From the NCBI GenBank assembly GCA_964650255.1, contig CAZYQT010000002.1, positions 24,540-86,902 of the forward strand: a stretch of DNA of 62,363 nucleotides. The letters are read 5' to 3'. The notes beneath the pieces were generated by a model. It searched no databases. It saw nothing but the letters and a program-made list of their open reading frames with translations, and had not been told where the DNA came from. Source of the DNA: an uncultured Candidatus Saccharibacteria bacterium. Its GTDB lineage: Bacteria; Patescibacteriota; Doudnabacteria; UBA920. Positions 1 to 62,363 of the stretch are shown here, one piece after another (the first letter of the stretch is position 1; each line of letters starts with the position of its first letter). Both the position numbers and the translations under genes were made by a program.

Positions 1-11
1 TTCTCTGATTT

Positions 12-761
12 TTGGAAGTCTTCCAGCAGAATCTTTTTAAAAAGCAAATTGCCCTTTATTCACGCGACCAAAAAATCCAGAATAAAATTTCGGCTTTCAA
101 CTGGGGCGGGGAAGTTAGAGAAACTGATCGCGATTACCTAAGCATCATCAACTCGAATTTGGGTGGAACTAAGACAGATCGCTCCATGCAGCGCACTGCA
201 GATTTGTCATCCAAAATTAATTTGGACGGCACAGTTATTAATACTTTACGTTACACTGTGAGAAATCCACTGCCTGACAGTCCTGGTTTGACCAATAAAT
301 GTTTTATTAGAGTTTATGTGCCGAAAGGGGCGACGTTAAATAGTAGCGAAGGTTTTAATCGTGATATCCAACTGCCGCAAATTAGTTCGGACGGTTACAT
401 TTTGGATGACACTGTGCAAAATTGGCAAAAAACCGTCAAGCAAGATACACTTTCTGGCACTTACAGCGGAGAGGAAGCCGGTAAAACCTGGTTCGGAAAT
501 TGGCTCGAAGTCCCAGGAGGGCAATCAAAAACTGTTACTTTAACCTACACTTTGCCGTTTAAATTAGGAGGCACCGATCGCTATAGCCTGTTAATTCAAA
601 AACAAATTGGCAGCCAAAGCGATGCGTTTAATTTTTCACTCGACTTTTTTGGTCGACATAGCTTATGGAAGACCAGTAGTCTTAATTTAGAAAATGACTC
701 CATAAAGTATTCACAAAATTTAATTGCTGATACTTTCTTCGGCACAGTCTTAGAAAAGTAG
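12..761 (+). CDS. Hypothetical envelope/exported protein (possibly DUF4012-like C-terminal region); start unresolved
   Basis: 249-codon ORF ending 3 nt before the murJ ATG. An in-frame TGA at 6-8 blocks upstream continuation in this frame, and the first candidate start is TTG at 12. I cannot name a motif with certainty. Confidence 0.4.
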   Translation: MEVFQQNLFKKQIALYSRDQKIQNKISAFNWGGEVRETDRDYLSIINSNLGGTKTDRSMQRTADLSSKINLDGTVINTLRYTVRNPLPDSPGLTNKCFIRVYVPKGATLNSSEGFNRDIQLPQISSDGYILDDTVQNWQKTVKQDTLSGTYSGEEAGKTWFGNWLEVPGGQSKTVTLTYTLPFKLGGTDRYSLLIQKQIGSQSDAFNFSLDFFGRHSLWKTSSLNLENDSIKYSQNLIADTFFGTVLEK

Positions 762-763
762 TA

Positions 764-2383
764 ATGATTTCAAAACTTGTAAAACTAGAATCTACATTTC
801 ATATTGGGCAGGCAACTTTAATTATCGCCTCATTTACTTTGTTGTCGCGAATCACAGGGTTCTTTCGTGATATTTTATTGGCTAGCCATTTGGGCTTAAG
901 CGCAAATTCAGATATCTATTTCACGGCATTTAGAATTCCAGATTTGGTTTACAACCTTTTAATACTCGGGACATTAAGTGTCGCGTTCATTCCTGTTTTC
1001 AGTGAGTACTACTACAAGGATAAGAAAAAGGCCTTCGAAATTGCGAGCACCATCCTGAACATTTCTGCTCTCGGCATGTTTGCAATTTGTGTATTAATCT
1101 TTATTTTTGCTGACCCTCTCACAAAAATGATTGCTCCTGGGTTTTCAGAAGCGCAATTAGAGCAGACAGAGTTGATTACGAGGATTATGTTACTCTCTCC
1201 AATCATTTTCACAATTTCTAACGTATTCTCCAGCGTTCTGATTAGTTTAAAAAAGTTTTTAGTTGTTAATATCGCGCCACTACTATACAACTTGGGAATA
1301 ATAATCGGGATTGTTTTTCTCTATCCGAAGTTTGGCCTAAGTGGTCTGGCTTATGGTGTAATTTTAGGTGCTTTAATGCATTTAGGCATTCAAGTCCCTG
1401 AAGCATGGCGTAACGGTTTTACCTGGAAGCCAAGAATGCTTTACCAAAATGAAGGGGTAAGGAAAATTGGGGCGCTGTTCTTACCAAGAATAGTTGGTTT
1501 AGATAACTCCTATGTAAATTTAATTGTTGTGACAATCATTGGTTCAACACTTGCTACCGGATCGATTACTGCTTTTAACTATGCGAATAATTTACAAGCT
1601 GTGGCTTTGGGAATTTTTGCCTTATCTAGCGCTGTGGCAATCTTTCCGGTTCTGTCGGAATATTTTGCCAAAGAAGATATGATTGGGTTCATTAGAACGT
1701 TACAGCATACAATTATTCGAGTGCTCTATTTTGTAGTGCCAATTACTATTTTATTGCTTCTGTTGCGGGCTCATGTTGTACGATTACTGTTTGGTTACGG
1801 TGCATGCGATTGGAATTGTACAATCACCACTTTTGACACGCTCGGTGTCCTTGCTTTAGGACTAGTTGCACAGAGTCTAATCCCTTTATTTGCCAGAGCT
1901 TTTTACGCACGACAGAATACTAAAACTCCAGTTGCTATTAGCTTAGTAGGAATGGTAATAAACATAGTGCTATCATATTTCTTGTCTCAAGGATTGAGTA
2001 TAGTCGGAGTTGCGTTAGGCTTTGTAATTGCCACAACGGTTCAATGTATTTTGTTGTTTGTTGCGTTACATAGATCCTTCGTTGTTCAGGATCATGTCAA
2101 TCAATCAGAGCTTCATGTATTTGATTCCACGATAGTAGTGCAAAGCCTGAAAATTTTGTTTTCAAGCATTTTATTAGGAGGTGTAAGTTATTTAACTCTT
2201 TACTTAATTGATCCAATATTAAATACACACACAGTATTCGGTATTTTTGCTCAGGCTAGCATTGCTACTGTAATGGGCACAGTCGTATACGTTATTATGA
2301 CCAGGTACTTAGGCATAAAAGAATCGCAAGCGATTGGCCGGTCCATCGGCAAATTATGGAGATTCGTAACGGGAAATGTGTAA
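764..2383 (+). CDS. murJ: Lipid II flippase MurJ (MviN family)
   Basis: 539-aa polytopic membrane protein. The N-terminal signature FFRDILLASHLGLSANSDIYFTAFRIPDLVYNLL is typical of MurJ/MviN. Confidence 0.9.
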   Translation: MISKLVKLESTFHIGQATLIIASFTLLSRITGFFRDILLASHLGLSANSDIYFTAFRIPDLVYNLLILGTLSVAFIPVFSEYYYKDKKKAFEIASTILNISALGMFAICVLIFIFADPLTKMIAPGFSEAQLEQTELITRIMLLSPIIFTISNVFSSVLISLKKFLVVNIAPLLYNLGIIIGIVFLYPKFGLSGLAYGVILGALMHLGIQVPEAWRNGFTWKPRMLYQNEGVRKIGALFLPRIVGLDNSYVNLIVVTIIGSTLATGSITAFNYANNLQAVALGIFALSSAVAIFPVLSEYFAKEDMIGFIRTLQHTIIRVLYFVVPITILLLLLRAHVVRLLFGYGACDWNCTITTFDTLGVLALGLVAQSLIPLFARAFYARQNTKTPVAISLVGMVINIVLSYFLSQGLSIVGVALGFVIATTVQCILLFVALHRSFVVQDHVNQSELHVFDSTIVVQSLKILFSSILLGGVSYLTLYLIDPILNTHTVFGIFAQASIATVMGTVVYVIMTRYLGIKESQAIGRSIGKLWRFVTGNV

Positions 2384-2399
2384 GAGGTCCAAGCCAGCT

Positions 2400-2428
2400 T
2401 TGACAAAGCGAATTGAATAATCCATAAT
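2400..2428 (+). promoter_or_regulatory. sigma70-type promoter (TTGACA-17 nt-CATAAT)
   Basis: TTGACA at 2400-2405, a 17-nt spacer and CATAAT at 2423-2428, upstream of the ORF at 2493 (SD GGAGG at 2483-2487). Confidence 0.55.
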
Positions 2429-2492
2429 CATATATCTTTAGGTGCGCCTAAAAATAGAAGTATATATTTAAGGAGAATTTCACGGAGGAAAT

Positions 2493-3074
2493 ATGCGAGA
2501 ACTTTTAAAATTAATCGTAATGCCAAACAAAACTCCCGACACTGATCGCAAAATGTGGCTTTGGGTAATTGAGCATACGGCCAATCAGGTCTACAGACTA
2601 ATCCAGGAAAGTCAAAATTTAAAATCTTTAGGAGAGGTGGACGCCTCTGCCGGTCGTTATGAAGGTGGCTTAAGGCTCGATCAAATCGCAGACAAAATTA
2701 CCATAGTGGAGGGCGGTCCAAACCTTGAGACCGAAGGGGTTTTCGGGATACTGAATTTTGACAGCAACTTCCAAGATAGGTCTCAGTCGACTAAGGGATT
2801 GCAGTTCGGTTATACTGTTCATGGTGAATGGCTATTAATTACCACCATGTACCATTGTAGCCCAGAGTATACAACCTTCGAATGGTTTCTGGAGACTGTG
2901 ACCGTAGAGCAATTAGATCTTAACTCACTGATGAGCCACGCCAAATATCCAGAAGCGATTTTTATGACCTTCCACGAAGTGACTGAGAATTGGCGCAACC
3001 AGGCGCTAGGCCGAATCGAACGAGTGGAGAAGGCCTGGGAGGATCAAAAACTGATACAAAAATTGATCTTTTAG
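2493..3074 (+). CDS. Hypothetical protein
   Basis: 193-aa ORF with a good SD and its own promoter and terminator. No recognisable domain. Confidence 0.5.
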   Translation: MRELLKLIVMPNKTPDTDRKMWLWVIEHTANQVYRLIQESQNLKSLGEVDASAGRYEGGLRLDQIADKITIVEGGPNLETEGVFGILNFDSNFQDRSQSTKGLQFGYTVHGEWLLITTMYHCSPEYTTFEWFLETVTVEQLDLNSLMSHAKYPEAIFMTFHEVTENWRNQALGRIERVEKAWEDQKLIQKLIF

Positions 3075-3097
3075 GCTAGGCAATGAGCTTTTAAAGG

Positions 3098-3129
3098 GCG
3101 TTCACCGCAAGGTTGAACGCTTTTATTTT
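3098..3129 (+). terminator. Rho-independent terminator
   Basis: GCGTTCA ... TGAACGC stem followed by TTTTATTTT. Confidence 0.55.
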
Positions 3130-3140
3130 CCCTCAATTTT

Positions 3141-3149
3141 TGCTACAAT
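3141..3149 (+). promoter_or_regulatory. Extended -10 (TGcTACAAT), leaderless-type spacing to lepA
   Basis: TGCTACAAT ends 9 nt before the lepA ATG (3159). No SD in between. Confidence 0.5.
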
Positions 3150-3158
3150 ACTGCGTAT

Positions 3159-4970
3159 ATGGCGAATAATCCTGTGCAAAATCAAATCAGAAACTTCTGT
3201 ATTATTGCCCACATTGACCACGGCAAATCCACGCTTTCTGATCGCATGCTTGAACTAACCGGTACAGTACAAAAGCGCGAAATGAAAGAGCAGCTCTTAG
3301 ACCAAATGGACATTGAGCGGGAGCGCGGCATTACTATTAAACTACAGCCGGTTCGAATGGACTACGAAGCGCCCGAAACCAAGGAGCGCTTTATTTTGAA
3401 TTTAATTGATACACCTGGTCACGTGGACTTTAGTTACGAAGTCTCACGCTCACTTGCAGCTTGTGAAGGAGCGATTTTAGTAGTGGATAGTACCCAAGGA
3501 ATTGAAGCCCAAACTTTGGCCAATGCATATTTAGCGGTCGAGCATAATTTAACGATTATTCCCGTCATCAATAAAATTGATTTACCGAACTCGGATCGCA
3601 AAAAAACCGCGGAAGAGCTAATTTCGGTGTTTGGTTTTAAGGAAGAAGAAATTCTGTATGCCTCTGGTAAAACCGGCGAGGGAGTAAACGAAATTCTGCA
3701 AGCAATTGTAGATCGTGTTCCTGCCCCAAAAGGTAATCCGGATGCGCCCATGCGTGCACTAATCTTTGATTCGACCTATGACATTCACCGCGGTGTAATT
3801 ACCTATATTAGAGTTGTTGATGGCATGCTTCCAGCGCGCGAAAAACTATTTATGCTTGGCAGTGGTGCTAACGCTGAAAGCCTAGAAGTGGGCTTCTTTA
3901 AACCGCAAATGGAAAAGGGAACATCAATAGCTACTGGTGAAGTGGGGTACATAGTTACTGGGCTTCGTGAAGTGAGCAAGGCCCGTGTTGGAGACACCGT
4001 GACTGTATTTGCACAGCGTGAACAAACAGAAGCGCTACCAGGTTACAAACATGTGACCCCAATGGTTTACGCTAGTATTTTTCCGGTTAGCGGTGACGAT
4101 TATCCATTGCTTCGTGATGCGATGGATAAACTTAAGCTGAACGATGCGGCTCTAGAGTTTGAACCGGAAAATATTCCTAGTATTGGTTTTGGATTTAGAA
4201 CTGGATTTTTGGGCTTACTACACATGGACATTGTGCAGGAACGGCTTTCACGCGAATACGATCTTGACCTAGTGCTTACGGCACCAAGTGTGGCTTACGA
4301 AATCATCCTAACAAACGGAGAAAAAAAACTGGTGTACAACCCCGCGCAGTTTCCTGATCCTTCATCAATTGCGCAAATCATGGAACCGTGGATGCATGTG
4401 ACTATATTGACTCCATCAGCATATATTGGGCCCATTATGGAAATAGTTAATCAGCGCCGCGGAATTAGTGGGGATGTGAAGTATCTCGGAAGCGACCGTG
4501 TAGAACTCACTTTCCAGATGCCCTTAGCTAATATTATTATTGATTTTTATGATAAACTAAAAAGTGTCTCCAGTGGCTACGCCTCTTTGAATTACGAATT
4601 TTTTGAACGCAGGGCTGGTGTTTTAGTTAAAGTGGACATCTTAGTTGGTGGGGAAAAAGTTGAAGCACTGTCAGCTATTATGCATAAAACTTTTGCCGAA
4701 AATGAGGGTCGGGAATTAGTAGCAAAACTAAAAACCTTAATTCCACGCCAACAATTCGAAATCGCTATCCAAGCAGCTATAGGGGCTAAGGTTATTGCCC
4801 GCGAAACTATCTCTGCATTCCGTAAGGACGTGACGACCGGTTTGTACGGTGGAGATGTAACCAGAAAGATGAAAGTATTGAACAAGCAGAAAAAGGGTAA
4901 AAAGCGCATGAAGAAAGTGGGAAAAGTAGATATACCACAAGAAGCCTTCTTGGCGGTCCTTAAGAAATAA
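3159..4970 (+). CDS. lepA: Translation elongation factor 4 (LepA)
   Basis: 603 aa. GTPase motifs IIAHIDHGKST, DTPGHVDF and NKID. The C-terminal LepA-specific region ends with a KKGKKRMKK..G.V.IPQEAF tail. Confidence 0.95.
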   Translation: MANNPVQNQIRNFCIIAHIDHGKSTLSDRMLELTGTVQKREMKEQLLDQMDIERERGITIKLQPVRMDYEAPETKERFILNLIDTPGHVDFSYEVSRSLAACEGAILVVDSTQGIEAQTLANAYLAVEHNLTIIPVINKIDLPNSDRKKTAEELISVFGFKEEEILYASGKTGEGVNEILQAIVDRVPAPKGNPDAPMRALIFDSTYDIHRGVITYIRVVDGMLPAREKLFMLGSGANAESLEVGFFKPQMEKGTSIATGEVGYIVTGLREVSKARVGDTVTVFAQREQTEALPGYKHVTPMVYASIFPVSGDDYPLLRDAMDKLKLNDAALEFEPENIPSIGFGFRTGFLGLLHMDIVQERLSREYDLDLVLTAPSVAYEIILTNGEKKLVYNPAQFPDPSSIAQIMEPWMHVTILTPSAYIGPIMEIVNQRRGISGDVKYLGSDRVELTFQMPLANIIIDFYDKLKSVSSGYASLNYEFFERRAGVLVKVDILVGGEKVEALSAIMHKTFAENEGRELVAKLKTLIPRQQFEIAIQAAIGAKVIARETISAFRKDVTTGLYGGDVTRKMKVLNKQKKGKKRMKKVGKVDIPQEAFLAVLKK

Positions 4971-5008
4971 ATGTTTAAAACACTAACTTTAAATAAAGTT
5001 CAACAAAA

Positions 5009-5110
5009 ATGAAAAACAGAAAGCGCATGGAGCAAATTTTAGTAGTAGTAACTGCACTCATTGTGATCTCAATGATTGGCAGTCTCTTTGCATTTGCCAT
5101 CGTCAATTAA
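5009..5110 (+). CDS. Small hydrophobic protein (33 aa), not in the ORF track
   Basis: ATG at 5009 and TAA at 5108-5110. Product MKNRKRMEQILVVVTALIVISMIGSLFAFAIVN has a basic N-terminus and one TM helix. Confidence 0.3.
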   Translation: MKNRKRMEQILVVVTALIVISMIGSLFAFAIVN

Positions 5111-5120
5111 CAAAGCGGTT

Positions 5121-5681
5121 GTGAAAATAGCCTTAAAAGACAACGAACGAATTAGACAAATTTATAGGCAAAGCCCATGGGTGTTAGTGCGCCCTTTGGG
5201 CCTGAGCGTTATAGTAATTGCTTTGGTAGGCTATTTGGCCTTTAGGTTTTCAGTACAAGGGTCGTTGCAATTGCTTTTGTTAATAGCAGTTATTTTAATT
5301 TTCCTGCATGCTTTAAAAATTTTTGTTATTTGGAGGTTGAATCAGTATGTAGTAACCAATCAGCGGCTGCTACATTACTGGCAGAAAGGTTTGTTTGACC
5401 AAACCGTAACTGAAACTCCCCACGAACGCATTTTGAATGTTAGCTACAAAACCGAAGGCATGATTTCAACCGTAATTGGTTACGGAGATGTTGTAGTCCA
5501 AGTGGTTGGCCTTATCGAACCAATCGTATTAAAAAATATTGATGAGCCAATGGAGATTAAAGATTACCTTTGGGAAATGCACAAACGCATAGCCAAAGAT
5601 AAAGGTAACTCAGTATACGGCGAAGCGGATGCTACCCACGTACAAGAACGAGTAGGATATACTAAAGATAATCATATTTAA
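5121..5681 (+). CDS. Membrane protein with bacterial PH domain (bPH_2 / YdbS-YdbT-like)
   Basis: Two TM helices followed by RLNQYVVTNQRLLHY...GYGDVVVQ, typical of bPH_2. The ORF opens at TTG 5076 but that overlaps the small ORF. GTG 5121 is preferred, and the start remains uncertain. Confidence 0.6.
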   Translation: MKIALKDNERIRQIYRQSPWVLVRPLGLSVIVIALVGYLAFRFSVQGSLQLLLLIAVILIFLHALKIFVIWRLNQYVVTNQRLLHYWQKGLFDQTVTETPHERILNVSYKTEGMISTVIGYGDVVVQVVGLIEPIVLKNIDEPMEIKDYLWEMHKRIAKDKGNSVYGEADATHVQERVGYTKDNHI

Positions 5682-5684
5682 CCT

Positions 5685-6059
5685 ATGCGTTTACCCAAAG
5701 TTTTTTACTCAAAATTGTTGCTCGGAGCTGTCCTCGTTGTACTTTTGGGGGTATTTGGGCTAGAATTACAACAGTGGTATCAGGGTCATAAAATTAACTC
5801 TGAAATTAACCATTTACGAGATGAAAAGGCTGATCTGGAAGCTCGGAACAATGCCTTGCAGCAATCACTGCAGTATTTTTCCTCTGATAGCTACAAAGAA
5901 AAGCTAGCTCGAGAACAACTAGGCCTTAAAAAAGAAGGGGAAATTGTACTAAATTACCCTCCAGATGGGATTATTAACCCTGGGGAGCAGAAGCCTACAA
6001 CTAAGCAATCCAACCCGCAAAAATGGTGGGAATTTTTATTCAAAAATAATAAATCATAA
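5685..6059 (+). CDS. Septum formation initiator family protein (FtsB/DivIC-like)
   Basis: 124 aa. N-terminal TM, a coiled coil, then the KLAREQLGLKKEGEIV motif characteristic of FtsB/DivIC. Confidence 0.6.
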   Translation: MRLPKVFYSKLLLGAVLVVLLGVFGLELQQWYQGHKINSEINHLRDEKADLEARNNALQQSLQYFSSDSYKEKLAREQLGLKKEGEIVLNYPPDGIINPGEQKPTTKQSNPQKWWEFLFKNNKS

Positions 6060-6061
6060 TT

Positions 6062-7027
6062 ATGGAACAAGAAACAGAACATCAAATTAGCTCACAAGAT
6101 GAGCAGGCAAGTCACGAAGTGCACCACAAAACTAAACGCAAGCTGCGTAAAGCGCACAAAATCAGTTTGGCAGTTTTTGTTGCAGCATTAATAATTGTTA
6201 TTGGCGGCGGCCTCGCCTGGGTATACACTGGAAATATTTCATCAGCAAAAGAAAAAGTTTTTAAAGCGCTACCCTTACCAGCTGCAATTGTAGACATGAA
6301 ATTTGTCTCTGCAGAAAGCGTACTCGATCGTGCAGACCTTTCAAAGCAACTTTTGGAAGCTCAGGGTATGGGCGATAAAGCCAATACTGGTCAAGTTTTC
6401 GACCAAATTGTTGATGTTAAAAAATTAGAGGCCGTAGCGAGCCAACGTGGCGTAAAAGCTCCAAACTCTGAAATAGATGAAGAGTACAAAAATATTATTA
6501 CTCAATACGCGGGTGGTGATGAAGGTGCTTTCACAAAAGAACTTGATAGCACTTATCACATGAAACCAGAAAAGTTTAAAAGTGAAGTGGTGCGTCAACA
6601 AGTTTTGCAATCAAACTTATTACTTTGGTACAGCAAGCAAGAGGATTTAAACAAAACCACATACGAGAAAGCTCGCGAATTACAAAGTAAGCTAAACAAC
6701 GGGCAGAGTTTTGAAGAAGTGGCAAAACAGTTCAGTGAAGACGAGGCTACTAAGGACTTTGCAGGAGACAGCGGTATGATTGCCTTTGACGACCTCCTTC
6801 CGGAATTCCGAGAAAGCTTAAAGGATAGCAAGGCTGGTGACACTCAACTGGTCGTCAGCCGTTACGGCTTGCACGTCTTAAAGCTTCTTGAAGTAAATAA
6901 CGATGGTGAAAATGGTGCCAAGCAAGTTCACTTACAACAAATCTTTTTAAAACAGAAAGGCTTCTCAGACTGGCTCGATAAGGAAGTCGGAAACATCAGG
7001 GTTCTAAAGCTGCTCAAGTTCTCCTAA
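6062..7027 (+). CDS. Membrane-anchored peptidyl-prolyl isomerase (parvulin/PpiC-type, PrsA/SurA-like)
   Basis: TM anchor plus a C-terminal parvulin block FEEVAKQFSED..GDSGMI....L.PEF...L...K.G......S.YGLHVLKLLE. Confidence 0.7.
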   Translation: MEQETEHQISSQDEQASHEVHHKTKRKLRKAHKISLAVFVAALIIVIGGGLAWVYTGNISSAKEKVFKALPLPAAIVDMKFVSAESVLDRADLSKQLLEAQGMGDKANTGQVFDQIVDVKKLEAVASQRGVKAPNSEIDEEYKNIITQYAGGDEGAFTKELDSTYHMKPEKFKSEVVRQQVLQSNLLLWYSKQEDLNKTTYEKARELQSKLNNGQSFEEVAKQFSEDEATKDFAGDSGMIAFDDLLPEFRESLKDSKAGDTQLVVSRYGLHVLKLLEVNNDGENGAKQVHLQQIFLKQKGFSDWLDKEVGNIRVLKLLKFS

Positions 7028-7040
7028 GCAATTACAAAAA

Positions 7041-7061
7041 GCCCTCGTGATCGAGGGCTTT
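7041..7061 (+). terminator. Hairpin terminator after the PPIase gene
   Basis: GCCCTCG-tgat-CGAGGGC followed by only TTT, a weak U-run. Confidence 0.45.
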
Positions 7062-7068
7062 ACTACAT

Positions 7069-7142
7069 GCGGGCGTAGTACAATGGTAGTATGCGACCTT
7101 CCCAAGGTTGAGACACGGGTCCGATTCCCGTCGTCCGCTCCA
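7069..7142 (+). tRNA. tRNA-Gly (anticodon CCC), CCA encoded
   Basis: Hand-folded cloverleaf: acceptor GCGGGCG/CGTCCGC, anticodon stem CGACC/GGTTG, loop TTCCCAA. The T-loop reads TCCGATT, which puts C where the near-universal U55 is expected. Confidence 0.8.
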
Positions 7143-7150
7143 AAAACTTT

Positions 7151-7226
7151 GCCGGCTTAGCTCATCTGGTAGAGCAGCGGTATCGTAAACCGCAGGTGGC
7201 CGGTTCAAGTCCGGCAGCCGGCTCCA
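7151..7226 (+). tRNA. tRNA-Thr (anticodon CGU), CCA encoded
   Basis: Acceptor GCCGGCT/AGCCGGC, anticodon stem GCGGT/ACCGC, loop ATCGTAA, T-arm GCCGG-TTCAAGT-CCGGC. Confidence 0.85.
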
Positions 7227-7250
7227 GAAAATTTTCTATTTTAAACCCCA

Positions 7251-7808
7251 ATGACTTCTATCCCTAAATCAGCTAAACAGGTTTTCAAAGGCACGGTCTT
7301 TGATGTTTATCAGTGGAAGCAAAAATTGTTTAATGGTAAACATAAGATTTTTGAAGTTGCAGTACGGCAAAGTACTATTAGTGTTATCGCCACAATAAAA
7401 GATAAAATTGTGGTTTTGCATATGCAGCAACCGCGCACTCCCTGGTACTACACTTTGCCAGGCGGGTATATTGATGTCCCAGGTGAAACCCCTCGGCAAG
7501 CTGCTTTGAGAGAACTTCTTGAAGAAACAGGTTTAAAGCCGAAAAGATTTAAGCTATGGCGGGTTTACAATGAGCACAGTCGCATGGTATCTAAGCATTA
7601 CTTTTACATAGCCCAGGACTGCAAAAAGGTATCTGAAATCAAGCCTGATGGCGGTGAAAAGATCAAAGTTTATCTCAAATCGTTTGATCAATTCTTGCAG
7701 TTTTCAAGCGTTGATTCTTTTCACAATCACGGGTTGATGATCGAGATGCTCAGGGCCAAGCTAGACCCAAAGCTCAAAAACAAGTTTAAAAAACTAATCT
7801 TCGGGTAA
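7251..7808 (+). CDS. NUDIX hydrolase
   Basis: Nudix box GGYIDVPGETPRQAALRELLEETGL. Confidence 0.8.
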   Translation: MTSIPKSAKQVFKGTVFDVYQWKQKLFNGKHKIFEVAVRQSTISVIATIKDKIVVLHMQQPRTPWYYTLPGGYIDVPGETPRQAALRELLEETGLKPKRFKLWRVYNEHSRMVSKHYFYIAQDCKKVSEIKPDGGEKIKVYLKSFDQFLQFSSVDSFHNHGLMIEMLRAKLDPKLKNKFKKLIFG

Positions 7809-7835
7809 AGTCAACCCCGCCTAAAAAAGCCAGTC

Positions 7836-7864
7836 TTGCCAAATCGGGCTTTTTTTGATAGAAT
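7836..7864 (+). promoter_or_regulatory. Promoter of the ATP synthase operon (TTGCCA-17-TGaTAGAAT)
   Basis: TTGCCA at 7836-7841 and TGATAGAAT at 7856-7864, with 17 nt between the hexamers. Confidence 0.55.
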
Positions 7865-7886
7865 TTTTGCGTCAAACATAAAACTC

Positions 7887-8135
7887 ATGCCTGAACCAGA
7901 AACCAACAAGCCAGACAATAAACAGCTTACAAATAAAAAAATCCTGGCATTTGCACTGGAATTTGGATTCATGATTGCCATCCCATTAGTAGTCCTTTCT
8001 TTCACTGGAAAATGGCTGGCTGCGAAATACAATAACATTGGATTTTTCTACGGAGGGATAGTTTTGGCTTTAATAATTAGTGTGGTTTGGTTTTGGAAAC
8101 GAATCACAGATATTTACAACGACTTCATTAAATAA
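7887..8135 (+). CDS. AtpZ/AtpI-like small membrane protein of the F-ATPase operon
   Basis: Sits directly upstream of atpB. LEFGFMIAIPLVVLSFTGKWL resembles the AtpZ/AtpI family. ATG 7887 is preferred over the non-ATG ORF opening at 7836, which overlaps the promoter. Confidence 0.5.
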   Translation: MPEPETNKPDNKQLTNKKILAFALEFGFMIAIPLVVLSFTGKWLAAKYNNIGFFYGGIVLALIISVVWFWKRITDIYNDFIK

Positions 8136-8138
8136 TTT

Positions 8139-8993
8139 ATGGCTGCTTTACCACCACTCGCTGCTGAACCAATTTTTCACATTGCATCGCTACCTGTAAC
8201 CAATACGGTTATTAACTCAACACTAACAATGTTGGGGTTTGTCGTGTTCGCATATTTGATAAATCGAGCTGTAAAATATTACGGCACCCACAAAGCGCCT
8301 CAAGGAATTCTAAATTTCTTTGAAAGTCTTCTAGAATTACTTTACGGTTATTTCGATACAGTAACCCGCGATCGCAAAAAAACTATTCAATTTCTACCGC
8401 TAGTAGGAACGCTTTTCCTGTTCATACTAGTCTCTAATTGGATCGGACTTTTGCCTGGAATAGGCAGTATTGGCCGATATTTGCTTCACCACGGCGAAGT
8501 AGAGCTTATTCCGGTGTTCCGCCCAGCCAACACAGATTTGAACCTCACCATTGCGATGGCCCTAACAGTAGTGCTAGTCTCGCACTTTTTAGGAATAGCA
8601 GTAATTGGCTTTTTCAAATACGCAAACAAGTTCATCAAAATAGGGGACATGTACCACGCTATAAAGTCCATGAATCCAATGAATATAATGACCGCGGTGA
8701 TTGAATTTTTCGTTGGCATTTTGGAAATTATTTCTGAAGTTGCGAAATTACTTTCACTATCACTACGTTTATTTGGGAACATTTTTGCAGGAGAAGTTTT
8801 GCTAACTGTGTTGGCAGGGATTTTACCAGTGCTATTACCCCTTCCTTTCATGGCCCTAGAATTGATAGTAGGCATTGTCCAAGCCACAGTTTTCTCTATG
8901 TTAACTTTAGTATACTTAACTATTGCCACAACCCCAGTGGTTAGCCACCACAGTGAACACGCTGAAGATTTGGAACCAACGCCTACTGTTTAG
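8139..8993 (+). CDS. atpB: F0F1 ATP synthase subunit a
   Basis: Polytopic protein with the conserved LSLRLFGNIFAGE motif, and operon position. Confidence 0.9.
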   Translation: MAALPPLAAEPIFHIASLPVTNTVINSTLTMLGFVVFAYLINRAVKYYGTHKAPQGILNFFESLLELLYGYFDTVTRDRKKTIQFLPLVGTLFLFILVSNWIGLLPGIGSIGRYLLHHGEVELIPVFRPANTDLNLTIAMALTVVLVSHFLGIAVIGFFKYANKFIKIGDMYHAIKSMNPMNIMTAVIEFFVGILEIISEVAKLLSLSLRLFGNIFAGEVLLTVLAGILPVLLPLPFMALELIVGIVQATVFSMLTLVYLTIATTPVVSHHSEHAEDLEPTPTV

Positions 8994-9039
8994 TTGGTGA
9001 TTTGCATCAGTACTGAATTTATAAAAAATTTAGAACTGA

Positions 9040-9333
<294 letters not shown>

Positions 9334-9383
9334 ATTCTGGGGTGTGCACAAGAGCGCATCCCACTCAATTCTAACTACTATCT

Positions 9384-10142
9384 ATGAAACACTTTGATCT
9401 TGCTTTAAAACGTTTATTTTTCTTAATCATGGCTATTATTTTAGCCGGGATAGTATTTGGAATTGGGGCAAATTATAGTAAAGCAGCTTCAGGTTCAACA
9501 CCAGGGAATTTACAGCCTGCCACTGGGCAAGCTGAGTACAACCAAGCTGAGGGCGCTGGAGTAGAGCACACAACAGCAGCAGAATCTAGTAATGAAGGCA
9601 GTGCACATGATGCAAAGGCAGAAGACACAGGAATTGTTGGAATGTTTGGTTTAAACTGGAAACTCTTTTTGGCTCAACTAGTTAACTTTGGCATCATTTT
9701 GTTTGTGTTGTGGAAATGGGTGTTCGGACCGGTGACTAAAGGTTTGTCGGATAGAACTAAGAAAATCGAAGACTCTTTAACTGATGCCCAAAAAATTGCT
9801 GAAGAACGCGAAACATTTGACTCATGGAAAAATGGTGAGGTTGGCAAAGTACGCACAGAAGCTGCTGGAATTTTGACTCAAGCAAAAGTTGATGCCGAGA
9901 AACTAAAACAGGCCACTCTGGACCAAACTAAAGACGAACAGGCCAAGCTAATTGCTAGCGCGCAAACTAAATTAGAACAAGAAAAGCAAGCCATGCTCGC
10001 AAGCGTAAAAGGTGAATTGGCTGAGCTGGTAGTGGCAGCCACTGAAAATCTTTTAAAGCAGAAGCTTGATCCAAAAAAAGATACTGCTTTGGTTGAGGAA
10101 GCTCTTCAGCAAGCTAAAAAGCACACTGGAGGCAGCGCATGA
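9384..10142 (+). CDS. atpF: F0F1 ATP synthase subunit b with about 85-aa N-terminal extension
   Basis: The conserved b-subunit region starts at FGLNWKLFLAQLVNFGIILFVLWKW and is followed by a long charged helix. The N-terminus adds an extra TM and a low-complexity segment. Confidence 0.8.
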   Translation: MKHFDLALKRLFFLIMAIILAGIVFGIGANYSKAASGSTPGNLQPATGQAEYNQAEGAGVEHTTAAESSNEGSAHDAKAEDTGIVGMFGLNWKLFLAQLVNFGIILFVLWKWVFGPVTKGLSDRTKKIEDSLTDAQKIAEERETFDSWKNGEVGKVRTEAAGILTQAKVDAEKLKQATLDQTKDEQAKLIASAQTKLEQEKQAMLASVKGELAELVVAATENLLKQKLDPKKDTALVEEALQQAKKHTGGSA

Positions 10143-10528
10143 GATATACCAAAGAACAGTACGCGCAAGCGCTATACGAATCACTCCAAGACACCGCCCC
10201 GCGTAGCCATGACACTGTCATAGATAACTTTATCAAAACTTTAAAGAATAACGGCGATTTGGGAAGTTACGAAGCGATCATTGAAACCTACGAAGCTTAC
10301 GATAAAGAACAGCGCGGAGTAACAGAGGTAGAAGTAACCACAGCCGGCGCAACTATTAATAAAACCTTACTGAACGATTTGAACAAACTAGTCGGCAAAG
10401 ATGCCGAAGTAATTCACAAGACTGATGATAAAATAGTCGGCGGAGTGGTCATCCGCATTGACGATACGTTAATAGATGGCAGCATCAAACATCAACTAAA
10501 TAACTTAGGTAACACACTAAAAGAATAA
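10139..10528 (+). CDS. atpH: F0F1 ATP synthase subunit delta (OSCP), short form
   Basis: Operon position, ATGA overlap with atpF, and a C-terminal [20 protein letters not shown] motif. It is only 129 aa. Confidence 0.7.
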
Positions 10529-10530
10529 TT

Positions 10531-12042
10531 ATGGCAAACGCACAACACATTGTAGATAAATTAAAAGAACAAATTGCAGGTTTCGAACCATCTGTTTCTG
10601 TAGAAAAAGTCGGGACTGTATTAGAGGTTGGCGATGGCATTGCCCGCGTTGCTGGACTTTCTAGCGTAAAAAGCATGGAAATGCTTGATTTTGGTCATGG
10701 TATTAGTGGTGTGGCCTTGAACTTGGAAGAACACTCTGTTGGTGCCATTATTTTGGGTGAATTTCATCATATTAAACAAGGAGACACAGTTCGCTCCACT
10801 GGGAAGATTTTGTCTGTCCCAGTTGGCGATGCGTTAATTGGTCGGGTGTTGTCAGGGCTCGGTGAGCCAAAAGACGGTAAAGGTGAAGTTGTTGCCACAG
10901 ATTACTACCCTGTAGAAAAAATTGCACCTGGTGTAATTACTCGTCAGAGTGTGCACCAGCCGGTGCAAACTGGAATTAAAGCTATTGATGCGCTTATTCC
11001 AATTGGTCGTGGCCAACGTGAATTGATTATTGGTGATCGTCAAACCGGAAAAACTGCTGTGGCGATTGACACAATTTTAAACCAACACGACCAAAACATG
11101 ATTTGTGTGTACGTTGGTATTGGTCAAAAGGAAAGTAAGATTGCGAAGATTGTGGCTGAGCTAGAAGAACGTGGTGCAATGGAATACACTATTGTGGTTT
11201 CTGTTGGTGCGTCTGAACCAGCAGCGCTATCTTACATTGCTCCTTACGCAGCGACTTCCATGGCTGAATACTTTATGGATCAAGGCAAGGATGTATTGAT
11301 TGTTTATGATGATCTTTCCAAGCAAGCTGTTGCATATCGCGAAATTTCTTTGTTGCTCCGCCGTCCACCTGGGCGCGAAGCTTATCCTGGAGATGTATTC
11401 TATCTACACTCTCGTCTCTTGGAACGTGCTGCAAAAATGAATGCTGATAACGGCGGTGGTTCTATTACAGCGCTTCCAATTATTGAAACTCAAGCTGGAG
11501 ATATTTCCGCTTACATTCCAACAAACGTAATTTCTATTACCGATGGTCAGATTTTCTTGGAAGGTGATTTGTTCTACAAAGGCATTCGTCCGGCTGTGAA
11601 CGTTGGTACATCTGTGTCTCGTGTAGGTTCTAGCGCGCAAACTAAAGCTATTAAAAAAGTAGCAGGAAAGTTGAAGTTGTCTTTGGCGCAGTTCCGTGAA
11701 CTTGAAGCGTTCGCTCAATTCGGTTCCGATCTTGATGAAGCGACTCGTGACCAACTTGAACTCGGCCGTCGACTTACAGAACTTTTGAAGCAACCGCAAT
11801 ACTCTCCAGTACCAATGGAAAAACAAGTTGCGATTCTGTATGCAGTTAACAACGGTCTTCTAAATGATATTGATGTAGACAAGTTGCAACAGTTTGAAAA
11901 AGATTTCTACGACTACATGGATGCTCAAGGAAAAGATGTCTTAACCGGAATCCGCGAAACGAAAGATCTGTCTGAAGATTTAGAAAAAAAACTGAAGGCC
12001 TCGATTGAGACCTTCAAGAGTGGGTGGAACGACGTACGATAA
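10531..12042 (+). CDS. atpA: F0F1 ATP synthase subunit alpha
   Basis: Walker [31 protein letters not shown], 503 aa. Confidence 0.97.
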
Positions 12043-12288
12043 TTACTTTGGTTTTCGAGTGACTACTCTGAAAAGAAGAGCGGCCGCGATGAAGACCAAA
12101 CCAATTGTCACATCATAATAAATATCTCGGTAGATATTCGCTGTCGCATAGTCGTTGTATTGCCAATGTCCCAAGGATCTGGCTCCCAAAAAAGCTTGAA
12201 AGAAATAGTATAGCCCTGCGAGATTAAGGAATACCCCAACTAAGTGAAGACAGTTTTCAAGAATCCTCCACATATCGTTTACCTCCAA
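12043..12288 (-). CDS. Small two-TM membrane protein, antisense insertion inside the atp operon
   Basis: 81-codon ORF whose stop (12043-12045) abuts the atpA stop (12040-12042). Two hydrophobic helices. No homology recognised. Confidence 0.4.
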   Translation of the reverse strand: MEVNDMWRILENCLHLVGVFLNLAGLYYFFQAFLGARSLGHWQYNDYATANIYRDIYYDVTIGLVFIAAALLFRVVTRKPK

Positions 12289-12303
12289 TCAGGGATAATA
12301 CAA

Positions 12304-12332
12304 TTGAACAGCCATATTGTCAACCATATAAA
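12304..12332 (+). promoter_or_regulatory. Internal promoter for atpGDC (TTGAAC-17-TATAAA)
   Basis: TTGAAC at 12304-12309 and TATAAA at 12327-12332, which lies 7 nt before the atpG ATG (12340). No SD. Confidence 0.45.
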
Positions 12333-12339
12333 CTAACAA

Positions 12340-13215
12340 ATGCCATCAACACAAGAATTAACCAGACGAATAAAATCCATTAAAAGCACGCGGAAGATTA
12401 CGCGCGCTATGCAAATGGTGTCTGCGGCTAAGATGCGCAAGGCTCAAAACGCCACGCTCGCTAGCCGCAATTACGCTCAACTCGCATCAGAGTTGATTGC
12501 TGGTATTGGTAATGTTGAAAAATACGAAAACCCGTTGTTGGCAGAATATCCGAATGCCAAAAAAGTTGGCGTACTATTAATTACTACAAACAGGGGATTA
12601 GTTGGCGGCTTTAACACCAACTTGATGAACAAAGTTCGCGAACTCAGACTTGACGAACCGGAATTAATATCAGAACTCATCTCTGTGGGTAAAAAAGGAG
12701 CAGATGGAATTAGTAGGACTGAATGGCCACTGCTTGCTAAATTCCCTAAACACGACAGTACCGAGCTAGTAAAAGATGTTTACCCCATAGTGCAGCTCAT
12801 CACCGATAGCTTCAAGAGCGGGGAGTATCGAAAAATATTAGTAGTATATAATCACTTTGTCTCAACCCTGGAGCAAAGACCAACCGCGAAAGTACTGCTG
12901 CCGTTCAGCTGGGAATCCGAGGCAACAGAAGATAAAGAAAATATAAACACCTGGACGCAAACGTTCGAACCAGATCGCAGAAAAGTTCTTGAACATCTTC
13001 TCCCGCGAGTACTCGAAAGCCAGATCTACCAAGCAATTCTGGAAAGTGATGCCTCAGAACACAGCGCCCGCATGGTAATGATGAAAAACGCTACGGAAGC
13101 AGCGGGAGAGCTAATTGATGACCTCACCTTAACGTATAACCAACTTAGACAAAATAAGATTACGACCGAGCTATCGGAAATTACCGCTGGCAGGATCGCC
13201 CTAGAAAGTAATTAG
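12340..13215 (+). CDS. atpG: F0F1 ATP synthase subunit gamma
   Basis: N-terminal RRIKSIKSTRKITRAMQMVSAAKMRKAQ and C-terminal LTLTYNQLRQNKITTELSEI are signatures of gamma. Confidence 0.9.
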   Translation: MPSTQELTRRIKSIKSTRKITRAMQMVSAAKMRKAQNATLASRNYAQLASELIAGIGNVEKYENPLLAEYPNAKKVGVLLITTNRGLVGGFNTNLMNKVRELRLDEPELISELISVGKKGADGISRTEWPLLAKFPKHDSTELVKDVYPIVQLITDSFKSGEYRKILVVYNHFVSTLEQRPTAKVLLPFSWESEATEDKENINTWTQTFEPDRRKVLEHLLPRVLESQIYQAILESDASEHSARMVMMKNATEAAGELIDDLTLTYNQLRQNKITTELSEITAGRIALESN

Positions 13216-14637
<1,422 letters not shown>

Positions 14638-14645
14638 ACCATAAA

Positions 14646-15113
14646 ATGGCAAAATTACAGATCCAATTAGTGACCCCGGAACGAAGAGTACTTACTGAAG
14701 AAGTGGCTAGTTTATCATGCCCGACTACTGATGGCCAAATAACGATCCTCCCGGGACACTCTCCGCTCGTAGCTACCCTAACTAGTGGGGAGCTTGTAGC
14801 AAAGGCTGGGGGTAGAGAAAATGGCGAGGACCACAATATCCACGTTGCGGGTGGTTTCGTTCAAGTTCAGAGTGGGGGCAAGGAAATTATAATCTTGGCC
14901 GATGCCGCCGAACATTTTTATGAAATTGATGTTGCTCGTGCCGAAGAAGCCAAACAGGAAGCGGAAAAGATTTTGCGCGAACAAAACTTATCTGATGAAG
15001 AATATGCAATGGCAGCAGTTTGGTTACAAAGAAGTTTAAGTCGAATTAACATTGCACGGAAACACGCACACCGCAAAACCAGAATTACTAGTGAAGGTGT
15101 TTTCCATGAATAA
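14646..15113 (+). CDS. atpC: F0F1 ATP synthase subunit epsilon (C-terminally extended)
   Basis: Operon position and an N-terminal beta-sandwich motif (LVTPER...G.ITILPGHSPLV). Confidence 0.85.
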   Translation: MAKLQIQLVTPERRVLTEEVASLSCPTTDGQITILPGHSPLVATLTSGELVAKAGGRENGEDHNIHVAGGFVQVQSGGKEIIILADAAEHFYEIDVARAEEAKQEAEKILREQNLSDEEYAMAAVWLQRSLSRINIARKHAHRKTRITSEGVFHE

Positions 15114-15118
15114 ACTTT

Positions 15119-15781
15119 ATGAATAAGTTTATAGTTCCAAAAATTGCATCAAAAATTCATAACATAATCAGTTTTGGTTTTCCCAAAACTTTTTTTGTAG
15201 GTGGTGCAGTGAGAAATTTTCTCTTGGGTAAAAAAATAATTGATGTAGATATTGCCACCAGTGCCACACCAAAACAAATCATTAAACTGCTTGAGCAAAA
15301 TAAAATTAAATACAACTCCAAGCACGCAAAATTTGGAGTCATAATTGCAGAGGGGATAGAGATTACCACCTTTAGAAAAGATCACTATTCAGCCAGCAGA
15401 TACCCCACAGTGGTATTCACCAGGTCTGCTAAAACCGACAGTATTAGGCGGGATTTTACCATAAATGCTCTGTACTACAACCCTATTACTAAGGAGCTCC
15501 TAGACTTTTACGGAGGCACTAAAGACATTAAAAAAAGACTCATCCGTTTCATTGGTGACCCTGCTAAAAGAATTACGGAAGACCCTCTACGGATAGTTCG
15601 TGCGTACCGTTTTTCACTTCAGTATAAATTAAAGTTTGCAAAAGAAACTGAGCAAGCCTTAAAACTTAACATGCATTTGTTAAAAAATATTTCTCAAACT
15701 CGTCTTGCAAAAGAAATTAATTGTCTTGCATCAAAAAATTTACAAAAACAGTTGCAAAAAGTTATACACAACATCTATTGA
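15119..15781 (+). CDS. Short tRNA nucleotidyltransferase / poly(A) polymerase-family protein (head and neck only)
   Basis: GGAVRNFLLG, DVDIAT, RRDFTINAL and EDPLRIVRAYRF motifs in order. It is only 220 aa, so the body and tail domains of full-length CCA enzymes (about 400 aa) are absent. Confidence 0.7.
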   Translation: MNKFIVPKIASKIHNIISFGFPKTFFVGGAVRNFLLGKKIIDVDIATSATPKQIIKLLEQNKIKYNSKHAKFGVIIAEGIEITTFRKDHYSASRYPTVVFTRSAKTDSIRRDFTINALYYNPITKELLDFYGGTKDIKKRLIRFIGDPAKRITEDPLRIVRAYRFSLQYKLKFAKETEQALKLNMHLLKNISQTRLAKEINCLASKNLQKQLQKVIHNIY

Positions 15782-15949
15782 CTAATGCTTGCATAAAATT
15801 TTATAATGGTATCAGTCCAAATTATCGAAAGCGAAACAGAAATTCTTGATTGCACAAAACAAAAAACAGTGCGATAAGAAATACAATCGCAAAATTATTT
15901 GTACTACTTAGCCTTCGCAAGTTTCTTGCGAGGAAGTAGAAATTAAATT

Positions 15950-15975
15950 GAGATAAATCAAAATAAATTTATCTC
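15950..15975 (+). promoter_or_regulatory. Perfect 9-bp inverted repeat abutting the SD of the Lys/Ala-rich gene
   Basis: GAGATAAAT (15950-15958), an 8-nt loop, then ATTTATCTC (15967-15975), immediately followed by AGGAG (15976-15980). Could be an operator or an RBS-proximal RNA hairpin. Confidence 0.4.
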
Positions 15976-15990
15976 AGGAGACTAGCCACA

Positions 15991-16140
15991 ATGGCCGCAA
16001 AAAAGAGAAAAGCTGCAAAGCGCCCAGCTAAGAAAGCTGCAAAGCGCAAGCCAGCTAAGCGTAAGGCTGCAAAGCGCCCAGCTAAGAAAGCTGCAAAGCG
16101 CCCAGCAAAACGCAAAGCCGCTAAGAAGCGCCGTCGTTAA
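15991..16140 (+). CDS. 49-aa Lys/Ala/Pro/Arg-rich basic protein (histone H1 / AlgP-like repeats); absent from the ORF track
   Basis: ATG 15991 sits 10 nt after AGGAG, with TAA at 16138-16140. Product MAAKKRKAAKRPAKKAAKRKPAKRKAAKRPAKKAAKRPAKRKAAKKRRR. A strong terminator follows. The 79-aa minus-strand ORF listed here is its antisense shadow. Confidence 0.6.
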   Translation: MAAKKRKAAKRPAKKAAKRKPAKRKAAKRPAKKAAKRPAKRKAAKKRRR

Positions 16141-16165
16141 TTCGCGAGCTTCGAAGCATCGCAGG

Positions 16166-16195
16166 ACCGCCCCGAAAGGGCGGTTTTGTGTTTTT
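16166..16195 (+). terminator. Rho-independent terminator
   Basis: ACCGCCC-cgaaa-GGGCGGT followed by TTTTGTGTTTTT. Confidence 0.75.
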
Positions 16196-16250
16196 CCAGA
16201 TATAATGCTAAAATCATCCAAAGTACAAAATTGGAGGATTTACAAGTCAA

Positions 16251-16538
16251 ATGATCGAATTATCGAGAATTAAAATTCTTGCAGATAAATATGCAGAAAT
16301 GTTGCGAGCACTCGGTTACGAACCGGTGCAGCTTCCTATCACCAAGTTTCCGGAGAGCCATAGACAAGCCCTCAACCATGCTCTGTGGTTAGCAGAAGTA
16401 CGCATTCCAGGACTTCTGGCTGGGGAAACTGAAAAAGCCCAAGCCCGCCTAAAGATCATAGAAACCACCTTTTGGTTCACGAAAATATATACACCTGCCG
16501 ATCTCGACAAGATCAAAGCTCGATTACTAACAACTTAG
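16251..16538 (+). CDS. Hypothetical protein
   Basis: 95-aa ORF with SD GGAGGA at 16233-16238 and TATAAT at 16201-16206. No domain recognised. Confidence 0.45.
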   Translation: MIELSRIKILADKYAEMLRALGYEPVQLPITKFPESHRQALNHALWLAEVRIPGLLAGETEKAQARLKIIETTFWFTKIYTPADLDKIKARLLTT

Positions 16539-16570
16539 GCCGCCCGTGGGCCTATTTCTTTTTATTTTAT
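16536..16570 (+). terminator. Rho-independent terminator
   Basis: TAGGCC ... GGCCTA hairpin followed by a T-rich run. Confidence 0.5.
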
Positions 16571-16580
16571 TTTACATGTC

Positions 16581-16609
16581 TTGCCAAAAACACTGCTAAA
16601 TGCTATAAT
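16581..16609 (+). promoter_or_regulatory. Promoter of the intron-containing initiator tRNA (TTGCCA-17-TGcTATAAT)
   Basis: TTGCCA at 16581-16586 and TGCTATAAT at 16601-16609. The tRNA 5' end is at 16636. Confidence 0.6.
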
Positions 16610-16668
16610 CTTCAAGTATCAATTGATATAAATGACGCGGGGTAGAGCAATTGGCAGCTCGCAAGGCT

Positions 16669-17318
16669 CAATCTCGAGGTAAGACATTTCTATGATTACC
16701 AAGCAAAAAGGCGATATAGCAGAGCAAGCCGCAATTCTTCGGTTATTAGAATACGGTTGGGGAGTCTCAAAACCAATAGGTGACAGACTTTCTTACGATC
16801 TAATAGCTGACGTAAACGGCAAACTAATCAAGCTTCAAGTCAAATCAGCTTGGTTTAATTCTCATGATCAAAACTTTTGTATTGATGTAAGGAGAACCAA
16901 AACCAATCGCCGAAATATGATTCGAAGTTTGTATGCAAAAACAGATTTTGATTTTGCACTTATATATCTTCCAGAGATCAGCATATTTTATGTGATTCCT
17001 GTCGAGGCCTTTGTAAACTTTGGTAGCACGCTTTCTTTAGTGGAAGCTGATAAACGTCAGCGAAAACCAAAATCAGCAGTGTATCGAGAAAATTTTGATC
17101 TTATCTCACTATGGGCTGCGTCAAAGGTAACTTTGACGTGAACCCTATCAAATTCGGGGAACCCTTTAAAATGGCAATCCCGAGCCAAGCCTAATTTATT
17201 TAGGAAGGTGTAGAGACTTAATGGTAGGCATCCTAATTTGGCTTTAGCTAGATGGATGAAGAGAAAGTCCAGACCATCAAATTCGCTTAGGCGAAGCAGT
17301 GAAAACTGTAGTGGTATG
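16669..17318 (+). mobile_element. Group I intron (IC3-like core) carrying a homing-endonuclease ORF
   Basis: The core strings CAAATTCGGGGAA, ATGGCAATCCCGAGCCAAGCC and GAAGGTGTAGAGACTTAATGG closely match the Azoarcus/Anabaena tRNA intron core as I remember it. Guide sequence TATGGGCT (17110-17117) pairs with both exon ends, P2 is a GUAA hairpin at 17119-17138, and the terminal G is at 17318. Confidence 0.75.
16692..17141 (+). CDS. Intron-encoded PD-(D/E)XK homing endonuclease (I-Ssp6803I-like)
   Basis: 149 aa. KGDIAEQAAILRLLEYGWGV...SYDLIADVNGKLIKLQVKS gives the E11 / D36 / Q49-x-K51 arrangement of the small intron-associated PD-(D/E)XK nuclease family. Its size and host gene (tRNA-fMet) match the cyanobacterial precedent. 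Confidence 0.65.
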   Translation: MITKQKGDIAEQAAILRLLEYGWGVSKPIGDRLSYDLIADVNGKLIKLQVKSAWFNSHDQNFCIDVRRTKTNRRNMIRSLYAKTDFDFALIYLPEISIFYVIPVEAFVNFGSTLSLVEADKRQRKPKSAVYRENFDLISLWAASKVTLT

Positions 17319-17380
17319 CATAACCTTGAGGTTCCGGGTTCGAATCCCGGCCCCGCAACCAACCAAAGCGTCTTAAAAAT

Positions 17381-17402
17381 CACCCCATGGGGTGTTTTTT
17401 GT
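17381..17402 (+). terminator. Rho-independent terminator after the tRNA
   Basis: CACCCC-at-GGGGTG followed by TTTTTTGTTTT. Confidence 0.65.
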
Positions 17403-17444
17403 TTTATCTAAAAGGAAAAACGCAAACCATATGTCGCGCAATGT

Positions 17445-17457
17445 GGTTCGAATCCCG
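17445..17457 (+). repeat. Orphan tRNA T-arm fragment (GGTTCGAATCCCG), a repeat of 17337-17349
   Basis: 13-nt identity with the T-arm of the upstream tRNA-fMet, about 95 nt past its 3' end, with no surrounding cloverleaf. Confidence 0.35.
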
Positions 17458-17482
17458 AAAGGGTTATTGACAATTCAAAATT

Positions 17483-17641
17483 CTATTTTTTAAATCGTTT
17501 TTCCCATTCATCACGAAGATTTTCGTCTTCGTTTTTTGTTTCTGTTTCGTCTGCTTTTCGTTTGACGATCTCCCAAACGATTTTGACATACGCTTCCAGA
17601 TTGTTTCTCGATTCTTGATCGAGATCATTATCTTCTTTCAT
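17483..17641 (-). CDS. Small acidic protein (52 aa), not in the ORF track
   Basis: Reverse-strand ATG (CAT at 17639-17641) to TAG (CTA at 17483-17485). Product MKEDNDLDQESRNNLEAYVKIVWEIVKRKADETETKNEDENLRDEWEKRFKK. Confidence 0.25.
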   Translation of the reverse strand: MKEDNDLDQESRNNLEAYVKIVWEIVKRKADETETKNEDENLRDEWEKRFKK

Positions 17642-17713
17642 AGCGCCTCAGTGTAGCGCCGCTAGGATATTTTAAAAAGGCCTGTTTCCGCGCTAGTAGA
17701 AAGTAAATAAAAT

Positions 17714-17739
17714 GACTCCGTTCTGTGAAGAACGGAGTC
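17714..17739 (-). terminator. Terminator of the 305-aa orphan gene
   Basis: Perfect 10-bp stem GACTCCGTTC / GAACGGAGTC with a 6-nt loop. On the minus strand it is followed by TTTTATTTACTT. Confidence 0.7.
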
Positions 17740-17763
17740 GAAGTTACTCACCTAAGTGAGATG

Positions 17764-18681
17764 CTATGGAAACAGCTTGTTGCGATCAAAGTAATAGCCG
17801 CTGACGATGTTGTCGTAACCCTCATGGGCCACAGTCAGGAGTTGGTTATGAGCCGCCTCGTGTATAGTCCTCAGGTTGCAACGTTTTTCCGGGTGGATAA
17901 AGATGGGGGATAGTTCTCCCCCTAAGCCGCAAGTACAACGTAGAGGGATGGTCTCAACAGCTTTGATTTCAAAGCGAGCATTTTGCCAATTCTTGCCACG
18001 AAACCAATGTGGTCCTTCACCATCACGGACATCAGGATTACCGGTAACGATGTCACCGACCTTGAAGTCCCTATATCGAGCTATCCTCTCATTCCATTTA
18101 TAACGATGCTGAAGGTTCTCTTCCCATGATTTGTCCAAGGCATAGCCGAGCTCTCTTTGTGCTTTTGCGTAGAAGCCAGCTTCAAGCCTATGGCGATACA
18201 CGGGTACCTGATACGTCTGACTTAAGAAGCTAATAACGCACTCGAGATCATTATTGGGGCCGGAACCCATGTAGTAGGTGCAGCCGCCTGTCATATACAA
18301 ACGGTTACGTACACATACTTCATAATAAACATCTTGCCGTTCGCCTTCTTCGAAGTCTGGACAGGGAGCAGAGGTCACTCTTATGAAGCTAACACTCTTA
18401 TTGCTCTGTTGATCGGCCATCGCACCATGCGAGTCGTATAGTTCATAACCGATCATACGGATCATACAAGCTAATGCTTGTTGTTCACCTGGGTGACCGA
18501 TAAACTCTACGCGACCGGGGTTTCCGTACAATGCATCTGTTTTCGGCAGTTTCATTCCGAAAGGATGCGTTCCGCCTTCCAAGTCAGCATAGGCAAAACT
18601 CGGGAGATTAGATGAACAGCTTGCTTCTTTAAGCAACCGTGTAAAGCCATGCCTTGCACGATCTGTTTTACTTATTTCCAT
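17764..18681 (-). CDS. Orphan Cys-rich 305-aa protein (contains an HEAAH string)
   Basis: Long ORF with its own terminator. Its codon choice looks more G+C-rich than the surroundings. There is an HExxH-like HEAAH near the C-terminus and several Cys. I do not recognise a family. Confidence 0.55.
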   Translation of the reverse strand: MEISKTDRARHGFTRLLKEASCSSNLPSFAYADLEGGTHPFGMKLPKTDALYGNPGRVEFIGHPGEQQALACMIRMIGYELYDSHGAMADQQSNKSVSFIRVTSAPCPDFEEGERQDVYYEVCVRNRLYMTGGCTYYMGSGPNNDLECVISFLSQTYQVPVYRHRLEAGFYAKAQRELGYALDKSWEENLQHRYKWNERIARYRDFKVGDIVTGNPDVRDGEGPHWFRGKNWQNARFEIKAVETIPLRCTCGLGGELSPIFIHPEKRCNLRTIHEAAHNQLLTVAHEGYDNIVSGYYFDRNKLFP

Positions 18682-18922
18682 TGATTTACACTCCTAAGGG
18701 TTGTGGGCTAGGAAGGTAGCCTAAAGGCTTCCATCCCGCGTTCCCTGCTGCGCGAGAAACAAGCCAATCAATGGATTTTTGATTTCCTATAATTATAACA
18801 TATTAAAGGGTTTATGTCAATACTTACAGGATAGCTCTTCTTAATAATGGGTCTTGTGAGAATCTTCCAAGGGACGTAAAATTTAATGGAACATCCAACA
18901 TTAACAACCGAGTTCCTGATAA

Positions 18923-19870
18923 ATGACAAAAGATATTTTAGAAAAATCTCTCAGTTCGAAACGTGAATCTAAGAGTGTAGAATTCAAAGCTTCGTTTGAT
19001 GTCGACTCAAATGGTGACTGGTGTGAAATCATTAAAGATATTATTGCCATCAGTAATAGTGGTGGGGGCATAATATTGATCGGTATAAGAGATGATGGCA
19101 GACCAAGCAAGGCTAATGTAAACAAAATACTTAGTTTTGACCATGCCGAAGTTGTTACTAAAATTCACAGGTACACGAGTGTTCATTTTGAAGACTTAGA
19201 AATTATTGAGGCCAAAAAGGGATCAGAAAAGATTGCTGCGATTCTAGTTGGTGGATCCGAAGTGCCAATGGTCTTCACAAAACCAGGAACCTACGATATT
19301 GGTAACGCCAAACAAAAGACGGCTTTTTCGAAGGGTACCGTTTATTTTCGACATGGCGCAAAAAGTGAACCAGGTACTTCCGAGGATTTACGGAAATCAA
19401 TGGAAAGGCAATTGAATAACATTCGCAAGGAATGGCTCGGAGGTGTACGAAAAGTTGTTACGGCGTCGCGCAAATCAAAAGTCATAGTTGTCCCTAAAGA
19501 CGTGCAGGAATCCGAGCTCCCTAACGCCTATCCCATTAGGATAGTAGATGATCCGAGTGCTCCAGCGTATCGTAAAATAGATCCGGACAAAAGCCACCCT
19601 TATAGACAGAAGGAGCTATTGTCCGAGCTTAATAGAAGCTTGGGCGGTAAGATTAAAGTAAGCACCTACGATTTGTTGGCAGCCAGACGTTTGTATGGTC
19701 TGGAGGAAGTACCGGCCTTTTGTCATAAATCAAAATTTGGTAGCCCGCAATATAGCAGCGAGATGCTTCAATGGTTATTAAATGAGTACAAGAAGAATGA
19801 TCAGTTTTTCCTCCTCACAAAACAGAAGTACAGTGATCTAGCATCTAAAGTACGCGGAAGCAAACGATAG
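18923..19870 (+). CDS. AlbA_2 (Schlafen-type putative nucleic-acid-binding) domain protein
   Basis: The N-terminal ESKSVEFKASFD...IIKDIIAISNSGGGIILIGIRDDG matches the E-x-K ... AFAN-x-GG-x-IxGV-D-G pattern of the AlbA_2 domain. The C-terminal half is unassigned. Confidence 0.6.
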   Translation: MTKDILEKSLSSKRESKSVEFKASFDVDSNGDWCEIIKDIIAISNSGGGIILIGIRDDGRPSKANVNKILSFDHAEVVTKIHRYTSVHFEDLEIIEAKKGSEKIAAILVGGSEVPMVFTKPGTYDIGNAKQKTAFSKGTVYFRHGAKSEPGTSEDLRKSMERQLNNIRKEWLGGVRKVVTASRKSKVIVVPKDVQESELPNAYPIRIVDDPSAPAYRKIDPDKSHPYRQKELLSELNRSLGGKIKVSTYDLLAARRLYGLEEVPAFCHKSKFGSPQYSSEMLQWLLNEYKKNDQFFLLTKQKYSDLASKVRGSKR

Positions 19871-19920
19871 ATTTAGGACCTACGAGGGAAAATACCTAAG
19901 TCGTTGCTCTGGCATTTTTT

Positions 19921-19929
19921 TGCTACAAT
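19921..19929 (+). promoter_or_regulatory. Extended -10 (TGcTACAAT)
   Basis: The same TGCTACAAT nonamer as upstream of lepA, the 45414 gene and dcd, lying 32 nt upstream of ATG 19962. Confidence 0.45.
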
Positions 19930-19961
19930 TAACCTGCCGCTCAGAAATTAATCTCCCATGA

Positions 19962-20690
19962 ATGCCTAAGAAATTTAAGATCCTCGGGATCAATTCCTCA
20001 CCTCGTAAGAAGAACCGCCCAGCTCAGCAAGACAGCTCAACCAGAGTTCTTTTAGAACACGCCTTAAAAAGTATCAGCCCTAAAGCTGATGTCGAAATTA
20101 TTGATCTAGTAGATTTCGAAGTTCATCCAAGTGAAGGCTGCTATAGCACCGATGAGAATCTTAACCATACACCTTGCACTCACTACGATGATGACTTTCA
20201 GAAAGTCCTTTTCGACAAGTTCATAAAGGCAGATGGTGTAATCTTTTCATCACCAACTTATTGGCTAAGTATGTCCAGCCGGCTCGCTGCTTTGTTCGAA
20301 CGTCTAACCGAAATGGACCCAATCATACACGATCCCAAAGCCCGTTTGCTTCAAGGCAAGGTAGCAGGTGCGATCGCTACTGCACACGTCGAAGGATCCG
20401 CCCAGGTGTGTTACGAAATTTTAACAAAGGCAAATTATCTTGGATTTATTATCCCACCACATGCTTTCGCATTTCATACCGCCGGACAAATGGAGTTCGT
20501 TTACAACAACAAGAAGAACTTGCGAAAGGACAGGTTAGCTTTTGATAACGCCGCAATGGTGGCGAAAAATGTACTCAAGATGTGTGAACTCGTCAGGGGT
20601 TCTAAAAATCGCTGGGAAGTGTTCAACGAAAGGACTCATCGAGCTTCGAAGAATGAGCTAAGGCACAAACAAGATAGGCATGAGAGATAA
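19962..20690 (+). CDS. Flavodoxin-fold NAD(P)H-dependent FMN reductase / iron-sulfur-flavoprotein-like protein
   Basis: KILGINSSPRKKN...ST at the N-terminus (the FMN phosphate-binding loop pattern), ADGVIFSSPTYW, and a Cys-rich insert EGCYS...PCTH. Confidence 0.65.
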   Translation: MPKKFKILGINSSPRKKNRPAQQDSSTRVLLEHALKSISPKADVEIIDLVDFEVHPSEGCYSTDENLNHTPCTHYDDDFQKVLFDKFIKADGVIFSSPTYWLSMSSRLAALFERLTEMDPIIHDPKARLLQGKVAGAIATAHVEGSAQVCYEILTKANYLGFIIPPHAFAFHTAGQMEFVYNNKKNLRKDRLAFDNAAMVAKNVLKMCELVRGSKNRWEVFNERTHRASKNELRHKQDRHER

Positions 20691-20722
20691 ACCTCTATAA
20701 AATTTTACTAGTCATATCTACT

Positions 20723-21439
20723 ATGCAAGCAACTTCCGCTCCCACCGGATTTCGGAACGTCATCGGCATCCCGATTACAGAGATCATCGACAAAAAACAT
20801 AATATTTGGATTGGCATTAGCTTTGGGAATAAGCAATTCACGATTGATAATATCCTCAAACTCACTGAGACTGCTTTGACGTTTACAAAGGATCAAGTTC
20901 TTATCTTTCTTCCGGGTCGATTGCATGCGATCAATTTACAGAGCTTTGAAGGGTTAAGTGAGGAGAGGGCTATTGAGCAGGTCAAGATTGAAGAGACAAA
21001 AAAACAAGAACAGATCGAGGATGCGTTGCAAATTTTTTCGACAGACCAACGAAGTCGTATTGTGTTAGCAACTTATGATGACGTGCTTTCACCGGAATTT
21101 GATCGTCGGCTTCAAACACTCTGTGAAGAGTTTGATCACAATAACGACTTCAAAGATGATATTCATAACGTCGTTCGTGAACTACTGGCATCACGAGGAC
21201 GAACAGTTAATGAAGAGCGACTAACCTTACTTTCAAATTTCGTTTTAGGAGAACTACCTCTATTCCTTGATGGCCTCACGATCAAAGGGGCGCCAGAACG
21301 CTTTACAGTTTTGCTTTACCCAGGGCTAGGCTTCATTGACGAGTTGGTATCTGAAATAAAGGTAGGCTCTCGATATAAGGACTTGCGACAGAAATTAGGG
21401 TCTGGACTGCTAACGGGGGTTGTTGATATATCCTTCTAA
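20723..21439 (+). CDS. Cyclodipeptide synthase (CDPS)-like, tRNA-dependent
   Basis: 238 aa, matching the AlbC size class. IWIGISFGNKQF aligns with AlbC LIGISAGNSYF, which holds the catalytic Ser. SNFVLGELPLFLDG aligns with LNYVLAEAPLFADS, which holds the catalytic Glu. VLLYPG aligns with VLCYH (Tyr202). The alignment is from memory of AlbC. Confidence 0.65.
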   Translation: MQATSAPTGFRNVIGIPITEIIDKKHNIWIGISFGNKQFTIDNILKLTETALTFTKDQVLIFLPGRLHAINLQSFEGLSEERAIEQVKIEETKKQEQIEDALQIFSTDQRSRIVLATYDDVLSPEFDRRLQTLCEEFDHNNDFKDDIHNVVRELLASRGRTVNEERLTLLSNFVLGELPLFLDGLTIKGAPERFTVLLYPGLGFIDELVSEIKVGSRYKDLRQKLGSGLLTGVVDISF

Positions 21440-21460
21440 GGGTTAAATATAGGTATTTAT

Positions 21461-21489
21461 TGACTTTAGCAGAAATATTCGCTAAAATA
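21461..21489 (+). promoter_or_regulatory. Near-consensus promoter (TTGACT-17-TAAAAT)
   Basis: TTGACT at 21461-21466, a 17-nt spacer and TAAAAT at 21484-21489. The next annotated gene is tRNA-Met, about 160 nt downstream. Confidence 0.55.
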
Positions 21490-21650
21490 AGGACTGTTAG
21501 CCCCCATCATACACTTCGACAACTAAAGGCTTATTCCAGAAATAGCGTAGTAGCTTTTGGCTCAACTGAGCCAAATTAGTTCGAGAATCGTCTCGAAACG
21601 GGCAACCAAACAATATTTTAGCGCCATATGGCGCGCGAAGTGACACACGT
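21490..21650 (+). ncRNA. Candidate structured leader or small RNA co-transcribed with tRNA-Met/tRNA-Asp
   Basis: No ORF. Three perfect hairpins are present: TTGGCTCA-ac-TGAGCCAA (21558-21575), TTCGAGA-atcg-TCTCGAA (21582-21599) and the palindrome GCGCCATATGGCGC (21621-21634). Confidence 0.3.
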
Positions 21651-21726
21651 GCCGGCGTAGCTCAGTTGGTAGAGCGAAGGACTCATAAGCCTTAGGTCAC
21701 AGGTTCAATCCCTGTCGCCGGTACCA
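21651..21726 (+). tRNA. Elongator-type tRNA with CAU anticodon (Met, or Ile2 if lysidinylated), CCA encoded
   Basis: Acceptor GCCGGCG/CGCCGGT (G1.U72), D-stem GCTC/GAGC (Y11:R24), loop CTCATAA, T-arm ACAGG-TTCAATC-CCTGT. Confidence 0.8.
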
Positions 21727-21754
21727 CGGCTATAAAGCCGAACAACTAAATCAT

Positions 21755-21831
21755 GGACTGGTAGCTCAGTTGGTTAGAGCGTCCGCCTGTCACGCGGAAG
21801 GTCGCGGGTTCGAGTCCCGTTCAGTCCGCCA
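21755..21831 (+). tRNA. tRNA-Asp (GUC), CCA encoded
   Basis: Acceptor GGACTGG/TCAGTCC, anticodon stem TCCGC/GCGGA, loop CTGTCAC, T-arm GCGGG-TTCGAGT-CCCGT. Confidence 0.85.
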
Positions 21832-23453
21832 TTAGAAAAATCCACAACATTAGCCAACCTGTCAAAGGGTTGGTTTAATGTTATTTGGGCTATTTTTGGT
21901 TCTTTTCCCGCCTTTACGACAAAGTTCGTGAACACTTTTTTCATTATCAGGTCTAAATCTGCCATATTGCGAGTTTTCCTAATAGAATTAGGCAGTTGGC
22001 TAAAAAGTTCGAGGAATACAGGATAGTCCAAAATTGCGTCCTTTTGGTTCTGTAAAGCAACCTTCATTTTATTAAGTTGGATAGTGCGCTGCTTAATATC
22101 TACCTCCTTAATGGCAAAATCCTTTTTGAAATTATCCTTAATTTCGCTATCGGTTTCGTTGAGTAAAAACTCCTTGATTTTGTTCAATTTAATACCGTCC
22201 TGACGCAGTGCCGCTTTTAGAATGTCGTATTCTTTTCGCAAAATAGCTTCTTTCTGTTTAGATACTACTTTCATTTCCTGCACATAATGGTCGTATGCTT
22301 TCCGTGAAGTAAAATCGTGGTTAGACAAAAAGTCGCAAGCCGCGTCAATTACAACCTTTGCCCTAACTGACTTGTTTTGAAAAAGACACTCGTTAGTTTC
22401 GCAGCGATAGTAGAAATACTGCCGCTTACCTTCGTTTGTCTTTTTGGAAGTCAAACCCGCAGCCATTGGCTGACCGCAGCCCTCACACAAAATCATACCG
22501 CGCATTAAATCAGCTTTTATGCTTTCGGGCTTATACTGCTTCCGCGATAATTTGAACGCTCTTGAAAATGGCTTGGTCTTGTTAATTTCAAAAAAATCGT
22601 CCACGCTGACTGCTGGCACAAAATTATAAGCTTCGGTTAGGTCTTTAATGTTATTTCCGTGCAATAGCACGCCTGCATAGGAGGGGTCTTTTAGAAAATC
22701 AGCTACGCGCTTAATATCTATCTTGTAGATAGTTTGCTTCCCGTCTTTACCTCTTTTCACAGAATACTTGTTGCTGTTGAGATATTCTACGATTGCTTCC
22801 AAAGTAGCACCCTGCTTACGCATTTGGAAGGAATTTTTAATAAGCACAAAATTATTGCCGTCAGGTCGCAAGAATTGGTTACGGTCTTTATAATAGCCGT
22901 GCTTACCCTTGTTAATGTATTTACCTTCCTCAATACTGCGTTTATTGCCACGCAAAACATTATCGCTCAACTGGTCGGAATACTGCTTGGATAACACAAA
23001 GGAGATACCGAGTAGCATTTTGCCTATGGTATTGTTTTCAAATGTAAAACTGACAAATTTGAGGTCTTTGATTATTTGCTTATCAAGCAAGTCAATCAAC
23101 TCTCCTGCGTCTTTCATATTACGCGCCAACCTATCGGGGTGCCACGCGATAATACCTTCAAACTTACCCTGCTTAAACCCTTCTACCATTGTCCTAAACT
23201 TGGGTCGGATATCAGGTTCTTTTGCGCTCTCCGCTTCGTTTATCGTTTCAATTACATTTAATCCAAAACGCTCCGCAAGTTCGTTACACTCGCTGTTTTG
23301 GTCGCCGAGCGAACGGACTTGCTTTTCTTCGCTTTCGCTGGATTTGCGAGCATAGATAACATAACGATACTGCGACTTATCAATATCGCTGTCTTTGGGT
23401 TTTAGCATACTGCTTAATATGTCTGCTAAATCTTTGGTTGTATAGTTATCCAT
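21774..23453 (-). CDS. Large serine recombinase (resolvase catalytic domain, recombinase domain and Zn-ribbon); 3' end runs 58 nt into tRNA-Asp
   Basis: YVIYARKSSESEE (catalytic Ser), DRLARN, then CEGCGQPM...YYRC for the zinc ribbon. The last 19 codons (...NGGLNGTRTRDLPRDRRTL) are the antisense of tRNA-Asp. Confidence 0.85.
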   Translation of the reverse strand: MDNYTTKDLADILSSMLKPKDSDIDKSQYRYVIYARKSSESEEKQVRSLGDQNSECNELAERFGLNVIETINEAESAKEPDIRPKFRTMVEGFKQGKFEGIIAWHPDRLARNMKDAGELIDLLDKQIIKDLKFVSFTFENNTIGKMLLGISFVLSKQYSDQLSDNVLRGNKRSIEEGKYINKGKHGYYKDRNQFLRPDGNNFVLIKNSFQMRKQGATLEAIVEYLNSNKYSVKRGKDGKQTIYKIDIKRVADFLKDPSYAGVLLHGNNIKDLTEAYNFVPAVSVDDFFEINKTKPFSRAFKLSRKQYKPESIKADLMRGMILCEGCGQPMAAGLTSKKTNEGKRQYFYYRCETNECLFQNKSVRAKVVIDAACDFLSNHDFTSRKAYDHYVQEMKVVSKQKEAILRKEYDILKAALRQDGIKLNKIKEFLLNETDSEIKDNFKKDFAIKEVDIKQRTIQLNKMKVALQNQKDAILDYPVFLELFSQLPNSIRKTRNMADLDLIMKKVFTNFVVKAGKEPKIAQITLNQPFDRLANVVDFSNGGLNGTRTRDLPRDRRTL

Positions 23454-23931
23454 AATTCGGTTTCTTTATCTGCGCAGCGCGTTTCATAATCTCTGCCTCT
23501 GAAACACCTTCACTACGCAAGTGAGATATCATAACCCATTCGGCAAGAGTATTAGGGTGGTATGTTTCTTTGTCTGTTTGTTGTTCTGTGCGTTTAGCTG
23601 GGTCGCCCAAAGTATAGCCAAGCAGAATACGGCTCGCCGCTACTGAACTCAATCCACCGCTTTGAGCGGTATTGATTAAAGCACCCACTACACCAAGCAA
23701 GTTACCAAACATCATAGTTAGGGCTTCGTCTACGGCATTTTCTTTGGCAGTTTTGAGCCAACCCTGCCAAAGGTCATTCAACGCACCATTTTGAGCGAAT
23801 AATCGCCTTATATGGCTTTCCGAGTATTCTGTCTTTTCGGCTATTTGCTTATGAGTAAAGCCAAGCAATCGCAAATAGAACATATCGTAATATGCCGTTG
23901 GAACAACTGATTTTGTATCATCTTGTAGCAT
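23446..23931 (-). CDS. HTH-containing accessory protein co-transcribed with the recombinase
   Basis: 8-nt overlap (ATGGATAA) with the recombinase start. LGFTHKQIAEKTEYSESHIRRLF looks like a helix-turn-helix. Confidence 0.45.
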   Translation of the reverse strand: MLQDDTKSVVPTAYYDMFYLRLLGFTHKQIAEKTEYSESHIRRLFAQNGALNDLWQGWLKTAKENAVDEALTMMFGNLLGVVGALINTAQSGGLSSVAASRILLGYTLGDPAKRTEQQTDKETYHPNTLAEWVMISHLRSEGVSEAEIMKRAAQIKKPNYG

Positions 23932-23992
23932 AAGGTTACCTTAATTTTACTCTAAAAATGCCCTTTATGATATAATTGGGTTAGCGAAAAAC

Positions 23993-24021
23993 CTTGACAA
24001 AGGGAAACAAAAGCAGTAGAA
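23993..24021 (+). promoter_or_regulatory. Promoter (TTGACA-17-TAGAAT)
   Basis: TTGACA at 23993-23998 and TAGAAT at 24016-24021, upstream of ATG 24049. Confidence 0.55.
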
Positions 24022-24048
24022 TAACAAGTTAATAATTAACTAACAAAT

Positions 24049-24699
24049 ATGAACTCAAAACAATTAAGTATCGTGTTAGGGGTCGTTGTGGTAATCCTGC
24101 TCGCAGTAGTAGGGTATATGGCTATGAGAAATAACTCTCAAACTGACACTTTGAGCCAACAAACCACTACACCTAATAGCAACTTGGCAAATACCAATGC
24201 CAATACTGCACAGCCATTAAATAATACAAATACTCAAACGCCTACAAACACAACTCCAACTTCAACAGACGATACGGCAAGCTGGAAAGAAACCTTCTAC
24301 AACAACACTTTAGGGTTTAGTATGAAGCTGCCTAACGATTGGGAACAGAAAGGTGCATACTTAAGCGACACCTCTGTCGGATTTGCACCTAAAAATGTTC
24401 GTTCTGACGTTGTTATAACAGTTAGATATCCAAAGCAGACCTTAGCAGAATATAAAACTTACCACCCATATCTTAATAGTCCTGACACCCAAAATAAGCT
24501 AATCAAAGAAGATCAAGTTACAATTAACGGACGACAATGGACGAAATTAACTTTCAAACAGAATGGAACTGGTTATACTTTTCTAAGTCATCTTACCGAA
24601 AGGGACGGAAGAGTTTATGATGTAAGTGTTGGGTCTGACGCAGCCACTGACGTGCGAGTATATAACGGTATGCTTTCAACTTTTAAGTTTTCCAACTAA
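24049..24699 (+). CDS. Membrane-anchored secreted protein, T/N-rich linker (paralogue of 25224-25793)
   Basis: N-terminal anchor, a low-complexity TNT/PT linker, then a domain of about 140 aa starting WKETFYNN..F.MKLPNDWE and ending LSTFKFSN. Confidence 0.55.
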   Translation: MNSKQLSIVLGVVVVILLAVVGYMAMRNNSQTDTLSQQTTTPNSNLANTNANTAQPLNNTNTQTPTNTTPTSTDDTASWKETFYNNTLGFSMKLPNDWEQKGAYLSDTSVGFAPKNVRSDVVITVRYPKQTLAEYKTYHPYLNSPDTQNKLIKEDQVTINGRQWTKLTFKQNGTGYTFLSHLTERDGRVYDVSVGSDAATDVRVYNGMLSTFKFSN

Positions 24700-24716
24700 G
24701 TTATCAAGTAAAATAC

Positions 24717-24747
24717 AAAAGCCACCTTGTTGCGAGGTGGCTTTTTT
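24717..24747. terminator. Bidirectional terminator
   Basis: AAAA-GCCACCT-tgttgcg-AGGTGGC-TTTTTT between convergent genes. Confidence 0.7.
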
Positions 24748-24783
24748 GCTACGCCGTTTATGCTGTATTAAGTTCGTGATAAT

Positions 24784-24954
24784 TTAGCTTGATTTGTGTT
24801 CGCCGCTATCGCGCCCTAATGTTACGATTTCGCCGTCCGAGTTCGCTACTTGCCCTTCGCTTGGCGTAGGGTTGTTAGAAGCTGGCACAGGAGTGGTGTT
24901 GCTTGACAACGCTTCTGCCACATCTGTAAAGTTATCTTTTGTATTGCTGTCCAT
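24784..24954 (-). CDS. Small hypothetical protein (56 aa), not in the ORF track
   Basis: Reverse-strand ATG (24952-24954) to TAA (24784-24786). Product MDSNTKDNFTDVAEALSSNTTPVPASNNPTPSEGQVANSDGEIVTLGRDSGEHKSS. Confidence 0.2.
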   Translation of the reverse strand: MDSNTKDNFTDVAEALSSNTTPVPASNNPTPSEGQVANSDGEIVTLGRDSGEHKSS

Positions 24955-25223
24955 ATTGGTATAGGTTAATTATTATTGCCCTCATTATAGCGCAATTAGA
25001 AGGTTACATCCACTACTGCCTGCCTAAACTTTTGAGCGTAAACTGCCTTAATTTCTGTGTTCCATTTGCTAATCTCTGGTATGCTCTCGCATATCGCTTC
25101 CCAAAGTTCGTGTGTATTTTTTACTTCGCCGCCATGAATATATAAAAACAGCCCTTCTAGAGGGGGCTGTTTTTGCATTTGTGATATAATTTAGGCAATA
25201 AAATCATAATTAAATTACATGCT

Positions 25224-25793
25224 ATGAAACCAAAACAAATTAATATAATTTTAGGCATAGTAGTGGTTGCCTTGCTTGCGGTTGTTGCATATTTAACCTT
25301 AGGCAACCGAAGCTAAACCTTCAAAGATGCCCAGTATGACATGCCCGCTCCTGACATCGTAAACAATAACGAAATCATCAACTCAACCCAAGCTACTACA
25401 AGCACTGGTTCTAAAACGAAGTGGGAAACTTATACCAATACTGATGAACCTCACTTTACAATTCAATATCCTTCCACATGGGAACGAAGAGGAGAATTGG
25501 CTGGCATGAATTTTAGTGGACCAGAAGGGTGGATAGAAATTACATTTGGCGATGGTTTTGGAGGAGGATATTGTACAGACCCAGATAACTTGGGGTTGAA
25601 AATTGAAGATTATTCAATTAAGTCCCAAGGCTTATCTGGATGTAAAACTACTAAACCGAATGGAACAATACAGACCATGCTCTTTAGACAATTCCGCCCC
25701 GGAGTCTCCATCAAAATTGAAAGTGGCGCAAATAGCAGTACAGATGCGGTAAAACTCGAAAATATTCTAGCAACCTTTGAATTCACAAAATAG
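25224..25793 (+). pseudogene. Paralogue of the 24049 gene interrupted by an in-frame TAA (25314-25316)
   Basis: ATG 25224 encodes the anchor MKPKQINIILGIVVVALLAVVAYLTLGNRS and then a stop. The same frame continues into the 25341 ORF (KWETYTN...TWERRG...LATFEFTK), which is homologous to 24049-24699. Confidence 0.5.
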
Positions 25794-25837
25794 GTTATAA
25801 ATATCCACAGCATCGCCCTTGCACACCTTTTATGGCC

Positions 25838-25846
25838 TGATATAAT
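25838..25846 (+). promoter_or_regulatory. Extended -10 (TGaTATAAT) upstream of rmuC
   Basis: Exact TGATATAAT. Confidence 0.4.
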
Positions 25847-25933
25847 AGAGGCAAGCTTAACAGCTAAAAAACTTAACAAAAGTTCCACTGACACGCTTTC
25901 TAGAGAGGCGTGTTTTTGGTATACTGCCTTTAT

Positions 25934-26962
25934 ATGAATCCTGTTTTTTATATTATCATCGTTTTACTAGTAGCCGGGTTCGGCATTCTTTTATATATGG
26001 TTTTTGCCTTAAAAAAAGCCGCCGAAAAACCAGCAGATAATGAATCTTTAAAAGTGATGATGGAGTGGATGCGGGACATTAAGTCCGGCACTGAGGCCAC
26101 AAAAGAGTCCATGGAAAAGTCTATTTCTGCAACAAACAAAGATATTAATGAACGGCTCGACAATGCCGCAAAGGTTATTGGTGCGTTGCAGGGTCGCCTA
26201 GGGGAAATGTCGCAAATTGGTCCAGATATTCGCCGTTTGTCGGAAGTGTTAGCTAGTCCAAAAGCGCGCGGCAATTTTGGCGAAGAAATGTTGGAGAACA
26301 TGTTATCTCAAGTTTTAAATAAATCTGCTTACCGATCCCAATACAAATTTAAAAATGGGGAAGTAGTAGATATGGCTGTGTTTGTGGGCGAGAAAATCCT
26401 GCCCGTGGACAGTAAGTTCTCTATGGAAAACTTCCGGCTTTATAAAGAAGCGAAAGAGGATGATGCTGCGGAAAATTTAAAAAAAGCTTTTTTGCGCGAT
26501 ATCCGTAAGCGCATTGATGAAATTCACAAGAAATACATCCTCCCCCAAGAGAATACTTTTGATTTTGCTTTAATGTACATTCCATCTGAAGGAGTTTTTC
26601 ACGAAGCTTTGGAAGATACTGCTACAGTTGAATACGCACGTAACAAAAAAGTGTACATGGTTAGTCCGAACACTCTATACCACCACTTGCAAATTATTCT
26701 TATTGCCTTACGGGGACAACAAGTAAATGAAGTAGCTGAGAAGTTGCTTCACATGGTTGCAGGTATTCAGCAGGAGTCAGATAAATTTGGGCGCAACTTA
26801 GGCGTGCTCTCTAATCACATCAAAAATGCAGGTAACACTATGGGAACCGTGGCAAATGATTTTGTGAAGCTGCAAAGCAATATCAAAAATGCGGCCACAC
26901 TGCAAATGGAGCAAGCTGAGGTTGCAGAATTGACTGCTGAGGAAACAGGAGAACTTCTATGA
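25934..26962 (+). CDS. rmuC: DNA recombination protein RmuC
   Basis: N-terminal TM, a coiled coil, then KARGNFGEEMLENML...VDSKF...MYIPSEGVF, typical of RmuC. ATG 25934 is preferred over the ORF opening at 25910. Confidence 0.85.
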   Translation: MNPVFYIIIVLLVAGFGILLYMVFALKKAAEKPADNESLKVMMEWMRDIKSGTEATKESMEKSISATNKDINERLDNAAKVIGALQGRLGEMSQIGPDIRRLSEVLASPKARGNFGEEMLENMLSQVLNKSAYRSQYKFKNGEVVDMAVFVGEKILPVDSKFSMENFRLYKEAKEDDAAENLKKAFLRDIRKRIDEIHKKYILPQENTFDFALMYIPSEGVFHEALEDTATVEYARNKKVYMVSPNTLYHHLQIILIALRGQQVNEVAEKLLHMVAGIQQESDKFGRNLGVLSNHIKNAGNTMGTVANDFVKLQSNIKNAATLQMEQAEVAELTAEETGELL

Positions 26963-27192
26963 ACGGGTGGGCCACAAGAGATAAAATTGGGACAGTTCTA
27001 ATCGCGGGCAGTTTGATTAGCTTATTACTTATTTTTAGCTGGGCTATGTTTGAAAAGAATGCAATTTCTATCATTCTAGGCATGTCTATACTTGGAATTG
27101 TTATTTTAAAAAGATGGAAATATAGAATTATATGGTTTTTTGCCCTAATAATTGAATTGTTCGTATTAATTACTGCTGCAAGCAGTGTATAA
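26959..27192 (+). CDS. Small membrane protein
   Basis: 77 aa, three hydrophobic segments, ATGA overlap with rmuC. Confidence 0.4.
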   Translation: MNGWATRDKIGTVLIAGSLISLLLIFSWAMFEKNAISIILGMSILGIVILKRWKYRIIWFFALIIELFVLITAASSV

Positions 27193-27210
27193 AATATTTA
27201 TTGAATATAA

Positions 27211-27525
27211 ATGACTGATCTTAAAAAACTCCAAAAACGGATATACGAAAACAAAGTTAAACAAGGATTTAATGTCACGGATATTCCTGTTGAGTTCTGT
27301 TACATATACGAAGAATTAGCAGAAGCTTACCGTGCTTATCGTAAAGAGTTGCCAGATTTAGCCGAAGAGCTCGCGGATGTAACAATTTATCTTTTAGGAC
27401 TTGCTGAAATCTTAAAGATCGATCTGGAAAAAGAAGTGCTGGCAAAAGTAGCCAAGAATGAAAAAAGAAAATATAAAACTGTGAGTAACATTAATAACGT
27501 CCGTATTAAGGAAGGTAAAAAATAA
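27211..27525 (+). CDS. MazG-like nucleotide pyrophosphohydrolase (small all-alpha NTP-PPase)
   Basis: EELAEAYRAY...LAEELADVTIYLLGLAEILKIDLE is the EExxE/D metal-binding helix pair. Confidence 0.7.
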   Translation: MTDLKKLQKRIYENKVKQGFNVTDIPVEFCYIYEELAEAYRAYRKELPDLAEELADVTIYLLGLAEILKIDLEKEVLAKVAKNEKRKYKTVSNINNVRIKEGKK

Positions 27526-28104
27526 ATGTCTATAAGAAACCCGGACCAACGCGTAGGAATATTCGTTGATGTCCAAAACTTGTATTACAGCGCGCGCAAC
27601 ATTTACAGCGCTCGTGTGAACTTTAACGAAGTGCTTAAAGAAGCACTGGGTAATCGCAAGCTTATCCGCGCGATTGCTTACGTTGTTAAGGCAGATATGC
27701 CTGAAGAACAAAGCTTTTTTGAAGCACTCGAGAAGGCTGGCTTTGAAGTCAAAACCAAAGACCTGCAAACCTTTGCAGGTGGCAACCAAAAAGGGGATTG
27801 GGATGTAGGTATTGCCATGGATATTATCAAGCAGATGAACAAGCTCGACGTAGTTGTACTCGCTAGTGGTGACGGCGACTTTGCGCCGCTCTTAGAATAT
27901 TTGCAAATGACAGGCCAACTTACTGAAACAGTGGCTTTTGGAAAATCTACTAGCTCAAAGATTAAAGAACTGACCGATTACTTCATTGATCTCGATGAAG
28001 ATCCGCGCCGCTTCCTAATGGCTATTAAGGGTGGTCGAGCTGGTGGTAGAACACCTGGTCGCCCTCAAGGCCGAGCTCCGATTCGTAAAACCACAAAAAG
28101 ATAA
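27526..28104 (+). CDS. NYN-domain (LabA/DUF88-like) putative RNase with Arg/Gly-rich tail
   Basis: VGIFVDVQNLYYSAR ... VVLASGDGDFAPLLEYLQ. The C-terminus is GGRAGGRTPGRPQGRAPIRKTTKR. Confidence 0.8.
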   Translation: MSIRNPDQRVGIFVDVQNLYYSARNIYSARVNFNEVLKEALGNRKLIRAIAYVVKADMPEEQSFFEALEKAGFEVKTKDLQTFAGGNQKGDWDVGIAMDIIKQMNKLDVVVLASGDGDFAPLLEYLQMTGQLTETVAFGKSTSSKIKELTDYFIDLDEDPRRFLMAIKGGRAGGRTPGRPQGRAPIRKTTKR

Positions 28105-28117
28105 TTTAGAACACAGA

Positions 28118-28564
28118 ATGAAAGTAGTTTTGGATACCAATGTTATTATTGATGGCATCAAAGATGAGCACTCTTACGAAAAGCAAATTATTGATGCAGT
28201 CCGCAATGGCGAGATAGAAGCGTACGCCAATCATCAAACTGTTCAGGAGAACAAGTTAATCATGCGCCGCTTGATTGATAACCCTGAATACGAAAGCGAG
28301 ATTAACGATTTAATGGCGCAAATTAATCATGTGGTGAATCGGCATCAGATTAATATTGTGCGCGATCCGGAAGATAATAAAATTTTAGAAAGCGCAGTGG
28401 AGGCGGGCGCGGAATACTTAATTACTCGCGACAACGATTTGCTGAGTTTGGAAAAGTATCAGAATGCAGAGATTGTAAATCCTTCGCAATTCTGGGTGCG
28501 CTACAAAGATGAAGGCAATGATCTCTGGAAACAGTGGGCCGGTTTTTTTTCGGGAAAAGAATAG
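28118..28564 (+). CDS. PIN-domain protein (putative toxin-type ribonuclease)
   Basis: MKVVLDTNVIIDG...DNKILESAVEAGAEYLITRDNDLL. ATG 28118 was chosen, since the listed ORF opening (28031) overlaps the NYN gene. Confidence 0.75.
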   Translation: MKVVLDTNVIIDGIKDEHSYEKQIIDAVRNGEIEAYANHQTVQENKLIMRRLIDNPEYESEINDLMAQINHVVNRHQINIVRDPEDNKILESAVEAGAEYLITRDNDLLSLEKYQNAEIVNPSQFWVRYKDEGNDLWKQWAGFFSGKE

Positions 28565-28574
28565 GTAAAATTAA

Positions 28575-28593
28575 AACGGGTCAGGGACCCGTT
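28575..28593. terminator. Hairpin between convergent genes
   Basis: AACGGGTC-agg-GACCCGTT. No clear U-run. Confidence 0.35.
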
Positions 28594-28619
28594 AATCTAT
28601 CCAGATTAATCTATCCAGT
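28592..28619. repeat. Tandem 14-nt duplication TTAATCTATCCAG(A/T) x2
   Basis: Copies at 28592-28605 and 28606-28619. The second copy contains the stop and last four codons of the minus-strand gene. Confidence 0.6.
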
Positions 28620-29022
28620 AAGACTCTTGTTTATATTTGTCACACTTTGCAAAGACTATCAGATAAGGGGCTTTCCCATTTCTTCTTACTTCGTTATCAA
28701 GCGGATTAGGAATAAGAAAGAAACAGTCAGCCTCCAGAGCGTCCATTGCTCTTAATCTGCTTTCTGAAATTTCCATATATCCATCTTTGTTAATAGTACT
28801 AATATCAAACAAGATTGGCATTGGGAATGTAAAAAGTTCATTCTCTATAGGTGAAGTCAATACACCCTGCTCTGCATCGCTCGCTAAATCAGAATCACCT
28901 AAGCAAATTGCACTTCCGCCTTTACCAACTCTAACATCATATAAGCGCTTTAATCTTTTCTTTCGCATTTTCTCCTCCAACCAAATTGAGTAATAACTGA
29001 TTATACCAGACAAACTTTTCAT
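28606..29022 (-). CDS. Hypothetical protein
   Basis: The minus ORF is open to 29142, but that portion overlaps uvrD. The first internal Met (CAT at 29020-29022) gives 138 aa. No domain recognised, and the start is uncertain (alternative Met at 28968). Confidence 0.4.
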   Translation of the reverse strand: MKSLSGIISYYSIWLEEKMRKKRLKRLYDVRVGKGGSAICLGDSDLASDAEQGVLTSPIENELFTFPMPILFDISTINKDGYMEISESRLRAMDALEADCFFLIPNPLDNEVRRNGKAPYLIVFAKCDKYKQESYWID

Positions 29023-31960
29023 GTCAACCCTCCTCGAAAACCTAAACGAACAACAACTCAAGGCCGTCACGCATACTGACGGTCCGTTGTTAATTGTGGC
29101 TGGTGCGGGCACAGGGAAGACTACGGTTATTACCAGGCGCATTGCTTATCTGATTGAGCAAAAGCTGGCTAAACCAGAACAGATTTTGGCTTTAACTTTT
29201 ACTGATAAAGCTGCCGGTGAAATGGAAGAACGGGCTGACCAACTCGTACCTTTGGGCGTTCACGACTTTTGGATTTCCACTTTCCACAGTTTTTGTGAGC
29301 GCATTATTAAACAACATGGCATCGACATTGGTCTCTCTAATGACTTCCAGCTTTTAGATAAAACTCGACAGTGGATTTTTCTTTATAAAAATTTTGATAA
29401 ATTTAATCTCGACTACTATCGCCCCCTAGGCAGTCCAAATAAGTTTATTGATTCTCTGCTGGATCATTTTTCAAAGTGCAAAGACGAACTAATAACTCCC
29501 GAGGATTATTTAAAATACGCAGAAGACTCAAAACTAAGTGGCGGGGATGCGCAACTACCAATTGGCACTGATGACGAAAGTATTATTGAAATAAAACGCA
29601 TCGAAGAACTGGCGAATGCATATCATACTTACCAAAAACTTTTGCTCGACAACGAGTATATGGATTTTGGAGACCTAATTCACTACTGCATTGTACTGTT
29701 CAAAAAGCGACCGAATTTACTGAAGTACTATCAGGAGCAGTTCAAGTTCATCATGGTAGATGAATTTCAAGATACCAATGTTGCGCAATACGAACTCATC
29801 AAACTTTTGACCGGTGAAAAACAAAACCTAGTGGTAGTAGGGGATGATGACCAGTCGATTTACAAATTCCGCGGGGCATCAGTTTCAAATATTTTAAAAA
29901 TTAAAGAAGATTTTCCCACCATAGAAAGCCTAACTTTGATAGACAACTACCGAAGCTCACAGGAGATTTTAGATTTAGCTTACGAATTCATTCAAAACAA
30001 CAATCCTAATCGGCTCGAAACAAAACTAAAAATAGACAAACGTCTTAAAGGACACAACAAAGATAAGAGCGAAATTCAAGTTATAGAAGGTAAAGACTTA
30101 AGCGAAGAACTAAATTTGGTAGCGGACAAGGCAATGGCCTTGAAGGATCAGTTTCCAGATTGTACTTGGAATGATTTTTGCATTTTGACCCGCTCCAATG
30201 CCGCAGCCAGTGAACTTATTCCGTTACTGGAGGCCAAACAAGTACCGTACAACTTTGTAGCTAATAGAGGTCTGTACAAAAAACCATTGATCGCTGACAT
30301 TATTAACTACTTGAAACTTTTGGATAACTATCATGAGTCGAGTTCGCTTTACCGAGTCTTAAATTTTCCAAAGTTCCAACTCGGGGCCATAGATTTAGCG
30401 CATCTTACTCAATCCACAAACCGCAAAACTATTTCTCTGTACGAATCAATTCAAAACCAGGAAGCCCTTGCTCAATTGAGTGAGACATCAAAAACTAAAT
30501 TGACCGAACTCCTAACACTTCTGGAAAAACACACAAAAGAAGTAGCGGAAAAATCAGCCGTGGAATTGTTCGTTGAACTGGTCAATGACTTGGGTATTGA
30601 TGAGATGCTCACAGCAGATACGCTTGAAAATGCTCAAAATCGCGAACTATTAGAGCAATTTTACAAAGTAGTGGAAAACTATGCCCAAGAGGCGGAAGAT
30701 CGCACCATGCGGGGATTTTTGCACGAGCTGACCCTTGAACTCAAAGCTGGGGAAGAGGGAGCCATTAAATTTGATCCGAACAGTGGCCCAGAAAGTTTGA
30801 AAGTCATGACCATTCACAGCGCCAAGGGATTGGAATTTAAATTTACTTTCATAATTAACATGGTTGACCAGCGCTTCCCAACTCGTGCCCAGCGAGATGC
30901 AATTGAATTACCGACTCCATTAATTAAAGATATTTTACCTGAAGGGGATTTTCATTTGCAGGAAGAACGTCGGCTTTTTTATGTAGCCCTAACTCGCGCC
31001 AAAACGCATCTCTATCTGTCTTGGGGGTTGGACTACGGCGGAGCTAAACTAAAAAAACCTTCTCTATTCTTGCAAGAAACTAATTTAGTACCAAGCGAGA
31101 CCACCCACAAAGCCACCGGTAAAGTTGTATTTAATAAATCTAAGCCAGGCAGAAAAAAAGTTGTGTACCAACAACTCCCAGAAAATTTTTCCTTTTCCCA
31201 AATCTCCACGTTCTTAAATTGTCCTCAGGAGTACAAATATCGATACTATTTGCGCTTGCCATTGCCTGGGAATCATCACCTAAGTTTTGGCTCAACCATT
31301 CATACGGTACTCCAAAAATACATGGAGGATTATTTACGACGGTCCACTGCCCCACAGCAAGATTTATTTACCAAAGAGGCACTGGTTGAATTGCCCCCAA
31401 AGCAGTTGCTTACCGAACTTTACGAAAAAGAATGGATTGATGATTGGTATGAAGACAAGAAACAAAAAGAACTTTACCGAGCCCGCGGCACAGAAATTTT
31501 AGAAAAATTTTATCAAAAAACAGTAAATCAAAAAGATAACCTTCACCCAAAATACATTGAAGAATCTTTTTCAATGAAGCTAGGGGACAAGCAGCAATAC
31601 ACTTTTAATGGAAAAATTGACCGCGCAGATCTTGGTGAAAAGGGCCTGCAAATTATTGACTACAAAACCTCGGAAAAAGTTCCAAGCAAAACCTCTGGCA
31701 CAGACTTGGATCAATTGCGTATATATCAATGGGCTGCGGAAGAATATTTCCACGAGCCTGTAGAAAGTTTGCAGTATTGGTATTTACACCCTAATGAAGT
31801 GGTGGCGGATCCTTTAGGAAAGCCAGAAGATATTGCGGCGCTCAAAGAAAAACTTTTTGAAACAATTGAACAAATTCGTGATGCTGTAAAATACGACAAA
31901 TTCGCCAGCCTGCACAAAAAAGCCAAACGTCACAATTGCAACTACTCTAATCTGTTATAA
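29021..31960 (+). CDS. UvrD/PcrA-family helicase fused to a C-terminal PD-(D/E)XK (RecB/Cas4-like) nuclease
   Basis: Helicase motifs AGAGTGKT, DEFQDTN, VGDDDQSIYKFRGA, TIHSAKGLEF and LFYVALTRAK. The C-terminal FSQISTFLNCPQEY...GKIDRADL...QIIDYKTS...QLRIYQ is a RecB-type nuclease core. Confidence 0.9.
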   Translation: MSTLLENLNEQQLKAVTHTDGPLLIVAGAGTGKTTVITRRIAYLIEQKLAKPEQILALTFTDKAAGEMEERADQLVPLGVHDFWISTFHSFCERIIKQHGIDIGLSNDFQLLDKTRQWIFLYKNFDKFNLDYYRPLGSPNKFIDSLLDHFSKCKDELITPEDYLKYAEDSKLSGGDAQLPIGTDDESIIEIKRIEELANAYHTYQKLLLDNEYMDFGDLIHYCIVLFKKRPNLLKYYQEQFKFIMVDEFQDTNVAQYELIKLLTGEKQNLVVVGDDDQSIYKFRGASVSNILKIKEDFPTIESLTLIDNYRSSQEILDLAYEFIQNNNPNRLETKLKIDKRLKGHNKDKSEIQVIEGKDLSEELNLVADKAMALKDQFPDCTWNDFCILTRSNAAASELIPLLEAKQVPYNFVANRGLYKKPLIADIINYLKLLDNYHESSSLYRVLNFPKFQLGAIDLAHLTQSTNRKTISLYESIQNQEALAQLSETSKTKLTELLTLLEKHTKEVAEKSAVELFVELVNDLGIDEMLTADTLENAQNRELLEQFYKVVENYAQEAEDRTMRGFLHELTLELKAGEEGAIKFDPNSGPESLKVMTIHSAKGLEFKFTFIINMVDQRFPTRAQRDAIELPTPLIKDILPEGDFHLQEERRLFYVALTRAKTHLYLSWGLDYGGAKLKKPSLFLQETNLVPSETTHKATGKVVFNKSKPGRKKVVYQQLPENFSFSQISTFLNCPQEYKYRYYLRLPLPGNHHLSFGSTIHTVLQKYMEDYLRRSTAPQQDLFTKEALVELPPKQLLTELYEKEWIDDWYEDKKQKELYRARGTEILEKFYQKTVNQKDNLHPKYIEESFSMKLGDKQQYTFNGKIDRADLGEKGLQIIDYKTSEKVPSKTSGTDLDQLRIYQWAAEEYFHEPVESLQYWYLHPNEVVADPLGKPEDIAALKEKLFETIEQIRDAVKYDKFASLHKKAKRHNCNYSNLL

Positions 31961-31961
31961 T
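31953..31961 (+). promoter_or_regulatory. Extended -10 (TGtTATAAT), leaderless-type spacing to dedA
   Basis: Overlaps the helicase stop codon and ends 6 nt before ATG 31968. Confidence 0.5.
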
Positions 31962-31967
31962 TTAGTA

Positions 31968-32618
31968 ATGCCACATTTTGATTTAGTTGAATTAATTAAA
32001 GCTTTTGGGTATTTAGGCCTATTTGGGATTGTTTTTGCAGAAACCGGCCTTTTGATAGGGTTTTTCTTACCTGGCGACAGCCTCCTATTCACAGCTGGGA
32101 TTTTAGCAGCTCAAGGGTACTTAGATATAAGCCTCTTACTTGCCGTGCTCGCAGGGGCCGCCATTATAGGTGATAGCGTCGGATACACTATTGGTAAAAG
32201 GCTTGGGCCAAAAGTTTTCTCAAAAGAAGAATCTCTGCTGTTCAAAAAAAGTCATTTAGTAAAAGCAGAGAAATTTTTCGACAAGCACGGGCCAAAAACT
32301 ATTATCATTGCTAGATTCGTCCCGATTATTAGAACTTTTGTGCCAACTCTAGCTGGGGTTGGTAAAATGAGTTATGCAAAATTTCTTAGCTACAATATTT
32401 TTGGTGGCATTCTTTGGGTTGTATCGGTCACGCTCATTGGTTATTACCTAGGACTCAAAGTTGATAACGTTGAAAAGTACATCATTCCTGGTGTTGTAAT
32501 TATCATCTTATTATCGATATCACCGTATATTAAAAAATTTATTACTGACAAAGAGTTGCGCATGCAGACCTACAAAGCCTTACGCCAAGCATTTCCTAAA
32601 AATAAATCTAACGATTAA
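31968..32618 (+). CDS. DedA/VTT-family membrane protein
   Basis: FAETGLLIGFFLPGDSLLFTAG ... IIIARFVPIIRTFVPTLAGVGKM. Confidence 0.85.
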   Translation: MPHFDLVELIKAFGYLGLFGIVFAETGLLIGFFLPGDSLLFTAGILAAQGYLDISLLLAVLAGAAIIGDSVGYTIGKRLGPKVFSKEESLLFKKSHLVKAEKFFDKHGPKTIIIARFVPIIRTFVPTLAGVGKMSYAKFLSYNIFGGILWVVSVTLIGYYLGLKVDNVEKYIIPGVVIIILLSISPYIKKFITDKELRMQTYKALRQAFPKNKSND

Positions 32619-32627
32619 CTTTAAGCC

Positions 32628-33020
32628 ATGGCTAAAAACGCAAAAAACTACGAAGAGCGACCCTGGGGAAACTTTACTGTGTTATCGGAGTTACAAAACC
32701 AAGGTGGCCATAAAGACGTAATTATTAAACGACTAGAAGTCCGCCCGGGTAAACGCCTATCATACCAACAACACGACTTACGTCACGAACACTGGTTTGC
32801 GGTTTCTGGTAGCGGTTTAGCAGTGATTAACGACGAAGAAATTCCTCTCAAAGAAGGGGAGTCTGTTCAAATCAATATCGGCGACAAACACCGCTTAGAC
32901 AACCGCAATGGAACAGAGCCTCTGATTGTAATAGAAGTCATAACGGGTGAATTTGATGAATACGACAACCACCGGCTAGAAGATGATTTTCAGCGCGACT
33001 CAACGTGGCGAAATAACTAG
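32628..33020 (+). CDS. Cupin protein (type II phosphomannose-isomerase C-terminal-like)
   Basis: RPWGNFTVL...K.LEVRPGKRLSYQQH..RHEHWF..SG...V......GESV.I..G.KHRL.N. Confidence 0.7.
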   Translation: MAKNAKNYEERPWGNFTVLSELQNQGGHKDVIIKRLEVRPGKRLSYQQHDLRHEHWFAVSGSGLAVINDEEIPLKEGESVQINIGDKHRLDNRNGTEPLIVIEVITGEFDEYDNHRLEDDFQRDSTWRNN

Positions 33021-33038
33021 TCGCTAGAGCCGTAAATG

Positions 33039-33047
33039 TGGTATACT
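33039..33047 (+). promoter_or_regulatory. Extended -10 (TGgTATACT)
   Basis: Ends 9 nt before ATG 33057. No SD. Confidence 0.4.
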
Positions 33048-33056
33048 TAATGCGAT

Positions 33057-33425
33057 ATGCACCACACTACGCGCAACTATTTTCTTCCAATTATTATTGG
33101 CACTGCGCTATCCATAGCTGCATTTCTCTCAATCTTATGGTTTGTTGACCCATTCACTTCTGGTCGCATTCCACACGTATTCTTTTACCTAACACTATTC
33201 CTGTCTTTAACCGGATTAATGACTTTAATAGGGGCTTGGGCTCGTAAAACTATGGCCCCGGGCATGTTTACCGAACAGCTACGTATCAGTTTTCGCCAGG
33301 CCATTCTGTTATCGTTACTAATCTTAGCCTTGTTGATCTTACAAGTTCTGAGTCTACTGTTTTGGTGGGTGGGAGTATCAATAATTCTGTTTATAATCAC
33401 TTTAGAAATATTTTTGAACGCTTAA
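33057..33425 (+). CDS. Membrane protein (4 TM)
   Basis: 122-aa hydrophobic ORF. Confidence 0.5.
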   Translation: MHHTTRNYFLPIIIGTALSIAAFLSILWFVDPFTSGRIPHVFFYLTLFLSLTGLMTLIGAWARKTMAPGMFTEQLRISFRQAILLSLLILALLILQVLSLLFWWVGVSIILFIITLEIFLNA

Positions 33426-33431
33426 AATAAA

Positions 33432-34853
33432 ATGCCCGACCCGGAACCACAATCAGCTTTTTTTAACGTAATGCCCGATGCGGCATCATCAAAAAAGGCG
33501 GGGACATTTCCTCGCAAAGTTGACTCCACAAAAACGGAGGCTGTTTTTGGCTCAAACAAATTTACTCCTACCGTCGCGTCATCACCAACTGCTAACAACA
33601 TCACTTTAAGGTATAGAAAACCAGGGCTGTTAAATCGCAAAATTCTTTTATTTCCTTTAGTGCTCCTATTAGCGGCTGGCCTAGCTGTTCCTGGTTGGTT
33701 AATTTACAAAGCTAAACATAAAACGGAAACTCCGCCACCGGCAGAGGAGAAAACCACTGAAGAAGATAAACCTGCTCCCGATGTAACTACACCAGCAAGC
33801 TGGTTGAATACCTACTTCGGGTCAGAGACCTGTGTCAACAAAAATAAGTGTGCCGACGCTTCAGACCCAGACTACGATGGATTCTCGAACAAAGATGAGT
33901 ATACCGAAGGAACGGATCCAAACAATCCTGATAGTGACATTGATGGGATTGCTGATGGCGACGAATTTCATATTTTTGAAACAGACCCGCTGCTTACCCA
34001 AACCTATCATGAAGGCGATTATGGAGATCGTGATTTCGTAAAAGGTGGTTATGATATACACACCAACGCTGCATACAGCCCTGAACAACTTGCTGAACTC
34101 AAAGCTAAAATCAAAGAAAAGGGATTACATCAACCAACCCTTACCACTCTTGGACCCGATGCATTAACTCTTTACGAATTCCAGGACCCGGAGACTGCAG
34201 TTCTGGAAAGCTTGAATGTTGACCAATCACCACAGGCCAAGTTAGAGCGTGACACCCAAAGACAATCGACTATCAAAAAAATAGGGGGAGCACTATTAAA
34301 GTATCGCGAGTCAAAAAAATCTTTTCCTAGCACCAACGATTTCATTGCCATGAGCGATGCAATTAGGTCTTTTAATACTGTAGCAACAAATTACAACGAT
34401 CCGATCAATAAAGATAAATATGTTTACGGTTATGTCCCTTCAAACAATAACTTAAACTTTACTCTAACTTACTACAGCGAAACACAAAGCCAGTTAATTA
34501 AATACACAGCTAAAGATGCGGAAGACAACGCCGCAAAGGAAGGGTCGGAACTTGAAAACCAGCAAAGAATAACAGACCTAGAAAGCATTAAGAGTGCCTT
34601 ACTGATTTACTCAGCCACCTATGTTGACTCAAACAGCGATAAGCTTTACGTGTTCCCGCCCAAATCACAATATCCAGACATATTGGTACAAAATCGCTAC
34701 TTAACTGCCATGCCGAAGGATCCAAATGGGTCTGATTACCTTTACGAGGTAAACGCTACTTTTGATTCGTTCACCATCAAAGCCATATTTGCAAACCCAC
34801 CCACCGGCATAACAGGATACATGTGTACAGAACAAGAATGTAAAAACTATTAA
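33432..34853 (+). CDS. Membrane-anchored extracellular protein with thrombospondin-type-3-like Ca-binding repeats
   Basis: One TM, then DPDYDGFSNKDEYTEGTDPNNPDSDIDGIADGDE. In the C-terminal half, the segment KIGGALLKYRESKKSFPS is reminiscent of pilin-like globular domains, which is a weak signal. Confidence 0.5.
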   Translation: MPDPEPQSAFFNVMPDAASSKKAGTFPRKVDSTKTEAVFGSNKFTPTVASSPTANNITLRYRKPGLLNRKILLFPLVLLLAAGLAVPGWLIYKAKHKTETPPPAEEKTTEEDKPAPDVTTPASWLNTYFGSETCVNKNKCADASDPDYDGFSNKDEYTEGTDPNNPDSDIDGIADGDEFHIFETDPLLTQTYHEGDYGDRDFVKGGYDIHTNAAYSPEQLAELKAKIKEKGLHQPTLTTLGPDALTLYEFQDPETAVLESLNVDQSPQAKLERDTQRQSTIKKIGGALLKYRESKKSFPSTNDFIAMSDAIRSFNTVATNYNDPINKDKYVYGYVPSNNNLNFTLTYYSETQSQLIKYTAKDAEDNAAKEGSELENQQRITDLESIKSALLIYSATYVDSNSDKLYVFPPKSQYPDILVQNRYLTAMPKDPNGSDYLYEVNATFDSFTIKAIFANPPTGITGYMCTEQECKNY

Positions 34854-34860
34854 CACCGCC

Positions 34861-35277
34861 ATGCTTGACTTCCTAAACAAATTTTTCTCCAAAGCCAAGC
34901 GCAGACCGCATGTCCCCCAATCCGGACACATTATTGCTGCGAAGGTCACAAAAATCGAACCCCACCCAAATGCGGATCGCCTGCGGGTTATTACCTTAAC
35001 TGATGGCGTTCGTTCAATTACTCCAGTAGTTTGCGGCGCATATAATTTTGAAGTTGGGGATATAGTTGCTTTGGCTCTACCCGAAGCAACAATTGCTAGG
35101 GACATTCATTCGGAAGGGCATGAACCTTTTACTTTGGGCACAGCAAAGATTCGCGGGATCGAAAGTCAAGGAATGATCTGTGCAGAGTTTGAAATGGGTT
35201 TAACCGAAGAGCTTTCTGATAAACCGGAAATTCTGGTCTTGCCTAAAGAAACAAAAATTGGTACGATTCTGCAATAA
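34861..35277 (+). CDS. Stand-alone tRNA-binding domain protein (PheT B2 / EMAP-fold)
   Basis: HPNADRLRVITL..G....VVCGAYNFEVGDIVALALPEA......KIRGIESQGMICAEFEMGL...EILVLP...IG parallels the N-terminal B2 domain of the bacterial PheRS beta subunit. Confidence 0.8.
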   Translation: MLDFLNKFFSKAKRRPHVPQSGHIIAAKVTKIEPHPNADRLRVITLTDGVRSITPVVCGAYNFEVGDIVALALPEATIARDIHSEGHEPFTLGTAKIRGIESQGMICAEFEMGLTEELSDKPEILVLPKETKIGTILQ

Positions 35278-35288
35278 CCCTTACGAAT

Positions 35289-36428
35289 ATGGCTCATTTA
35301 ACGATTCCTTCTGATGAGGAAAACCGCCTAAAGGCGGAGTTGGAAAAACGAACAGATAGTGAAGCCGCTCGCATAAAGCGGTATTTAAATATGGATGACC
35401 TTAGTCGTCGCGAGTCTGGACCAATCCGCGAACTGGTCAATAACATTGTTGGCCTCGACCAATTTAAAGATTTTGATATTATCACCATCCCGGAAATTGT
35501 GCCAGCAAGCGCCAGTTTTGATCTATTCAACTTTCCAGCTGATCACCCAGCGCGTTCCAAGTCCGACACCTACTATGTTGATGACGAGAACATTTTGCGC
35601 ACTCACACCACTGTAATGTGGTACTACTATTTCCAACAACCGGAAATTCGCGCGAAAATTTCTGACAACAAACCACTCGGCGTTCTATCTTATGGAAAAG
35701 TTTACCGCAAAGATGAGATCGATCGCAACCACATGAACATTTTCCATCAGATGGATGGTTTGTATTTGCATCCAACTAGCGAGCGCACAATTACGCAAGA
35801 TGACTTAAAAGAAGTGTTAGCCAATGTTGTTAAAGCTGCTTTTGGTCCAGACATTAAATACCGATTCAACGACGACAACTTCCCATACACGCATTCATCT
35901 TTGGAGATGGAAGTAGATAAAGACGGGCAGTGGGTAGAAGTACTAGGTGCAGGTTTAGTTAATCCAGAAGTGTTGAAGCGACTCGATGTCGACCCTGCTA
36001 ACTACAACGGTTGGGCCTTTGGTTTTGGTTTGGAACGTTTAGCAATTATTGGCATGGAGCTGCCAGACATTCGCTTGCTATGGAGTGAGGATCCGCGCGT
36101 TGTTAAACAACTTAAGCTAGGACAAAAATTTGAAGCTGTTAGTAAGTTTCCACCGGTTATCCGTGACATTTCCTTTATAGTTAAAAAGACTTTTGAACCA
36201 AATAACTACTTCGACCTTATCCGCGACATAGGAGGGGACTTAGTGGAAGAAGTTCAGCTTATGGATAAGTACGAAAACGCAGAGAAGTTTGGCGCCGATC
36301 GAGTGAGTTACACCTATCGTATTTTGTACAGATCACCAGAACGGACTTTGGAGGCTGCAGAAGTCGAACCCCTCCAAGACCAAGTTTACAAACAAACTGC
36401 TGAGCAGTTTGATGCTGAGTTGCGATAA
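35289..36428 (+). CDS. pheS: Phenylalanine--tRNA ligase catalytic (alpha) core fused to a C-terminal FDX-ACB anticodon-binding domain
   Basis: Class II motifs FPADHPARSKSDTYY, GKVYRKDEIDRNHMNIFHQMDG and GWAFGFGLERLAII. The C-terminus SKFPPVIRDISFIV...VSYTYRILYRSPERTL is the FDX-ACB fold normally found at the end of PheT or in mitochondrial PheRS. Confidence 0.85.
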   Translation: MAHLTIPSDEENRLKAELEKRTDSEAARIKRYLNMDDLSRRESGPIRELVNNIVGLDQFKDFDIITIPEIVPASASFDLFNFPADHPARSKSDTYYVDDENILRTHTTVMWYYYFQQPEIRAKISDNKPLGVLSYGKVYRKDEIDRNHMNIFHQMDGLYLHPTSERTITQDDLKEVLANVVKAAFGPDIKYRFNDDNFPYTHSSLEMEVDKDGQWVEVLGAGLVNPEVLKRLDVDPANYNGWAFGFGLERLAIIGMELPDIRLLWSEDPRVVKQLKLGQKFEAVSKFPPVIRDISFIVKKTFEPNNYFDLIRDIGGDLVEEVQLMDKYENAEKFGADRVSYTYRILYRSPERTLEAAEVEPLQDQVYKQTAEQFDAELR

Positions 36429-36430
36429 AA

Positions 36431-37276
36431 TTATTTTATTTTTGAGAAAAGTAATACTGTCCGCTGGGTAAAACCATCACCCAAATCTTTTTCGTATACT
36501 TCTAGATTTCTAGTATCCGAAGTCAGGATTTTGACTCCTAAGTTATTATCAAATTTGTAATTAGCAATCATCCTGGGCTTGGTAGTTAACGGTGGATCAA
36601 TATTGCCAAGATAAAACCCTCTTAACCTTCTATAATCTATTGATTGTGGCGTTTGCTGGGCTGAGATTGTTTCTGGGGATGCCCCCCCTTGAACGCATGA
36701 CGTTAAAGGAGGGGGGTCTGGCAAAGTATTTACATTCCAATGCAAACCTTCTCCAGCCAAGGAACAAGCAACGTAATTTCTCCATTCCTTCGTTGAGAAA
36801 TCAGTCTGTCCAACAAGCATATCATCACTAAACTGAACTTTGGCTTGATAGATTATATTGTCTGTGTCGTACACAATCCCGATTTGACCCAATTCTCCAA
36901 ATTGACTATGAAAAACGCTACAAAATTTAAAATAAAAATATTCAAAATCGCATGTAGTCGTGGAAGCTAATCGCGCAGGAGTTTCTATTGTTGTTGTAAA
37001 TACCCCGGAACTTTGCCAATTGGCCATTGATTCTATAACAGAGTTTCTGTATATAACAGCAGAAGTATTTTTTGATCCAATACTAAAAGGTAACTCAGTA
37101 TGGTACCAATGCCATGGAGTTACCCCATCAGCCTTAGATTTTATGGGCTGAACTTGATTTTTACTAGTTTCTTGGTACCAATAGAACCCTCCGACTATAA
37201 CGAGGGCGCACATTAGAGCAACAAGTAAAGGCTTGTTCGTCTTAAGCGGAAGGCTAGTCTTTTTTGGACTTGTCAT
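36431..37276 (-). CDS. Membrane-anchored secreted hypothetical protein
   Basis: 281 aa with an N-terminal TM. No recognisable domain. Confidence 0.5.
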   Translation of the reverse strand: MTSPKKTSLPLKTNKPLLVALMCALVIVGGFYWYQETSKNQVQPIKSKADGVTPWHWYHTELPFSIGSKNTSAVIYRNSVIESMANWQSSGVFTTTIETPARLASTTTCDFEYFYFKFCSVFHSQFGELGQIGIVYDTDNIIYQAKVQFSDDMLVGQTDFSTKEWRNYVACSLAGEGLHWNVNTLPDPPPLTSCVQGGASPETISAQQTPQSIDYRRLRGFYLGNIDPPLTTKPRMIANYKFDNNLGVKILTSDTRNLEVYEKDLGDGFTQRTVLLFSKIK

Positions 37277-37557
37277 TTTTGAGTTAATTTAATTAATATT
37301 ATTATATCAAAATGATGCTTATTTTCATAGATTTTTTGCTACTTTAGAAGTGAGATACGTTTGCAAAACAAAATATGATATAGCCCCTATTTAAATTAGG
37401 GTTAAGCTTTAGCCCGAATACTTTAATAAAGTATCGACTATGGGGAATAGTGCAAGATTCAGCCGATAAAGCCGAAGAGATAACAAATAAGCAATACTTG
37501 ACGATTACCACAAATTGTGGTAATATTATCTTTGCAAGATTTTTTATTGGAGGAGTT

Positions 37558-38004
37558 ATGACAAATCAAGATACTGGTAATCCTGAAAGAATTCAATACA
37601 AAAGACGTGAGCTTTTGTGCACCGGAGCCATAATCTCTGACGAAATTAAACTCTCGGAGATCGCAGACACGCTTTACCCCAACACCCTCTACATCCGAGG
37701 CCACTATCCCAGTTCCGGCTTATCGGCAGAAGCTATTAAGAGAAATATTTCCAGGCTTTGGAAATTTTTTGAAATTCAACTAATCAGCGGGGAAGTTTCA
37801 AGCATTAGAGATCACATGCAAGTGGCTGAGTTCTTCGTAACGATTGGTCATCGAAGGCTGATGATCCAAAAGCAGCAATTCAGGCCTGGTGATAAACTCA
37901 AACGCAATCACATCCTCAAAGGAATTACCGATACATTTACGTACCGGACTAATTCGTCGCCGTACTGGCTTTGCCCTTTTGCATTGCAATCCCATCTTCG
38001 GTAA
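37558..38004 (+). CDS. Hypothetical protein
   Basis: ATG 37558 is preceded by GGAGG at 37550-37554. The listed ORF opening at 37450 lacks an SD. Confidence 0.4.
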   Translation: MTNQDTGNPERIQYKRRELLCTGAIISDEIKLSEIADTLYPNTLYIRGHYPSSGLSAEAIKRNISRLWKFFEIQLISGEVSSIRDHMQVAEFFVTIGHRRLMIQKQQFRPGDKLKRNHILKGITDTFTYRTNSSPYWLCPFALQSHLR

Positions 38005-38032
38005 CCCACCATTTCATCTGAAATTAGAGCCA

Positions 38033-38059
38033 AAAAGCCGCATTTATAAGCGGCTTTTT
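38033..38059 (+). terminator. Rho-independent terminator
   Basis: AAAAGCCGC-atttataa-GCGGCTTTT plus T. Confidence 0.7.
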
Positions 38060-38093
38060 CTTTATTCCGGAATTAGATCTTCCTACTAAAATA

Positions 38094-40240
<2,147 letters not shown>

Positions 40241-40255
40241 CTAACAGGAACACAA

Positions 40256-40278
40256 AGCCGGCACTAGCCGGCTTTTTT
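40256..40278 (+). terminator. Rho-independent terminator
   Basis: AGCCGGC-acta-GCCGGCT followed by TTTTTT. Confidence 0.8.
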
Positions 40279-40373
40279 ATCCTCTTGACACCCTCTTGTC
40301 TTAGACTCCACGCGAGATTACAATTAAGCCAGATCCACAAAATCTCAAGAAAAACTTTAGGAGGCTCACCCAG

Positions 40374-41108
40374 ATGTATATGCGAACATTAGTCCTTGCT
40401 GGTTCTATAATCATGGCATTGGTTACCGCCACCACTGCCAGCGCGCAACAGTTCCCAATCAACCCCCAACTTCAGGGCCCCCTGGGCAATCCTGTTATCC
40501 GACAACCAAACAGAAATCCATTCCCATCTGAAACCGTCATCCCGTCCAAGTACTCACGGATCCCGCACAACAGAATCACCATTGTTGACGGAGAATTCGC
40601 CCTTGATAGTATCTGGGAGCGAGTAGATGGCAAAAAACTCCTCGTCCATACAGAAGGGAGCTTGGATAAAAAAGTTGGTTTGTACTCAGTAACATTTCAC
40701 CTTGCAAATGATTCTGTCAGTTTCGCAAAAACTAACAGAGTGGCGACAAACCTGCAAAAGATTGGTATACCGATGCTAAACCAAAATAATTGCGACCTCG
40801 GCGGGTATTACGCGATCAAATTCACAGATTTTGGGTTCAGCATCATAGATGAAAAGAAAAAATCTGAACAAGCCCTCAAGGCGACAGCGGCTTGGGCTTA
40901 CGAGTCGGGTATACCACAGGCAGTAGCAATCCAAAAGGTTAAAAACCTCCAAGGCACTGTCTTAGGACAAGATGCCTTAGAGCAAAATCTCCACGACACC
41001 GTAGATTCGAGTTTCCTTCCAAACTTAATTTGGGAAAACCGCCCAAATGAACTGAAAGGAAACCCTTGGCCAGTGACTGCAAAATCTGGCAAAAATTACG
41101 ATGGCTAG
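40374..41108 (+). CDS. Secreted hypothetical protein (signal peptide ...ASA/QQ)
   Basis: SD AGGAGG at 40358-40363 and signal-like MRTLVLAGSIIMALVTATTASAQQ. Confidence 0.5.
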   Translation: MYMRTLVLAGSIIMALVTATTASAQQFPINPQLQGPLGNPVIRQPNRNPFPSETVIPSKYSRIPHNRITIVDGEFALDSIWERVDGKKLLVHTEGSLDKKVGLYSVTFHLANDSVSFAKTNRVATNLQKIGIPMLNQNNCDLGGYYAIKFTDFGFSIIDEKKKSEQALKATAAWAYESGIPQAVAIQKVKNLQGTVLGQDALEQNLHDTVDSSFLPNLIWENRPNELKGNPWPVTAKSGKNYDG

Positions 41109-41126
41109 GATAGAAGGCGAAGCCAA

Positions 41127-41166
41127 AGCCGGACCGAAGGAAAACTTCGGTCTGGCTCTTTTTTTT
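41127..41166 (+). terminator. Rho-independent terminator
   Basis: 13-bp stem AGCCGGACCGAAG / CTTCGGTCTGGCT followed by CTTTTTTTT. Confidence 0.8.
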
Positions 41167-41194
41167 ATTACACAACGATATCACTCGGTTCGAT

Positions 41195-41224
41195 TTGACT
41201 AAAAGTCAACGGGTATAGTATAAT
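41195..41224 (+). promoter_or_regulatory. Promoter upstream of secE-nusG (TTGACT-18-TATAAT)
   Basis: TTGACT at 41195-41200 and TATAAT at 41219-41224. An A-run/hairpin/T-run element (41230-41249) lies between it and secE. Confidence 0.5.
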
Positions 41225-41273
41225 GGCTAAAAGCCCTGCGAAGGGTTTTAAAAAAGCTTAATTTTATAAATAC

Positions 41274-41477
41274 ATGAAATTTTTTAGTAGAATTTTTAGA
41301 AGCATCATTCAATTTTTCCGCGATGTAATCGCTGAGATGCGCAAAGTCATTTGGCCGTCTCGAAGCGATGTCTTTCGTTATACTGTCACTGTGATCGTGT
41401 TCAGTATCGTAATGGCAGCTATTCTAGGCGGTGCTGACTTTGGCCTTCTTAAAGGATTTGAACAACTCATCAAGTAA
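41274..41477 (+). CDS. secE: Preprotein translocase subunit SecE
   Basis: 67 aa. FFRDVIAEMRKVIWPSRSDVFRYTVTVIVFSIVMA is the typical SecE core, and the gene lies directly upstream of nusG. Confidence 0.75.
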   Translation: MKFFSRIFRSIIQFFRDVIAEMRKVIWPSRSDVFRYTVTVIVFSIVMAAILGGADFGLLKGFEQLIK

Positions 41478-41480
41478 ACT

Positions 41481-42026
41481 ATGTCGAAACAACAAATCAC
41501 CGGTGAAAAGAACTGGTACGTATTACACACATATAGCGGATACGAAGACAGCGTGGCTTTGAACCTTAAGCAGCGTATTGAAAATCTTGGCATGCAAGAT
41601 AAAATTTTTGATGCCATTGTGCCAAAGGAAAAAAAGATCAAAATTAGAGACGGTAAACGCACCACTTTTGATGAAAAGATTTTCCCGGGCTACGTTTTAG
41701 TTAACATGATTGTAACTGATGACTCTTGGTACGTGGTTCGCAACACTCCTAACGTAACTGGCTTCGTTGGCAGTGGAACCATCCCAACACCAGTTTCTCA
41801 AGAAGAATGGGATTATCTGCAGAAGCGCATGGGTACTGAAGAGCCGAAGTTCAAAGTAGACTTTGAAGTAGGCGAGTTAGTAACTATTACTGATGGTCCG
41901 TTCAAAGATTATCAAGGTAAAATTTCTGACATCGACCAAGCCAAAGGTAAAGTCAAAGTCATGGTTACCATCTTCGGCCGCGAAACTCCAGTGGAACTAG
42001 ACTTCTTGCAAGTTAAAAAGAGTTAA
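41481..42026 (+). CDS. nusG: Transcription termination/antitermination factor NusG
   Basis: WYVLHTYSGYE, FPGYVLV, and the KOW motif GELVTITDGPFKDYQGKI. Confidence 0.9.
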   Translation: MSKQQITGEKNWYVLHTYSGYEDSVALNLKQRIENLGMQDKIFDAIVPKEKKIKIRDGKRTTFDEKIFPGYVLVNMIVTDDSWYVVRNTPNVTGFVGSGTIPTPVSQEEWDYLQKRMGTEEPKFKVDFEVGELVTITDGPFKDYQGKISDIDQAKGKVKVMVTIFGRETPVELDFLQVKKS

Positions 42027-42030
42027 ATAC

Positions 42031-42135
42031 ATGGTGAATTTTGACCCCAACGATGGCATGGATACTGCTAAGTTTTGGTGGGATCATCCCTGGGTGTATG
42101 TTTTAGCCTTGGTAATAGTAGGTATTATCATATAA
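42031..42135 (+). CDS. Small membrane protein (34 aa), not in the ORF track
   Basis: ATG 42031 to TAA 42133-42135. Product MVNFDPNDGMDTAKFWWDHPWVYVLALVIVGIII, lying 4 nt after the nusG stop. Confidence 0.3.
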   Translation: MVNFDPNDGMDTAKFWWDHPWVYVLALVIVGIII

Positions 42136-42190
42136 AAATCGTGTCGAAAGTAATGTCTTAATTCTGAATACATCTAATATGGGGTAAATT

Positions 42191-42221
42191 AAAAGGCAGT
42201 GCGTAAGGCTCTGCCTTTTTT
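42191..42221 (+). terminator. Rho-independent terminator
   Basis: AAAAGGCAG ... CTGCCTTTTTT. Confidence 0.65.
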
Positions 42222-42293
42222 GTTTGTGGATAAGTCGTTTGCTGAATTTTTAAAATAGGCGCAGACTTAAGACGGAAATTAACATTAAATCAA

Positions 42294-42644
42294 ATGAACA
42301 AAAAACAACAAAATATTTTAGTAGCATTCTGTATCCTAATAATCGGTGGCTTGATCGGCTTTGGAATTGCATCACGCCATTACGGCGTTGGGCCATTAAG
42401 AAATTTGCAAAGCATTCCATCTTCGGCAACCCTGAACGCTGGTCGTAGTTGGGCAATTAAAGCGGGGGGTAGCTGGTCCATCAAACCAATTGCCAAGACT
42501 CCGAACGACACGGCTTCAGACATATTAGTAACATCATTTTGGATCCCTGAGAGCGAAGACTGCATGGACTACAAAGCAATAAAAACAGGGAAGACGGAAA
42601 ATAACCCCGATACAGGTGAACTATTCCAAGAATGCACCTTATAG
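42294..42644 (+). CDS. Membrane-anchored hypothetical protein
   Basis: 116 aa with an N-terminal TM. Confidence 0.45.
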   Translation: MNKKQQNILVAFCILIIGGLIGFGIASRHYGVGPLRNLQSIPSSATLNAGRSWAIKAGGSWSIKPIAKTPNDTASDILVTSFWIPESEDCMDYKAIKTGKTENNPDTGELFQECTL

Positions 42645-42675
42645 TTGGATTTATTTTCAATGGATAAACCACCCC

Positions 42676-42704
42676 TTGCCAAAACCTCCAAAATACCCTA
42701 TAAT
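42676..42704 (+). promoter_or_regulatory. rplK promoter (TTGCCA-17-TATAAT)
   Basis: TTGCCA at 42676-42681 and TATAAT at 42699-42704. Confidence 0.6.
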
Positions 42705-42782
42705 TCCAGCATCAATTAATAAGTAGTCGGCTGCGGATTCGTCTAGCAGTCTCGTCCCTAATAAGGATTACTACTCACAATA
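42705..42782 (+). promoter_or_regulatory. rplK 5' leader sharing motifs with the rplA leader (candidate L1-binding autoregulatory leader)
   Basis: ATCAATTAAT (42711-42720) and CTCGTCC-cTA-ATAAGGATTAC (42751 onward) recur in the same order upstream of rplA. Confidence 0.35.
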
Positions 42783-43208
42783 ATGGCTAAAAAAGTCAAA
42801 GCAATGGTGAAGTTGCAATTGCCAGCCGGCAAAGCAACTCCAGCCCCACCGGTAGGTACTGCCCTTGGACCCCATGGTCTAAACATCGCAGACTTTACCA
42901 AGCAGTTTAATGATCGCACCGGCCAAATGGGCGACCTCATTATCCCGGTCGAAATGACCATTTATGAAGATCGTACTTTCGACTTCATACTTAAAACCCC
43001 ACCTGCATCTAACCTGATCATGAAAGCGATTGGTTTGGCAAAGGGGAGCGGCAATCCACTAACTACTAAAGTTGGAAAGATCTCTGCTGCACAAATCCGC
43101 GAAATCGCAGAAAAGAAAATGCCTGACTTAAATGCAAACAGCATTGAACAAGCAGAAAAAATTATTCGCGGTACAGCTCGCTCCATGGGCGTAGACGTTA
43201 CTGCCTAA
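42783..43208 (+). CDS. rplK: 50S ribosomal protein L11
   Basis: [39 protein letters not shown], 141 aa. Confidence 0.95.
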
Positions 43209-43257
43209 TAACAATCCAAAGACTATAAATATTAATCGTCAAACTATTCTCTGGCCC

Positions 43258-44043
43258 TTGGTTATAATACTGACGGTGCTAGTTTTAGGTTTGGCATTCT
43301 ATATTTGGAAAGGAGGTAATCAGTCTGCGCAATTATCCAACGAAGAGGCAAACCTGCCTCAACAGACTGAAGAAAATCAGAGTCAAGAGGATGCGAAGCC
43401 AACTTACTCGTATCAATACATTCCAAACACCGTCAATCATAACTTCACTGAATTCACTGAGGCAACGTATGATGGTAAAATTGTTCGTACAGATCTTAAA
43501 ACTAATGCCAAGGAAACTGTGGTTCCGAGTGTAAAGAAGGCCTATCCGGCAATTAAACCAATTAACCTTAGTTTTGAGGTTTTGTCAGCTCCAAAAAATT
43601 CATCTAACATCTACTTTACTGTTATTCCTAACGAAACTGATGGATTCCCTTTTGATATCATTAGATACAACGGGGAACAGAACACTTTCACCAAGCTCAA
43701 GACCAGCACCTACTTTGACAGTCCGGGTGTGAGAAGCGGCTCGAAGAACTCAGCATATGTGGCCAGCACGGAAAATCCGCAGAATGGCGAAGACGAAAGA
43801 AGCCTCTTTCTAATAGATTTAGAGACAGACACTGCCAAACTCCTTACAAAGCTTCCTGCCAATGAAACTTTTAACTCTTGCTATGAAGGAAACTGCCTGG
43901 GCGGTTGGATGGGACAGATTGAATGGCTTTCAGAGTCGACGTTCCAAATAAGTGTGTATGATGCAAACGCTACAACTACCGACGAACAAGGCTACGGCCC
44001 TGTTAGGAAATTAATAGCTAAGCGAAAATTCACAGTAAAATAA
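43258..44043 (+). CDS. Membrane-anchored hypothetical protein inserted between rplK and rplA
   Basis: 261-codon ORF (TTG start as listed, uncertain) with an N-terminal TM and its own terminator. Confidence 0.45.
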   Translation: MVIILTVLVLGLAFYIWKGGNQSAQLSNEEANLPQQTEENQSQEDAKPTYSYQYIPNTVNHNFTEFTEATYDGKIVRTDLKTNAKETVVPSVKKAYPAIKPINLSFEVLSAPKNSSNIYFTVIPNETDGFPFDIIRYNGEQNTFTKLKTSTYFDSPGVRSGSKNSAYVASTENPQNGEDERSLFLIDLETDTAKLLTKLPANETFNSCYEGNCLGGWMGQIEWLSESTFQISVYDANATTTDEQGYGPVRKLIAKRKFTVK

Positions 44044-44056
44044 TTGTCCGAAAAAG

Positions 44057-44087
44057 AAAAGAGTCAGGTTGTCCCGACTCTTTTTTT
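44057..44087. terminator. Terminator between convergent genes
   Basis: AAAAGAGTCaGG-ttgt-CCcGACTCTTTTTTT. Confidence 0.6.
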
Positions 44088-44124
44088 GGAGATGATCACA
44101 ATAACTCCGAGCGCTATCAGTTAT

Positions 44125-44451
44125 TTACTTGAATTCCGGGAATCGTAAAACAAAATCCCGTAACCCATCTGCATTACCCCGTTGGTTAATCTCTTCAAAC
44201 ACCCTTTGCCTAAACATTGGGAATTTTTCAGCGATATCAACTAATAGACTACAGTCGCGATCTTCTTTAATCGTTCGATAAAGAAAATACACAATAGTTG
44301 CCCTAAGGAAATAACAAGTCTGATAGTAGTTCAGCAAAGTATCAATGCCACTAAAATTCCAGCTAAACGCATAAGCGTTATAAAACTCCAGGATTTTTTC
44401 GTCAACATTAAGTAATGCCAAACTATTCGAGCCCGTTGATAGAGTTACCAT
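44125..44451 (-). CDS. Hypothetical protein
   Basis: 108-aa minus-strand ORF between rplK and rplA. No domain recognised. Confidence 0.45.
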   Translation of the reverse strand: MVTLSTGSNSLALLNVDEKILEFYNAYAFSWNFSGIDTLLNYYQTCYFLRATIVYFLYRTIKEDRDCSLLVDIAEKFPMFRQRVFEEINQRGNADGLRDFVLRFPEFK

Positions 44452-44521
44452 AAAAACCTCCTTGATTGTTTATGTTGCCGAATTATACCGTAATTGCTCA
44501 TATTTGTCAACAATTACGGCC

Positions 44522-44550
44522 TTGATTTATTATTAAATATATGGCACAAT
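44522..44550 (+). promoter_or_regulatory. rplA promoter (TTGATT-17-TGgCACAAT)
   Basis: TTGATT at 44522-44527 and TGGCACAAT at 44542-44550. Confidence 0.5.
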
Positions 44551-44620
44551 ACCTTATCAATTAATCTCGTGGGAGAGATGCCGGCCTGGCCGCACTCGTC
44601 CTACCACGAAAGGAATTTAC
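44551..44620 (+). promoter_or_regulatory. rplA 5' leader with a GGGAG-containing helix (candidate L1 autoregulatory site)
   Basis: ATCAATTAAT (44556-44565). CGTGGGAG ... CTCGTCCTACCACG can form an interrupted helix (CGTGG/CCACG plus GGA/TCC), and AAAGGAATTTAC precedes the ATG. Confidence 0.35.
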
Positions 44621-45304
44621 ATGACACATGTGTCAAAACGCGCCAAGGCTAACTTGGACCTGGTAGACAAGGAAAAGATCTACACCGCAGAAGAAGCTAT
44701 TGAGTTAGCGAAGAAAACTGCTACTACTAAATTTACTGGCTCTATTGAAGTGCACGTAAAAACTGGTATTGATGCCAAGAAAACCGATCAAGCAATTCGC
44801 GGTAGTATTACTTTACCAAACGGTACAGGTAAAACTCGTAAAATCGCTGCTTTCGTAACCGAAGGTAAAGAGGCAGCTGCTAAAGCCGCTGGTGCATCAG
44901 TAGTTGGTGGGGAAGAACTCATCAAAACAATTAAAGACTCTGAAAAAACAGATTTTGATATTGCTGTCGCGGAGCCTGCAATGATGCCTAAGCTGGCACA
45001 AATTGCGAAAATTTTAGGAACTCGCGGCATGATGCCTAATCCTAAAACTGGCACAGTTGCAGAAAATGTTGAAGCAGCAATTAAAGAAATTGCTGGCGGT
45101 AAGGTTAGTTTTAAAAACGACAACTCCGGCAATGTACATCAGGTAATTGGCAAAACTGATTTCGACACTGCCAAGCTTGCAGAAAATCTAAAAGTATTTA
45201 TTGATGCTTTGCACGCTCACAAACCTACGGCTGTAAAAAAAGCATTTATTACTAGCATGAGCCTTAACGCCACTATGGGCCCAGGCATAAAATTCAAAGC
45301 TTAG
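44621..45304 (+). CDS. rplA: 50S ribosomal protein L1
   Basis: 227 aa with FTGSIEVHVKTGIDAKK.DQ.IRGSITLPNGTGK and MPNPKTGTV. Confidence 0.95.
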   Translation: MTHVSKRAKANLDLVDKEKIYTAEEAIELAKKTATTKFTGSIEVHVKTGIDAKKTDQAIRGSITLPNGTGKTRKIAAFVTEGKEAAAKAAGASVVGGEELIKTIKDSEKTDFDIAVAEPAMMPKLAQIAKILGTRGMMPNPKTGTVAENVEAAIKEIAGGKVSFKNDNSGNVHQVIGKTDFDTAKLAENLKVFIDALHAHKPTAVKKAFITSMSLNATMGPGIKFKA

Positions 45305-45318
45305 AAACTATAAAATTT

Positions 45319-45346
45319 AAACCCCTGCAAAGGGGTTTTTATTTTC
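45319..45346 (+). terminator. Rho-independent terminator
   Basis: AACCCCT-gcaa-AGGGGTT followed by TTTATTTT. Confidence 0.8.
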
Positions 45347-45361
45347 AAATGATAAAAAATT

Positions 45362-45370
45362 TGCTACAAT
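45362..45370 (+). promoter_or_regulatory. Extended -10 (TGcTACAAT)
   Basis: Same nonamer as at 3141, 19921 and 46229. Confidence 0.45.
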
Positions 45371-45413
45371 GCTACATACTTAAATTCAAAAGAGGAAAAT
45401 AATGGGGTAAATT

Positions 45414-46124
45414 ATGCTGAAATATAAACCAATAGACGAGGATGTCCGAATTGGCACCCTTGAAAATATACGAAAATTTATCGGCCTAAACTACAAAATG
45501 AAGGCCGAAGACCCTGTAGAGGAAATGCTCCGCATTGATATGGTGATAAAGAATTACTTCACAGACCTATTTAAAGGCTACGGTTTGATGGTTTTAGTAA
45601 AAGAGTTTAATCGTATTTTGTTCCATGCCGACCAAATCAGGCGCATTGGCCATTTGCACGAAGCCTACGTTATAGCAAGTCTGAACGGTAAGACATCGGC
45701 AGGCGAAGACGACTTTATCAAGTGGTCAGTCAATGCTAAAAAGGTCGGATTTCGATCTGTCACTGTTGAAAAAATATATCTGGCTTACGATAAATTAAGG
45801 GAACGAGAAGGTTTTACCCATTTAAAACCCCGGATGAATAAAGCGCCGTCCAAGGTAACGATCATGGATCGGATGGAAAAACTTCTTCAGAGCCCGAAAT
45901 TTAAAGGTTGGCAAAATGGCCCAGTGAATCTCGACCAATTAATCCAGGCTTTGAACGAAACGGCAAATCCAGGTATTGAATACAAGGGAACAACCGTTGA
46001 TTTTAATACAGTGCGAGATACACTACTAGAGATGCGGGCACGTGCAAAGCACGAAAAAGGAAAAAACCTTTGGCCCAGATACCAACAATTTAGGGTAGAT
46101 AAAAAACAAATTTTCAAGCGCTAA
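45414..46124 (+). CDS. Hypothetical protein
   Basis: 236-aa soluble ORF with its own promoter. No recognised domain. Confidence 0.5.
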   Translation: MLKYKPIDEDVRIGTLENIRKFIGLNYKMKAEDPVEEMLRIDMVIKNYFTDLFKGYGLMVLVKEFNRILFHADQIRRIGHLHEAYVIASLNGKTSAGEDDFIKWSVNAKKVGFRSVTVEKIYLAYDKLREREGFTHLKPRMNKAPSKVTIMDRMEKLLQSPKFKGWQNGPVNLDQLIQALNETANPGIEYKGTTVDFNTVRDTLLEMRARAKHEKGKNLWPRYQQFRVDKKQIFKR

Positions 46125-46228
46125 AGACTAACACCTGAACAAACGACTATATGCCATAGTTTAGAAATCAGGTGTTTTACTTATGCGTATTTTTGCTGTT
46201 TTGGCCAAATGTACAGGCCGAAATTTTA

Positions 46229-46237
46229 TGCTACAAT
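46229..46237 (+). promoter_or_regulatory. Extended -10 (TGcTACAAT) upstream of dcd
   Basis: Exact nonamer, 41 nt before ATG 46279. Confidence 0.45.
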
Positions 46238-46278
46238 AATTCAGAACTACCATAAATAAGCTTTTAAAGGACATAAAA

Positions 46279-46995
46279 ATGATTCTATCAGACCGAGACA
46301 TTAAAAAATTTCTTGAGAAGGGGAAAATTAGTGTAGAACCGCTATTTCCTAATGCGATCCAGCCAGCGAGCGTGGATCTGCATTTGGGGGCGGACTTTTT
46401 AATATTTAAATCCACAGGCCATGTTGCTATTGATCCTCGAGAAAAGATTGATGACATGATGGAAAAAGTTCGCATCGATGAAAGCAAACCCTTTATTTTA
46501 CACCCAGGAGAATTTGCTTTAGGGATGACTTACGAAGTTGTTGGCGTAGCAAGCGATATGGTTGGCAGGCTAGAAGGCAAGTCCAGCTTAGGACGAATTG
46601 GTTTAATCATTCATGCCACAGCAGGGTACTTAGACCCGGGAAATCGTCTAAAAATGACTTTGGAACTACACAATATTTCTGGGCTACCAATTAAGCTTTA
46701 CTACAAGATGCCGATTGCACAAATGTCGTTTACCCCTTTGTCAGGCAAAGCAGAGCATGCTTACGGTGAAAACAGCTTGGGTAGCAAATATTACAAAGCC
46801 ATGAAACCTCAAGCTTCCCAGTATTACAAAAACTTTTTGAAAAACAGCGAGTGGATTGACTTTAAACCGACTCGCAAACCAAAACCAGAATTAAAACCAG
46901 TGATTAAAGAAGCACGGCCTAAATCAGTTTCGAAAAAAACTACCAGGCACACGCCCGTAAAAAAAGCAGTTAAAAAACCGAAAGGAAAGCGATGA
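46279..46995 (+). CDS. dcd: dCTP deaminase with about 50-aa Lys-rich C-terminal tail
   Basis: ILSDRDI...IQPASVDLHLG...GRLEGKSSLGRIGLIIH.TAGYLDPG. The tail is PKPELKPVIKEARPKSVSKKTTRHTPVKKAVKKPKGKR. Confidence 0.9.
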   Translation: MILSDRDIKKFLEKGKISVEPLFPNAIQPASVDLHLGADFLIFKSTGHVAIDPREKIDDMMEKVRIDESKPFILHPGEFALGMTYEVVGVASDMVGRLEGKSSLGRIGLIIHATAGYLDPGNRLKMTLELHNISGLPIKLYYKMPIAQMSFTPLSGKAEHAYGENSLGSKYYKAMKPQASQYYKNFLKNSEWIDFKPTRKPKPELKPVIKEARPKSVSKKTTRHTPVKKAVKKPKGKR

Positions 46996-47726
46996 AACTC
47001 TTTGCATCATCTGAAAAAAAATCTGTACCGAGCCGCAACAGTTACGGACGGTTCATTGTGATCGATGGCCCAGACGGGTCTGGTAAAAAAACCCAGACAG
47101 ACTTACTTCTGAAAACCTTAGAAGTATCTGGTTATGAGGCTGGGATGATGGACTTTCCTCAATACGGAAAAGTGTCCGCAGCTATGCTAGAAAAGTACTT
47201 AAAAGGGGAGTACGGCCGACTAAGCCCCGAAGCTGCATCAATTTTTTATGCTGTGGACCGGTTCGACGCGAGCTACAAACTGCGTGGCCACTTAAGCGAT
47301 GGCAAAGTAGTGTTAGCAAATAGGTATGTAACTTCTAACGCCGGGCATCAAGGGGCAAAAATTTACGACTCTAACGAACGCATTAAATTTTTCCGTTGGT
47401 TGGACAATTTGGAATACGGCACTTACAATATTCCAAAGCCAGACTTAAATATTATTTTGCATATCCCTTTCGAGGTAGCGTGGGAATTAATAGAAAAGCG
47501 TTCCAAAGAACAAGACCGCAAGCGCGATATTCACGAAGAAGATGAAGACCATTTACGCCGAGCCGAGCAGGTTTATTTAGAAATCGCGGAACTATTTCCG
47601 AATACTAGATTAATCGAGTGTGTAGAAAATGGAAGACTACTAACGCCGCAGGAAGTTCACACCAAAGTTTGGGAACTGGTACGCCGAATAGCATTGAAGG
47701 ATGTCGAACCGCAGTTTGTTAAATAA
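46992..47726 (+). CDS. tmk: Thymidylate kinase
   Basis: P-loop FIVIDGPDGSGKKTQ, DRF and NRY motifs, and ATGA overlap with dcd. Confidence 0.85.
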   Translation: MKLFASSEKKSVPSRNSYGRFIVIDGPDGSGKKTQTDLLLKTLEVSGYEAGMMDFPQYGKVSAAMLEKYLKGEYGRLSPEAASIFYAVDRFDASYKLRGHLSDGKVVLANRYVTSNAGHQGAKIYDSNERIKFFRWLDNLEYGTYNIPKPDLNIILHIPFEVAWELIEKRSKEQDRKRDIHEEDEDHLRRAEQVYLEIAELFPNTRLIECVENGRLLTPQEVHTKVWELVRRIALKDVEPQFVK

Positions 47727-47741
47727 TTTAACCTGAAAAAC

Positions 47742-49415
47742 ATGTCTGATGAAAAAGCGCAGAGCCAGTTGGAGAACTATGTCACTTCTACCACAGCTAA
47801 TATTTTCGCAGTAAAAAATTTGCAAGGAATTGTCGGCCCTGCCTACGCAAGATACTCACGGGCGCAAGGTGGTTTTCGTGAAGTTTTAATGAACGAGTTT
47901 ATCAAAGACGGAGTTCTGGACCCGATTCATGCGGACAAACTAATTGAACGAATTTTAATTGCTTATGGTGATGATAGCGTAGGGGAGCTAGAAGGGGCTC
48001 ATGTTAGCTTTGAGCAAGTTTCTGTTCTACAAACAAAGGATATCGAGGACCGCCGTATAGGCGGCAGCCCAATTGAACAATCTACACGATACGTTTTTTA
48101 CGATAGGAAGGATGCTGAAGGAAAATGGATGTATTATCGCGGACCAGAACTAATAGAGTCTGATTTTGGTTCGGAATATTTGGCAACCATGGATTTTATT
48201 TTTGAAACTTACGCGAGCCTAGTAGAACCACTGCAAAATTATCTCAAAGGGCAGAAACCGATTGAAGAAGCTGAATATGATATTAATGGCGATGGGGTCA
48301 AAGAAAAGTGGGCAGATGTCATCGACGAAAAAGAACAGAAGTCATTTAAGATGACTTACAACATGGACCTGCGCACCAAAGCCTGCGATATTTTGCGCTG
48401 TCTGCTACCTTTGGCAACTAAAACTAATGTTGGCATGTTCGGCAATGGGCGCTTCTACCAAGAACTGCTCAGCTTTTTGTTTACTACTAATTTACCAGAG
48501 AGCCATGCCAATGCCAAAGCAGCCAAAGAAGCTCTAGACCAGATTATTCCGCAGTACGTAAAGCGTGCAAAACGACGCGATTACAATGCCGGCGTTAATC
48601 AAAACATGTCTGCACTAGCGGCCAAGCTATTTCCCAATACCGCCCCTGAAAAAACTAATACCCCTCAATATTCCTTACTCGATGATGGCGAGCAAATTAT
48701 CGAAAAAAGATTAGCTGAAGGGGTGAAACTAAAAGATGCGCTGCAAGAAGCACGAAATATTTCCACTTTGGCTGCAATGGTGTTTCCTTACACGAATTTA
48801 TCTTTAATGCAGCTCCGTTCACAAATTTCAATTATGAGCGCAGAGGGCAGGATGGAAATTTGGAACACTTACATTGGCGAGAGAAAAACTCGTCGCGACC
48901 GACCTGGCCGTGCCCTAGAGGATGGTTATCCATATAATTTTAACTTAATTACCAATTTTGGTGTGTACAAAGATTTAGAGCGCCATCGAATGAATACTCA
49001 GCAGCGCCAACTTTTCAACACTAAAATTGGCTACACCGTACCACCAGAAATTGATGCTATCGGAGCGACCGCCAAGCTCCATGAGTGTTTCCGAAAAGCA
49101 GATGCCCTATACGATCTGATTGCCTCCCACAGCCCCCTCCTAGCTCAATACGCGGTTTTGCACGGCCACAACGTTCAATGGTCGCTGGGAATTAACGACC
49201 GCGCTCTAATGCACATGTTGGAACTTCGGAGTACTCCGCAAGGCCATCCGCAGTATCGGGTCGCAGCCCAGGAAATACATAAACTTATTGACGCTCGCGA
49301 CAAACAGCGAGGCAAAGACATGCAATTTGTTGATTACAATGATTACTACTGGAGCCGAGCAGACAGCGAAGCAAAGCAACGTGTTAAGGAAGCAGCATTA
49401 GAAGAAATAGAATAG
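47742..49415 (+). CDS. thyX: Long-form FAD-dependent thymidylate synthase (ThyX)-like protein
   Basis: 557 aa. The N-half has SPIEQSTRY, resembling the S-x-RY end of the ThyX motif, and the C-half has ERHRMNTQQRQ (RHR present, S-QRY absent). The dcd-tmk context supports a dTMP-synthesis role. Confidence 0.55.
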   Translation: MSDEKAQSQLENYVTSTTANIFAVKNLQGIVGPAYARYSRAQGGFREVLMNEFIKDGVLDPIHADKLIERILIAYGDDSVGELEGAHVSFEQVSVLQTKDIEDRRIGGSPIEQSTRYVFYDRKDAEGKWMYYRGPELIESDFGSEYLATMDFIFETYASLVEPLQNYLKGQKPIEEAEYDINGDGVKEKWADVIDEKEQKSFKMTYNMDLRTKACDILRCLLPLATKTNVGMFGNGRFYQELLSFLFTTNLPESHANAKAAKEALDQIIPQYVKRAKRRDYNAGVNQNMSALAAKLFPNTAPEKTNTPQYSLLDDGEQIIEKRLAEGVKLKDALQEARNISTLAAMVFPYTNLSLMQLRSQISIMSAEGRMEIWNTYIGERKTRRDRPGRALEDGYPYNFNLITNFGVYKDLERHRMNTQQRQLFNTKIGYTVPPEIDAIGATAKLHECFRKADALYDLIASHSPLLAQYAVLHGHNVQWSLGINDRALMHMLELRSTPQGHPQYRVAAQEIHKLIDARDKQRGKDMQFVDYNDYYWSRADSEAKQRVKEAALEEIE

Positions 49416-49426
49416 TCGATTAATTA

Positions 49427-49450
49427 AAGGCTTGATTTTTCAAGCCTTTT
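49427..49450 (+). terminator. Rho-independent terminator
   Basis: AAGGCTTG-attttt-CAAGCCTT followed by TT. Confidence 0.6.
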
Positions 49451-49451
49451 A

Positions 49452-49460
49452 TGATATATT
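49452..49460 (+). promoter_or_regulatory. Extended -10-like (TGaTATATT)
   Basis: Upstream of SD GAGGAG (49476-49481) and ATG 49492. Confidence 0.35.
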
Positions 49461-49491
49461 CAGGAAAATTTTACACGAGGAGATTACGGTT

Positions 49492-50319
49492 ATGGAAGAA
49501 TATAACGACGAGTTTAATGATGAAGAAGATTTTAGACCGGATAAATCAGATCCGGTTCTAAAGGAACTGGAAAAGAAGATTAGGAACAACATCAATTTTG
49601 ATGATGCGCTTAATCCAACCTGGGAAATGAACCGCATTTTTTTTCTTGCCCAGGCAAAAAAATGGGGAAACAAAGAGCATCGATGCACCAAATTTATGGT
49701 ATTACAGCAAATTTGGAACCGAATGAAAGGCAAAACAGAAATAGCCTTGTACTTTAGAAGACTATTTCCAGCCATGATTATTGCCGGGATGGAAGACCAA
49801 AATCTTATTGCAGAAGCAAAACTTACCGATGCTATTCTGAATCGCATCGTAAAGAAAGCCAACTCCTATGGTTTAGCGGTGACCAAGTACGATCTAGAGA
49901 CCTGTGTTAAGCGAGAAGCTCGTACTGGACCAGAGTGGCAACTGTTTGGCATCGGTGGGCCTACCCCAGAAATGATTAATTCTTGGACTGAGCCTGCAAA
50001 GAAAGAAGATAGGCCAGTTATGCCGGCCGGGGCACAAAAACCCCAAGCAAAGCCTAGGCCAAGCAATAACCCAAAAGCAAAGGGTGCAGGTACAAAAGGA
50101 AGGATTAAAGCAGACCTGATAGCTAACGGAGGTATTCCTCGAACTCGCAATATCCCTAAAAATCTAATTGATGGGGTACGAAGTCGGGTAAAGGGGCCAG
50201 GAGGTCGCGATCTTGAAGATCTGAGAATTCGTGTGGTCATTCGAGAACTGCGAGTAGAACTGGAGGCCGAGGAAAGGCAGGCTAGGCAAACTGCTACTCG
50301 TCAACATAACGAAAACTAA
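49492..50319 (+). CDS. Hypothetical protein with basic, Pro/Lys-rich C-terminal third
   Basis: ATG 49492 (MEEYNDEF...) follows a GAGGAG SD. The listed opening at 49432 overlaps the terminator. Confidence 0.45.
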   Translation: MEEYNDEFNDEEDFRPDKSDPVLKELEKKIRNNINFDDALNPTWEMNRIFFLAQAKKWGNKEHRCTKFMVLQQIWNRMKGKTEIALYFRRLFPAMIIAGMEDQNLIAEAKLTDAILNRIVKKANSYGLAVTKYDLETCVKREARTGPEWQLFGIGGPTPEMINSWTEPAKKEDRPVMPAGAQKPQAKPRPSNNPKAKGAGTKGRIKADLIANGGIPRTRNIPKNLIDGVRSRVKGPGGRDLEDLRIRVVIRELRVELEAEERQARQTATRQHNEN

Positions 50320-50379
50320 CCAAATCGGGTGCTGTTTTGCAAGACTTTAACAGGTCATGCAAAGCAGCGCTTTTTTGTA

Positions 50380-50385
50380 TATAAT
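50380..50385 (+). promoter_or_regulatory. -10 box (TATAAT), leaderless-type spacing to prfB
   Basis: TATAAT ends 6 nt before ATG 50392. No SD. Confidence 0.45.
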
Positions 50386-50391
50386 TAGGGT

Positions 50392-51483
50392 ATGAATGAA
50401 TATATCAAGCGCCTAGAGGATCTGCTCGCTGCCGTGAAGGGTCTATCGTCCCAACTGAATTTAACCCAAAAAAATCAACGCATATTAGAATTGGAAGACA
50501 AGATGCAGCAAGGAGGATTTTGGGATGACCCAGAAACTGCTCAAACAGTTACCCAAGAACATAATCAACTTACCGAGTTTACAGAATTTTGGAAGGGAAT
50601 TGAAAAGAACATTAAAGAACTTCAAGATCTAGTTACATCTAACACTGACGAAAGTGAAGAGACTCTCTCTTACTTAAAGAAGCAAGTTGAGGAAATTGAA
50701 CAACGCTATATAAAAAATAGGCTAATTGTTTTGATGTCAAAAAAGTATGATGATCATAATGCCATTTTTTCTATTCACGCTGGCGCTGGTGGTACTGATG
50801 CTCAAGACTGGGCTGAAATGTTGTTACGACAATATTTACGCTACTGCGAACGCAAAAACCTAAAAGCAGAAATTATTGATCAAAGCAAAGGCGGGGAAGC
50901 GGGAATCAAATCTGTAACTGTTTCCGTGCATGGACCATTTGCTTATGGTTTGCTAAAAAGCGAAGCTGGCGTGCATAGACTAGTCAGACAATCGCCATTC
51001 AATCCTGCGCACACCAGAGAGACATCGTTTGCTTTACTTGAACTGTTGCCGCAATTAGAAGAAGCAGAAAGTATTAAACTTAACCCTAAGGATTTAGAAA
51101 TTAAAGCCAGCACATCATCTGGCGCTGGGGGACAGAGCGTGAACACTACATATAGCGCTATAACTATTACCCACATTCCAACTGGAATTAAGGTAAGTAT
51201 TCAAAACGAACGTAGCCAGCATCAGAATAAAGAATTGGCGATGAAAATTTTACTGGCCAGGGTGCAGCAATTGGAAGATGAAAAACTCGCTGAAGAAAAA
51301 AAAGAACTCCGCGGTGAGTTTAAGTCAGCGGAGTGGGGAAACCAGATCAGAAGCTACGTATTACATCCGTACAAATTGGTCAAAGACCACCGCACAAATT
51401 ATGAGGAAACCGATCCAGACAAAGTACTCAATGGTGAGTTAGACGAATTTGTGGAGAAGTATCTAGAAAGCCTGATTAAATAG
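50392..51483 (+). CDS. prfB: Peptide chain release factor 2, encoded in a single frame
   Basis: SPF tripeptide (RQSPFNP), GGQ (SSGAGGQSVNTT), 363 aa, and an uninterrupted N-terminus. Confidence 0.95.
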   Translation: MNEYIKRLEDLLAAVKGLSSQLNLTQKNQRILELEDKMQQGGFWDDPETAQTVTQEHNQLTEFTEFWKGIEKNIKELQDLVTSNTDESEETLSYLKKQVEEIEQRYIKNRLIVLMSKKYDDHNAIFSIHAGAGGTDAQDWAEMLLRQYLRYCERKNLKAEIIDQSKGGEAGIKSVTVSVHGPFAYGLLKSEAGVHRLVRQSPFNPAHTRETSFALLELLPQLEEAESIKLNPKDLEIKASTSSGAGGQSVNTTYSAITITHIPTGIKVSIQNERSQHQNKELAMKILLARVQQLEDEKLAEEKKELRGEFKSAEWGNQIRSYVLHPYKLVKDHRTNYEETDPDKVLNGELDEFVEKYLESLIK

Positions 51484-51732
51484 CAAGAATAAAGATAGCC
51501 CCGAACCAGCCAGCATCAGTATCGCCCCAAATATGGCCGTCAAAAGAGCTTCATTTCGATTTTTTCTGAGTTGAGCAATTTTGAAGTTATTACCGGGTAA
51601 GTTGGGGTCTTCAAGCAAAGCGTTGATACGGTTGCCGAAATAAATCGCAGCAAAAAGTGAGATGAACAGAAAGGCAAATCCTGCTCCCAACAAAACATAA
51701 GAAAGTATAACCAGTGTTGATTGATTGTTCAT
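51463..51732 (-). CDS. Small membrane protein (3 TM)
   Basis: 89 aa. Its 3' end overlaps the prfB 3' end by 21 nt in convergent orientation. Confidence 0.4.
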   Translation of the reverse strand: MNNQSTLVILSYVLLGAGFAFLFISLFAAIYFGNRINALLEDPNLPGNNFKIAQLRKNRNEALLTAIFGAILMLAGSGLSLFLLFNQAF

Positions 51733-51835
51733 ATAAATTCTCCCTCCTTTGATTCACTGCCCAAGCAGTTAATTTATGATTGTACGACTTTTTAACATAG
51801 TTGTCAACAATTTAAATCAAGAGATAAATTAGGTG

Positions 51836-51844
51836 TGGTATAAT
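51836..51844 (+). promoter_or_regulatory. Extended -10 (TGgTATAAT), leaderless-type spacing to ftsE
   Basis: Ends 8 nt before ATG 51853. Confidence 0.5.
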
Positions 51845-51852
51845 TAACATAC

Positions 51853-52530
51853 ATGATTAGATTCGATAACGTCACTAAATTTTACGGAAATAACAAAGCC
51901 TTAAACGGCATAAACCTCCACATAAATCATGGGGAGTTTATTTCTGTCGTCGGCATGTCTGGGGCAGGGAAGTCTACGCTCATGAAGCTGATCATTGGTG
52001 AAGAAGCTCTAGATGATGGGCGTATCTTAATTGACGAGATCGATATGTCACACATTAAGAAAACCGACTTACCATACTTACGTCGCAAGATTGGCATGGT
52101 GTTTCAAGATATTAAATTGCTGCCGCGTCGCACTGCTTTTGAAAATGTTGCCTTTGCTATGGAAGTTTCTGGCCACTACAAAGACAAAATTAATAAAGAT
52201 GTACCGAAAATTTTAGAGCTCGTGGGTCTTCTGCACAAAAAAGATTCTTTCCCGCATGAAATGTCTGGCGGTGAACGCCAACGCGTAGCCATTGCGCGCT
52301 CTTTGGCCCACCGCCCAGTTTTACTTTTAGCAGACGAGCCAACCGGCAACCTTGATGAAGTTAATGCTGCGGAAGTAATCGATCTGCTTCTTAAAATAAA
52401 CAAACTTGGGACAACTGTAATTTTGGCGACGCACGCATCAGAATTGGTAAACAAAATACAAAAACGGGTGATTACCATTGAAGGCGGCCAGATTACATTT
52501 GAACAATCCAAGGGCAAATACAAATTATAA
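51853..52530 (+). CDS. ftsE: Cell-division ABC ATPase FtsE
   Basis: Walker A GMSGAGKST, signature MSGGERQRVAIAR, Walker B LLLADEPT, and pairing with ftsX. Confidence 0.9.
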   Translation: MIRFDNVTKFYGNNKALNGINLHINHGEFISVVGMSGAGKSTLMKLIIGEEALDDGRILIDEIDMSHIKKTDLPYLRRKIGMVFQDIKLLPRRTAFENVAFAMEVSGHYKDKINKDVPKILELVGLLHKKDSFPHEMSGGERQRVAIARSLAHRPVLLLADEPTGNLDEVNAAEVIDLLLKINKLGTTVILATHASELVNKIQKRVITIEGGQITFEQSKGKYKL

Positions 52531-53444
52531 TGAGCTTAGTTTCTTTTTTCCGAATAACTAAAATGGGGCTAACCAATTTCCGCCGCAACCTCTGGCTGGC
52601 AGCAGCTTCGACTTTGATTATGACTATCACTCTCATAATCTTGTCAGTACTGTCATTATTATTTGTAATTACCAGTTCATCTGTACACACCATCCAAGAA
52701 CGAGTCGATATTAGCGCTTACTTTAAGAATGGTTTGGCTGAGAGCCAAATTTTTGTTGTTCGCGATCAGCTGAAGCAAGACCAGCGCATTGCAGAAGTGC
52801 GCTATGTTTCTGCAGACGAAGCCTTGGCCCAATTCAAAGAAACCCACAAAAACGATGAACTCATTTCGGACGCAGTTAAAGAGCTGAATGAAAATCCGCT
52901 TCCAGCGACTTTGCAAATTAAAGCTAAAAATTTAGAGGATTACCCAGCGATTGCCGATACACTGAATTCAGACAAATATAAATCATCAATTGAGAAAGTT
53001 AACTTTGAAGATAATCGCGTCTTAATTTCACGATTAAACAACTTACTTAAGTTCATCATTACTTTTGGGATAATTTTGATTGCTGTATTCTCATCAATAG
53101 CCGTGTTGGTAATTTTCAACACAATAACTTTAACCATTTACAATCGTCGTGAAGAAGTTGAAATTATGCGCCTCGTTGGGGCCACTAACTGGTATATCCG
53201 CGGACCGTTCATTGTTGAGGCTTTAATTTATAGCTTACTGGCTACTATTATTACAAGCGCTTTGCTATTCCCGGTTTATTCTGGTTTGTTGCCAAAAATT
53301 AGCCACTACCTCACTTCCTCTGGCTACAGTTTCGATGGTAACCTGGGCTTGTTTGCCGCGCTCGTCATTGCCCAACTAGCGATAGCTTTTGTGTTGAGCA
53401 CTATTTCCAGCCTCTTGGCCATGCGTCGGTATTTGCGGGTTTAA
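52530..53444 (+). CDS. ftsX: Cell-division permease-like FtsX
   Basis: Four-TM topology with a large first extracytoplasmic loop. Its start overlaps the ftsE stop (TAATG). Confidence 0.85.
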   Translation: MSLVSFFRITKMGLTNFRRNLWLAAASTLIMTITLIILSVLSLLFVITSSSVHTIQERVDISAYFKNGLAESQIFVVRDQLKQDQRIAEVRYVSADEALAQFKETHKNDELISDAVKELNENPLPATLQIKAKNLEDYPAIADTLNSDKYKSSIEKVNFEDNRVLISRLNNLLKFIITFGIILIAVFSSIAVLVIFNTITLTIYNRREEVEIMRLVGATNWYIRGPFIVEALIYSLLATIITSALLFPVYSGLLPKISHYLTSSGYSFDGNLGLFAALVIAQLAIAFVLSTISSLLAMRRYLRV

Positions 53445-53529
53445 ATTTTTAGAAAACTCCTTGCATCATTCTCCCTGAGGTGTATAATAAAAAAGAGCCA
53501 CAACTCTCGTTTCGGGAGTTTTTTATTTT

Positions 53530-53538
53530 TGATATTTT
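53530..53538 (+). promoter_or_regulatory. Extended -10-like (TGaTATTTT), leaderless-type spacing to rplI
   Basis: Ends 8 nt before ATG 53547. An additional TTGCAT-16-TATAAT (53461-53488) and a hairpin with a T-run (53503-53530) lie just upstream. Confidence 0.35.
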
Positions 53539-53546
53539 AACCGCTT

Positions 53547-53993
53547 ATGAAAGTAATTTTATTAACCGATGTTCCAAAGATTGGACGCAAGGGTGAGCTA
53601 AAAGATGTTAGTGATGGCTTTGCCAATAACATGCTCATCCGCAAAGGCCTGGCCGCGCTAGCCACCAAAGAGGCGCAGGCAATGCTGGCCAAGGAGGCAA
53701 AGGGCAAAACTGCAGCGCAGGAGAAAGCCCAACGCCAAGCCGAACGCGACAAAGCAGAACTAGAACGCCGCACTTTTGCGGTAAAGGTAAAAGTGGGAGA
53801 CAAAGGCCAACTCTTCTCTGGAGTGCACGAAAAAGATATTGCTGCTGCCATCTATCAGAAAACAAAAATCCAAATTGACCCGCCAAAAATCGATGCGCAC
53901 CATGGCATTAAGAAGCTGGGTGAACATATCATAAGTATTAAACTTGGACAGGGAATTACAGCCAAAACAAAAATTAATCTCGAGGCCTTATGA
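53547..53993 (+). CDS. rplI: 50S ribosomal protein L9
   Basis: MKVILLTDVPKIGRKGELKDVSDGFANNMLIRKGLA. Confidence 0.9.
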   Translation: MKVILLTDVPKIGRKGELKDVSDGFANNMLIRKGLAALATKEAQAMLAKEAKGKTAAQEKAQRQAERDKAELERRTFAVKVKVGDKGQLFSGVHEKDIAAAIYQKTKIQIDPPKIDAHHGIKKLGEHIISIKLGQGITAKTKINLEAL

Positions 53994-54706
53994 AAAATTT
54001 TAAATCAATCTTATTTATTGGATTACTTGTGGCTCTAGTTGCTATATTTGTCCTGATCTACACAGTGGCCATGAAAACAGCTAACAGTCCAACCCAGCCT
54101 CAAGTAAACAAGACCAGCGGCAATGTATCTACAAACAATACAAACGAACCACCAGCCACAGTTGACCCAGTAAGGGGCCAACTTACAAGAGTAGATAGCC
54201 AGAATCTAAAGTTCACAAACACTTCGCAGGGCTATTCATTTGTATTTCCAGATGACAAATTCACAGAAAACCCCGGATTTCCGATAATGACACCGTTTGG
54301 GCCATATCACCAAAACCTAAACCCAGACATTACCATGTACCGTGAATTGGCAGTTGAGCATTGTTTCCTTTCTGGTAAATGCGATTCAGTCACAAATAAC
54401 ATGGCCTTTGGTGCAATTAAACTTGCCGACACCATGCAAGAATTCTTGCAAAGCGAAGAAGGCAAAGCCGCAACCATAGAAACTATAGGCAACAAAAAGT
54501 TTTACATAATAGAACAAGGAGCCGAAGGTGAAGGGATTATTTACTATATTACTGCCACACCAGACGGTAAGGTGCTGTTGCTGTTCCGAACCTATATTAA
54601 CGAAGAAATTGTTCTCACTTATAAAAAAGCAAAAGATTTTATAAAATACGCAGACCAAACGAAAATTATGAACTCTGTGCTGCAGTCATTAACTTTCCAA
54701 AACTAA
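53990..54706 (+). CDS. Membrane-anchored hypothetical protein
   Basis: 238 aa: N-terminal TM, an N/T-rich linker, then a globular domain. General architecture is like the 24049/25224 genes. ATGA overlap with rplI. Confidence 0.5.
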   Translation: MKNFKSILFIGLLVALVAIFVLIYTVAMKTANSPTQPQVNKTSGNVSTNNTNEPPATVDPVRGQLTRVDSQNLKFTNTSQGYSFVFPDDKFTENPGFPIMTPFGPYHQNLNPDITMYRELAVEHCFLSGKCDSVTNNMAFGAIKLADTMQEFLQSEEGKAATIETIGNKKFYIIEQGAEGEGIIYYITATPDGKVLLLFRTYINEEIVLTYKKAKDFIKYADQTKIMNSVLQSLTFQN

Positions 54707-56413
54707 ATGCCATACCACGTAAAAGCTCGTAAAACCAAAAAACTCCACACTAAATTCATCTTCGTCTCTGGAGGTGTTATCTCCGGAGTTGGGAAAGGTG
54801 TCACCACTTCAACTATCGCTGCATTGCTGCAGTCTCGCGGCTACACTGTTGCGCCGGTAAAGTGCGATGCTTATTTAAATGTTGATGCTGGCACTATTCG
54901 GCCCCAAGAACATGGGGAAGTGTTTGTATTGGATGATGGCATGGAAACAGACCAAGATCTAGGTAATTACGAACGTTTTCTAAACACAGACCTATCTAAG
55001 GCTAATTATGTAACCAACGGGCAGCTGTATCAAAAAATAATTCAAAAAGAGCGCAATTTTGAATTTAAGGGTGAGGATGTAGAAGTGGCAATTCACGTAC
55101 CAGAGGAAATTATCAACAGACTCGAGCAGGCAGCCAAAGCCCGCAAGGCAGACTTTGTGATCTGTGAAATTGGTGGCACTGTTGGTGAGTATCAGAATAT
55201 TTTGTTTATTGAAGCTAACCGTATAATGCGTTATCGTGATGGCCGCGATACTGCTCATGTGCACGTGGCATACCTGCCAACGCCATCATCAATTGGCGAA
55301 ATGAAGTCTAAGCCCGTACAGAACTCTGTTAAACAACTAATCGCTTCGGGCATCCAACCAGATTTCTTAATTGCCCGCGCTGAGCAAAAACTCGATGACC
55401 GTCGCAAGCAAACCTTAGCCTGGACTACTAATATCCCTTCGACTAACATTATTTCCGCGCCGAACGTAGACAGTATTTATCGGGTACCAGTCGAACTTGA
55501 TCGCGAAGGTTTTGCAGACAAACTTCTCAAGCAATTTGGTATGCCTGCCAAAAAGAAAGACATGAAGCAGTGGAACAATTTGTATCAGAATATTCTTAAA
55601 ACTCGCGCTTCCAAAAATGTTTTAGAAATAGCAGTTGTGGGAAAGTATTTTGAAACTGGCTCGTTCCAATTAGCCGATGTTTACGTCTCAGTAATCGAAG
55701 CTTTAAAGCACGCTTCCTGGGCAAACAAAGCCAAGATTAACTTAACTTGGATCTCCAGCGCCACTATTGAAAAAGAAGGTGCGGCAAAAGTGTTAAAAGA
55801 TTTCGATGGTATTTGTGTGCCAGGCGGTTTCGGTAGTAGGGGAGTTGATGGTATTATCGAAGCAGTTAAGTATGCTCGTACTAAAAAGATTCCTTATTTA
55901 GGTTTGTGCTATGGGATGCAACTAGCCACAATTGAGTTTGCTCGGTCAGTAGCGAAAATTCGTAACGCACACACTACCGAGGTGGAAGAGAATGTTAAAC
56001 ACGCAGTTATCCACATAATGCCAGAACAGGAAAAGATGCTCCTTAAGCGAGAATATGGCGCAACTATGCGCCTTGGGGCTTGGGACTGCGTTATTACTTC
56101 TGGAACACAAACAGAGCGCGCATATGCCCGTGCAGGCTGGATTAACCCTAAAGGCCGAGGTCGCAGTCGCGACACGATCTCAGAACGCCATCGCCACCGA
56201 TATGAATTTAACAATGAGTACCGCGAGCGGCTCGAGGAAGCTGGCTTGGTTGTAGCAGGCACAACGCCGGACGGGCAGCTAGTGGAAATAATAGAATTGC
56301 CTGACCACCCTTTCTTTATCGCTACCCAATTTCACCCTGAATTTAAGTCCAGGCCATTTTCGCCACACCCCTTGTTTGATGGATTCATTCGTGCTATTGT
56401 AAAACATAAATAG
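54707..56413 (+). CDS. pyrG: CTP synthase
   Basis: KFIFVSGGVISGVGKG, and the glutaminase domain GLCYGMQ ... HRHRYEFN. Confidence 0.97.
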   Translation: MPYHVKARKTKKLHTKFIFVSGGVISGVGKGVTTSTIAALLQSRGYTVAPVKCDAYLNVDAGTIRPQEHGEVFVLDDGMETDQDLGNYERFLNTDLSKANYVTNGQLYQKIIQKERNFEFKGEDVEVAIHVPEEIINRLEQAAKARKADFVICEIGGTVGEYQNILFIEANRIMRYRDGRDTAHVHVAYLPTPSSIGEMKSKPVQNSVKQLIASGIQPDFLIARAEQKLDDRRKQTLAWTTNIPSTNIISAPNVDSIYRVPVELDREGFADKLLKQFGMPAKKKDMKQWNNLYQNILKTRASKNVLEIAVVGKYFETGSFQLADVYVSVIEALKHASWANKAKINLTWISSATIEKEGAAKVLKDFDGICVPGGFGSRGVDGIIEAVKYARTKKIPYLGLCYGMQLATIEFARSVAKIRNAHTTEVEENVKHAVIHIMPEQEKMLLKREYGATMRLGAWDCVITSGTQTERAYARAGWINPKGRGRSRDTISERHRHRYEFNNEYRERLEEAGLVVAGTTPDGQLVEIIELPDHPFFIATQFHPEFKSRPFSPHPLFDGFIRAIVKHK

Positions 56414-56491
56414 AAACGAAAGTCATAGAGATGATTAGTTCGTGCGGAAGAATGCCGAACGAAAAGAATATCACGACGGAGGACAAGTAAA

Positions 56492-56722
56492 ATGAATAAG
56501 CGATATTGTCGAGCATGTGGAGCAACTGGGAGCAGTATACACGGTTTAAAGTGTGCGCTGTGTGGTGCAGATGTACCACTAAAACCAGAAGATCCTTGTG
56601 ATCAATTTCAAAAAAACAACGTCGAAACACCGCATTCTACCCATGAAGATACTGTTGTTGAAACGGCAGCAGATAGAATCCACAAACGGATCGCTGGATC
56701 AATAATTAGCGGCGGTTTCTAA
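56492..56722 (+). CDS. Small zinc-ribbon protein
   Basis: CRACG-x12-CALCG at the N-terminus. SD GGAGGA upstream. Confidence 0.45.
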   Translation: MNKRYCRACGATGSSIHGLKCALCGADVPLKPEDPCDQFQKNNVETPHSTHEDTVVETAADRIHKRIAGSIISGGF

Positions 56723-56753
56723 ACTACTACTTACACAGAAATTTGGAGGAAAA

Positions 56754-56996
56754 TTGATGAAAAGGCAATGCCCAAGATGCTTTCGAGGAACAAACAAGAT
56801 GACGTGCCCACACTGTGACGCGCCAACATACGACAGATTTCCAAAAATCGAAGAGGGTCCCGTACCAATGGGGCGACTGTTCCATAATCCAGAGGAAGAC
56901 TCAAAACACACGCAAATTCAAGTTGCAAATCAAGTTGCGAATATGGAGGAAGTTCCAGTGCCAATGGGAAGCATATTCCATGGGGATATGGACTAA
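56754..56996 (+). CDS. Small zinc-ribbon protein with duplicated E-x-PVPMG-x-(L/I)FH motif
   Basis: CPRCF-x9-CPHCD, then EEGPVPMGRLFHN and EEVPVPMGSIFHG. SD GGAGGA upstream. Confidence 0.45.
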   Translation: MMKRQCPRCFRGTNKMTCPHCDAPTYDRFPKIEEGPVPMGRLFHNPEEDSKHTQIQVANQVANMEEVPVPMGSIFHGDMD

Positions 56997-57015
56997 GCAA
57001 ACAATCACACAACAA

Positions 57016-57056
57016 AAAGACCGCCTCAATAACGAAGCGGCTCTTTTATTTTTTAT
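57016..57056. terminator. Bidirectional terminator between the zinc-ribbon gene and rpmA
   Basis: AAAAAGACCGC ... GCGGCTCTTTTATTTTTT. Confidence 0.6.
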
Positions 57057-57058
57057 AA

Positions 57059-57391
57059 TTAAGCAGCTGTTGCTGTTTCACTCTTCGGCGCAGCCTTAGC
57101 TTTACCTTTTACTGCAATTGGTTCAACGCTAACCACGCGAGTTTTGCGAAGGTTACCATGGAACTTGCGCATCATCTTGTTTTGGAATTTTACAATTCCG
57201 TTTGTAAGAGAGTACAAGGTAGAATCACCGGCAGTTTTTACATTAGCGCCAGGGTGGAACTTGTTACCATGTTGGCGAACTATAATTTCACCTTTGTTGA
57301 CCCATTGATCACCAAAGATTTTTACGCCTAAGCGTTTTGATACGGAGTCTCGGCCTAAACTGGTAGAGCCTCCGGCTTTCTTATGAGCCAT
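57059..57391 (-). CDS. rpmA: 50S ribosomal protein L27 (C-terminally extended)
   Basis: [26 protein letters not shown]...[18 protein letters not shown]. Confidence 0.95.
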
Positions 57392-57458
57392 TTTTTCTCA
57401 ACAATATCCTTATCAAATCTTTACCGATTAAGGCAGTCGATCTTTCAAAGGTTAATCC

Positions 57459-58742
57459 TTAAATTTTTTCGAAGATTACGATTTCCCTGGCGACTATTTG
57501 GTCTTTCCGATCATAGATTGCTGTTTTTCGATCCGTTAGTCTTAAAAACGGCATAGAATCGGCCAAAATAGAGGGTATCAAATCTACAGTATTATATCCA
57601 AGTTTTGTAATAAAGTCAAGATTCGGGAATCCTGTATAGCCATTATGGCTTTTATACGATGGCAAACAGATCACCACTCGAGCTTTACTTGATAAAAACT
57701 TTAACCAGTCTTGAAAGGCAGCCGTATATAATGATTCTAGTTCTTTAAAGTTCTTTTCGATCTCTGATTGAGCAGGGAATTTAGTGTACATTGGCCCAAG
57801 ATAGCCTTCGGTAACAATCCCGGATATCCCCGGGAAGGCCCCAATTTTTTTGAGGTTCTCCACTAAATGCGAAACTTCTTTGGCATCAGAAGTTTCAGCA
57901 TGGAACTTGCCCTTGGCTATTTTATAACGATTACGGAACCACTCCAAATTTTTCTCGCTTCCTGAAATTGCAGTTGGATTGATGTCACTCCCAAGCATTC
58001 GATAACCAAGAAGCACCCCTTCTTGCACAATTGTGCCAATACCACAGAACGGGTCGAGCATGGTTTCGTTTTGCTTGCATTCGGCAAAGTTCAGCATTAT
58101 CTGCGCAACCTTAGGTGGGATCATGCCTTGCTTGTCATCACGCACGGGACGCTGGTAGTCGCGGCGACCATAGTCTTCAAAGTCTTGGACAACCATAGTC
58201 TTGGCAACATAGACATCGTTATTTCCAGCGATAATACAGATCTCCGCGCCTTTCTCAAGCAATAAATTTTTTGTAACCACTACGGAGGCAAGGGTAAGAG
58301 AATTAAACTCTGGCAACACTAACCTAATTGATGAACCACTATCTTGCATAGCACGCTTAATATACATACCTAAACGTTTTGGTTCACCAAAAGCTTTCAC
58401 ATCACTGTCTAGCAAATACACGCTTACGCCGAATTGAATTTTGCCTTTATAGTTCTTGAGGAAGTCGGTCTTTAGCTTCGAAGGTTTGAAGTAATGCTGA
58501 AGTGCAAAGTTAATCGAGTCGTCTGGGCGCTTGGTTTTGTGATCAATAATTTTCAAAATCTTAACCACACCACCAAGATCTTTTTGAATTTTTTGTACAT
58601 CTAGCTGGTCAGGAACTTCAATGATAAGCACCTCAGGCGAGCAGTCAATAATACTAATTTCAATCCCACGAACTTGGAAATACGAAAACAGCTCTGCCAA
58701 GCTTAATGTGAAAACTCTACCTAGAACAAATGCGTATTGCAT
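57459..58742 (-). CDS. Class I SAM-dependent RNA methyltransferase (UPF0020/Trm11-like with N-terminal THUMP-like region)
   Basis: Motif I LDPFCGIGTIVQEG and D-loop GSDINP. The size and N-terminal domain are typical of THUMP-methylases, but the target is unknown. Confidence 0.6.
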   Translation of the reverse strand: MQYAFVLGRVFTLSLAELFSYFQVRGIEISIIDCSPEVLIIEVPDQLDVQKIQKDLGGVVKILKIIDHKTKRPDDSINFALQHYFKPSKLKTDFLKNYKGKIQFGVSVYLLDSDVKAFGEPKRLGMYIKRAMQDSGSSIRLVLPEFNSLTLASVVVTKNLLLEKGAEICIIAGNNDVYVAKTMVVQDFEDYGRRDYQRPVRDDKQGMIPPKVAQIMLNFAECKQNETMLDPFCGIGTIVQEGVLLGYRMLGSDINPTAISGSEKNLEWFRNRYKIAKGKFHAETSDAKEVSHLVENLKKIGAFPGISGIVTEGYLGPMYTKFPAQSEIEKNFKELESLYTAAFQDWLKFLSSKARVVICLPSYKSHNGYTGFPNLDFITKLGYNTVDLIPSILADSMPFLRLTDRKTAIYDRKDQIVAREIVIFEKI

Positions 58743-58783
58743 ATTTATTTACCCCTCTGCTTATTTTAATTAACTAAAAAATT

Positions 58784-59194
58784 ATGTTTGAAATAATAAA
58801 AAATATTGACCATGAGAAATTGATCGCCAAGACCAAACCACTGGCAATCGCAGGTGTTTGTTTTGTGGCTGTGTTTACAGCTGGCTACGGAGTAGGGAAG
58901 TCATCGGGTTCAGCTAGTTCTGTTGGAGGAGCCAGTAAACGTTCTTTATCAAATTATAACACCAATCGGAGCGCTAACTCAAATACAGGCCAAAAACCCC
59001 AAGCCGAGACCATTGCACCTGCTAACAACAAAATGATGGCCCCGGTGGATAAGTCCAGCTGCTACATTAAAGGAAGTAAAAGCAAGCTCTATCATGTGCC
59101 AGGAGGGTCATTCTATGAGCGTACTAATCCTGTGGCGTGCTTTAACTCCGAAGAAGAAGCCCAAGCAGCTGGGTATACCAAGTCGAGCCGTTAG
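58784..59194 (+). CDS. Membrane-anchored protein with small C-terminal Cys/YH-PG-Y...F-SEEEA-AAGY domain
   Basis: N-terminal TM, an S/N-rich linker, and the C-terminal CYIKGSKSKLYHVPGGSFYERTNPVACFNSEEEAQAAGYTKS motif seen at the ends of various secreted bacterial proteins. Confidence 0.45.
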   Translation: MFEIIKNIDHEKLIAKTKPLAIAGVCFVAVFTAGYGVGKSSGSASSVGGASKRSLSNYNTNRSANSNTGQKPQAETIAPANNKMMAPVDKSSCYIKGSKSKLYHVPGGSFYERTNPVACFNSEEEAQAAGYTKSSR

Positions 59195-59256
59195 CTTCCC
59201 TTGACCAAACCTCGATTTTGATATATCATCAGATGAATTATAAGGAGATAAAAAAT

Positions 59257-59700
59257 ATGGTAATGATTAAAGCTTACCCGAGCTTGGGAAAAAACTTCGG
59301 CGTAGAAGTTCTTGCATGTGTGATCTTTAGACACACTTTGGATGCCAAACTGGATGAACAGGTTCTCAGGTTGGCTAGGCATATGACTGGTGATGAAACT
59401 ATAAAGATAAATCAGTTGATACTGGCAATGCAGTTCTGCGGTAATATTATTGAAAATGGTAAGGCGAGCTTCCTCAGAAAGCACAAAATCACTTTCAATA
59501 AACTAAACTACCGGGTTAAGGAAGCAAATGGTATAAACAGTGAGCGAGCTAACGCAGTTGAAAAATTCCAAAAGAAAGTTCACCGAAAAACCGTTCACAT
59601 TCACAAACCACATGGCACCCAAGCCGCGGATTGGCAAAAGTTTAAAGCTGAGGCGTCTGTGACGAGACTAGGGTCTATGCGACCAGGACTATACGGGTAA
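59257..59700 (+). CDS. Hypothetical protein
   Basis: ATG 59257 follows AAGGAG (59242-59247). The listed opening at 59218 lacks an SD. Confidence 0.4.
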   Translation: MVMIKAYPSLGKNFGVEVLACVIFRHTLDAKLDEQVLRLARHMTGDETIKINQLILAMQFCGNIIENGKASFLRKHKITFNKLNYRVKEANGINSERANAVEKFQKKVHRKTVHIHKPHGTQAADWQKFKAEASVTRLGSMRPGLYG

Positions 59701-59704
59701 AAGT

Positions 59705-59836
59705 ATGTGGAAAGGCATTGCAATAGCGCTAGCGCTAATCGGAATCACGTTGGCCATATTTGTCACTCAACTCTGGGAGTCTTATGAAACAGAACGTAAG
59801 TTGTGGTTCGAAAGACATTTTAAACGACGAAAGTAG
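59705..59836 (+). CDS. Small membrane protein (43 aa), not in the ORF track
   Basis: ATG 59705 to TAG 59834-59836. Product MWKGIAIALALIGITLAIFVTQLWESYETERKLWFERHFKRRK. Confidence 0.3.
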   Translation: MWKGIAIALALIGITLAIFVTQLWESYETERKLWFERHFKRRK

Positions 59837-59859
59837 CAATTCTGCGAAATCGTCTTTTT

Positions 59860-59868
59860 TGTTATACT
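59860..59868 (+). promoter_or_regulatory. Extended -10 (TGtTATACT), leaderless-type spacing to the cysteine desulfurase gene
   Basis: Ends 6 nt before ATG 59875. Confidence 0.45.
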
Positions 59869-59874
59869 TCAATC

Positions 59875-61122
59875 ATGAAAAAACCTTCTCTTAGAGAATC
59901 CACCAAAATAATTTATTTGGACTACGCAGCAACAACCCCAGTAGATCCGCGCGTGATAAAAGCAATGCAGCCGTATTGGTCGCAGGAGTTTGCGAATCCA
60001 TCAGCTCTGTATAAAAGCGGGGTCAAAGCCGCAGGAGCTATTGATGCCGCGCGCGCTGACATTGCCAAAGTTCTTAACTGTAGCCCGCGCGAAATCATCT
60101 TTACTGCTGGCGGGACAGAGAGTAACAATATGGCAATCTTAGGAGTAGCGCAAAACTTCCAAAAAACTTTTCACAAACCAGGGCACATTATTACCACACC
60201 AATCGAACATCATTCTGTTCTGCATGTTATGGATGCACTCAAGCAATGGGGTTGGAAAATTAGCTATGCGCCAGTTAACAAAGAGGGGTTAGTTGATTTC
60301 GCTGCTTTAAAAAAATTAGTGAGGCGCGATACAGCGTTAATTTCTATTATGTACGCCAACAATGAGATTGGTACCATCCAGCCAATCGCGGAGATAGGGA
60401 AGTGGGTGAGTGGACTAAATAGAGTGCGCAGCCAAAAACGCTTAAGTAGCATTCTTCTGCATACAGATGCCTGCCAAGCTGCGGGCGCGCTTACTTTAGA
60501 CACCCGCAGTTTGAAAGTTGATCTACTCACCTTCAACGGCAGTAAAATTTATGGGCCAAAGCAAACTGGAATTTTATTCGTTCGTAGCGGCGTAAAATTA
60601 GAGCCGATTATTCACGGCGGTGGCCAAGAATTAAACCTGCGCAGCGGCACGGAAAATGTTCCTGGAATAATTGGTTTAACCACAGCACTAAAATTAGTGT
60701 CGCACCCAGCAGCACAAAAAAAAGAAAACACGCGCCTCATTAGCCTAAGAAACCAATTCGCCGACCGTCTCTTGAAAAAAGTAAGGGGAATAGCGATTAA
60801 CGGGCCGAAGTTATCATCAGATTTCAATCAACTGAACCGCTTACCAAATAATTTAAATATTACAATTGATGGCGTAGAAGGCGAAATGCTAATGCTGTAC
60901 TTAGATGCGCAGGGAATAGAAGTTGCCACTGGCAGTGCTTGCACAACAACATCACAGGATCCATCTCACGTGCTGGAAGCCATTGGGGTACCGCGGAAGC
61001 AGGCCTACAATTCAATACGACTAACGCTGGGCAAGCAGACAACTAAGCAACAGCTCGACAAAGTGCTCAAGGTTTTGGTGCCTTTGATAACAAAGCTTAA
61101 GCTTGTTACATCGAGGACCTAG
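59875..61122 (+). CDS. Cysteine desulfurase (NifS/IscS, class V aminotransferase)
   Basis: IYLDYAATTPVDPRV, HTDACQAAG, FNGSKIYGPK (PLP Lys) and SGTENVPGI...TGSACT (catalytic Cys). Confidence 0.9.
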   Translation: MKKPSLRESTKIIYLDYAATTPVDPRVIKAMQPYWSQEFANPSALYKSGVKAAGAIDAARADIAKVLNCSPREIIFTAGGTESNNMAILGVAQNFQKTFHKPGHIITTPIEHHSVLHVMDALKQWGWKISYAPVNKEGLVDFAALKKLVRRDTALISIMYANNEIGTIQPIAEIGKWVSGLNRVRSQKRLSSILLHTDACQAAGALTLDTRSLKVDLLTFNGSKIYGPKQTGILFVRSGVKLEPIIHGGGQELNLRSGTENVPGIIGLTTALKLVSHPAAQKKENTRLISLRNQFADRLLKKVRGIAINGPKLSSDFNQLNRLPNNLNITIDGVEGEMLMLYLDAQGIEVATGSACTTTSQDPSHVLEAIGVPRKQAYNSIRLTLGKQTTKQQLDKVLKVLVPLITKLKLVTSRT

Positions 61123-61245
61123 GCCTGAGCTCCAATTAGCTATGGTTTACAAACCAAGCGAAATATGATACTTTAATTAGTCCCTATCTGGGACTACTTT
61201 TGGTATAAACCATACGACATAAAATCAAGTATTTAGGAGGAAGCA

Positions 61246-62109
61246 ATGACATATCGCACTGAAAACGAAGCGGCGACAATCGTTGCCGACTCATATGAAG
61301 ACAGCTATTCCTCGATGATATCGGCGGAATGGTATAAGTATGACATCCCAGTATCTATATTGGGTCAAGTCTTTGGCATTAGGGAACAAGATTACTTCAC
61401 TATAGTCGATGAGTGTACCCTACTTCATCAAAACGGTATTGTTAAAAATAGTGGGCTACCGGAGCGGGCAATCTTTTCTACCATGGCAAACGCCTACCAG
61501 AACCTAGGCTCCTACAAATGTCAGCCACAGACAGAGCAAGAAGCAGAATGGAGAGCCTTAAGACATAAGCTGAGAGAAGAAATTTTTTTGAGGTGCTTGT
61601 CTAGATCTTCGATAAAGCCATTTATTTCATCCTGGAATAAATGCTTTGACATTAAACGCCGGGAATTAAAGGGCCATGAAAAACTGGTAAGCAAAATTTT
61701 ACAATTACAGTCTCCAGACTTCAACGCAATCGTTTTCGAGGAGATGACTAAGCTCTTAGATAAAGTCGACTACGAGCCAACTACCGCTCAAGCAATGTGC
61801 GATAAAATTACCGGGGCAATAATGACCCGAATTTCCAGTGGCGAATGGATGCTTCGTTTAAGTTCAGAAGACACGAGGCAGCTTGATCTTCTTTTGGAAC
61901 GTGAGCTGGATGACACTCGAGTTCGAGTCCTGAGAGAGGTTTACGGGATTGGTGATTACAGACTTCCAATGCCGAAACCTCCAGCATCCTTAGGAATACC
62001 TCAATGGAAGATATACGACCTCCATAAAAAGGCTTTAAGCAAACTAAGGAAAAGCTTTCGTGCTATGACTCAAATCAATGAGATGATAGCTCCAAAACTA
62101 ACGGAATAG
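61246..62109 (+). CDS. Hypothetical protein; the C-terminus may be a sigma-70 region-4-like HTH
   Basis: SD AGGAGG at 61234-61239. The C-terminal VLREVYGIGDY....SLGIPQWKIYDLHKKALSKLRK loosely resembles region 4. Confidence 0.45.
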   Translation: MTYRTENEAATIVADSYEDSYSSMISAEWYKYDIPVSILGQVFGIREQDYFTIVDECTLLHQNGIVKNSGLPERAIFSTMANAYQNLGSYKCQPQTEQEAEWRALRHKLREEIFLRCLSRSSIKPFISSWNKCFDIKRRELKGHEKLVSKILQLQSPDFNAIVFEEMTKLLDKVDYEPTTAQAMCDKITGAIMTRISSGEWMLRLSSEDTRQLDLLLERELDDTRVRVLREVYGIGDYRLPMPKPPASLGIPQWKIYDLHKKALSKLRKSFRAMTQINEMIAPKLTE

Positions 62110-62111
62110 GC

Positions 62112-62150
62112 GAGCAGGGAACGTACCAACAGTACGACCTGCTCCTTTTA
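62112..62150 (+). terminator. Rho-independent terminator
   Basis: GAGCAGG ... CGTAC-caaca-GTACG ... CCTGCTC followed by CTTTTAATTT. Confidence 0.6.
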
Positions 62151-62363
62151 ATTTAAGTAACAGCAAAGTACTTTTTACTAATGACGGCCGCAGAAGCATT
62201 ATACATGCAAAGGTAATTGATAAAAGGAAGTGGCTGAGGGGGTAATTAAAACAATAAAGCAATATAAAACTTATTCGCTTAATAAATTAAAGGAACAGCA
62301 ATATAGGCAGGGAATAGCACAAACAAACATATTTCTTGTGTCGCACAATGTATCTTCTACGAC

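Follow-up and report, generated by a model that had tools for sequence, protein, structure and literature searches.

A group I intron of class fMet.2Ug (IC3 type), very probably self-splicing and mobile, interrupts an initiator tRNA gene of a Patescibacteria (CPR) bacterium between U33 and C34, after the second base of the anticodon loop. The gene lies in a window of 62,363 nucleotides, which is the whole stretch of DNA analysed here. Its exons (16636-16668, 33 nt, and 17319-17361, 43 nt) are located exactly where an earlier note on this DNA had placed them, and the spliced sequence, CGCGGGGUAGAGCAAUUGGCAGCUCGCAAGGCU joined to CAUAACCUUGAGGUUCCGGGUUCGAAUCCCGGCCCCGCAACCA, was recognized by ARAGORN as a 76-nt tRNA-Met(CAU). 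When introns were allowed, ARAGORN also recovered the split gene in situ and placed a 650-nt intron at position 34. Only four tRNAs of the window were detected by ARAGORN in its default mode and by the Rfam tRNA model, both of which missed the split tRNA-fMet, so a genome annotated with such standard finders would seem to have no initiator tRNA. For comparison, 64 distinct metagenomic tRNA-fMet introns at the same site (637-713 nt) were collected, 61 of which were included in an RNAalifold consensus.

The tRNA has the CAU anticodon, and two hallmarks of initiators proposed in the earlier note, the C1xA72 mismatch and A11:U24 in the D stem (GAGC/GCUC), are both present in the ARAGORN fold; a 1x72 mismatch was found in all 64 homologous tRNAs. 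The other CAU tRNA of the window (at 21651) carries a paired G1.U72 and C11:G24 and is of the elongator type, and the split gene is the sole initiator-type methionine tRNA gene within the 62-kb window. The anticodon stem, on which the earlier note was silent, consists of A29:U41, G30:C40 and G31:C39, with two G:C pairs only in place of three consecutive ones. The A29:U41 variant is common to 19 of the 64 homologous loci. According to a previous study, alpha-proteobacteria and some mycoplasmas naturally have the corresponding 'au/GC/GC' variant, in which the critical G30 is kept and the tRNA is functional (PMC5389676). The gene is still classed as an initiator tRNA gene, because the three-G:C feature is highly conserved yet not absolute.

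The Rfam model Intron_gpI (RF00028, gathering score 50) matches positions 17097-17290 with 70.7 bits (E 6e-16, model positions 1-253), which is its sole match in the window. The 5' splice site is marked by a U16668.G17114 wobble and the intron ends in G17318; among the ambiguous CA/CA junctions, the one between U33 and C34 alone yields both U-1 and omega-G, which are present in 64/64 homologues. About a dozen homologous loci were called tRNA-Leu(CAA/UAA) or tRNA-Ser(CGA) by ARAGORN and were recognized as misparsed tRNA-fMet genes, since the intron begins with CA or CG and the 3' exon with CA; their splice sites are settled by the U-1/omega-G rule.

Compensatory double changes were detected in 37 of the 57 predicted consensus pairs (61 sequences), distributed across P2, P3, P6a, P8, P9 and P9a, including all nine predicted pairs of P2 (the hairpin of the window itself has eight), five of the six pairs of P3 and all seven of P6a, four of which are present in the window. 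The pairs of P1, P10, P4 and P7, or their partners, are invariant, so covariation cannot test these helices. For P1 and P10 the covariation check suggested in the earlier note was uninformative, as the exon bases GGCU and CAUAA are constant across the homologues, and the guide is invariant because these exon bases are. A further helix, UGGGC-GUCCA near P7, was proposed by RNAalifold with the exons omitted; all five of its pairs are effectively invariant, and it was taken as an artefact.

In the internal guide, G17114-U17117 pair with exon bases G30-U33, with a U33.G17114 wobble, U17112-G17113 pair with intron nucleotides 1-2, and U17110-G17113 pair with the CAUA of the 3' exon to form P10. Of 61 homologues, 59 carry UGGGC as the guide core and two carry AGGGC. 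The exon contributes just 4 bp to P1, a short segment in which two pairs are wobbles and the fourth pair is missing in 7/61 homologues. The group I assignment made in the earlier note is borne out by the RF00028 match, the covariation and the universal U-1 and omega-G, and the core strings that it quoted, its guide (17110-17117), its P2 hairpin with a GUAA loop (17119-17138), its terminal G17318 and its ORF (16692-17141) were all found in the sequence as described. The 4-bp P10 that it proposed is present in the window but is particular to the subclade of the window, with 3 bp in most homologues. Its IC3 typing is also supported: the ribozyme shares about 72% identity with that of an intron encoding an endonuclease 95% identical to I-Ssp6803I, and fMet.2Ug belongs to the four classical classes of tRNA introns, all marked IC3 (Williams 2020, bioRxiv 10.1101/2020.01.27.920355). 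P5 is compact, P2 is GNRA-looped (61/61) and the last hairpin carries a GAAA loop, while the IC3 label itself comes from the literature classification.

As judged from these pairings, P1 would form between the guide and the four bases that end the 5' exon, the U33.G17114 wobble lying at the splice site, and a free guanosine bound by P7, which should hold the guanosine-binding site, would attack the 5' splice site. The CAUA of the 3' exon would dock on the same guide as P10, aided by the anticodon stem of the tRNA; G17318 would then be exchanged and the exons ligated into the mature tRNA-fMet.

Table 1. Features of the split tRNA-fMet locus (positions are those of the window).
Feature	Position	Strand	Basis and remarks
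Sigma-70-type promoter TTGCCA, 17 nt, TG-TATAAT	16581-16609	+	11/12 consensus matches; about 27 nt 5' of the tRNA
5' exon of tRNA-fMet (nt 1-33)	16636-16668	+	ARAGORN; ends in U33 = U-1 of the 5' splice site; GGCU end in 64/64 homologous loci
Group I intron, 650 nt, class fMet.2Ug, IC3 type	16669-17318	+	ARAGORN position 34; RF00028; 64 distinct homologues
P1 extension, 5' strand GAGGUAAGA	16676-16684	+	9 bp with 17099-17107; holds Shine-Dalgarno-like GAGGU
Homing endonuclease gene, 149 codons, I-Ssp6803I family (PD-(D/E)XK)	16692-17141	+	PF11645, 2OST
P1 extension, 3' strand UCUUAUCUC	17099-17107	+	Pairs with 16676-16684; inside the ORF (L-I-S codons)
Internal guide sequence UAUGGGCU	17110-17117	+	Sequence pairing
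P2 hairpin, 8 bp, GUAA (GNRA) loop	17119-17138	+	Inside the ORF; GNRA in 61/61 homologues
P3 (region 17144-17228)	17144-17149 with 17223-17228	+	RNAalifold consensus, 61 sequences
P4	17154-17159 with 17178-17183	+	Enclosed by P3; almost invariant
P5	17162-17174	+	Enclosed by P3
P6/P6a	17184-17209	+	Enclosed by P3
P7, 5' strand GACUU	17215-17219	+	Enclosed by P3; P7 assigned by hand
P8 hairpin	17229-17258	+	5/6 pairs with compensatory changes
P7, 3' strand AAGUC	17265-17269	+	Pairs with GACUU 17215-17219; invariant in all aligned homologues
3' domain	17274-17318	+	10/12 pairs compensatory; terminal G in 64/64 homologues
3'-domain closing helix	17274-17277 with 17311-17314	+	
P9	17282-17295	+	
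P9a, GAAA loop	17297-17308	+	
Omega-G	17318	+	
3' exon of tRNA-fMet (nt 34-76)	17319-17361	+	Starts with the CAU anticodon; CAUAA start in 64/64 homologues; CCA encoded
Intrinsic-terminator-like hairpin CACCCCATGGGGTG, then T-run	17381-17404	+	20 nt 3' of the tRNA
Intron-less target CGCAAGGCUCAUAACCUUGAGG			Predicted substrate of the ORF product
Predicted CPR cleavage target GCUCGCAAGGCUCAUAACCUUGAGGUU			Predicted substrate of the ORF product

The intron-encoded protein belongs to the I-Ssp6803I family of PD-(D/E)XK endonucleases, as the earlier note had proposed. Pfam PF11645 (PDDEXK_5; curated cut-off 26.1 bits) matches with 153.9 bits (E 3.4e-45), residues 1-137 covering profile positions 1-137 of 138, and chain A of PDB 2OST (I-Ssp6803I) aligns without gaps to residues 3-142 (140 residues, E 1.7e-52, about 60% identity). 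D36, Q49 and K51 do not vary among 13 aligned relatives and coincide with identical residues in 2OST; these three residues are reportedly catalytic in I-Ssp6803I (Zhao et al. 2007). E11 is also invariant in the relatives. A total of 1305 homologous proteins were found, and the family is present in Cyanobacteria, Patescibacteria, Bacteroidota and Nitrospirota at identities of at least 60%. Some homologues in Patescibacteria and many cyanobacteria are named 'group I intron-associated PD-(D/E)XK endonuclease' by NCBI; an NCBIfam scan of the ORF returned no family, and this name probably comes from a rule outside the library scanned. A scan of viral contigs gave distant homologues only (at most 51% identity), none of them within a tRNA-fMet intron. 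The gene is under strong purifying selection as a protein, with a dN/dS of about 0.07-0.10 in codons 1-135, which cover the nuclease domain, and a synonymous divergence above 1.6 that drops to 0.1-0.5 in the 14 codons overlapping the RNA structure. By analogy, the endonuclease would cleave tRNA-fMet genes that lack the intron, within the anticodon stem-loop, and repair would copy the intron in.

It is conceivable, if rather unlikely, that the ribozyme splices while the endonuclease no longer drives mobility, the intron being a vertically inherited, fixed passenger of the CPR clade. The ORF would then be kept for another reason, such as help in RNA folding, or because all copies in the population are already occupied. 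The window is syntenic with Patescibacteria MAGs, in agreement with the CPR host proposed earlier, and three Patescibacteria/Doudnabacteria MAGs show the same arrangement with conserved neighbours. The intron is 76-82% identical to those of its syntenic CPR relatives and the flanking genes are 70-82% identical; this similar divergence is in line with vertical descent and does not point to recent homing. Every close relative found carries the intron at the same place, and the ribozyme is kept in some homologues with decayed ORFs of 59 and 22 codons. However, a passenger accords poorly with the selection on the nuclease domain and the intact D36/Q49/K51 motif, and the spread over four phyla at such identities is hard to explain without horizontal movement. 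The I-Ssp6803I family is also not known to have maturase activity.

For the mobile intron that we favour, the arrangement of the ORF suggests a trade-off between translation and folding. As previously described from the sequence, the P1 loop houses the ORF, whose reading frame continues across the guide and P2, a layout shared with the Synechocystis-type intron; the UGA stop of the ORF (17139-17141) falls in J2/3, after P2. In 61 homologues an equivalent duplex extends P1 although the sequences differ (mean -13.1 kcal/mol versus -8.6 when shuffled). The putative ribosome-binding site of the ORF is located in the 5' strand of this long P1 extension, at a GAGGU-to-AUG spacing of 11 nt, which is long for such a site, and the last 14 codons encode the guide and P2 together with the 3' strand of the extension. 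Since GAGGU lies in the P1-extension strand, a correctly folded ribozyme would hide this site, and translation of the ORF would open P1 and P2, so that endonuclease synthesis and splicing should exclude each other on one RNA molecule. A further proposal, that the intron is fixed in a single-copy initiator tRNA gene and has been co-opted as a checkpoint of the GTP pool or RNA folding, with the P1 extension as a switch and A29:U41 co-evolving with the specificity of the endonuclease, seems improbable. If the intron were so fixed, no translation could start without a ribozyme that requires guanosine; a checkpoint would make the initiator tRNA supply depend on the GTP pool or on the conditions for RNA folding, and a switch would let the P1 extension toggle between endonuclease and tRNA production.

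The promoter upstream of the tRNA is the single promoter-like site found in 16450-17500, and a terminator-like hairpin of the upstream gene is located at 16536-16554. The split tRNA-fMet gene forms a predicted transcription unit of its own, from promoter to terminator. The retention of a near-consensus promoter and a terminator, and the position of the gene in a conserved fMet-Met-Asp tRNA cluster, as in its relatives, both speak against a dead gene, in which the intron would stay unspliced and the cell would rely on another, uninterrupted initiator tRNA gene. Such a pseudogene would be in keeping with a tRNA scan that covered 62 kb of the genome, with the short exon segment of P1 and with an anticodon stem that lacks one of the three usual G:C pairs. 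Nevertheless, the core helices, U-1, omega-G, guide and GNRA loops are intact and match those of more than 60 homologues, A29:U41 is a shared and known functional variant, and an active homing endonuclease would be expected to convert any intron-less copy; we regard a dead gene as very improbable. An assembly or binning artefact, with a cyanobacterial intron-bearing fragment joined to a CPR contig, can be practically dismissed: the closest characterised relative is cyanobacterial and mis-binned scaffolds are a known caution in metagenome projects (Williams 2020), but the exons, with their CAAGG/CCUUG anticodon stem, belong to the CPR type and are unlike cyanobacterial ones, the same locus and neighbours occur in independent Patescibacteria assemblies, the identical protein is encoded on contigs of three further ENA assemblies, and the G+C content is flat across the region.

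The novelty of a self-splicing initiator tRNA intron in CPR was overstated in the earlier note, which treated the cyanobacterial intron as a precedent. The intron of the window is a member of that precedent's own family rather than a mere analogue, NCBI already names the protein in Patescibacteria, and tRNA group I introns in CPR and unnamed-phylum assemblies were noted before (Lui 2021; Williams 2020), the 2020 survey having found tRNA introns frequent in metagenome assemblies of unnamed phyla. The element is real but ordinary, a close relative of a well-studied cyanobacterial intron, and its novelty is low; the known mechanism of such elements is unchanged by these findings. The new details are the covarying P1 extension, which is predicted to hide the ribosome-binding site of the ORF, and A29:U41 in the tRNA. 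The I-Ssp6803I/tRNA-fMet intron has reportedly been regarded in the past as the sole bacterial chromosomal intron that is mobile and invasive; it now represents a large multi-phylum family with more than 1300 endonuclease variants, and many natural endonuclease/target pairs could serve the engineering of PD-(D/E)XK homing endonucleases. The family is also represented in CPR bacteria, whose genomes are very small and in which self-splicing would be essential if the initiator tRNA gene were single-copy.

The tRNA-fMet intron of Synechocystis sp. PCC 6803 and its endonuclease are reportedly the subject of Biniszkiewicz et al. 1994, Bonocora & Shub 2001 and, for the structure 2OST, Zhao et al. 2007. 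The host gene and the insertion site (GGCU/CAUAA, U33/C34) are the same as in the window, and the sizes are close, with 655 nt and the 150-aa I-Ssp6803I in Synechocystis (PMC1995217) against 650 nt and 149 aa in the window, while the hosts are a cyanobacterium and a member of the Patescibacteria (CPR), respectively. A homologue (L107) with an endonuclease 95% identical to I-Ssp6803I, on a contig that includes just the final three bases of the 5' exon, was used as a stand-in for the Synechocystis type. Its ribozyme is identical to that of the window in 179 of 247 aligned columns (~72%), and its ORF is placed likewise, starting about 20 nt into the intron, running across the guide and P2 and ending with UGA in J2/3. 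Unlike the window, with its 4-bp P10 and E11, the Synechocystis type has a 3-bp P10, and the I-Ssp6803I chain of 2OST has Q at residue 11. The targets also differ in three anticodon-stem pairs (CAAGG/CCUUG in the window, UCGGG/CCCGA in Synechocystis), suggesting that the specificity of the endonuclease may have shifted.

The IC3 introns of Azoarcus tRNA-Ile and Anabaena tRNA-Leu(UAA) share with the window a compact core, P2, a short P5 and GNRA loops on P2 and the last hairpin, and the core strings CAAAUUCGGxGAA, AUGGxAAxxCCGAGCCAAGC and GAAGGUGUAGAGACU presumably match the Azoarcus sequence. However, these introns interrupt other tRNAs at another position of the anticodon loop and have no ORF, which the intron of the window does. 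Further counterparts are found in Scytonema hofmannii PCC 7110 and Spirosoma fluviale, where the interrupted tRNA, the insertion site and the ribozyme family agree with those of the window and the endonuclease shares 59-62% identity with its counterpart there. In both, an ORF-less intron of 243-310 nt is accompanied by a free-standing endonuclease gene 60-75 nt 3' of the tRNA, so that the gene lies outside the intron, which differs from its location in the P1 loop in the window.

An initiator tRNA gene of the window is divided into two half-genes, 16636-16668 and 17319-17361, exactly as placed in the earlier note, and the joined halves form a 76-nt RNA that is folded by ARAGORN as tRNA-Met(CAU). 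With long introns allowed, ARAGORN also recovered the split gene in situ and placed an intron of 650 nt at position 34; in the scan of the window, it was absent from the output of default ARAGORN and of the Rfam tRNA model. Both initiator marks previously reported, C1xA72 and A11:U24, are present in the joined tRNA, which encodes its own CCA. One initiator hallmark is missing, because A29:U41 replaces the first of the three conserved G:C pairs in the anticodon stem (CAAGG/CCUUG, 16662-16666 with 17324-17328), leaving just two G:C pairs. According to a previous study, this 'au/GC/GC' stem is a natural variant of alpha-proteobacteria and some mycoplasmas, with G30 as the critical base (PMC5389676), and it is common to 19 of 64 homologous intron-bearing tRNA-fMet loci. 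The other CAU tRNA of the window (21651) is not an initiator, since its bases 1 and 72 are paired and its D stem has C11:G24. A promoter and a terminator flank the split gene, indicating that it is a transcription unit of its own. Just upstream of the tRNA cluster, a 220-aa protein (15119-15781) carries the poly(A) polymerase/CCA-adding head domain (PF01743) alone; CCA is already encoded in every tRNA of the window. A 49-codon ORF (15991-16140) encodes a Lys/Ala-rich repeat peptide (AAKKRKAAKRPAKK...), resembling histone-H1-type DNA-binding tails.

Features of the split tRNA-fMet gene, its intron and the neighbouring genes
Feature	Position	Remarks
Near-consensus promoter	16581-16609	5' of tRNA-fMet gene
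P1	exon G30-U33 and intron C1-A2 with U17112-U17117	wobble U33.G17114
P10	U17110-G17113 with 3' exon CAUA	
P2	17119-17138	GUAA loop
P3	17144-17149 with 17223-17228	
P4	17154-17159 with 17178-17183	
P5	17162-17174	short helix
P6/P6a	17184-17209	
P7	17215-17219 with 17265-17269	
P8	17229-17258	
3' domain closing helix	17274-17277 with 17311-17314	encloses P9 and P9a
P9	17282-17295	
P9a	17297-17308	GAAA loop
omega-G	17318	
Terminator hairpin	17381-17394	3' of tRNA-fMet gene
Schlafen/AlbA_2-domain protein	18923-19870	
FMN reductase	19962-20690	
Cyclodipeptide synthase	20723-21439	PF16715, E 1.4e-15
Large serine recombinase	21774-23453	minus strand; Resolvase, Recombinase and Zn-ribbon domains

The insert is a group I intron, as had been proposed: Rfam RF00028 matches 17097-17290 with 70.7 bits (E 6e-16; gathering score 50), the sole match of this model in 62 kb. 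Helices were assigned by hand and from a consensus fold of 61 homologues, in which 37 of the 57 pairs show compensatory double changes, distributed across P2, P3, P6a, P8, P9, and P9a. The L2 loop is GNRA in all 61, and the guide core UGGGC is found in 59. P1 and P10 are beyond the reach of covariation, since the exon bases paired with the guide are invariant; the 4-bp P10 is restricted to the subclade of the window, and the majority of homologues carry AAUG and form 3 bp. The intron would be spliced in the two steps usual for group I introns, during which the anticodon stem of the tRNA would keep the exons together.

The description in the earlier note can be extended by a 9-bp P1 extension (16676-16684 with 17099-17107), which lies beyond a small internal loop and closes the ORF-bearing loop. 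Its 5' strand contains GAGGU, 11 nt 5' of the AUG and the only Shine-Dalgarno-like sequence ahead of the ORF, and its 3' strand falls in codons 136-139 (D-L-I-S). The duplex is maintained across the 61 homologues despite differing sequences (for example, CCGCAGGAUUAAC with GUUAAUCCUGC in the homologous locus L029), with a mean of -13.1 kcal/mol versus -8.6 for shuffled partners. The folded ribozyme would thus mask the predicted ribosome-binding site, and a ribosome completing the ORF would in turn have to open the P1 extension together with the guide and P2. We therefore infer, in support of the competition suggested earlier, that translation and ribozyme folding compete on the intron RNA; comparable control has been described in a review for other core-entering intron ORFs (PMC3984707).

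The 149-codon ORF (16692-17141) gives an end-to-end match to Pfam PF11645 (PDDEXK_5) with E 3.4e-45 and aligns gap-free over 140 residues with 2OST, the solved structure of I-Ssp6803I (E 1.7e-52), which bears out its assignment to this PD-(D/E)XK family. The D...QxK pattern noticed earlier corresponds to D36, Q49, and K51, invariant across an alignment of 13 relatives. Residue 11 is E in the window protein, in 12 other aligned relatives, and in 95%- and 86%-identical relatives; it is Q in 2OST chain A. Compared with CPR relatives, dN/dS is 0.07-0.10 (codons 1-135), indicating strong purifying selection on the protein. Synonymous divergence falls from above 1.6 upstream to 0.1-0.5 within the last 14 codons, as expected if the same bases also form RNA helices. 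The ORF runs past J2/3 into P3-P7 in 25 of 64 homologues, where the stop is lost (165-199 aa), and is truncated to 59 and 22 codons in two others (L008 and L010) with the ribozyme intact.

When one genome per species was scanned, the arrangement of the window recurred in two MAGs labelled 'Patescibacteria group' and one Candidatus Doudnabacteria MAG, with introns of 640-645 nt at position 34 and endonucleases 74-84% identical to that of the window. The first of these MAGs shares the gene order of the window (ATP synthase genes, tRNA-fMet, then tRNA-Met and tRNA-Asp), with a nucleotide identity of 70-82%, confirming that the host is a CPR bacterium. Relatives are encoded on 296 stretches of JGI metagenomes. 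The tRNA-fMet gene is split at the same place in 68 of 80 fetched loci, yielding 64 distinct introns (637-713 nt), all with U-1, the terminal intron G, and the 1x72 mismatch. In this clade, the intron diverges about as much as its flanks, which fits vertical descent, and the element may now be an immobile passenger. We consider this the less likely reading: its spread across phyla at 60% protein identity or above and the strong selection acting on the nuclease point to present or recent mobility. The locus is unlikely to be a dead gene, for the ribozyme core is intact, promoter and terminator are retained, and the gene has kept its conserved place in the tRNA cluster. Its CPR-type exons rule out an assembly artefact, as do the shared gene order in independent assemblies and the identical copies present in three additional ENA assemblies.

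About 4.3 kb (17400-21650) between tRNA-fMet and the tRNA-Met/tRNA-Asp pair are missing from the syntenic Patescibacteria loci (L001-L003). Besides three of the tabulated genes, this region encodes a protein without a Pfam match (17764-18681, minus strand). Cyclodipeptide synthases are enzymes that use aminoacyl-tRNAs. A second insertion relative to L001 (21774-25128) starts from the 3' end of the tRNA-Asp gene. It contains the recombinase gene and an imperfect direct repeat of 21 nt (copies at 21920 and 25102) and resembles an element that has integrated at this tRNA gene.

ORF-less introns of 243-310 nt occupy the same tRNA-fMet site in Scytonema hofmannii PCC 7110 (L111 1106-1983), Spirosoma fluviale (L004 2055-2917), and two further loci (L021, L023), showing that the tRNA-fMet intron also occurs in Bacteroidota. 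In all four, a free-standing I-Ssp6803I homologue is located 60-75 nt 3' of the tRNA, beyond a terminator-like hairpin; this arrangement may represent a stage before or after entry of the endonuclease gene into the intron. On a 178-kb IMG/VR viral contig (L086 3001-3495), a 51%-identical homologue abuts the start of an uninterrupted tRNA-Met(CAU), with a further weak tRNA match immediately upstream; a group I intron was not detected at this locus.

The tRNA-fMet intron of Synechocystis PCC 6803 is 655 nt long and encodes the 150-aa I-Ssp6803I (PMC1995217). A contig (L107) that starts at the last three exon bases (GCU) encodes an endonuclease 95% identical to the 2OST sequence; its ORF runs from intron nt 21 through the guide and P2 to the same J2/3 UGA as in the window, and its ribozyme is ~72% identical. 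The window element therefore belongs to the Synechocystis-type family, beyond mere resemblance. The observation and interpretation of the earlier note are correct. According to Williams (bioRxiv 10.1101/2020.01.27.920355), 5292 tRNA genes are split by group I introns among 80,413 bacterial genomes; fMet.2Ug (anticodon-loop site 2, U-1, omega-G) is one of four classical classes, all marked IC3, and unnamed-phylum metagenome assemblies, which average 0.49 interrupted tRNA genes per genome, are surpassed by cyanobacteria alone. Group I introns in some tRNAs of circularised CPR genomes were remarked on by Lui et al. (PMC8172020), and the endonuclease is already named by NCBI in Patescibacteria. 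The window element joins a well-characterised kind of intron, already noticed in its host group.

Follow-up and report, generated by a model that had tools for sequence, protein, structure and literature searches.

In a 62,363-nucleotide stretch of genomic DNA from an uncultured Candidatus Saccharibacteria bacterium (hereafter the window), two adjacent genes raise the questions of whether the downstream one encodes a tRNA-dependent cyclodipeptide synthase (CDPS), and whether the flavoprotein encoded immediately upstream serves it as a redox tailoring partner, as an initial annotation had proposed. The coordinates and lengths of the two ORFs reported there, their common strand and the 32 nt between them all hold (Table 1). 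We give a probability of about 0.6 to the reading that the downstream gene specifies a functional CDPS of the XYP subfamily using a hydrophobic first substrate, and that the flavoprotein is an unrelated neighbor.

Table 1. Features of the CDPS locus and its surroundings, in window coordinates.
Feature	Position	Strand	Evidence or remark
Initiator-like tRNA(CAT) interrupted by a 650-nt group I intron	16636..17361	+	left boundary of variable stretch
Flavodoxin-fold NAD(P)H-dependent FMN-reductase superfamily protein, 242 aa	19962..20690	+	Pfam, structure
Approximate left boundary of stretch highly similar to L004	20644..20703	+	sliding-window and codon-position identity
Spacer between flavoprotein and CDPS genes, 32 nt	20691..20722	+	sequence
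CDPS, XYP subfamily, 238 aa	20723..21439	+	Pfam, TIGR04539, phmmer, AF2, Foldseek, residue table
Promoter-like TTGACT-17-TAAAAT, 10/12, upstream of tRNA pair	21460..21488	+	also in L004
tRNA-Met(CAT)	21651..21726	+	
tRNA-Asp(GTC)	21755..21831	+	3' part overlapped by stop-proximal end of opposite-strand serine integrase ORF
Large serine recombinase / phage-type integrase	21774..23453	-	Pfam Resolvase, Recombinase, Zn_ribbon_recom; phrog_95 integrase 3.5e-51

The downstream ORF is a genuine tRNA-dependent CDPS of the XYP subfamily, an assignment on which family profiles, sequence searches, predicted structure and catalytic residues agree. Both profiles score above their curated thresholds: PF16715 matches ORF 20723-21439 with an E-value of 1.4e-15 and 58.1 bits (gathering score 27) across profile positions 12-193 of 220, and TIGR04539 with 76.2 bits (cut-off 45). 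Among chains of solved CDPSs interrogated with phmmer, the best match is ParcuCDPS (E ~1e-27). The AF2 model (pLDDT 96, pTM 0.91) displays the class-I aaRS-like Rossmann fold of solved CDPSs, and a Foldseek comparison with the PDB returned only CDPS structures among the best 50 matches, including 7QB8 (TMq 0.77, TMt 0.83). The reading frame is intact and full length, and its comparison with the 90% identical counterpart at locus L004 (dN 0.045, dS 0.24, dN/dS 0.19) indicates purifying selection. Neither the CDPS nor the flavoprotein was matched by PADLOC or by PHROGs, and a defense role and a prophage origin for the two genes were rejected on these respective grounds.

The motifs from which a CDPS had originally been suspected, GISFGN, NFVLGELPLF and LLYPG, are present and supply the complete Ser/Glu/Tyr constellation. 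Ser33, within IGISFGN, occupies the position of the catalytic Ser (S37 of AlbC, S26 of ParcuCDPS); Glu177, in the GELP of NFVLGELPLF, that of the catalytic Glu (E182 and E171, respectively); and Tyr199, in LLYPG, that of the Tyr assisting cyclization (Y202 and Y191). These three residues and Pro200 are invariant among 80 homologues. Tyr199-Pro200 stands at AlbC positions 202-203, bearing out the predicted XYP subfamily as currently defined, NYH enzymes having Tyr-His at these positions (PMC7613923). A second conserved Tyr (AlbC Y178, ParcuCDPS Y167), found in at least 90% of homologues, is replaced in the window enzyme by Phe173, as it also is in P0002. The Y167F mutant of ParcuCDPS still makes its product at lower yield, and the same change is reported to preserve activity in three other XYP enzymes (PMC7613923). 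Because Y167F ParcuCDPS is still productive, Phe173 is compatible with activity. The pair Gly65-Arg66 is atypical; Gly65, which stands at Asp58 of ParcuCDPS, is a change common to an entire 'PGR' sub-clade, of which we know of no assayed member. Mutation of Asp58 abolishes the activity of ParcuCDPS (PMC7613923).

The same alignment bears on the likely substrate. Residues Tyr55, Glu174 and Tyr189, which select His in ParcuCDPS, correspond to Phe62, Leu180 and Leu197 in the window CDPS, and the remainder of the P1 pocket, mapped onto ParcuCDPS by sequence alignment alone, is apolar (Trp29, Gly31, Pro64, Phe181). The combination associated with His use of the ParcuCDPS type, a Ser/Asp dyad involving D58 together with polar Y55, E174 and Y189, is not found. 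Double and triple mutants of ParcuCDPS at these sites (Y55V, E174L, Y189L) use Leu or Phe in place of His (PMC7613923). Since the predicted P1 pocket is wholly apolar, we expect a hydrophobic first substrate of the Leu/Phe/Met type rather than His, the P1/P2 model being less reliable for XYP enzymes (PMC5816076).

ParcuCDPS (CDPS 90), from Parcubacteria bacterium RAAC4_OD1_1, is the closest solved relative, represented by seven crystal structures (PMC7613923), namely PDB 7QB8 and six mutant structures, and produces cyclo(His-Pro) and cyclo(His-Glu). It shares with the window enzyme its XYP membership, fold, catalytic Ser, Glu and Tyr-Pro, and an origin in the candidate phyla radiation, yet the two are only 24-26% identical in structural alignment, lie on different branches of the tree and are expected to yield different products. 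Its characterization, dating from 2018, also disposes of the earlier impression that no CDPS had been characterized from a lineage of this kind. AlbC (Streptomyces noursei) and YvmC (Bacillus), the NYH-type archetypes, are likewise built on the class-I aaRS-like Rossmann fold with GxSxGN and ExP motifs, but have His rather than Pro after the Tyr and ~20% identity to the window CDPS; their ping-pong mechanism, proceeding through a Ser-acyl enzyme, would by analogy also operate here.

A word-indexed protein search with the CDPS retrieved only itself and one 90% identical relative; an exhaustive HMMER search was used instead. The family comprises 222 representatives, and the best non-self match of the window CDPS among 1.84 billion cluster representatives was 36-39% identical. 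A scan of species-representative genomes was based on five sequences, and the relatives it yielded all derive from Patescibacteria MAGs (7/7), distributed among Minisyncoccia, Paceibacterota, Saccharibacteria and UBA3533. The window CDPS falls within a branch of the family that is rich in Patescibacteria, and CDPSs of this type are common in tiny candidate-phyla bacteria. In the tree it is sister to a clade in which the CDPS is closely linked to a small GNAT acetyltransferase: a GNAT of 141-148 aa overlaps or abuts the CDPS gene at L003, L005/L018, L019 and L023, and either gene may come first. No GNAT homologue occurs within the window. At two further loci, L011 and L025, related CDPS genes are broken into two reading frames.

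The genomic setting had been described as an orphan island, a label that stands in part. Base composition gives it no support, as G+C is flat across the region and equal to that of the flanks, and a compositional island was therefore rejected. The stretch is nevertheless bounded by tRNA genes and contains a homing endonuclease, a defense candidate and a serine integrase. The intron at its left boundary is recognized by Rfam Intron_gpI (70.7 bits), its spliced exons are read as a tRNA by ARAGORN, and it carries a homing endonuclease of the PD-(D/E)XK type (PDDEXK_5, 3e-45). A Schlafen/AlbA_2 and REase-like defense candidate in the same stretch is the sole defense match returned by PADLOC. Downstream of the CDPS, a promoter-like site and the two tRNA genes noted in the initial annotation are confirmed, and from its context the adjoining serine integrase appears to be what is left of a mobile element on the right flank. 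An integrated element delimited by att sites was also considered and rejected, as the 3' end of tRNA-Asp occurs only once in the window.

Matches to FMN_red (PF03358; 5e-22, 78.5 bits against a threshold of 24) and Flavodoxin_2 uphold the annotation of the upstream product as a flavodoxin-fold FMN reductase. Its model (pLDDT 87) finds flavodoxin-like reductases as structural matches, the closest being RosB (5MJI), aligned over nearly the full length by profile (E 3e-18) and by Foldseek (E 5e-16, TMq 0.72), with SsuE, ArsH, azoreductases and NQO2 ranking below it. RosB (8-demethyl-8-aminoriboflavin-5'-phosphate synthase) takes FMN as its substrate on the way to roseoflavin; the two proteins share the flavodoxin-like FMN_red fold at ~20% identity, and the likeness is one of fold and sequence only. 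A proposed kinship with Isf, invoking an extra Cys cluster, did not survive inspection. Isf has the same fold and an insert after the second strand, but its insert bears a compact four-Cys motif, whereas only C60 and C72 occur in that of the window protein; the more remote half of the family has Ala, Ser or Thr in place of C60, and C72 varies even among close homologues. As the four-Cys motif is absent from the flavoprotein in the family alignment and its Cys residues are not conserved, an Fe-S flavoprotein was rejected. The protein lacks the C-terminal tail of ~18 aa found in its homologues of 259-260 aa.

Whether these genes form a two-gene diketopiperazine operon, in which the CDPS supplies the scaffold and the FMN-dependent flavoprotein acts on it as a dedicated oxidizing or reducing tailoring enzyme, was judged from their arrangement, distribution and divergence. 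They share a strand, the gap between them contains no terminator-like site, and a weak promoter-like site (9/12) is present at 20675-20703; they remain adjacent at L004 even though the flavoprotein DNA there is only 80% identical. Genes for redox tailoring are moreover frequent in CDPS clusters (PMC5816076). Recurrent co-location of the two across genomes is not observed: the flavoprotein is missing from each of the 13 further CDPS loci surveyed, a CDPS is absent from all eight loci of flavoprotein homologues (44-82% identity), and the pairing occurs only in the window, in an identical copy (L026) and in L004. In the clusters of AlbC and YvmC the partners are, respectively, the cyclodipeptide oxidase AlbA/AlbB and the P450 CypX. 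The flavin enzymes AlbA/AlbB differ in fold from FMN_red, and the window flavoprotein is not of their type, its domains being FMN_red and Flavodoxin_2 and its nearest likenesses RosB and SsuE. In the literature searched, no paper connects a CDPS with an FMN reductase. Measured against L004, the sole close relative, represented by one 1170-bp contig from run SRR30711629 with 336 nt of the flavoprotein gene, identities at first and second codon positions are similar (flavoprotein 96%, CDPS 95%), but at third positions they differ sharply (54% and 86%), a discordance arguing that the two genes have had separate histories. Identity to L004 rises from 75-83% to ~92% close to the 3' end of the flavoprotein gene, within its last ~45 nt, at the point beyond which the protein is missing the final ~18 aa of its homologues. 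Constraint is in addition far stronger on the flavoprotein than on the CDPS, and homologues of the flavoprotein stand alone, without a CDPS, in contigs of 650-790 kb, as would be expected of a housekeeping gene; the flavoprotein gene is probably a resident gene rather than a dedicated CDPS partner. The short same-strand gap free of terminator-like sites, together with the adjacency in L004, leaves room for a functional link, and co-transcription is possible. On balance the flavoprotein looks like a chance neighbor of the CDPS, and a dedicated tailoring role, and with it the two-gene pathway, is unlikely.

Other readings concern the CDPS itself. It might belong to a shifted sub-clade, having Pro-Gly-Arg in place of Ala/Pro-Asp-x, whose normal partner is the GNAT, with the window copy orphaned from it; the product may then be no plain diketopiperazine but something such as an N-acylated or a linear aminoacyl or dipeptidyl compound. 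The sister relationship to the GNAT-coupled clade and the missing Asp on which ParcuCDPS depends are consistent with such a shift, as is a CDPS found with a GNAT-fold ligase in Rickettsiella (PMC2922099). With Ser, Glu and Tyr-Pro intact, a standard fold and no GNAT gene in the window, we regard it as quite unlikely. A more elaborate version, in which the 'PGR' CDPSs constitute a CPR-specific branch that has lost the Ser/Asp dyad of ParcuCDPS, is as a rule translationally coupled to a small GNAT and may make a product other than a plain diketopiperazine, while the window copy has been re-wired to the flavoprotein, seems decidedly improbable. The gene could, finally, be an inactive or decaying remnant within a variable stretch rich in mobile elements, a notion that draws on Phe173 in place of a near-invariant Tyr, on the loss of Asp58, on a location flanked by tRNA genes and close to a homing endonuclease and a serine integrase, and on the split genes at L011 and L025; against it stand the full-length frame, the dN/dS relative to L004, the very confident structure model and the tolerance of Tyr-to-Phe in ParcuCDPS and three other XYP enzymes, which together make decay very unlikely.

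The reading we prefer, a functional XYP enzyme beside an unrelated flavoprotein, can be outlined from the behavior of the two families. In keeping with the ping-pong mechanism of the family, a first aminoacyl-tRNA, seated in pocket P1, would acylate Ser33; a second aminoacyl-tRNA would then generate a dipeptidyl-enzyme, and Glu177 and Tyr199 would assist its cyclization to a diketopiperazine. The CDPS gene appears to have come in, or to have been swapped, as a cassette of its own next to the 3' end of the flavoprotein gene. The latter is presumably widespread in these small genomes as a stand-alone gene and adjoins the CDPS by chance.

These findings overturn nothing, since a candidate-phyla CDPS had already been characterized and the flavin tailoring step is without support; were a re-wired 'PGR' copy to prove true, it would represent a pathway without described counterpart. 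What they add to the short list of CDPSs known in candidate-phyla bacteria is a divergent member, probably with a hydrophobic substrate. The sub-clade, with its altered active-site neighborhood and recurrent GNAT partner, could reasonably be pursued in enzyme discovery and offers a way to ask which small molecules episymbiotic bacteria make.

The assignment of the downstream ORF to the cyclodipeptide synthase (CDPS) family, first proposed from peptide motifs that are indeed present in its sequence, proved correct by profiles, matches to solved chains, a structural model and invariant catalytic residues. The ORF scored 58.1 bits against Pfam PF16715 (gathering score 27; E 1.4e-15; profile positions 12-193 of 220) and 76.2 bits against NCBIfam TIGR04539 (cut-off 45). 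When all PDB sequences were searched with phmmer, its best matches were seven entries of one enzyme, ParcuCDPS (E about 1e-27), followed by the CDPS of Staphylococcus haemolyticus (6EZ3), BtCDPS, AlbC and YvmC (E 1e-4 to 2e-3). An AlphaFold2 model built with 80 homologues as input (mean pLDDT 96, pTM 0.91) retrieved CDPSs in all of its best 50 Foldseek matches to the PDB, the closest structures being 7QAX and 7QB8 (TMq 0.77-0.78, TMt 0.83). Ser33, Glu177, Tyr199 and Pro200 are invariant among 80 homologues; the first three correspond to the catalytic Ser37, Glu182 and Tyr202 of AlbC and the last is the XYP-defining proline (PMC7613923), so that the XYP assignment, from Pro200 after Tyr199, also holds.

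The accompanying claim that no CDPS had been characterised from such a lineage is wrong, because ParcuCDPS exists: this XYP enzyme of Parcubacteria bacterium RAAC4_OD1_1, CDPS 90 of Gondry and co-workers, makes cyclo(His-Pro) (44%) and cyclo(His-Glu) (56%) (PMC5816076), its wild-type and six mutant structures appeared in 2022 (PMC7613923), and it has later been used in immobilised biocatalysis. When one genome per species was scanned, all seven relatives of the window CDPS occurred in MAGs of Patescibacteria (Minisyncoccia, Paceibacterota, four Saccharibacteria and UBA3533); CDPSs therefore recur in these reduced genomes and are no oddity of this one. Searched exhaustively, 1.84 billion cluster representatives yielded a family of 222 members at E <= 1e-3, among which the best non-self match to the window CDPS reached 36-39% identity. 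In more distant CDPS loci of Patescibacteria, an aminoacyl-tRNA synthetase gene, for HisRS or GluRS, stands two genes upstream of the CDPS gene, which in L011 and L025 is broken across two reading frames.

The product of the upstream ORF, which is 32 nt away and likewise located as initially described, has a flavodoxin fold and belongs to the NAD(P)H-dependent FMN reductase superfamily (PF03358, 78.5 bits; Flavodoxin_2, 41 bits; Pfam). The "extra Cys cluster" ascribed to it did not survive inspection of the family alignment: the insert holds only Cys60, for which the more distant half of the family has Ala, Ser or Thr, and Cys72, variable even between close homologues, neither being conserved, and a multi-Cys pattern is confined to a remote group (P0034-37). 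Its nearest solved structure is RosB (5MJI; profile E 3e-18; Foldseek E 5e-16, TMq 0.72, 20% identity), followed by SsuE, ArsH, azoreductases and NQO2. RosB is an 8-amino-8-demethylriboflavin-5'-phosphate synthase, which consumes FMN as its substrate in making roseoflavin instead of using it as a cofactor, and at about 20% identity it is too distant to assign a specific activity. Elsewhere, an 82%-identical homologue in a 788-kb contig is broken into two ORFs of 102 and 145 aa (L012:2734-3482), and a SET-domain gene adjoins the flavoprotein gene in L002 (2376-3697) and L012.

The proposal that this flavoprotein is a tailoring partner of the CDPS is unsupported by synteny on both sides and by divergence. 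By tblastn the flavoprotein is absent from 13 other CDPS loci (L003, L005-L011, L018, L019, L021-L023), the neighbours of which include adk-map, dnaN, class A PBP, peptidase S51, glycosyltransferase, HisRS and GluRS genes; conversely, no CDPS was found near flavoprotein homologues (44-82% identity) in eight loci, two of them contigs of 647 and 788 kb with the appearance of whole small genomes. The pair is common only to the window, an identical copy (L026) and L004, a close relative compared over one 1170-bp contig (window 20344-21514). Here the flavoprotein gene, over its final 336 nt, has identities of 80% in DNA and 96% in protein, versus 92% and 90% for the CDPS. Synonymous divergence is discordant between the two neighbours: third-codon-position identities are 54% and 86%, respectively, and first-plus-second-position identities 96% and 95%. 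Identity rises inside the final ~45 nt of the flavoprotein gene, at the point where the window protein loses the ~18-residue tail of its 259-260 aa homologues, and does not fall again in the 78 nt that L004 has 3' of the CDPS.

These sequence comparisons are most simply read as a putative recombination boundary where the two genes meet. The CDPS may have been exchanged or acquired, together with the promoter region 3' of it, as a cassette directly next to the flavoprotein gene, which would be long-resident and strongly constrained; on the one 1170-bp contig compared, either side may be the newcomer. The CDPS gene is under selection, with dN 0.045 and dS 0.24 against L004 (ratio 0.19), which speaks against a decaying remnant. 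Between the two ORFs there is no terminator-like site, and a weak promoter-like site (9/12) spans the junction; co-transcription is possible, and a real functional link is for that reason kept in consideration, as an unlikely reading.

The window as a whole is ordinary chromosome, encoding MurJ, LepA, an F-type ATP synthase operon, a CCA-adding-type enzyme, RmuC, an AddA-like helicase-nuclease, PheRS, GyrB and ThyX. Judged by the hosts of the homologues, it probably belongs to the candidate phyla radiation. The "orphan island" of the initial annotation is in part upheld: tRNA genes and genes of mobile or defence type bound and punctuate ~16.6-24 kb, which also holds an unannotatable 305-aa ORF. 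Yet G+C is flat over the CDPS region and no att-like repeat was found in the window, so "variable region" is a fair description and "orphan island" an overstatement. The promoter-like site and two tRNA genes reported 3' of the pair are present. A serine integrase ORF runs 58 nt into the 3' part of tRNA-Asp; a second copy of that 3' end, which would delimit any integrated element, is absent from the window.

Three further features were observed. A group I intron (Rfam, 70.7 bits) interrupts the anticodon loop of a tRNA(CAT) with an initiator-like C1:A72 mismatch and encodes a PD-(D/E)XK homing endonuclease (PDDEXK_5, 3e-45), as is the case for I-Ssp6803I in the cyanobacterial tRNA-fMet intron; ARAGORN missed the tRNA gene on genomic sequence, but once spliced its exons fold as tRNA-Met(cat). 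A single-chain PheRS-like protein joins a class II core (tRNA-synt_2d) to an FDX-ACB anticodon-binding domain, an architecture of the mitochondrial monomeric PheRS and not of the bacterial alpha2-beta2 form. A Lys/Ala/Pro-rich ORF of histone H1-like composition is based on a 54-nt tandem duplication.

Coordinates of features in the window and in compared loci (L-numbers)
Feature	Position	Strand	Remarks
Lys/Ala/Pro-rich ORF	15991-16140	+	49 aa; duplication 16003-16047, 16057-16101
Split tRNA(CAT)	16636-17361	+	exons 16636-16670, 17321-17361; intron 16671-17320; ORF 16692-17141
Schlafen/AlbA_2 N-terminal + EC042_2821-like REase-like C-terminal domain	18923-19870	+	PADLOC defence candidate PDC-S19, 8.7e-11
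Flavoprotein	19962-20690	+	242 aa
CDPS	20723-21439	+	238 aa
Promoter-like TTGACT-17-TAAAAT	21460-21488
tRNA-Met(CAT)	21651-21726
tRNA-Asp(GTC)	21755-21831	+
Phage-type large serine integrase	21774-23453	-	phrog_95, 3.5e-51
PheRS-like protein	35289-36428	+	379 aa
GNAT + CDPS	L003:1510-2650
GNAT + CDPS	L005:161-1328
GNAT + CDPS	L018:158-1322
GNAT + CDPS	L019:3971-5118
GNAT + CDPS	L023:204-1327
CDPS + HisRS locus	L010:4161-6696		also L024
CDPS + GluRS locus	L011:3024-6591		also L025

In a neighbour-joining tree the window CDPS and its 90% relative P0002 form one long branch, the sister clade of which holds L003, L005, L006, L007, L018, L019, L021-L023, P0038-41, P0043 and P0051, with ParcuCDPS in the opposite half. 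Within this closest clade, four independent loci show tight coupling of the CDPS to a GNAT acetyltransferase, in both gene orders and with sizes of 141-148 aa overall: a GNAT of 141-143 aa overlaps the CDPS 3' end in L003, L019 and L023, and one lies directly upstream in L005 and L018. No homologue of this GNAT occurs within the window. Rickettsiella was noted in 2010 to have a CDPS with a GNAT-fold ligase (PMC2922099).

The active site also departs from that of ParcuCDPS, in which Asp58 forms a hydrogen bond to the catalytic Ser and the variants D58A and D58N retain <1% activity; the half of the tree holding the window CDPS has the Gly of Pro-Gly-Arg at this position, whereas the other half has Ala/Pro-Asp-x. 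The missing Asp is a difference and no disqualification. Phe173 stands where at least 90% of homologues carry Tyr; ParcuCDPS Y167F still forms product at lower yield, and three other XYP enzymes mutated at this Tyr are likewise reported as productive by the ParcuCDPS mutant study. The His-selecting Tyr55, Glu174 and Tyr189 of ParcuCDPS align with Phe62, Leu180 and Leu197, and the mapped P1 pocket, which also includes Trp29, Gly31, Pro64 and Phe181, is wholly apolar. Double and triple mutants of Y55V, E174L and Y189L switch ParcuCDPS from His to Leu or Phe (PMC7613923). From this sequence alignment and the mutant switch we predict a hydrophobic first substrate, under a P1/P2 pocket model that is less reliable for XYP enzymes (PMC5816076). 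What is new here is a divergent member of a GNAT-associated CDPS sub-clade, with a P1 pocket predicted to be hydrophobic.
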